This document shows, one piece after another, positions 1-20,000 of a stretch of DNA of 20,000 nt. Position 1 is the first letter of the stretch, and the number at the start of each line of letters is the position of its first letter. The DNA comes from an uncultured virus (IMG/VR IMGVR_UViG_3300009008_000030) (Duplodnaviria; Heunggongvirae; Uroviricota; Caudoviricetes). The notes under the pieces were generated by a model. It was not told the DNA's origin and ran no database searches. It saw only the letters and a program-made list of their open reading frames with translations. A program made the position numbers and the translations under genes. The stretch is from IMG/VR virus record IMGVR_UViG_3300009008_000030; one strand, written 5' to 3'.

Positions 1-455
1 TGCAACGCCTCATCGCGCACCATCTGCGCGTGGGTCAAGGCCGCTTCCCAATCCTGGCACTTGGCCTTGTAGTCCCACTGATCTATCCAATCGGCCTCAG
101 CCCGCCCATTGTCCAGGCAGTAACGATAGGTAAAAACAGGCATCCCCAAGAAGCCGCCGATCTGACTATCGTCCCGTAGCGCGGCCACGACCGCCTCGTT
201 GGCGTTGCTAAGGGTGGTGAGCATGGCAGCAGGTATGTCGTCATTCCCGTACCAGCGGGTTTTGATTCGCTGGTACTCCTGCATGATGTGCTTCTCAAGC
301 GCGGAGATCGGAAGCTCTGGAGGGTGGTCTCCCCGATAGCGACGGGCAAAGCCAGGGGCGTAGGTACCGCCGTATCCACTAACGTAGGAAGGCGGTAAGC
401 CTACAACTGCCGCCGCAGAGCCGGGTGAGATCTCAGTTAGGCTGAGGCGGCGCAT
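1..455 (-). CDS. Hypothetical protein, runs off the left edge (not in the ORF track)
   Basis: Translated by hand. ATG at 455 lies 2 nt after the TAA of the upstream gene, and the frame is open to position 1: MRRLSLTEISPGSAAAVVGLPPSYVSGYGGTYAPG...WDYKAKCQDWEAALTHAQMVRDEAL. Confidence 0.7.
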   Translation of the reverse strand, partial: MRRLSLTEISPGSAAAVVGLPPSYVSGYGGTYAPGFARRYRGDHPPELPISALEKHIMQEYQRIKTRWYGNDDIPAAMLTTLSNANEAVVAALRDDSQIGGFLGMPVFTYRYCLDNGRAEADWIDQWDYKAKCQDWEAALTHAQMVRDEAL

Positions 456-457
456 CC

Positions 458-1162
458 TTAGAGACCTGCCAGGAAGAACACTACGTTGACCCCGATGTTG
501 GAGGACACGGTGCCTGCGAGGGTACGAAGGGGCTGACCTGCCACGGCGTTGACCACGAAGGTGGTAAAGGCCACACCGCCGCTCACGTTGTCAAAGGAGG
601 TGAAGGTCAAGACACAGTTGGCCTCACAGACCATCTGCGCGGCCCCGTCAGGAACGGGAGTATTGGCCGCAGCCACCAGGGCGGTGATGGGCGAGCGCAG
701 CAAGCCAGCGTCGGGCTGGGCGGGGAGTGCATCGACCCACTGAATCCGCAGCGGGAAGTTCATGTCCGTACCGATGACGGTGGACTTGCTCTCCTGCACG
801 ATCTTAGCGTTCTGATACTGGCCCAAGGCCAAGGTCACAGGAGTTCCCGGTCCTGCTACACAACGCCGGAACGCTGCACCGCCGTTGGAGTCACCGACTG
901 TGATGTTGAGCACCGAAGATGTGGCCAAGGTTTGATCTACGAAGCCACGAGGCTGGTCAATCACCGCACCGAGATAGGGACGGTTGGTGAATGGGTTGAG
1001 GGGCGGTGCGCCGTCGAAGAGCCGGTTGAGCGTCGGCGCGGCGATGGAGAGACCACGCGGGTACTGTGACCAGCGTACTCCGTCGATGGTGGGGTCGTTA
1101 GGTCCGAAGTGGCCTTTGTAGACCCGCTCTCCCGGTCGGTGGATAAATGGATCTTGGCTCAT
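458..1162 (-). CDS. Beta-rich putative virion structural protein (234 aa)
   Basis: ORF 458..1246. Start moved to ATG 1162 (MSQDPFIHRPG), which forms an ATGA overlap with the upstream stop. The C-terminal half is V/T/A/G-rich with alternating hydrophobic residues. Lies in the structural operon. Confidence 0.6.
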   Translation of the reverse strand: MSQDPFIHRPGERVYKGHFGPNDPTIDGVRWSQYPRGLSIAAPTLNRLFDGAPPLNPFTNRPYLGAVIDQPRGFVDQTLATSSVLNITVGDSNGGAAFRRCVAGPGTPVTLALGQYQNAKIVQESKSTVIGTDMNFPLRIQWVDALPAQPDAGLLRSPITALVAAANTPVPDGAAQMVCEANCVLTFTSFDNVSGGVAFTTFVVNAVAGQPLRTLAGTVSSNIGVNVVFFLAGL

Positions 1163-1548
1163 GCGATAGCTCCCATGCCGCCCTCGCGGGAGGGGTCGAT
1201 GTATTCCACGCCAGGAACCCCCTCCACCTGCACGACAACGTGCCACAGACCCGGCTGGGCCTGATAGGCCACAGGACGGGCTGGTATGCCCGCAGAGATA
1301 AGCTCACTGGCTACAGCGGTGGTCAAGTCCTCGCAATCTCCGGTGCCCCTGGTCTTGACCTGTTCCCAGGTCAGCCATTCTTCATTGGGGTCGGCTTTGC
1401 GGTACTTGATGGTGCCGTCTTGCAGGCCCTTGAGGACAGGGAGCTTCCCTACCTCTCCGGCGTCTGCAATCTGCATGAGATCACTCTGCACCAACCCGGC
1501 CAGTACCCCAGCCGCGTGTCGCGGGTCGAGGTCCATGACAAGGCGCAT
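1159..1548 (-). CDS. Transglutaminase-like (Cys-His-Asp) protease/transglutaminase
   Basis: Motifs in the expected order: GTGDCEDL (Cys), 'AGIPARPV', WHVVV (His), YIDPS (Asp). GGAG RBS upstream. Confidence 0.85.
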   Translation of the reverse strand: MRLVMDLDPRHAAGVLAGLVQSDLMQIADAGEVGKLPVLKGLQDGTIKYRKADPNEEWLTWEQVKTRGTGDCEDLTTAVASELISAGIPARPVAYQAQPGLWHVVVQVEGVPGVEYIDPSREGGMGAIA

Positions 1549-1574
1549 CGCTGATCTCCCTAACGGTCACTCGC

Positions 1575-1949
1575 TCAGTAAGCTACGATCACAGCGAGTT
1601 CCAGGCCAGCCAACGGCGCAGCGCCTAGTGTCCAGTTATTCACCTGTCCATCCGCTGCATCGCGGAAGGTAAGGCGGTTGTTGACCGTATCGCACACCAT
1701 CGTCGCGCTGACCGGGGCTACCCCGGCGTCTGAAAGAGTTGCCCCTCCCATGTCGAGACACGCCAATGCCTGCGGTCCCGTGGCGGGGAGACCAATCGCA
1801 TTGAAGATAGGACCGAGGTTGTAGAAGGTGTCGGCGTCAGTAAGAGCAACCACACCTGACCAGATGTAGATGTTGCCGCCGCCTTCAACAGCAATCTGCG
1901 CGGTGTTGGCTGCGCCTGAGTTAGTAGAGGTAACAGTGAGCGTTCCCAT
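1575..1949 (-). CDS. Small beta-rich putative structural protein, paralogue 3
   Basis: 124 aa, A/G/T/N-rich, TAGGAGA RBS. Shares the AQ[VI]xxxGGG motif (NTAQIAVEGGGNI) with the two upstream genes. Confidence 0.7.
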   Translation of the reverse strand: MGTLTVTSTNSGAANTAQIAVEGGGNIYIWSGVVALTDADTFYNLGPIFNAIGLPATGPQALACLDMGGATLSDAGVAPVSATMVCDTVNNRLTFRDAADGQVNNWTLGAAPLAGLELAVIVAY

Positions 1950-1958
1950 GATCTTCTC

Positions 1959-2342
1959 CTACTGCCGAATCACGGCCACGAAGTCAAAAGTAGTGGCTCC
2001 GGCTGCGAGGGTGGTTGCGAGACCTGCGGTAGCGCCGTTCATGCCGAAGAAATCGCACATGCCAGCAGACCCCTCACCAGGGGTAATGCCGATCTGGACA
2101 CCGTTTCCGGTGGTCGCGTCTGCCAAGGTGCCGCCGCCTGCATCCCAAAGAGATACCAGAGATGCGCCAGTGAGGTTATATACACCCGCGTTCGCTGAGA
2201 CGATCCCCGCTGCAAGCTCGGTCATGGTAAAGCCAGCCTCACCTCCAGCGAATGTTCCATCCACCGAAAAGAAGGTAAGCGTACCGCCTCCCTCACAACC
2301 TACCTGAGCGATAATACTCGCTGCTGTTACTCCAAGAGCCAT
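1959..2342 (-). CDS. Small beta-rich putative structural protein, paralogue 2
   Basis: 127 aa, TAGGAGA RBS, motif SIIAQVGCEGGGTL. Confidence 0.7.
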   Translation of the reverse strand: MALGVTAASIIAQVGCEGGGTLTFFSVDGTFAGGEAGFTMTELAAGIVSANAGVYNLTGASLVSLWDAGGGTLADATTGNGVQIGITPGEGSAGMCDFFGMNGATAGLATTLAAGATTFDFVAVIRQ

Positions 2343-2353
2343 TGTCGTCTCTC

Positions 2354-2755
2354 CTAGTTCTTGAGAATAAAAATTGCTGTGGCGTTGAGTTGTACGTCAA
2401 GCGCCTGATTCACGGTGCCGTCAGACAAGTTACGGAAGCTACAGCTATTGACACTGCCTGTAGCGTTGGATTCTGTCGTCCAGCTACACGCCTGTCCCAC
2501 TGCGCCGTTGGCGTGGAAGCCTCCGGGACCGGGAACCCCGAGGGCAGAGGCGATCACGATGGTGTTTGCGTAACTCAAGTTGGTCAGGCCGTTGATGATG
2601 CCGTCAGCGCCAGCACCCTCTCCAACGGCTCCCTGAGTCACCAACTCAAGGTCACCTGCGTTTGTGTCCCACTGCGCCGTGGCAAGGGACAAGAGCCCAC
2701 CCCCTACAAGGGGAACCTGGGCGAGAATCGAGCCTGAATCGAAGTTAGTTGGCAT
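2354..2755 (-). CDS. Small beta-rich putative structural protein, paralogue 1
   Basis: 133 aa, TAGGAGA RBS, motif SILAQVPLVGGGLL. Confidence 0.7.
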   Translation of the reverse strand: MPTNFDSGSILAQVPLVGGGLLSLATAQWDTNAGDLELVTQGAVGEGAGADGIINGLTNLSYANTIVIASALGVPGPGGFHANGAVGQACSWTTESNATGSVNSCSFRNLSDGTVNQALDVQLNATAIFILKN

Positions 2756-2773
2756 GAGAATCTCCTAGAGAGC

Positions 2774-2809
2774 AAGGAAGGGGTCTAGGCCCTGGTGGAC
2801 CTAGACCCC
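2774..2809 (-). terminator. Stem-loop (partial terminator or mRNA-stabilising hairpin) after the capsid candidate
   Basis: Minus strand GGGGTCTAGGTCC-ACCA-GGGCCTAGACCCC forms a 13-bp stem with one G-U pair, followed by TTCCTT. It starts 11 nt after the stop codon at 2821. Confidence 0.7.
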
Positions 2810-2820
2810 CTCAAAAGCTC

Positions 2821-4377
2821 TTACATGTTCTGCTTCAAGAAAGAAGCCGGGACGAGACCCTGCGGGCTGCTCATGCCGCCATAGGGGGCCTGGGCGCTGC
2901 TGGGCTGGACACCGAACACGTCGTCCACGATGCGGTCCACGAGGAGGTTGCAGTACGCAATATCCACGTTACCTGCGAGACCCGGCACTCCCGTAGTACC
3001 GATCAGGCCGCCGAAAGTGACCTGACAAGTGTTCGTCGCGGAGAGCAGAGGGTAAAATCTCAGGCCACACATCGAGTGCATACCACCACCACGACCGGAC
3101 TCGTCACCGATGTAGTTAATGGCCGGGATCGCACCCTGCTGCGGAAAGAGGCTAGCTCCACCGCGAACTTGCAGATCTTCAACCGTAGGTACGTCAGTCA
3201 CGTTCGCCTTGAGGGGAGTGGCAATCTCAAAGCCCACAATCTGCATTTCGGCCCACGCGATCTGCTCGCTCTGGAGGACGATACCTCCCGCAGCGGCCAG
3301 AGCCGGAGTGAGTCGGAACGACGAGGTATTCACATCGTTCGTCACGTCAGCAGTGAGGACACGCATCGGGATGCGCTGGATGGTGCCGGAGATCGGTGCG
3401 CCCTGTGGGAACACATATCCACGACCCTGGCCACCTCCCAGCGACCCAAGATTGAGGCGCTGCTGCCAGTTGTTGATCTTGCCATAGGTCGAGTCCTCAA
3501 TGGTCTCGATCACGGCAGACACATACAGAGTGCTGTCGCCAGCCGGGAACACATCCGTCGAAGCGACGGCGTTCGCGGTGATGGTCACCTCCAACACGTC
3601 GGGAGACTGAACGACCGGGTTGTAGCGCAGACCGACAAGGTGACGGTCTCCCATGCGGAAAGACTCAACACCAAGCTGACCATCACCGATGATCAGGTTG
3701 GGTCCACCACCAACGTGGAGGGCCGAGACCCGAATCGCATCCCGGTTGCCTGCCGCTGTACTCATGCGCTCGATAAGCAGACCGCGAAGGCGGTAGGTGA
3801 GCCAGGGAGTATTGGGCGTCTGCATCGTGAGGGTACGAGTACCTGGGCCAACACCCGCAGCTACGAAGGTGTAGGGGTCACCAATCACGCCTGCTACCGG
3901 AGTAGACATGGCAGTGGTTGTGAAGGGCAGACGCATGTACATGCCTGCGCCTGGGGGGGCCTGGATCAAGCCACCAGCTTGAGAGTAACCTCCCTTGCCG
4001 AAGGTTCCACCCTGGCCTTGCCAACCGGGTCCGTTCTGAGCGATGCGGGGCGCGGGTGCCTGAAATGCAGGCGGGACGTTTCGATTGATGGCCACGGTAT
4101 TAACCTCCTGTAGCTTTTTTCTGAGCCTAATGAGTTCGTTGCAGCAGGCCGCATTGACTTGCTGATCTTTCTTGGTGCCAATGCGAGCATTGACCTTGGC
4201 ACGGAGATTGTTGACAGCCTGCGCTGCATGGGCGTCTGCGGCGGCCAAAGCGGCTCCCGCAGTTGCTTGATCTCCATTCGCCAAAGCCTGCTTAGCTTGC
4301 TCGACTGCGACGAAAACTTCTGGGTGCTGTGCCCGTGCCTTGGCAGCGCCCGCTTTCTTGATTCTGTTGGAGGCCAT
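2821..4377 (-). CDS. Candidate major capsid protein with two tandem beta-sandwich (jelly-roll-like) domains and an N-terminal helical extension
   Basis: 518 aa. Internal duplication of aa ~123-299 and ~314-489 is visible by eye (RLPF/RIPM; LHVGGGPNL/LQVRGGASL; GLRYNPVV/GLRFYPLL; IETIEDSTYG/VDRIVDDVFG). Near the head of the operon and followed by a hairpin. The ORF is solid; the function is inferred. Confidence 0.6.
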   Translation of the reverse strand: MASNRIKKAGAAKARAQHPEVFVAVEQAKQALANGDQATAGAALAAADAHAAQAVNNLRAKVNARIGTKKDQQVNAACCNELIRLRKKLQEVNTVAINRNVPPAFQAPAPRIAQNGPGWQGQGGTFGKGGYSQAGGLIQAPPGAGMYMRLPFTTTAMSTPVAGVIGDPYTFVAAGVGPGTRTLTMQTPNTPWLTYRLRGLLIERMSTAAGNRDAIRVSALHVGGGPNLIIGDGQLGVESFRMGDRHLVGLRYNPVVQSPDVLEVTITANAVASTDVFPAGDSTLYVSAVIETIEDSTYGKINNWQQRLNLGSLGGGQGRGYVFPQGAPISGTIQRIPMRVLTADVTNDVNTSSFRLTPALAAAGGIVLQSEQIAWAEMQIVGFEIATPLKANVTDVPTVEDLQVRGGASLFPQQGAIPAINYIGDESGRGGGMHSMCGLRFYPLLSATNTCQVTFGGLIGTTGVPGLAGNVDIAYCNLLVDRIVDDVFGVQPSSAQAPYGGMSSPQGLVPASFLKQNM

Positions 4378-4380
4378 TGG

Positions 4381-4839
4381 TTAGACCGCCACCACTTCTT
4401 CGATAACAGCAGCGGGAGCCGCAACAGCCGCCGCAGCCTCACCCTCGGGGAGAGGCAACTGCGGCACTGCGATGCCAAAGAGCTTGCCGTCCTCGCGCCA
4501 GCGGATGCCCTCGGTGCTGACCAGCGACATGAGAGCAGAAGCTCCCAGGACACTCATCGTGCCCGCGATCATGTTGTTCTCCTGGGCGATGCCGTAGGCG
4601 GCTGCGCCAAAGGAAATACCCGCGATCCAAACACGGGCATCGCCCCACAGGGGAATCTCACCGTCTGCGTCACGCATCCAGCCGTAACGGTAGCCTTCTT
4701 CGGGAGTTGCATAGAAAGTCATGGCAGACGCGCCCAAGAGGGCACCTACACCCGCGAGGCCACCTGTCAGGAAGGTGCCGGGTCCGATTTCGGTGTCTCC
4801 GTAGCCCCAAGCGGCTTGACCATAAGATGTGTGATACAT
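4381..4839 (-). CDS. Membrane protein with about 3 hydrophobic segments (putative virion membrane protein)
   Basis: 152 aa, GGAG RBS. Gly/Ala-rich hydrophobic stretches FLTGGLAGVGALLGASAM, VWIAGISFGAAAYGIA, MIAGTMSVLGASALMSLV. Confidence 0.7.
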   Translation of the reverse strand: MYHTSYGQAAWGYGDTEIGPGTFLTGGLAGVGALLGASAMTFYATPEEGYRYGWMRDADGEIPLWGDARVWIAGISFGAAAYGIAQENNMIAGTMSVLGASALMSLVSTEGIRWREDGKLFGIAVPQLPLPEGEAAAAVAAPAAVIEEVVAV

Positions 4840-5127
4840 GGACTGGTTTCTCCAAGTTGGTTCAGGCGACCCGGCCTGTCATCCAGCCGGAGCGGTCGGA
4901 CGTAGAGTATCGAGGTCTGATCTCCAACGAAAGCTGGAAAGATCAAAAACATCAACTTTTTTTACATGCGTCCCGTACTGTCAAACCGACAGGGTTCAAT
5001 GTGGTGCTGCTCGGGAGCGCAGTCATACAAAGGGGGCATGTATGTCATTCGGAATGAGGCATGTCCTACCGTATTCATGTAGGACAAGGTTGCATGACAC
5101 CTGTCCATATCGGTATCTTCCGATCTC
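4840..5127. promoter_or_regulatory. Divergent intergenic control region with inverted repeats
   Basis: Lower-GC gap between divergent operons. Perfect inverted repeat TGTCCTAC (5062-5069) / GTAGGACA (5079-5086), plus TCATT-CGG-AATGA just upstream. Confidence 0.5.
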
Positions 5128-6219
5128 ATGTGCGCCGATACCAACAAACTTCGTAGGCGGTTCTGCTCGGCCTGCGCTGCCGTAGTCCGTAGCGGATTGG
5201 CGGCCTGCCCCTCGTGTGGCAACACCGCCATGACCACGCGCTGGGTGCGCCCAACCCGGCAATCCCGTGCGGCCTCTGTAACGCCCGCATTTCCCTTCCA
5301 CGGGGTCCAGTGGCCCGAGGGGGTGACCGTCGCTCTGTCAGCGTCTTTCGGTGTAGGAAAATCCTCATCTGCTGCACTGCTCGGCAATCCCGGCTCAGAT
5401 GGTAGTCCTCCCATGCTGAAAAACTGGATCACAACAGAACAAGACCCCACTCCGGTCCAGGCGATGTTCAAGCGGCTCAAGGTGCCGTGCCCGCAGATAT
5501 GGGCGGCTGACCCTCTCGACCCTGTGGGCTCGGTCAAGCGAGCGATTCGTACTCAGGTAACGGGGGCCGGGGCCTTGACCGTTCTGGACTCCACTACCCC
5601 TCTCGGCATCGACGGTGCGGTGGAGACAATGAACTTCATTGTGCAGGACTGTCTCAACACAGGGCGACGAGCCATGATGATCTCGCAGCAGAACAAGCAG
5701 AAGGAAATCCTCGGCAAGATCGCTCTGGCCTTCATCCCTGACATTGTGATTGAGATTGACGTTGACCAGTTTGGGCGGCGGCGTCTGCGCGTCTCTAAGA
5801 ACCGCCACGGGCCTCCCAGCACTACCTACTTCCAGTTTGGAGAAGAAGGCAAAATCTTGCAGCCCGACTTCACCACCGTCGCTCATAGCGTCGAAGGGGC
5901 AGTCATGGACATGCAACTCATCCCCTACGGCCTCCATATCAGGGGCGGCAAGTGGGACGGCTTGCTGAGCGCCCTGGACACCCACAGGCTCCTTCCTGAC
6001 CTGCCAGGGGTAGCCTCAGCCGCTATCAAGACGGGGGCCACCGCCTGCGGCTTCCTAGCCCCTCCTGATGAGCCCGCTCGCAAAGCTCTCGCAGAATCCC
6101 ACGGCTTGCGCTGGCTCGATCTTGAAGAAGGAGTAGACCTCCTAGCAGATGCACGGCGGCGAGGGCGACAGCCCGCTGCTCCCCCTGAACTCGACCCCCA
6201 TGAGGATCTTGCACTATGA
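5128..6219 (+). CDS. RadA/Sms-like RecA-superfamily ATPase with N-terminal C4 zinc finger
   Basis: CSAC-x10-CPSCG zinc finger, Walker A ASFGVGKSS, WITTEQ (cf. RadA YVSGEE), Walker B LTVLDS, SQQNK (cf. GHVTK) and LRVSKNRHGP (cf. the RadA KNRFG motif). No Lon-like C-terminal domain recognised. Confidence 0.8.
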   Translation: MCADTNKLRRRFCSACAAVVRSGLAACPSCGNTAMTTRWVRPTRQSRAASVTPAFPFHGVQWPEGVTVALSASFGVGKSSSAALLGNPGSDGSPPMLKNWITTEQDPTPVQAMFKRLKVPCPQIWAADPLDPVGSVKRAIRTQVTGAGALTVLDSTTPLGIDGAVETMNFIVQDCLNTGRRAMMISQQNKQKEILGKIALAFIPDIVIEIDVDQFGRRRLRVSKNRHGPPSTTYFQFGEEGKILQPDFTTVAHSVEGAVMDMQLIPYGLHIRGGKWDGLLSALDTHRLLPDLPGVASAAIKTGATACGFLAPPDEPARKALAESHGLRWLDLEEGVDLLADARRRGRQPAAPPELDPHEDLAL

Positions 6220-7319
6220 GCCAGCCCCTTGATATTCAAGCCCTTCGCACTCCTTCTCCTGAACGCGATGCGCTCCTAGAGGCGCTCGGAGAGGCCCTCG
6301 ATACGGCCATTGAGAAAGACCTCCAGACCTTGCGTGCCGTGCTGTGGTACGCCCATGTCCACACCAACGGAGTGCAAGGGGAGTTGCAGCAGTCCGGTCG
6401 TCCTGAGTTTCCTGCTGAGGGAGCGAGCGTTGAGCAACTTGCTGAGACTTTGATCTCAAGCTACATCGACCGGGCTCCCGGCGATGGGTTCATTGGCCGC
6501 ATCCGTATGGTCATTGAAGGGGTAGGAGGGGAGGATGGAGAACCCCCCCTCGCGACCTTTGAGCGGCTGGTTCAGATCGGTGAGCCCAATCATCAAAGTG
6601 CCTATGGAGATCACGGAGGCTTCCTTCCCCCACCCCCGCCGCCAGGGCGCTACCGAGGCGACCCCTACCGTGACCGAGACCCCTACGGAGGTCGCGGTGG
6701 CTATTACGATGACCCCTACAACCAGGGGCCGCCGCGTATGCCTCCAATGGGGCACGGTTTTATGGGGCCTGACCCCAACAACTTCGGGGATGAGATGAAC
6801 CAAGAAGAACGCGGCATGGCTATGGCTATGTCTGCTGCCAACGAGCGCCGACTCGATATGCTCATGCGCCAGCAGCAGTTTCTTCTCCAGCAGAACGTGG
6901 AGTCCTACCACCACCAGCAGCAGGTCAATCACAACTTTCTGCAACTTGTGGGGATCGTTCTCCAACGGTCTCTCCCGGCGCTTGATGTACGCGCTGAACA
7001 AGGCGGGGGCGGGGGGATGCACCCTCTTGCCGAGGTAGCTGGAGGGCTGTTGTCCAGCTTCTTGATGGGGGGAGGGAGCCCCCAAGAGGCACCCCAACAG
7101 GCCCCTTCCCCCCCGAGTCCAATGGCTCCCAACCCCTTGCCTCCCCAGCGCGATGCCTACGTTCCTTATGAGCCTCCTGCTGACGAGGGGTTTGACCTGG
7201 ACCCTGGCGACATTACTGAGGAAGCAGCGAACGAATGGGCGCAGCAAAATCCTGATGCAGCCAAGCGCGTAGCCAAGAACCTCTTGCCCCCGGCCATGAA
7301 GAAGTTGATCCCTGATTGA
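6216..7319 (+). CDS. Hypothetical protein with Pro/Gly/Tyr- and Gln/Met-rich low-complexity regions
   Basis: 367 aa, ATGA overlap with the upstream gene. Globular-looking N-terminus, DPY/RGG repeats, a Gln-rich helix and a Pro-rich linker. Confidence 0.75.
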   Translation: MSQPLDIQALRTPSPERDALLEALGEALDTAIEKDLQTLRAVLWYAHVHTNGVQGELQQSGRPEFPAEGASVEQLAETLISSYIDRAPGDGFIGRIRMVIEGVGGEDGEPPLATFERLVQIGEPNHQSAYGDHGGFLPPPPPPGRYRGDPYRDRDPYGGRGGYYDDPYNQGPPRMPPMGHGFMGPDPNNFGDEMNQEERGMAMAMSAANERRLDMLMRQQQFLLQQNVESYHHQQQVNHNFLQLVGIVLQRSLPALDVRAEQGGGGGMHPLAEVAGGLLSSFLMGGGSPQEAPQQAPSPPSPMAPNPLPPQRDAYVPYEPPADEGFDLDPGDITEEAANEWAQQNPDAAKRVAKNLLPPAMKKLIPD

Positions 7320-7337
7320 TCTTAGAAAGGACTCCCG

Positions 7338-7697
7338 ATGACGACTCCGTGTAAGTTCCTGTGGAACGGCCCCCCTATCAACCTCTCCAATCCCAACGGC
7401 GAAGGTAGCCTGGGGATTGTGAAGCAAGGACATGAGGGGGTGCTGGTCTATCCAGGGCTGGCTGCGTTCTCCCCCGACCTCGCCCTTCTCTACAAAGTGG
7501 ATGAAGCCCACATCGACACCGATCTTCCCCTAACTGGTGGGCTCGGAGGATGGGATGGAAAGACCATCACCCCAGCATTGGTCAAGACCCTGTTAGAACT
7601 GGACGGGGCGATTCCCACCCTGGTGAAAGTGATGAACGACAATCCAGACCTCGGTCCCAAAGTAGTGCAAGGGGTCATGGCCGGAATGGCAGGGTGA
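7338..7697 (+). CDS. Hypothetical protein
   Basis: 119 aa, AAAGGA RBS, co-oriented in the operon. Confidence 0.7.
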   Translation: MTTPCKFLWNGPPINLSNPNGEGSLGIVKQGHEGVLVYPGLAAFSPDLALLYKVDEAHIDTDLPLTGGLGGWDGKTITPALVKTLLELDGAIPTLVKVMNDNPDLGPKVVQGVMAGMAG

Positions 7698-7698
7698 C

Positions 7699-7956
7699 AT
7701 GAAAACTGAGGGCTTCGTTGAGAGTGTGCAGATAAGGCCACTGGACCCGGCTCAGATCGGTTTGGTCTTAGGGGGAATCATTGGTGCCCTCGTCCAGCAC
7801 AACGACATAAACAAGGTGCGAGAGTGTGTGCAGATGTTCGCCAACACAGACGAGATATGGGAGACCATTGAACACGATCTCTGCATCGCCAATGCCGTTC
7901 TCCAACCCCTCTCGACCGCTAAGGAGCTTCATAAGACCCTAGAGGACAAGAAATGA
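7699..7956 (+). CDS. Hypothetical protein
   Basis: 85 aa. Starts 1 nt after the upstream stop and ends in an ATGA overlap with the next gene. Confidence 0.65.
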   Translation: MKTEGFVESVQIRPLDPAQIGLVLGGIIGALVQHNDINKVRECVQMFANTDEIWETIEHDLCIANAVLQPLSTAKELHKTLEDKK

Positions 7957-8333
7957 GTTCCCCCATGCGCGAGCTAGGCCGGGCTGCCTTGATCAGCGGA
8001 CTCTCTGAGAGGCTCAAAGGAACGTCCTGGGGAGAGCCAGAAATGGCAGGGGTGGTCAACACCTACCTCATCAACCTGGGGCGCACTGCCAGCATGGCGA
8101 TCTTCGTGCGCCTCTCCCCCCTGGTAGACATGGGGCTCGACGTAGCAGATGGAGCCACAGCAGCAGCACAGCTAGTGGCAGTGCAGGCGTTGCCCCAAGA
8201 TGAGTTCTTCTCGGTGGTGAGCGAAGCCTGGGAGCAAGCCAATGGAGAGCCTCCCCCCGAGACGCAGGGCTATCGCAACTTCCTGGGAGAGTCTATCCTC
8301 GACGCTCTGCGTCGATTGAAAAGGAGTGGATGA
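7953..8333 (+). CDS. Hypothetical protein
   Basis: 126 aa, GAGGA upstream, ATGA overlaps at both ends. Confidence 0.65.
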   Translation: MSSPMRELGRAALISGLSERLKGTSWGEPEMAGVVNTYLINLGRTASMAIFVRLSPLVDMGLDVADGATAAAQLVAVQALPQDEFFSVVSEAWEQANGEPPPETQGYRNFLGESILDALRRLKRSG

Positions 8334-8533
8334 TGGGTAAAAAGAGATCTCGCGGAATCGAAATCCCCGCTGGAAAGAGCGTTGTGTTGTTCAATGACGA
8401 CGGAAGTACCAAGGTCCCTGACCTCAGTGGAAACCGTGCCTCGCGCCGCAGAGCTACCAGGGCACACGACAAAGAGGTTCAAGCCTTCCTGAGAAAGCAG
8501 CAGGAAGATGGAAAGAAGATACGCAACGACTAG
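8330..8533 (+). CDS. Small basic hypothetical protein
   Basis: 67 aa, AAGGAG RBS, K/R-rich (GNRASRRRA). Confidence 0.6.
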   Translation: MMGKKRSRGIEIPAGKSVVLFNDDGSTKVPDLSGNRASRRRATRAHDKEVQAFLRKQQEDGKKIRND

Positions 8534-8892
8534 AGTTCGTATCCTGCTTCTGAGAGCTTCTGCAAGGCATCCTCGGCCCCATAGCCCACCAGGGGTCTCC
8601 ATCCCCTTTGCTCCAGGGCGCTGAGCCACTCTCTCTGGGCCTCTGAGACGCTAGAGGGCCTAGACCCTTCCCTTTTCATTTCCAGGGCCACCCCGGCGCT
8701 CTGAGGCGCTTGTGGAGGGGGGTCAAAGATGAGCAGGTCAGGCACTCCGGCCTGTACACCTGAGCGTTTCAAGAGCGCCCCCTCTTTTCGATCTCGACGC
8801 CCCCCATTCGGCACCGCTGCAAACAGCACCCCGGCGGCTCGCAGCTTACCCACTACGATCATCTGCTCGCTCAACTCGCTCGGGGAACCCAC
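8530..8892 (-). CDS. VRR-NUC domain (PD-(D/E)xK) nuclease
   Basis: AVPNGGRR, GVQAGVPDLLI, VALEMKR and SEAQREWLSALEQRGW form the typical phage VRR-NUC motif series. Confidence 0.9.
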   Translation of the reverse strand: MGSPSELSEQMIVVGKLRAAGVLFAAVPNGGRRDRKEGALLKRSGVQAGVPDLLIFDPPPQAPQSAGVALEMKREGSRPSSVSEAQREWLSALEQRGWRPLVGYGAEDALQKLSEAGYEL

Positions 8893-8960
8893 TGAGGTGG
8901 TCTACCTCGACAAGATCAGGTCTGTCAAGTCCCTAAAATCAGGAGATAAGTGCTGTTTTG

Positions 8961-9214
8961 GTGTAGTTAGAGTGTAGTTAGTGAATCTAGGTAAATACCC
9001 TAAATTACTATAGAAATGTAGTTTAGTGTAGTTAGTGTAGTTAAGTCTGGTAACTCCTACTAGATTTACTCTTGACATACCTTGGTTATTCCCATGACAT
9101 TCCCTTGACATGCGTTTTGTATTAGTGGAGGTATTGGCGACAAACTACACTAACTACACTAGATTATTTTTTCTGAGTGATTTCAACCACTTGGTAGTGT
9201 AGTTTAGTGTAGTT
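8961..9214. repeat. AT-rich region with direct and inverted GTGTAGTT repeats; candidate replication origin
   Basis: GTGTAGTT at 8961, 8972, 9026, 9035, 9197 and 9207. Its reverse complement AACTACAC at 9143 and 9152. One near copy ATGTAGTT at 9016. TGACAT occurs three times within 9072-9111. Clearly more AT-rich than the rest of the window. Confidence 0.75.
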
Positions 9215-9267
9215 ACGGGGAAAGCTACCAATGGCTAGTACAAGATTCGCTGCATGGGGTAAAAGAG

Positions 9268-9456
9268 GTGTCTGAGTTTGGCAGGTGCAGGATGCGGCGT
9301 AGCTTCAAGATGGTGACGAGGCGAAAGGGGTACGGGAAAGAGGGCCGAGTTGCGTCTTGTCCTCCCCCTCCCAACACCTTGGCCATGACCCCCAGGAAGG
9401 CGGCGATGGAGGCACCTCAGATCGTGCAGTACCCCAAAGAGGGCAAGAAGCTGTGA
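9268..9456 (+). CDS. Small basic hypothetical protein
   Basis: 62 aa. Its TGA overlaps the GTG of the next gene (GTGA at 9453-9456). Start codon uncertain. Confidence 0.45.
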   Translation: MSEFGRCRMRRSFKMVTRRKGYGKEGRVASCPPPPNTLAMTPRKAAMEAPQIVQYPKEGKKL

Positions 9457-10133
9457 AGGACGCTGCGCCCTACCTCAGTGTGGCGGTAGCCGCCACAGGA
9501 GCGTTCACCGAGGACTATGAGCCGACCTTGCTTGAGATCGGGGTGGTGTTGGTCACTCCTAGCAAGGGCAAGCTCGGTCTCTCCGACACAGGCCAGTTTC
9601 ACGCCCTGATTCGCCAACCAGAGGACGTACTTAGCGGCGCACAGTTCAAGCAAGCGGTGCAGTTCCACGGCATCACTCCTGACATGACCATGACGATGGG
9701 AGAGGACGAAGCCGACATTCAACTCTCCCTAGAAATGTGGCGCACTAACCTCCAGCAGATCTTGCTCGACTCCGAGAAGCCACTCGCTCCCTGGAGAGCC
9801 TTCGACCGAGAGTTCGTCTCTCGTGTCCTCGACTCCACTCTCTGGCTCAATGCCCTCGGTGACTACGCCTCCCCAGGACCCTGCGTGATGAAGGAAGCCG
9901 CACACGTCCTGGGAGCCGCTGGAGAGCTTTCTGCGCGTCCAGACGGCACCTATCCGGCCTTGACCCTTACCAGGGCCGCACAGTGGCTCCAGGGACGAGG
10001 CTACGCGCTCCCACAGGTCACAGGCAGGGCGCTACGCATGGCGCAAGTGGGCGGGGCGCTCTCATTGGCCTTGGCCAAAGAGCATGAGAAGTTGCTGGAG
10101 TCGGGTCTTATCCCCGCATGTGGTCGATCTTGA
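9453..10133 (+). CDS. DEDDh (DnaQ-like) 3'-5' exonuclease fold, apparently inactivated
   Basis: YLSVAVAATG (ExoI DxE replaced by AxA), LLEIGVVLV, FHALIRQP, AVQFHGIT, AFDREFV (ExoII), GRALRMA (cf. ExoIII HRAxxDA). Start moved from 9357 to GTG 9453 because of the GTGA overlap. Confidence 0.75.
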   Translation: MKDAAPYLSVAVAATGAFTEDYEPTLLEIGVVLVTPSKGKLGLSDTGQFHALIRQPEDVLSGAQFKQAVQFHGITPDMTMTMGEDEADIQLSLEMWRTNLQQILLDSEKPLAPWRAFDREFVSRVLDSTLWLNALGDYASPGPCVMKEAAHVLGAAGELSARPDGTYPALTLTRAAQWLQGRGYALPQVTGRALRMAQVGGALSLALAKEHEKLLESGLIPACGRS

Positions 10134-10458
10134 TCGACAGTTTCTCGATGGTCGTGCCTAGATGATTGATCGCAGTGATGAGCCGCCCCGGCGAGCCGTA
10201 GACCAGGGGCGCTCCGCTCTCAGGGTCAGTCTGCGTTAAGATCACAGCCATTTGCTGCGTCGAAGTTGCTAGCCCCACCATCTGTTCTTCGACGCGCTCC
10301 AGGCGTTGGTCAGCGGTGCCACAGACTTCTTCAATGGAGGTTCTTCCTTCGGATCGAGCCCGCTGCCTCTCTTTGATGTAGGGCAACACGGTCTGCAAGA
10401 CGAGCAGGGCGAAGATCCCCCCTACCCCTAGCTCCATGATGTAGGCGCTCAGGTCCAT
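10108..10458 (-). CDS. Holin-like single-TM protein
   Basis: 116 aa. N-terminal TM (LGVGGIFALLVLQTVLPYI), then basic residues and a coiled-coil-like segment. Two genes downstream of the amidase. Confidence 0.5.
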   Translation of the reverse strand: MDLSAYIMELGVGGIFALLVLQTVLPYIKERQRARSEGRTSIEEVCGTADQRLERVEEQMVGLATSTQQMAVILTQTDPESGAPLVYGSPGRLITAINHLGTTIEKLSIKIDHMRG

Positions 10459-10460
10459 CT

Positions 10461-11021
10461 TTATTCTCGGAACAGCCAGCGGCTCAGCAGCAAAGTACCC
10501 ACCACAGCCCCACCGACAAGAAGCATCGTACCGCCAACAGCCCCACCGACAACGAGGGGGGTAAAGAGACCTGCGGCAGTGTCGGGCACCTCCTGCAACC
10601 CAGCAGGGAGATCTTCGGGTAGTACCTCAGAAGGACGGAGCAAAGCGACCTCCTGTTTATGGGAGGTAGTAGGACCAAAGGCTTGCTCGATAAGTGGGCG
10701 CACCTGATGCCAGGGGCGCATGGTTCTTACCGAGACCAGCGTAGTGGTCGATCCGCTAGTCGGAGGCAGGGCATACGGGACTGCCTCGTAAGGATGGGTG
10801 GAGAAGATTCCCCGGAGTCGGGCAAGAACTACCTCTGGTGCCACAGACCCAGCTTCGATCTTGAATTGATGGGAGCGAAGGCCCCGTACAGAGATAGAAG
10901 GACGCTCGGGGCTGCTCATCGACTCCGCAGCAACGCCAGGGTCGAGGACTTGCGAGACAACGCTAACACCTTCCTCTCCATACTGAGGTTGGCCAAAAGC
11001 TCGATACCATCGTTCGCTCAT
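10461..11021 (-). CDS. Hypothetical protein with C-terminal membrane anchor
   Basis: 186 aa, ATGA overlap with the amidase stop. Hydrophobic tail LVVGGAVGGTMLLVGGAVVGTLLLSRW. Confidence 0.7.
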   Translation of the reverse strand: MSERWYRAFGQPQYGEEGVSVVSQVLDPGVAAESMSSPERPSISVRGLRSHQFKIEAGSVAPEVVLARLRGIFSTHPYEAVPYALPPTSGSTTTLVSVRTMRPWHQVRPLIEQAFGPTTSHKQEVALLRPSEVLPEDLPAGLQEVPDTAAGLFTPLVVGGAVGGTMLLVGGAVVGTLLLSRWLFRE

Positions 11022-11863
11022 CCTACTTCTCCCTTGTCCTGTAAGCTCTTGTGCATAGCCCTAGCGGTGAATACGGTCCAGTAGCCGTCCACCCCGATCC
11101 CTTGATCTTGCTGGAAGTCCTCTAGGGCGCTACTGCTGAGCCTACCCCAATCGCCGTCTGCACCCCAGCGGCCAAGGTCATAACCAGCGTCAATAAGCGC
11201 CTGCTGGCGCTGCTCCACCGTCTGGTAAGGCGTCCACACATCGACTGTGGTGCCCTCGCCGTAGATGCCGTCGAGGACATGGACCCACGGAAAGCCCAGC
11301 ACATCGACCTTGCGGCCAGGGCAAACGTCGGCGTGGCCGTGGTGATCTTCGGCGGTCAGGTAGGGGAACGCTCCCTGGATGAAACCACCCAGCGAGATCA
11401 TCATGCGAATCTGCTCAACGGGCCACGGCGGTATCAAGTAGGTGTGGCGTCCATCGTAGCTCGCCCACTCTGTCCACCCCTTCTTGGCCTTGACCCCGCG
11501 CCTCGCGTAGCCGATGTGAACGGTCTCGACGCCGATGGTGGTGCGACTGGCCTTGTTCTTGGCCGTGACCGCATCGCGTCCGTCCCAGGTCAAGGTCTGA
11601 CCTGCGCCTGCGTGCCATGACCGATTCGACATGCCAACGTAGCGGTCGATGCCTTCGTCCCAGTTCCGTCCTACCCCGAAGTGAGCCGATGCCTTGCCTT
11701 TGCGAAGTGCATCAGGCCCACCCAAAATCCTACGGCAAGTCTCCAGATCCCAGGTCGCCGTCCAGTGCCAAGTGACACCCTTGGGGTAGGGGAAAGCTCG
11801 CGTCCAGTTCTTGCTGACCGCTTGCCCCCGCTCGACGGGGATAAGGTGATCGTTGAACTTCAC
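11018..11863 (-). CDS. N-acetylmuramoyl-L-alanine amidase (Amidase_2 type) endolysin with C-terminal peptidoglycan-binding domain
   Basis: GVTWHWTA, ASAHFGV, SWHAG, TIGVE, HGHADVCPGRKVD, then a PG_binding_1-like QQALIDAGY...ADGDWG..S..ALEDFQQDQGIGVDG. Confidence 0.9.
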   Translation of the reverse strand: MKFNDHLIPVERGQAVSKNWTRAFPYPKGVTWHWTATWDLETCRRILGGPDALRKGKASAHFGVGRNWDEGIDRYVGMSNRSWHAGAGQTLTWDGRDAVTAKNKASRTTIGVETVHIGYARRGVKAKKGWTEWASYDGRHTYLIPPWPVEQIRMMISLGGFIQGAFPYLTAEDHHGHADVCPGRKVDVLGFPWVHVLDGIYGEGTTVDVWTPYQTVEQRQQALIDAGYDLGRWGADGDWGRLSSSALEDFQQDQGIGVDGYWTVFTARAMHKSLQDKGEVG

Positions 11864-12849
11864 GAGATAGCCTCATAGATGGTTCTCAGTCCAGATTCGC
11901 CAATGTCGGAACTAAAGATCCCGTGAGCCGCCCAGGCCGTGTTGAGAACGACTGATCCAGAGGTGCTCCCATACGCCATTCGCAAACCGTCGCGCAGGTT
12001 GCTGCTCATCGTGGGAGGGACTGCTGAGAAGGGAGATTGGTCTACGCCCCACGAAGAGCCGATCTTTTGCAGATAGCTGTAACTTGCCGTGACCGCTGAG
12101 CTTCCGTTCCCCACATTCCTCCATCCCCAAAAAACCCAGTGCCCCACCTGATCTGTGGCTGCGGCTGTGGAGAACCCCGAAGTGCCGAAGTTGAAGTTGG
12201 TGCCTCCGTCACTGTGAGAGGCCCACATGCCCGCTTGGGTGGGTGGAGGCCACGTCTGGGTGTAGGCGTGAAGCAACATGGGACCAGCAGAGCCGGTGGG
12301 AGCGGCTGCGGTGCCCTGATACTGAACCAACTCAAAGCGTTGCCAAAAGGAGGGCATGTAGTAGATCACGAAGCCGCTTGAGGAGTCATAGATCCCAGAG
12401 AGAGGCGAGATTGTGGATGCGAGGGCCGCGTAGTTCGTCGTGCCTTGTTTGTTAGCCACCACGGTGGCCACATAGTTGGCGAGGCTCGCAACGCTGCCTG
12501 GAGCGCCTGCCCCTGTTTGGACCTCCCAATTATTGTTGGCGTCAAATCGAGCTTCAATATCAGGACGCCCGTTACCCGAAATGTCGGTCATTACGGTCCC
12601 GAGATTCGCAATCCCAGCCACCGGCACGTCCCTGCATGACCAGAATCCGTAGAGAGTTGCTTCGGCCAGCACAGCGGCCTCAAAAGCATCTCCCCCTCCA
12701 CCTCCCCCAGCAGCCCAGAAGTCAGGAGTGCTGAAGGCATCGGAGTTGAAGAGGGGGGTGCTGACGGCAGAGCTTCCCGCGACGGGAGTGCTCATTCCGT
12801 CATCAGTAGGGGTACTGAACCCCGTGATCGTAGGGGTGCTCCAAGCCAC
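11860..12849 (-). CDS. Putative spike/receptor-binding protein with LamG/ConA-like domain
   Basis: STP-repeat N-terminus and a G6 linker, then FEAAVLAEATLYGFWSC...MTDISGNGR, which resembles the start of LamG-like domains. Beta-rich with W/Y/S/T. Confidence 0.55.
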   Translation of the reverse strand: MAWSTPTITGFSTPTDDGMSTPVAGSSAVSTPLFNSDAFSTPDFWAAGGGGGGDAFEAAVLAEATLYGFWSCRDVPVAGIANLGTVMTDISGNGRPDIEARFDANNNWEVQTGAGAPGSVASLANYVATVVANKQGTTNYAALASTISPLSGIYDSSSGFVIYYMPSFWQRFELVQYQGTAAAPTGSAGPMLLHAYTQTWPPPTQAGMWASHSDGGTNFNFGTSGFSTAAATDQVGHWVFWGWRNVGNGSSAVTASYSYLQKIGSSWGVDQSPFSAVPPTMSSNLRDGLRMAYGSTSGSVVLNTAWAAHGIFSSDIGESGLRTIYEAIS

Positions 12850-12851
12850 AA

Positions 12852-13280
12852 CTAAGAAACACTATGGGCGAAGACGATAAAGGTATGAACCTCGTTATCT
12901 GCCGCTGCGTCGAGGGTACTGCGAACAAAGATCGAGGACGTATCCGTAGGAGGGACGGTGAAAGCGCCTAGACCCACATAGGGGATGGCGGCTACGTCGT
13001 TGATGAAGGCCGCTGCGGCTGCGGCTGTGGCTACATGCTCTACTTGATTAAGGGTAAAACCAGTCGCCAGACCAATCTGAGGCTGGATGGTGGTGCCGGT
13101 CCCTGATACAAGCTCAGCCTTGAAGGCTACGATCCTACCAAGGGTGGGACAGCCTTGAAGCTCGTACTCGGTGGCAGCGGCGGCTTCGGTCTCCACGATC
13201 TTGAAGGCCATCCCCTCTCCACCTTCTCCCGCACCGTTGGGAACAACAAAGGGACCAGTAACAACAGCAGCGTAAGCCAT
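12852..13280 (-). CDS. Small beta-rich putative structural protein
   Basis: 142 aa, A/V/T/G-rich with alternating hydrophobic strands, AAGGTG upstream. Sits next to the LamG-like gene. Confidence 0.6.
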   Translation of the reverse strand: MAYAAVVTGPFVVPNGAGEGGEGMAFKIVETEAAAATEYELQGCPTLGRIVAFKAELVSGTGTTIQPQIGLATGFTLNQVEHVATAAAAAAFINDVAAIPYVGLGAFTVPPTDTSSIFVRSTLDAAADNEVHTFIVFAHSVS

Positions 13281-13281
13281 T

Positions 13282-14391
13282 TCATTTCACCTTTCGCACG
13301 AGGCGCAAGAGGGGTTCGTCAGTCACCACTCCTGGGCCAATGGCTTTGTACCATGTTGCGGCTGAGATCGAAGGGTGTCTTGTGTGAAGAAGATCAGCCA
13401 GATGCCGCCCCGCTCGCTTGGGCTGAGTCGCCACCAGCCTCCCAAGCTCAGGAATAGAGAGTCCCGCAGCAGGAGCGAGCTTATTTCGCACCACCTTGAC
13501 ATACTTAGGGTACGTCCCGTGATGACTCATACTCCCCTTGTGAGCTACAGCTTGCGCTACCGCTTCTGTGATTCCTTCGGTAATCCATGAAGCTAGGTCA
13601 CGGTCCACCACTCCTGCGGCATGGACAAGTTCATGGAGCAGGGTCCACTCCTGATTCTGGAGCAGGTAGATCACGTTGTCCTCGCCGTGGAAGCCAGCGG
13701 TCTGCTTAATGTCTTGGTCTTTCCAGCCGTGGCGTTGCATCACCTGAGCCAGATGTCCCTCGTTCACCACCTTGCAGTCTTTGTAGCTCGGGGCCTTACC
13801 CAACATCTGCCGCACGGCGCTAGCCAGCTTCTTGGTGTCGGGGCACGGCTTGTCGGCAGGATTGCGTAGACCCGCCACCGTGGTCTCGACCGGGGAGCGG
13901 CCTGGGTCATGCAGGACCAGCCCATGCGGGGTGCGCCCCAGGTTCTCAGGGCGCAGGTCAGACGGCCTTGCCCCTACGCGCTCCAGCGCCAGGACGGCCT
14001 GACCCACCTGCCTGAGAGGCCCGTAGAGGCCCCTAGAGCGCATCCTACGGCCTTTGAGCCATGACGGGCGGTGCAGATGCAGCCTGCCCTTCGTAGAGAG
14101 CCTCCCGGCGCTCTGGAGGGCTGCGATGCTCATGGGGTCTAGGCCGTGCAGTGACCCCAAGGGCTTCACGTCCTCGCGCACCACGACGGCAGCGCGGTGT
14201 CCGAGGCGAAGATCGTAGATTGCCGGGAGCCCGAGGGGCAGGCGACCCCGCCGTGCCAGGGAGGCAGCGGCGAGCCACGATTGGATCTCTACCGGGTCAT
14301 AGGTGACCTTGTAGACGACCCCTGGTGGTCCTTGAACGACCCCGCCGTTGTTGCCAGAGCCAATGACGCTCCACTGGCTCTTTCTAGCCAC
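13282..14391 (-). CDS. Fusion of a protein-kinase-like domain and a zincin (HExxH...E) metallopeptidase domain
   Basis: N-terminal: IGSGNNGGV (Gly loop), VVYKVT, SDLRPENLG (catalytic loop), LVLHDPG (DFG equivalent). C-terminal: TLLHELVHAAG and WITEGITEAVA. GGAG RBS before the GTG. Confidence 0.75.
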   Translation of the reverse strand: MARKSQWSVIGSGNNGGVVQGPPGVVYKVTYDPVEIQSWLAAASLARRGRLPLGLPAIYDLRLGHRAAVVVREDVKPLGSLHGLDPMSIAALQSAGRLSTKGRLHLHRPSWLKGRRMRSRGLYGPLRQVGQAVLALERVGARPSDLRPENLGRTPHGLVLHDPGRSPVETTVAGLRNPADKPCPDTKKLASAVRQMLGKAPSYKDCKVVNEGHLAQVMQRHGWKDQDIKQTAGFHGEDNVIYLLQNQEWTLLHELVHAAGVVDRDLASWITEGITEAVAQAVAHKGSMSHHGTYPKYVKVVRNKLAPAAGLSIPELGRLVATQPKRAGRHLADLLHTRHPSISAATWYKAIGPGVVTDEPLLRLVRKVK

Positions 14392-14412
14392 GCCAACTCC
14401 TTGTGGTGGGGG

Positions 14413-14709
14413 CTACCGGAGAAGTCGGCTCAGGACCAGACCTGAGATCAAGCCCATCGCAAACACCCGCATTTCTCCCGATGTGATGGTCTTGTTGGCA
14501 TCGGCGTCGAGAAGCTGGTGTTTGGCCTGCTGCCAGAATCCAGGGTGAGCAGGAACGTCCTCTACTACATCGATCTCGGTAAACTCAGGGTCAAAGGAGA
14601 CCTGCTCATTGACCAACTCACCAAGCTGGGTGAGTTGGTCTTTCATTTCTTCGCTAAGGGTATCCAGGGGAGTAGGAAGTTCCTGTGGAGCTTGCCCGTA
14701 GTAACTCAT
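14413..14709 (-). CDS. Small acidic protein with C-terminal TM
   Basis: 98 aa, GGAGG upstream. Begins MSYYGQ and ends VFAMGLISGLVLSRLLR. Confidence 0.7.
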   Translation of the reverse strand: MSYYGQAPQELPTPLDTLSEEMKDQLTQLGELVNEQVSFDPEFTEIDVVEDVPAHPGFWQQAKHQLLDADANKTITSGEMRVFAMGLISGLVLSRLLR

Positions 14710-14710
14710 G

Positions 14711-14857
14711 TCAGCCTCCGCAGCCGCAGTCGTGGTTAGAGCTTCCAGCGGGAAGGTAGCCGTAATTGGCCTGCCCCTCGCGCTTACTCCACCACCACCA
14801 GCCGCCGCCTAACGCGGCGAGCAAAGCCAGGGTTTTTCCAGAAAAGAAGTTATCCAT
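14711..14857 (-). CDS. 48-aa membrane microprotein (not in the ORF track)
   Basis: Translated by hand: MDNFFSGKTLALLAALGGGWWWWSKREGQANYGYLPAGSSNHDCGCGG. GGAG RBS; fills the intergenic gap, with its stop 1 nt before the next ATG. Confidence 0.75.
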   Translation of the reverse strand: MDNFFSGKTLALLAALGGGWWWWSKREGQANYGYLPAGSSNHDCGCGG

Positions 14858-14873
14858 CGTGTCAGTTCTCCAG

Positions 14874-16484
14874 CTATCTAGTTAGGAAACTCAAGGTAGC
14901 AGCAGCAGCCAAGAGACCCCCTCCTACCATAAGGGGGGAATAATTGGCCTTGACCGCGAAGGTGTCGTGGGGGTCGGTGGACTCGTTGCGGAGTTCGTCT
15001 CCCATCTCTTCCCCGAGGCGGTGAGCAGAGTTCCATCGAACCATCTTGCGTTCCATCGTGTCGCTTAGCTGATGGGTGGGCTTTGTTGACGGCCCTACGG
15101 TACGCGGGTCTACCCCTTGCAGTTGTTGGCGGTAAGCGGGGCTAGTTGCTACATCTTTGATCCACTCAGTCATCTCTTCGGGAGGGGCGTTCCCTCCTGA
15201 CATGGGTGTGTCGGCCAGGGCATCTTGAATACTGGTGGCTCCATAAGCGTCACCGGCATAGACCATGCTCGGATCTACCCCGGCTGCGATCAAGAGCTTG
15301 TTCTGCTTGTCTCGCATCAAGATGAAGAGAAAGCGAGGGGTAAAGACACTCCTACGCACCACGTTGTCAGGGAAAAGAGCACGAGCTTCTGCTTCGCTGT
15401 AGCCGAATACCCAAGGTGGAACCTCTGCCACACTTCCCCCGTAGGGAGAGGAGGTAAGGATCGCATCTCCGGTTCTCAGTCCTGTCTCGTATATTGACAT
15501 GATGGTGTTCCACCAGTGTCTCTGCATAGGAACAGGGGGGAGGCCATCACTGTCAGGGAAGATCAATCGGATGTTGTTTGGATCTTGTAGCCTCGTATCG
15601 GCAATACTGATGTGCTTGCCGGGATTCATCGCGTTGTAGAGCGTGACGACGGGAGCGAGGGTCATCAAGTAGGTCCACGCTTCTCTCAGCCACCCAATCT
15701 CCCAGGCTCGGCCACGGCCCGCTAGGTGGGGAGTAGACCCCGTATTCATGCGACCAGCACTCCAACCTTCTTTGAGTCCCTTGCGGAGCCACAGCTTGTA
15801 GCCTTGGGCTTTGGCCGGGTCTTTGAAGGCGCACGAAGAGGTGGGACACCCGCAGGCCCCATCTGCACACGCATGACCACCTGGGTTCTGTCCAGAGGGT
15901 ACGTTGTCGGCAGGGCGACCCCACCAGTTGGTGGGAGCGGGGTGACCAGATCCACTACCGCAACCTGCGCCCCGACAGTTGTTTCCGTGCTTACCGCAGG
16001 ACAGGCGATTCACCTGGGCGAACCTCGGCCCCCCTGTATACACACGAGGACACTGGTAGCGATTCGGCTTCTTAACGGTGCGAGCCCCCGGCCCCGTTTG
16101 CCACTGCTTGCGGTTGCTCTTTTGGCGAAGGTAGCTCTTGTAGGTATTCGCCTTCTGTGTGATGGCGTTCACTAAGGTGATTCTCTCGTCCCAATCGTCT
16201 TGGTAATCTGCGACGTTAGTGAAGATCTCGCTCTCGGTCATGCGTCCGATGTAGACGACCTGACCAATCCCCACGATGATGCCTGCTACGGCCTGGAGAA
16301 TCCCCCCTACCGCTCCAGCGCCACCGCCACCGCCACCACCGCCGCCACCACCGCCTTCTTGGCCATAGGAAGCGGGCGAGTAGGAGGCGTGTGCCTGGGG
16401 AGCGAACACATGAAGCTCGCCCGTTACGGGGTCATCGTAGTAATGAGGTCGAAGAAAAGCGGGATCTTGAAGTACCGAACGCAT
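14874..16484 (-). CDS. Large putative virion membrane protein with poly-Gly tract, Cys-rich segment and two hydrophobic segments
   Basis: 536 aa, TAAGGA RBS. G12 tract followed by AGAVGGILQAVAGIIVGIGQVVYIG, 8 clustered Cys, and C-terminal LMVGGGLLAAAATLSFL. Confidence 0.75.
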   Translation of the reverse strand: MRSVLQDPAFLRPHYYDDPVTGELHVFAPQAHASYSPASYGQEGGGGGGGGGGGGAGAVGGILQAVAGIIVGIGQVVYIGRMTESEIFTNVADYQDDWDERITLVNAITQKANTYKSYLRQKSNRKQWQTGPGARTVKKPNRYQCPRVYTGGPRFAQVNRLSCGKHGNNCRGAGCGSGSGHPAPTNWWGRPADNVPSGQNPGGHACADGACGCPTSSCAFKDPAKAQGYKLWLRKGLKEGWSAGRMNTGSTPHLAGRGRAWEIGWLREAWTYLMTLAPVVTLYNAMNPGKHISIADTRLQDPNNIRLIFPDSDGLPPVPMQRHWWNTIMSIYETGLRTGDAILTSSPYGGSVAEVPPWVFGYSEAEARALFPDNVVRRSVFTPRFLFILMRDKQNKLLIAAGVDPSMVYAGDAYGATSIQDALADTPMSGGNAPPEEMTEWIKDVATSPAYRQQLQGVDPRTVGPSTKPTHQLSDTMERKMVRWNSAHRLGEEMGDELRNESTDPHDTFAVKANYSPLMVGGGLLAAAATLSFLTR

Positions 16485-16493
16485 AGTCTTTCC

Positions 16494-16622
16494 TTACTTG
16501 CGCCACACGCGCCACATAAGAACACCACCTACAGCGGCGAGGCCGCCTCCCACCCAGTTGATCCACTTAGGCTGTAGGACGCTCGTGAGGGAGGCTGTCG
16601 GGTTGTTGTTGTTGGTTGCCAT
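16494..16622 (-). CDS. 42-aa membrane microprotein (not in the ORF track)
   Basis: Translated by hand: MATNNNNPTASLTSVLQPKWINWVGGGLAAVGGVLMWRVWRK. GGAG RBS; its TAA forms part of the next gene's TAAGGA RBS. Overlaps the 3' end of the upstream ORF by 56 nt. Confidence 0.7.
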   Translation of the reverse strand: MATNNNNPTASLTSVLQPKWINWVGGGLAAVGGVLMWRVWRK

Positions 16623-17091
16623 GCGGTTCTCCAGGGCGAGCAGTCACACGTTGTCTCAGGGCGCAACGACCGTCTGCGCCCCGCACAAGGACCGCATCGC
16701 GGTAAGTTGACCAAGACCCTATCACGCCGATCTTCGGAGTAACAGGCCACGCACCTCTGCCCCGAACTTTTACTCCCCATCGCACGAATCCTGCAAGTTT
16801 CTTATCGGAGATCGGCAATTCTAAGAGCCTCTCGGGGTGCAGAAAAGGGGTGCGCTCGTGGGGGTACATGGCCTCGATGCTGTCGAGCAACCACGAACAG
16901 TGCCCCCTCTTGTAAGCTGCGATGAACCCCTCGGCTCCGGTGACGCTGCGGGCCACGACCACCCGCGCCCACGGCAGAGAGACCACCAGACCCTCCCCTC
17001 GGATGGGGGTGACGTATTCCCAGCCGACATAGTGTGGGTCTAGGCCCACGGCTCGCGCTATTCGTTGTGCTGCGTCCTCTAAGTAGTGCAT
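16567..17091 (-). CDS. Hypothetical protein
   Basis: 174 aa. The ATG directly follows the upstream TAG. Confidence 0.6.
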   Translation of the reverse strand: MHYLEDAAQRIARAVGLDPHYVGWEYVTPIRGEGLVVSLPWARVVVARSVTGAEGFIAAYKRGHCSWLLDSIEAMYPHERTPFLHPERLLELPISDKKLAGFVRWGVKVRGRGAWPVTPKIGVIGSWSTYRDAVLVRGADGRCALRQRVTARPGEPHGNQQQQPDSLPHERPTA

Positions 17092-17700
17092 CTAGGGTTT
17101 TCCTGCACCGAAATTAGTCGCCCCGCCTTGACCCGTGGCTGGACGAGGGGGAGGGTCTGCGGCGGCCTCAGCGGGGCTCTCAGGCAGCGCAGAGGATTTC
17201 CGGTGCCAGAGCCTCACGGCCCGCTTCTGGCCGTCAGGAAGATCGACCATGAGCCAGTGGCGCTTGAACCATGCGTGGGGAGCCCACCAGGGGCTTGTGA
17301 CGGCGAACATTTCACCGCCGGGAGCCAAGACCCGCTCGGCCTCGGTGAGCAGGGCTAGTGGATCTTCTACCTGCTCCAAGGCGTGTAGGAGCAGGACCGA
17401 CCCAAAGGTGTTGTCCTCGGCTGGGATCTTCCCATCCACGGCGACCACATAGCCGTTCGCTTCCGCGTCAGGGTCTAGGTCCACGTTCAGGTGCCCCCAC
17501 AAGGGAGAGGCCCCGAGAGCGGTCCTCAGCGACGGACTGCCGAAGCCGTGGCCGATGTTGAGGACAGGCTTATCGAGCTTTGCAGCGGCCACATGCGCTT
17601 TGCGGGCGATGAGCCCTGGACGCACCACGGTGTCACCGAACCACGCAACGCCCGCATAGACAGTCAGGAAACGAAAGAGCTTGCCGATGCGGAAGGCCAC
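17092..17700 (-). CDS. Class I SAM-dependent methyltransferase-like protein with N-terminal hydrophobic segment
   Basis: VLNIGHG (motif I), LNVDLD, IPAEDNTFGSVLLLHALEQV, EAERVLAPGG. Start moved from 17868 to GTG 17700, which removes the overlap with the upstream gene. Confidence 0.8.
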   Translation of the reverse strand: MAFRIGKLFRFLTVYAGVAWFGDTVVRPGLIARKAHVAAAKLDKPVLNIGHGFGSPSLRTALGASPLWGHLNVDLDPDAEANGYVVAVDGKIPAEDNTFGSVLLLHALEQVEDPLALLTEAERVLAPGGEMFAVTSPWWAPHAWFKRHWLMVDLPDGQKRAVRLWHRKSSALPESPAEAAADPPPRPATGQGGATNFGAGKP

Positions 17701-17731
17701 GGCGGGAGAGTAGCTCGGAGTGTGACAGGAG

Positions 17732-18241
17732 TCACGCTTTCCAGGGCAAGCTCTTGTGGCGCAGGGGCTTACCGTCGCCTTGGGGGGCCGATAGGAGGCG
17801 TTGCTTGGCACCTGGGTAGGCGAAGGCGGTGAGGCTCCAGGGCTCGACCCGCGACACGAACAGGTCACGGCCCGCTACGCGGTTCAGTTGGGCCTTGGCC
17901 GCCTCGATGTTATCGACGTACTCCAGGGTGCAGATAACGCAGACCACGGCGCTGTTAGAGGGTTGCTGCCGGAGGTCAGTAGCGAGGTCGCCTTGCATCT
18001 GTTCTGGACAGCTAGGACAACCGGCGAGATCAATACACAGGTCGCCGCAGCCATAGGTCGGTAAGAGCCGGGTGACGAAGCCTGCTCTCGGTGCGCCCAC
18101 CACCACCAGCGGCTTACCTGTCTCCTGAGACCTTCGATGCGCTGCCTTGTAGACCCGCTGGCGCTCCCAACGCCTCGGGCCGAAGGCCAGGGCAGCTTCG
18201 GCCCCGCACAGGACCAATATGGCCTTGACCGCGCCGTGCAT
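17732..18241 (-). CDS. Divergent methyltransferase-like protein, paralogous to the downstream gene
   Basis: KPLVVVGAP, YGCGDLCIDLAGCPSC, NSAVVCVICTLEYVD, QLNRVAG. Collinear with the motifs of 17092..17700. Confidence 0.6.
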   Translation of the reverse strand: MHGAVKAILVLCGAEAALAFGPRRWERQRVYKAAHRRSQETGKPLVVVGAPRAGFVTRLLPTYGCGDLCIDLAGCPSCPEQMQGDLATDLRQQPSNSAVVCVICTLEYVDNIEAAKAQLNRVAGRDLFVSRVEPWSLTAFAYPGAKQRLLSAPQGDGKPLRHKSLPWKA

Positions 18242-18928
18242 CTAGCTGGCCTCTTCGGCTGCTTTCTTAGCGGCGCGTTTCCGGCGTTGCGCCTCTTTGC
18301 CGCCTTTGCGTCCGATGTAGCTGGAGTAGCGGCTGATCTTACCCGTATCAGCCGTCCCAGGACGCGGGGAGCAGATAGCCCAAGCGGGAGTACCTGTGGG
18401 GGTGTAGGTGCGATCTCCACCGCGCACTCTGCCCGGTTTACCCTTCGCCAGCGTGGCTTTAAGATCTTCTCCCACACGTTGGTAGGATTTCGTTTTGTGC
18501 TTGTCGAAAGGGGCGGGCCACTCGCCAGGGAGCAACTCGCCGTCGCATACTCGCAGGTTGTTGATAATGTCGTTGCCGAGGCGCGTAAGCTCACCTCTCA
18601 TATCATCTGCCTGTTTTCCGGTAACAAGATGCCCTCGCAGGGGCAAGCTGTTACCGAGGGCATTGAGTTCGTGAAAGCGGGTGATATAGGCTTTGGTCTC
18701 TTGAGAAACGTACTCAGGGGGTCGCCCCCGCTTTCCGGTGCGCGGGGGGAGCGGCTCGTTTGTGAGCAGATCTTGTCCGGCGCTTCGACTAGCTCGCTCG
18801 CGGGCGGCTTCCAGTTGCTCGGGGGTGAGGGTGCTGGCCTCTACCCGGCGTCCCATGCGCCAGGGTTTTCGGTAGCTTGCGACTACGGCTACTCCGGCAA
18901 GAGCGGCGATCCAATGCCAAGTTTTCAT
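18242..18928 (-). CDS. Basic hypothetical protein with N-terminal membrane anchor
   Basis: 228 aa with leader MKTWHWIAALAGVAVVASYRKPWRMGRR. Its stop abuts the next ATG. Confidence 0.7.
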   Translation of the reverse strand: MKTWHWIAALAGVAVVASYRKPWRMGRRVEASTLTPEQLEAARERASRSAGQDLLTNEPLPPRTGKRGRPPEYVSQETKAYITRFHELNALGNSLPLRGHLVTGKQADDMRGELTRLGNDIINNLRVCDGELLPGEWPAPFDKHKTKSYQRVGEDLKATLAKGKPGRVRGGDRTYTPTGTPAWAICSPRPGTADTGKISRYSSYIGRKGGKEAQRRKRAAKKAAEEAS

Positions 18929-18961
18929 GGAGCAAGGTCTACCACGACCGAGGGGAGAGAG

Positions 18962-19507
18962 CTAGCCACGAACGGCCACCCGAACCTCTTTTACGCCTCC
19001 AGGCTTCACCACAACCTCGCGCTCAGGGATGGTGGGATCAATACGCCACCCTTCTTCGTCAAGAAGGTCATAGCGAATCCTGCGGTAGACGGTCTCATTC
19101 CAGTCCACTGCACTCGGCGTAGGAAGCACTCCGGCCAGGAGGGTGGTCCCGAAGTTAGCCGCAGAGCGGCGGTCTGGACTCCATGATGACCCGCCCCCAT
19201 TTTCCAGGCGAACCGGGTCGGCTGCATAAAGATCTAGCCCTCTCCACACTTGCAAGGGAAAGGACAACTCTTGTAGCTGTTGGATGATCTTCCTTGAAAG
19301 CTGCAAGGCTTCTTCTCGTGTATAGCTTGCTGAAAACCTTGACCAGAGCGAATCGAGATCAGACCAATAGATGGGTGTTCCGTGCAAGGACACTAGCTGG
19401 CGGCCTTGTCGATCTCGCTGCCACACAGCGCGGCGACCGGAGCGGCGGCCACGACCCACCGCGTACCCCGCGACCGCTCCACCAGCCAGCCAGGGGAGGA
19501 TGGTCAT
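18962..19507 (-). CDS. Shared N-terminal leader fused to an ADP-ribosyltransferase-like (R-S-E) domain
   Basis: Start moved from 19549 to ATG 19507 to match the repeated leader (no clear RBS there). C-terminal LQVWRG...GSSWSPDRRSAANF...EREVVV. Confidence 0.6.
   Translation of the reverse strand: MTILPWLAGGAVAGYAVGRGRRSGRRAVWQRDRQGRQLVSLHGTPIYWSDLDSLWSRFSASYTREEALQLSRKIIQQLQELSFPLQVWRGLDLYAADPVRLENGGGSSWSPDRRSAANFGTTLLAGVLPTPSAVDWNETVYRRIRYDLLDEEGWRIDPTIPEREVVVKPGGVKEVRVAVRG
19431..19506. repeat. 76-bp direct repeat, copy 1 (encodes the shared leader)
   Basis: Matches 19846-19921 at 74 of 76 positions. Confidence 0.95.
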
Positions 19508-19538
19508 AACATCGGACGACGAATTAAGGAAGGGATGC

Positions 19539-19922
19539 TCATCGGTCAATGTAGTGAAAAGGGTCGATGGGAGGGGAGAGCCACCCTTCTTCGGGAGCGC
19601 GTTCGTAGATCTCTTTCACTACCCTACCAAACTCATCATCGGTCGCATAGAGCGTGAACTGACGACGGATGCCCCCGCCTTCGTATTCTTCCTGAAAGTC
19701 GGAGTAGATCACAAAGTAGGGTGCTTCTCCCCATCGCTTCACCCCCAACACCTTGCGAATGGCTCGCCCCACCAGCCCTCGTGCCGCCCGAATGTCACCT
19801 GGGCCACCCGTTAAGATAAAGACCCCCTCACGGCGCTTATCCGCACGGCGACCGGAGCGACGGCCACGACCCATCGCGTACCCCGCGACCGCTCCACCAG
19901 CCAGCCAGGGGAGGATGGTCAC
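19539..19922 (-). CDS. Shared N-terminal leader fused to an unknown ~100-aa domain
   Basis: 127 aa, GGAGG RBS, GTGA overlap with the upstream stop. Begins MTILPWLAGGAVAGYAMGRGRRSGRRA. Confidence 0.75.
   Translation of the reverse strand: MTILPWLAGGAVAGYAMGRGRRSGRRADKRREGVFILTGGPGDIRAARGLVGRAIRKVLGVKRWGEAPYFVIYSDFQEEYEGGGIRRQFTLYATDDEFGRVVKEIYERAPEEGWLSPPIDPFHYIDR
19846..19921. repeat. 76-bp direct repeat, copy 2
   Basis: Matches 19431-19506 at 74 of 76 positions, offset 415 bp. Confidence 0.95.
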
Positions 19923-20000
19923 GCTTCCTCCCGTTCATCGTGCAGGGCCTCCACAGCCTCCTTCACGATTTCGTCAATGCGCTCCTGTTGGGTGCGCTTC
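19919..20000 (-). CDS. 3' end of a gene entering from the right edge
   Basis: Frame reads ...KRTQQERIDEIVKEAVEALHDEREEA* with a TGA overlapping the GTG at 19922. Confidence 0.55.
   Translation of the reverse strand, partial: KRTQQERIDEIVKEAVEALHDEREEA

Follow-up and report, generated by a model that had tools for sequence, protein, structure and literature searches.

In a 20,000-nt stretch of uncultured-virus DNA (IMG/VR record IMGVR_UViG_3300009008_000030; hereafter, the window), two adjacent genes open with nearly the same sequence and then encode proteins that have nothing in common. This locus raises the question of whether the shared start is a trace of DNA exchange or a tag carried by otherwise unrelated proteins, and, if it is a tag, what purpose it might serve.

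Two leader genes and their DNA repeat

Among the direct-repeat families of the window, the highest-ranking one comprises two 79-nt copies that are identical at 76/79 positions (96%) and share an uninterrupted 47-nt identity (19460-19506 and 19875-19921); the runner-up families reach at most 39 nt, with 64-82% identity. Each copy starts at the second base of a start codon (ATG at 19507, GTG at 19922), ends within codon 27, and encodes MTILPWLAGGAVAGYA[V/M]GRGRRSGRRA at the head of two adjacent genes on the minus strand, denoted A and B (Table 1). An earlier note, made from the sequence alone, had described a 76-bp repeat with 74/76 identity; that description differs from the present one only in where the borders are drawn, and the feature is real. 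The gene A product begins MTILPWLAGGAVAGYAMGRGRRSGRRA... and that of gene B, read from its ATG, MTILPWLAGGAVAGYAVGRGRRSGRRA...; alignment detected no likeness past residue 27, in agreement with the complete divergence reported previously. The sequences 5' of the two genes are also dissimilar, and a promoter and terminator scan returned nothing above shuffled sequences.

The array extends beyond the window, as had been anticipated. Positions 19919-19999 hold the last 26 codons, KRTQQERIDEIVKEAVEALHDEREEA followed by a stop, and these are identical to the C-terminus of a 316-aa leader protein (P0005). The TGA stop of this gene (19919-19921) overlaps the GTG start of gene A (GTGA), and the intergenic gaps in the window array are 31-33 nt. 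A 976-nt contig (record 9 of run X3) spans the P0005-type gene, running from the window end through 804 other letters into a leader copy. In run X5, a contig joins 18939 to 19507, such that the whole of gene B is absent there. The gene A protein (P0003) was found on nine contigs, the longest of 74,264 nt; among the other leader proteins, P0043 and P0045 lie on a contig of 68,082 nt and P0049 on one of 67,827 nt.

A third gene, C, had been credited with an analogous leader. It does encode a hydrophobic stretch followed by GRR, but its frame is absent from the best 40 matches of the leader HMM (E up to 6.7). The gene C leader is analogous in layout only; membership of the leader family could not be detected.

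Table 1. Positions of the repeat copies, the leader array and other genes discussed in the text.
Feature	Position	Strand	Remarks
DNA repeat copy 1, leader of gene B	19428..19506		Family D1, reference copy
DNA repeat copy 2, leader of gene A	19843..19921		Family D1, 76/79 identical to copy 1
3' end of further leader gene, P0005 type (316 aa)	19919..20000	-	Continues past right edge
Leader gene A, 127 aa, GTG start	19539..19922	-	Leader codons 1-27 = 19842-19922
Leader gene B, 181 aa	18962..19507	-	Leader codons 1-27 = 19427-19507; P0001 99% identical
Gene C, 228 aa	18242..18928	-	Different hydrophobic N-terminus, then GRR; begins MKTWHWIAALAGVAVVASYRKPWRMGRR
Gene D, 169 aa	17732..18241	-	Unrelated N-terminal hydrophobic helix (Kyte-Doolittle 1.92), then RRWERQR
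Gene E, class I methyltransferase	17092..17868	-	Methyltransf_11, 34.1 bits vs cut-off 21.2
369-aa HExxH protein (HELVH)	13282-14391		No family match
Transglutaminase-fold cysteine-protease-like gene	1159-1548		Transglut_core, 23.1 bits vs cut-off 23

The leader peptide family and its cargo

A profile HMM of the leader, proposed in the earlier note as a means of counting copies and cataloguing cargo, was constructed (profile A5). Among 8000 scored candidates it identified 51 metagenome proteins at E<=10, 47 of them at E<=1e-3, from independent sources (jgi, ena, lgn, tara and ncbi). The peptide lies at the extreme N-terminus of every one of these 51 proteins; of 53 leader proteins inspected, 52 have a motif beginning at residue 3-6 and one has a variant. 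The consensus spans 22-27 residues, M-[S/T/N]-Y-L-P-W-L-A-G-G-A-A-L-G-[Y/L]-A-A-R-R-G-R-R-A, and falls into two parts, a weakly hydrophobic GxxxG-type helix of about 15 residues and an arginine collar, with Pro5, Trp6, Gly10 and Gly14 invariant. Leader genes also occur in tandem elsewhere: a 7.3-kb relative (L003) carries six that abut or overlap at their stop and start codons (ATGA/GTGA) with no interleaved genes, and two further relatives (L001 and L002) carry two apiece. All four public runs compared with the region contain other contigs in which the leader is attached to different flanks. These runs were compared as Logan contigs, which break inside the repeat, and two joints in run X3 (19507 to 19857 and 20000 to 19443) are leader copies mapping onto one another.

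The leader is rare, with only four matches in a single-sequence search of 1.84 billion representatives. In IMG/VR, the exact 39-nt leader core was not found, and pattern matches to a leader alignment (A2; 27), to the 181-aa product of gene B (82) and to a 536-aa window protein (6) included none that could be confirmed; the same was true of 39 matches to a leader alignment (A1) in GTDB genomes. Matches of the leader region to PDB sequences (a Peptidase C51 protein, E 0.087, and Shroom) were judged to be chance. The string LPWLAGG was not found in a literature text search, and a search for N-terminal transmembrane phage ejection effectors returned nothing relevant.

Among the relatives, 51% of the codons for identical residues differ between leaders within one contig, and 50% between contigs. 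Because about half of these codons differ, selection acts on the leader peptide, and the family is maintained at the peptide level and not by DNA homology. The two window leaders, in contrast, are identical in 14/14 core codons; the DNA repeat is a recent event confined to the window lineage. The proposal that the repeat drives the swapping of cargo holds only locally.

The cargo of 52 leader proteins separated into 37 groups (BLASTP components), in support of the earlier suggestion of a portable leader on unrelated proteins. Pfam matches above the curated cut-offs were GNAT (P0028, P0029, P0031, P0048 and L003:2217-2864), HAD_SAK_1 (P0044), ParB_N (P0069), YunG (P0064) and AAA_33 with Zeta_toxin (P0057), whereas ART-PolyVal in P0050 fell below its cut-off (22.1 vs 31.2). 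The majority, about 25 groups, have no recognisable family. Among these proteins, the gene A cargo matched no family in Pfam, PHROGs or NCBIfam and gave no ESM Atlas lead, and no cargo had a Pfam match to a zincin-like metallopeptidase domain. The nameable cargo belongs mostly to enzyme kinds thought to be sent into cells with DNA by phages and conjugative elements, and the label of effector enzymes for the whole set is an extrapolation from this nameable minority.

One cargo, that of gene B, had been taken for an ADP-ribosyltransferase (ART), a call that was not borne out. By eye, the 181-aa protein presents W88-R89-G90, S108-W-S110 and E162-R-E164, in R / S-x-S / E-x-E order, with an R-to-S spacing of about 20 residues that we take to be short for the family. 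Searches of Pfam (E<=10), PHROGs (E<=5) and NCBIfam (E<=0.1) returned no ART family; there was no PDB sequence match, and tblastn against phages gave nothing at E<=5. A single-sequence AlphaFold2 model was unusable (pLDDT 38.4), with one homologue for alignment. In the ESM Atlas, the closest cluster (0.94) consists of unnamed viral proteins, followed by one of EspN/DUF4765 type (0.92), which we treat as a lead only.

Some leader proteins combine several modules. P0061 consists of the leader, a P0045-type module, a P0055 cargo and a P0033 cargo; P0058, P0070, P0030 and P0005 are similar fusions, and at least two disparate modules occur in one chain in P0061, P0058, P0049, P0070 and P0005. The fused modules also occur alone, and genes A and B, the complete leader genes of the window, encode a single cargo each. 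The collar motif is present at five of eight mapped module junctions and absent from those of P0030, P0058 and P0070. Internal RGRR was observed 8 times (0.82 expected) and internal GRR[ANG] 10 times (1.65 expected), counts that none of 2000 shuffles reached. Collar motifs at junctions lend indirect support to the earlier idea that something takes place at the GRR segment; they would fit a processing site but also a recombination scar. No RGRR-specific protease was identified; adenain-type cleavage of L-A-G-G before A, inside the helix, was set aside as a motif coincidence, no such protease having been found.

The surrounding element

The element is uncultured, marine and virus-like. Searches of the 29 window proteins against Pfam and PHROGs, covering 20 kb out of a genome that measures 74 kb or more, recovered no portal, terminase, scaffold, prohead protease, HK97 or known capsid family. 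The INPHARED phages contained no match to the whole window (megablast) or to the 536-aa protein (tblastn). The leader array heads a co-directional block that leads into an Amidase_2/PG_binding_1 endolysin and holin-like genes, which is the arrangement that the available text of PMC5512222 gives for packaged effectors.

Genes C, D and E, neighbours of the array, encode unrelated hydrophobic N-termini followed by basic residues. The true start of gene E is uncertain and probably lies near 17700, with a hydrophobic stretch preceding the catalytic domain; a homologue of this gene adjoins the L003 leader array (L003:2-454, Methyltransf_11, 52.3 bits). Several further window proteins start or finish with Gly-rich hydrophobic helices.

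The earlier note had supposed a membrane-containing virus, for which a double jelly-roll major capsid protein would be expected. A model of a 518-aa window protein (pLDDT 67) contains two predicted beta-sandwich domains. It gave a VIA Z of 8.6 to the satellite panicum mosaic virus coat protein and of 7.3-7.4 to the first jelly roll of PBCV-1 Vp54, the SGIV capsid and the orf virus D13-type protein; non-viral beta-sandwiches score equally, and these jelly-roll matches are middling. A predicted complex of the leader (A5) with this protein (A3) scored 0.00 in both runs, which were made without controls. In IMG/VR, none of 13 pattern matches to the 518-aa family was confirmed, and a GTDB match in an alphaproteobacterial MAG (26 residues, E 3e-4) was taken as chance.

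Possible roles of the leader

The leader is a tag at a strict N-terminal position, kept by peptide-level selection on diverse cargo, encoded in tandem arrays, with fusion and fission of modules at its collar. Most likely, this tag brings a rapidly changing repertoire of host-modifying proteins together at one site. More specifically, and with a probability that we put at roughly 45%, it would serve polymorphic effector enzymes as a portable address tag, comparable to the capsid targeting sequence (CTS) of phage T4 but built from a different, hydrophobic peptide. The helix would associate either with a membrane or with those membrane proteins of the element whose Gly-rich helices resemble it, while the arginine collar and the cargo would remain on the cytoplasmic side. 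Tagged proteins would be collected at a single site, most likely the assembling virus particle, and a changeable effector set would thereby travel with the genome. The RGRR collar would act as a joint for module fusion and splitting, and may be a processing site. Against this reading, the hydrophobic stretch is short and weak (Kyte-Doolittle 17-residue mean 1.41 vs 1.9-2.05 for other window helices), and its sum on the Hessa biological scale is clearly positive, which makes stable insertion into a membrane doubtful.

In the available text of PMC3012670, the T4 internal proteins IPI-III and Alt are diverse and fast-changing, and their common feature is only the CTS; that of PMC5512222 describes Alt as an R-S-E ADP-ribosyltransferase. 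The leader resembles the CTS, as far as these sources describe it, in being a short N-terminal peptide common to otherwise unrelated proteins. It differs in consisting of a Gly-rich hydrophobic helix with an arginine collar, in lying in a window that, over the 20 kb searched, has no recognised T4-type head, scaffold or prohead protease gene, and in heading modules that can also be joined in a single multi-module chain. T4 already provides the general theme of one tag on many cargos; the interest here lies in the new, hydrophobic kind of tag, the scale and the virus lineage.

A rather unlikely alternative is that the leader tethers proteins inside the infected cell only, holding enzymes at the host cytoplasmic membrane, on its inner face, possibly near envelope, transport or replication sites, and that they are never packaged. 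The topology would suit a tether, as there is no basic residue ahead of the helix and an arginine cluster behind it, the cargo uses cytoplasmic cofactors, and neighbouring methyltransferase-type genes bear unrelated N-terminal hydrophobic helices. However, a generic anchor would need no invariant Pro5, Trp6, Gly10 and Gly14 across synonymous saturation, and the hydrophobicity of the leader is marginal. Predicted injected effectors are also matched both in domain repertoire and in location next to late-type genes.

A bolder version of the address-tag reading, which we regard as unlikely, makes the leader a loading signal that serves a so far undescribed system of effector delivery, in a lineage of marine viruses missed by standard catalogues. 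Here, the short GxxxG helix would anchor tagged enzymes in a membrane or core inside the virion, and a viral protease would clip at RGRR and so free them in the next host. The leader proteins would then be a dissociated, one-tag-per-module counterpart of polyvalent proteins, the two forms being interconverted by fusion and fission at the collar. The lineage concerned, which has no relative in IMG/VR or INPHARED, combines a candidate jelly-roll-type structural protein, many Gly-zipper membrane proteins and contigs of up to 74 kb.

Polyvalent proteins of phages and conjugative elements (Iyer et al. 2017, PMC5512222) are, in the available text, packaged effectors encoded near late-type genes. Compared with that text, the leader proteins share GNAT, ParB-like nuclease and kinase domains and, weakly, the polyvalent type of ART (P0050); some chains hold two to four disparate modules (P0061, P0049 and P0058), and the genes adjoin late-type genes. 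In contrast, leader-family modules are mostly separate genes, each tagged, and by Pfam lack the zincin-like metallopeptidase domain. A common N-terminal tag is not among the polyvalent-protein features described in the available text, in which the word 'transmembrane' does not occur.

We consider it improbable that the leader is a membrane-free docking tag whose helix would bind a scaffold, capsid or portal protein and whose RGRR would be clipped by a maturation protease. A short N-terminal peptide strictly conserved on unrelated cargo and collar motifs at fused-module junctions would agree with docking, for which T4 offers a precedent in the available text of PMC3012670. Candidate proteases are present in the window, namely the transglutaminase-fold cysteine-protease-like gene and the HExxH protein (Table 1), but the genes recognised there include neither a scaffold nor a prohead protease nor an HK97-type capsid. 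The leader is moreover hydrophobic and Gly-rich, which, to our knowledge, the T4 tag is not.

Export of the cargo from the cytoplasm by a Sec, Tat or signal-anchor-release (SAR) type signal is very improbable. Some endolysins carry Gly/Ala-rich, weakly hydrophobic SAR domains, which the leader may resemble. However, the two to five residues ahead of its core are uncharged, leaving no basic n-region, its twin arginines and strong arginine cluster come after the hydrophobic stretch and not before it, and GNAT, kinase and ART-type cargo require acetyl-CoA, ATP or NAD. Least probable of all is that the two leaders lack any common function and reflect a simple tandem duplication or faulty assembly: the window leaders are nearly identical at the DNA level and Logan contigs break in the repeat, but the cargo of genes A and B is unrelated, relatives keep the peptide despite about 50% synonymous codon differences, and the repeat is not an assembly artefact since the leader peptide heads proteins from several independent sources (51 in all) and has different flanks in 4/4 runs.

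The arrays also invite comparison with bacterial toxin systems. Polymorphic toxin cassettes (orphan modules of CDI and Rhs systems) combine a constant part with swappable variable parts in tandem. The leader arrays are similar in having a constant leader, variable cargo and tandem order, but here the constant part is N-terminal and tiny, and DNA homology is kept only in the window lineage. Nor does an immunity gene follow each module, as it would in such cassettes: the L003 leader genes leave no room for one, and the gaps in the window are only 31-33 nt. The prePAAR type VI secretion effectors have N-terminal transmembrane domains that are implicated, in the available text of PMC7773334, in cargo crossing the target membrane. 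Like these effectors as described there, leader proteins place an N-terminal hydrophobic domain on polymorphic toxin-type cargo; unlike them, they have no PAAR, Rhs, Eag chaperone context or immunity genes, the element looks viral, and the leader is far shorter.

If the leader is an address label, it would mark at least 37 cargo groups, mostly of unknown fold, as candidate host-manipulating proteins and would link proteins that annotation pipelines leave unconnected. The 22-residue peptide would also provide a simple handle for experiments on protein collection and delivery by such elements. Modules that are joined or separated at one motif offer a rare direct view of how polyvalent effectors can be built from, or broken into, single-domain genes. 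A resemblance to PEP-CTERM and GlyGly-CTERM sorting signals, which have a similar three-part layout, was rejected, as these lie at the opposite end of the protein.

A portable leader on unrelated cargo

The top direct repeat of the window consists of two 79-nt copies identical at 76 positions, with a 47-nt identical core read by eye from the sequence; all remaining repeat families are at most 39 nt long and at most 82% identical. The copies form the 5' ends of the neighbouring genes A and B, running from the second base of the start codon to codon 27, and the DNA upstream of them is dissimilar. Both proteins begin with the peptide MTILPWLAGGAVAGYA[V/M]GRGRRSGRRA, a hydrophobic stretch followed by an arginine collar (the leader), and cannot be aligned beyond it, which bears out the earlier note that a near-identical repeat heads two adjacent genes that then diverge.

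Coordinates of features in the window and, where named, in metagenome contig L003
Feature	Coordinates	Strand	Description
Gene A	19539-19922	-	127 aa, GTG start
Gene B	18962-19507	-	181 aa counted from ATG at 19507
Gene C	18242-18928	-	
Gene D	17732-18241	-	
Gene E	17092-17868	-	methyltransferase
Direct repeat	19428-19506; 19843-19921		79 nt
Identical repeat core	19460-19506; 19875-19921		47 nt
Edge gene, last 26 codons	19919-19999		upstream of gene A
Six consecutive leader genes, L003 (7,337 nt)	1316-1951, 1948-2220, 2217-2864, 2861-3532, 3517-4338, 4335-5021		
Gene directly past the array, L003	4930-5670	+	weakly GNAT-like (E 0.02)
518-aa protein	2821-4377	-	19 metagenome homologues, 46-100% identity
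Gly/Ala/Thr-rich trio	1575-1949, 1959-2342, 2354-2755	-	124-133 aa, adjacent
129-aa protein	1159-1548	-	transglutaminase-like core
363-aa protein	5128-6219	+	zinc ribbon, Walker A
369-aa protein	13282-14391	-	HELVH motif
536-aa protein	14874-16484	-	13-glycine run
Non-coding stretch	8893-9356		lower GC
Inverted repeat	9002-9042 / 9143-9183		41 nt

A search with the gene B protein retrieved one near-identical protein and five that matched solely within the first 9-24% of the query, the remainders of which are unrelated. With a 32-residue leader query, four matches at E<=0.001 were obtained among 1.84 billion cluster representatives; the peptide is rare. A leader-pattern scan of JGI metagenome contigs gave three confirmed loci among 220 pattern matches; neither IMG/VR nor GTDB, the latter scanned at one genome per species, yielded a leader locus, and the searchable literature does not contain the string 'LPWLAGG'. 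Two leader genes lie on each of the metagenome contigs L001 and L002. Those of L003 follow a methyltransferase resembling that of gene E, and their stops overlap the next starts. The copy count proposed earlier was made with A5, a profile built from 13 leaders and run against longer proteins, which found 51 proteins at E<=10 (47 at E<=1e-3), of 90 to 573 aa and from jgi, ena, lgn, tara and ncbi sources. The MTILPWLAGGAVAGYA variant recurs in the metagenome proteins P0002, P0004, P0005 and P0006. Of the 53 leader proteins checked, 52 have their motif beginning at residue 3-6 and one carries the variant SSSLWLAGGA. Among 17 leader sequences, Pro5, Trp6, Gly10 and Gly14 never vary, and Gly20 and Arg22 hardly do.

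At the right edge, the final codons of another gene read KRTQQERIDEIVKEAVEALHDEREEA, identical to the C-terminal end of the 316-aa protein P0005, which is headed by the same leader; the stop of this edge gene overlaps the start of gene A (GTGA). The edge gene is spanned by a 976-nt contig of the public sequencing run X3, the leader of which maps onto that of gene B. The leader array therefore extends past the window, as had been anticipated.

With residues 1-26 removed, BLASTP at E<=1e-5 sorted the cargo of 52 proteins into 37 components, comprising 31 singletons, 5 pairs and one group of 11 held together solely by fusion proteins. Above the curated Pfam cut-offs, the cargo includes GNAT acetyltransferases (P0028, P0029, P0031, P0048 and the L003 gene at 2217-2864), HAD_SAK_1 (P0044), AAA_33 with Zeta_toxin (P0057), ParB_N (P0069) and YunG (P0064); ART-PolyVal in P0050 (22.1 vs 31.2 bits) and DUF5872 in P0049 fall under the cut-off. 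Weaker BLASTP links (E 1e-5 to 0.05) run from the first module of P0005 to GNAT-like modules, and tie P0006, P0041, P0049, P0069 and P0071; P0058 is tied to P0049 in the cargo grouping itself, and judging by their sequences we read P0058 and the five tied proteins as putatively ParB-like. Four cargo types (P0043, P0046, P0055 with its fused copy in P0061, and P0062) have a [Y]H-x-[TS] strand near the module start, and P0043 faintly matches RNA 2'-phosphotransferase (E 0.028); we take these as hints of the ART superfamily, no more. The assignment of the gene B cargo as an ADP-ribosyltransferase is unproven: its motifs (W-R89-G, S108-W-S110, E162-R-E164) are patterns seen by eye, no ART family is among its Pfam, PHROGs or NCBIfam matches, searches of PDB and phages gave no match, and its fold prediction was unusable. 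The gene A cargo gave no lead in Pfam, PHROGs, NCBIfam or ESM Atlas.

Arg/Lys runs (...RRRR, ...RKKKR, ...KRRRG) close many cargo modules (P0029, P0031, P0032, P0050, P0057, P0058, P0065 and P0069), and P0063 ends in the collar motif (DRGRRG); the basic C-terminal runs could be nucleic-acid-binding tails or remnants of downstream leaders. The protein encoded past the L003 array has a distinct Gly-rich N-terminal helix, MTDTVKWIGGGLGLVVGAAIAGLG, which gives this kind of cargo a second type of hydrophobic N-terminus.

Selection, cassette turnover and fusion

Over the 14 ungapped core codons of the leaders, 51% of identical-residue codons differ between leaders of the same contig (18 pairs, window pair included) and 50% between leaders on different contigs (48 pairs). 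The peptide has outlasted the saturation of synonymous sites, an argument that the peptide itself is functional; judged from these codons, selection is on the leader peptide, not the DNA. None of the 14 codons differs between the window's two leaders, and their near-identical DNA reflects a duplication, conversion or cassette insertion that took place recently in the window lineage. The suggestion that the DNA repeat allows cargo swapping thus survives in part: repeat recombination may reshuffle cassettes in the window lineage, but with about 50% synonymous codon differences elsewhere it cannot be what maintains the leader family.

Sequencing runs were examined as Logan contigs, not reads. In run X5, one contig leads straight from 18939 to 19507, with 2 nt of common sequence at the joint, and lacks gene B from the start codon to 22 nt past the stop; its source, a relative differing at 29 positions in 209 nt, is thus wholly without gene B. 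Gene B (18940-19506) behaves as an indel cassette. In all four matching runs, loose contig ends fall exactly at the leader borders 19427/19429 and 19506/19507, meaning that the same leader is also attached to other flanks; depth in X3 is 34 on the leader bin vs 7.5.

Cargo modules are also found fused. Specifically, P0061 (406 aa) consists of a leader, a module common to P0045 and P0070 (27-188), the P0055 cargo (193-337) and the P0033 cargo (343-406), and P0045, P0055 and P0033 are stand-alone leader proteins too, with cargo from residue 27. P0058 joins a ParB-like module to the P0065 cargo, P0030 the cargo of the second L001 gene to that of P0053, and P0005 a GNAT-like module to the P0037 cargo. 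At five of eight mappable junctions the linker is the leader end without its hydrophobic part (such as ...SRGRRNIPF..., ...LRGRRAQNS... and ...SGRGRRATRR...); at three (P0030, P0058, P0070) the collar linker is absent or degraded. Counted from residue 31 onwards in all 52 proteins, with homologues kept in, GRR[ANG] occurs 10 times vs 1.65 expected (sd 1.32) and RGRR 8 times vs 0.82 (sd 0.91), counts each reached in 0 of 2000 composition-preserving shuffles. As for the collar motif, polyproteins could retain it as a processing site, or it could be a favoured fusion breakpoint and nothing more.

Together, these observations confirm and extend the view of the leader as a genuine, selected, portable N-terminal module on polymorphic, mostly enzymatic cargo, in a system of tandem arrays with fusion and fission at the arginine collar.

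Nature and proposed destination of the tag

In favour of a membrane helix, the leader includes an apolar stretch of about 15 residues that contains the packing motif G10-x-x-x-G14, with no charge before this stretch and an arginine cluster after it. By the positive-inside rule, this cluster would place the cargo on the cytoplasmic side, which fits enzymes requiring acetyl-CoA, ATP or NAD. Gly-rich hydrophobic helices at one end of several other window proteins (536, 186, 152 and 42 aa) also count for a membrane helix; against it counts that the stretch is short and weakly hydrophobic (1.41 vs 1.9-2.05 for other window helices). Strict conservation of the leader suggests that a partner, and not lipid alone, recognizes it. 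The charge layout does not fit an export signal.

Gene C begins with a different hydrophobic stretch followed by GRR, and genes D (a hydrophobic N-terminus, then RRWERQR) and E are likewise analogous in layout and not leader members. An HMM of 16 leaders, run over the window and L001-L003 in 428 stop-to-stop frames, recovered just its 12 training leaders located in those frames (next best E-value 0.27), and the gene C frame was not among the best 40 of the 428. The analogous leader claimed in the earlier note for this third gene therefore stands as to layout, not as to family membership. Non-homologous N-termini of one layout in genes C, D and E argue for membrane association as the common function, with the enzyme cytoplasmic.

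The array heads a long co-directional block of methyltransferases, membrane proteins and an HExxH protein, which ends in an Amidase_2/PG_binding_1 endolysin and holin-like genes. According to Iyer et al. (PMC5512222), effectors for which packaging and injection together with the DNA are predicted carry ART, GNAT, ParB-like nuclease and kinase domains, sit among late genes and may be peptidase-processed; these polyvalent proteins have the same domain types as the leader cargo. As described for phage T4 (PMC3012670), the capsid targeting sequence is the sole common part of the internal proteins. By analogy, we favour a scheme in which tagged cargo would be loaded into the virion. The leader would work like an address tag, but is outside the T4 targeting-sequence family, the strict polyvalent-protein class and any signal-peptide class. 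The hydrophobic tag is new, as is the lineage that carries it.

The element and its other genes

The model of the 518-aa protein (pLDDT 67) comprises a three-helix bundle at the N-terminus, a disordered linker and a pair of beta-sandwich domains. The first sandwich scores Z 7.3-8.6 to single and double jelly-roll capsid proteins, and does equally well with non-viral sandwiches; on this model, the protein is possibly a capsid protein of an uncatalogued lineage. We found no relative of its family in IMG/VR and none of the window in INPHARED. Four runs contain parts of the region at 85-100% identity, three labelled as marine or seawater metagenomes and the fourth coded.

Directly downstream of the 518-aa gene, the paralogue-like Gly/Ala/Thr-rich trio, which has no family match in Pfam or PHROGs, may encode minor structural proteins. 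The 129-aa protein just passes the Pfam cut-off for a transglutaminase-like core (23.1 vs 23 bits) and has a GDCEDLT motif; encoded among putative structural genes, it is a small protein of cysteine-protease fold and a candidate processing enzyme. The 369-aa protein, without a family match, could be a metallopeptidase by its HExxH motif. The 536-aa protein, with Gly-rich hydrophobic helices near residue 57 and at the C-terminus, matched no family, and neither phages nor IMG/VR yielded a relative. The 363-aa protein is a predicted ATPase, with an N-terminal zinc ribbon under the Pfam cut-off and Walker A (GVGKSS) recognized by eye. The sole long non-coding stretch of the window, which holds the inverted repeat and direct copies of AGTGTAGTTAGTG, lies between a minus-strand gene ending at 8892 and a plus-strand gene starting at 9357, and therefore may be an origin or control region.
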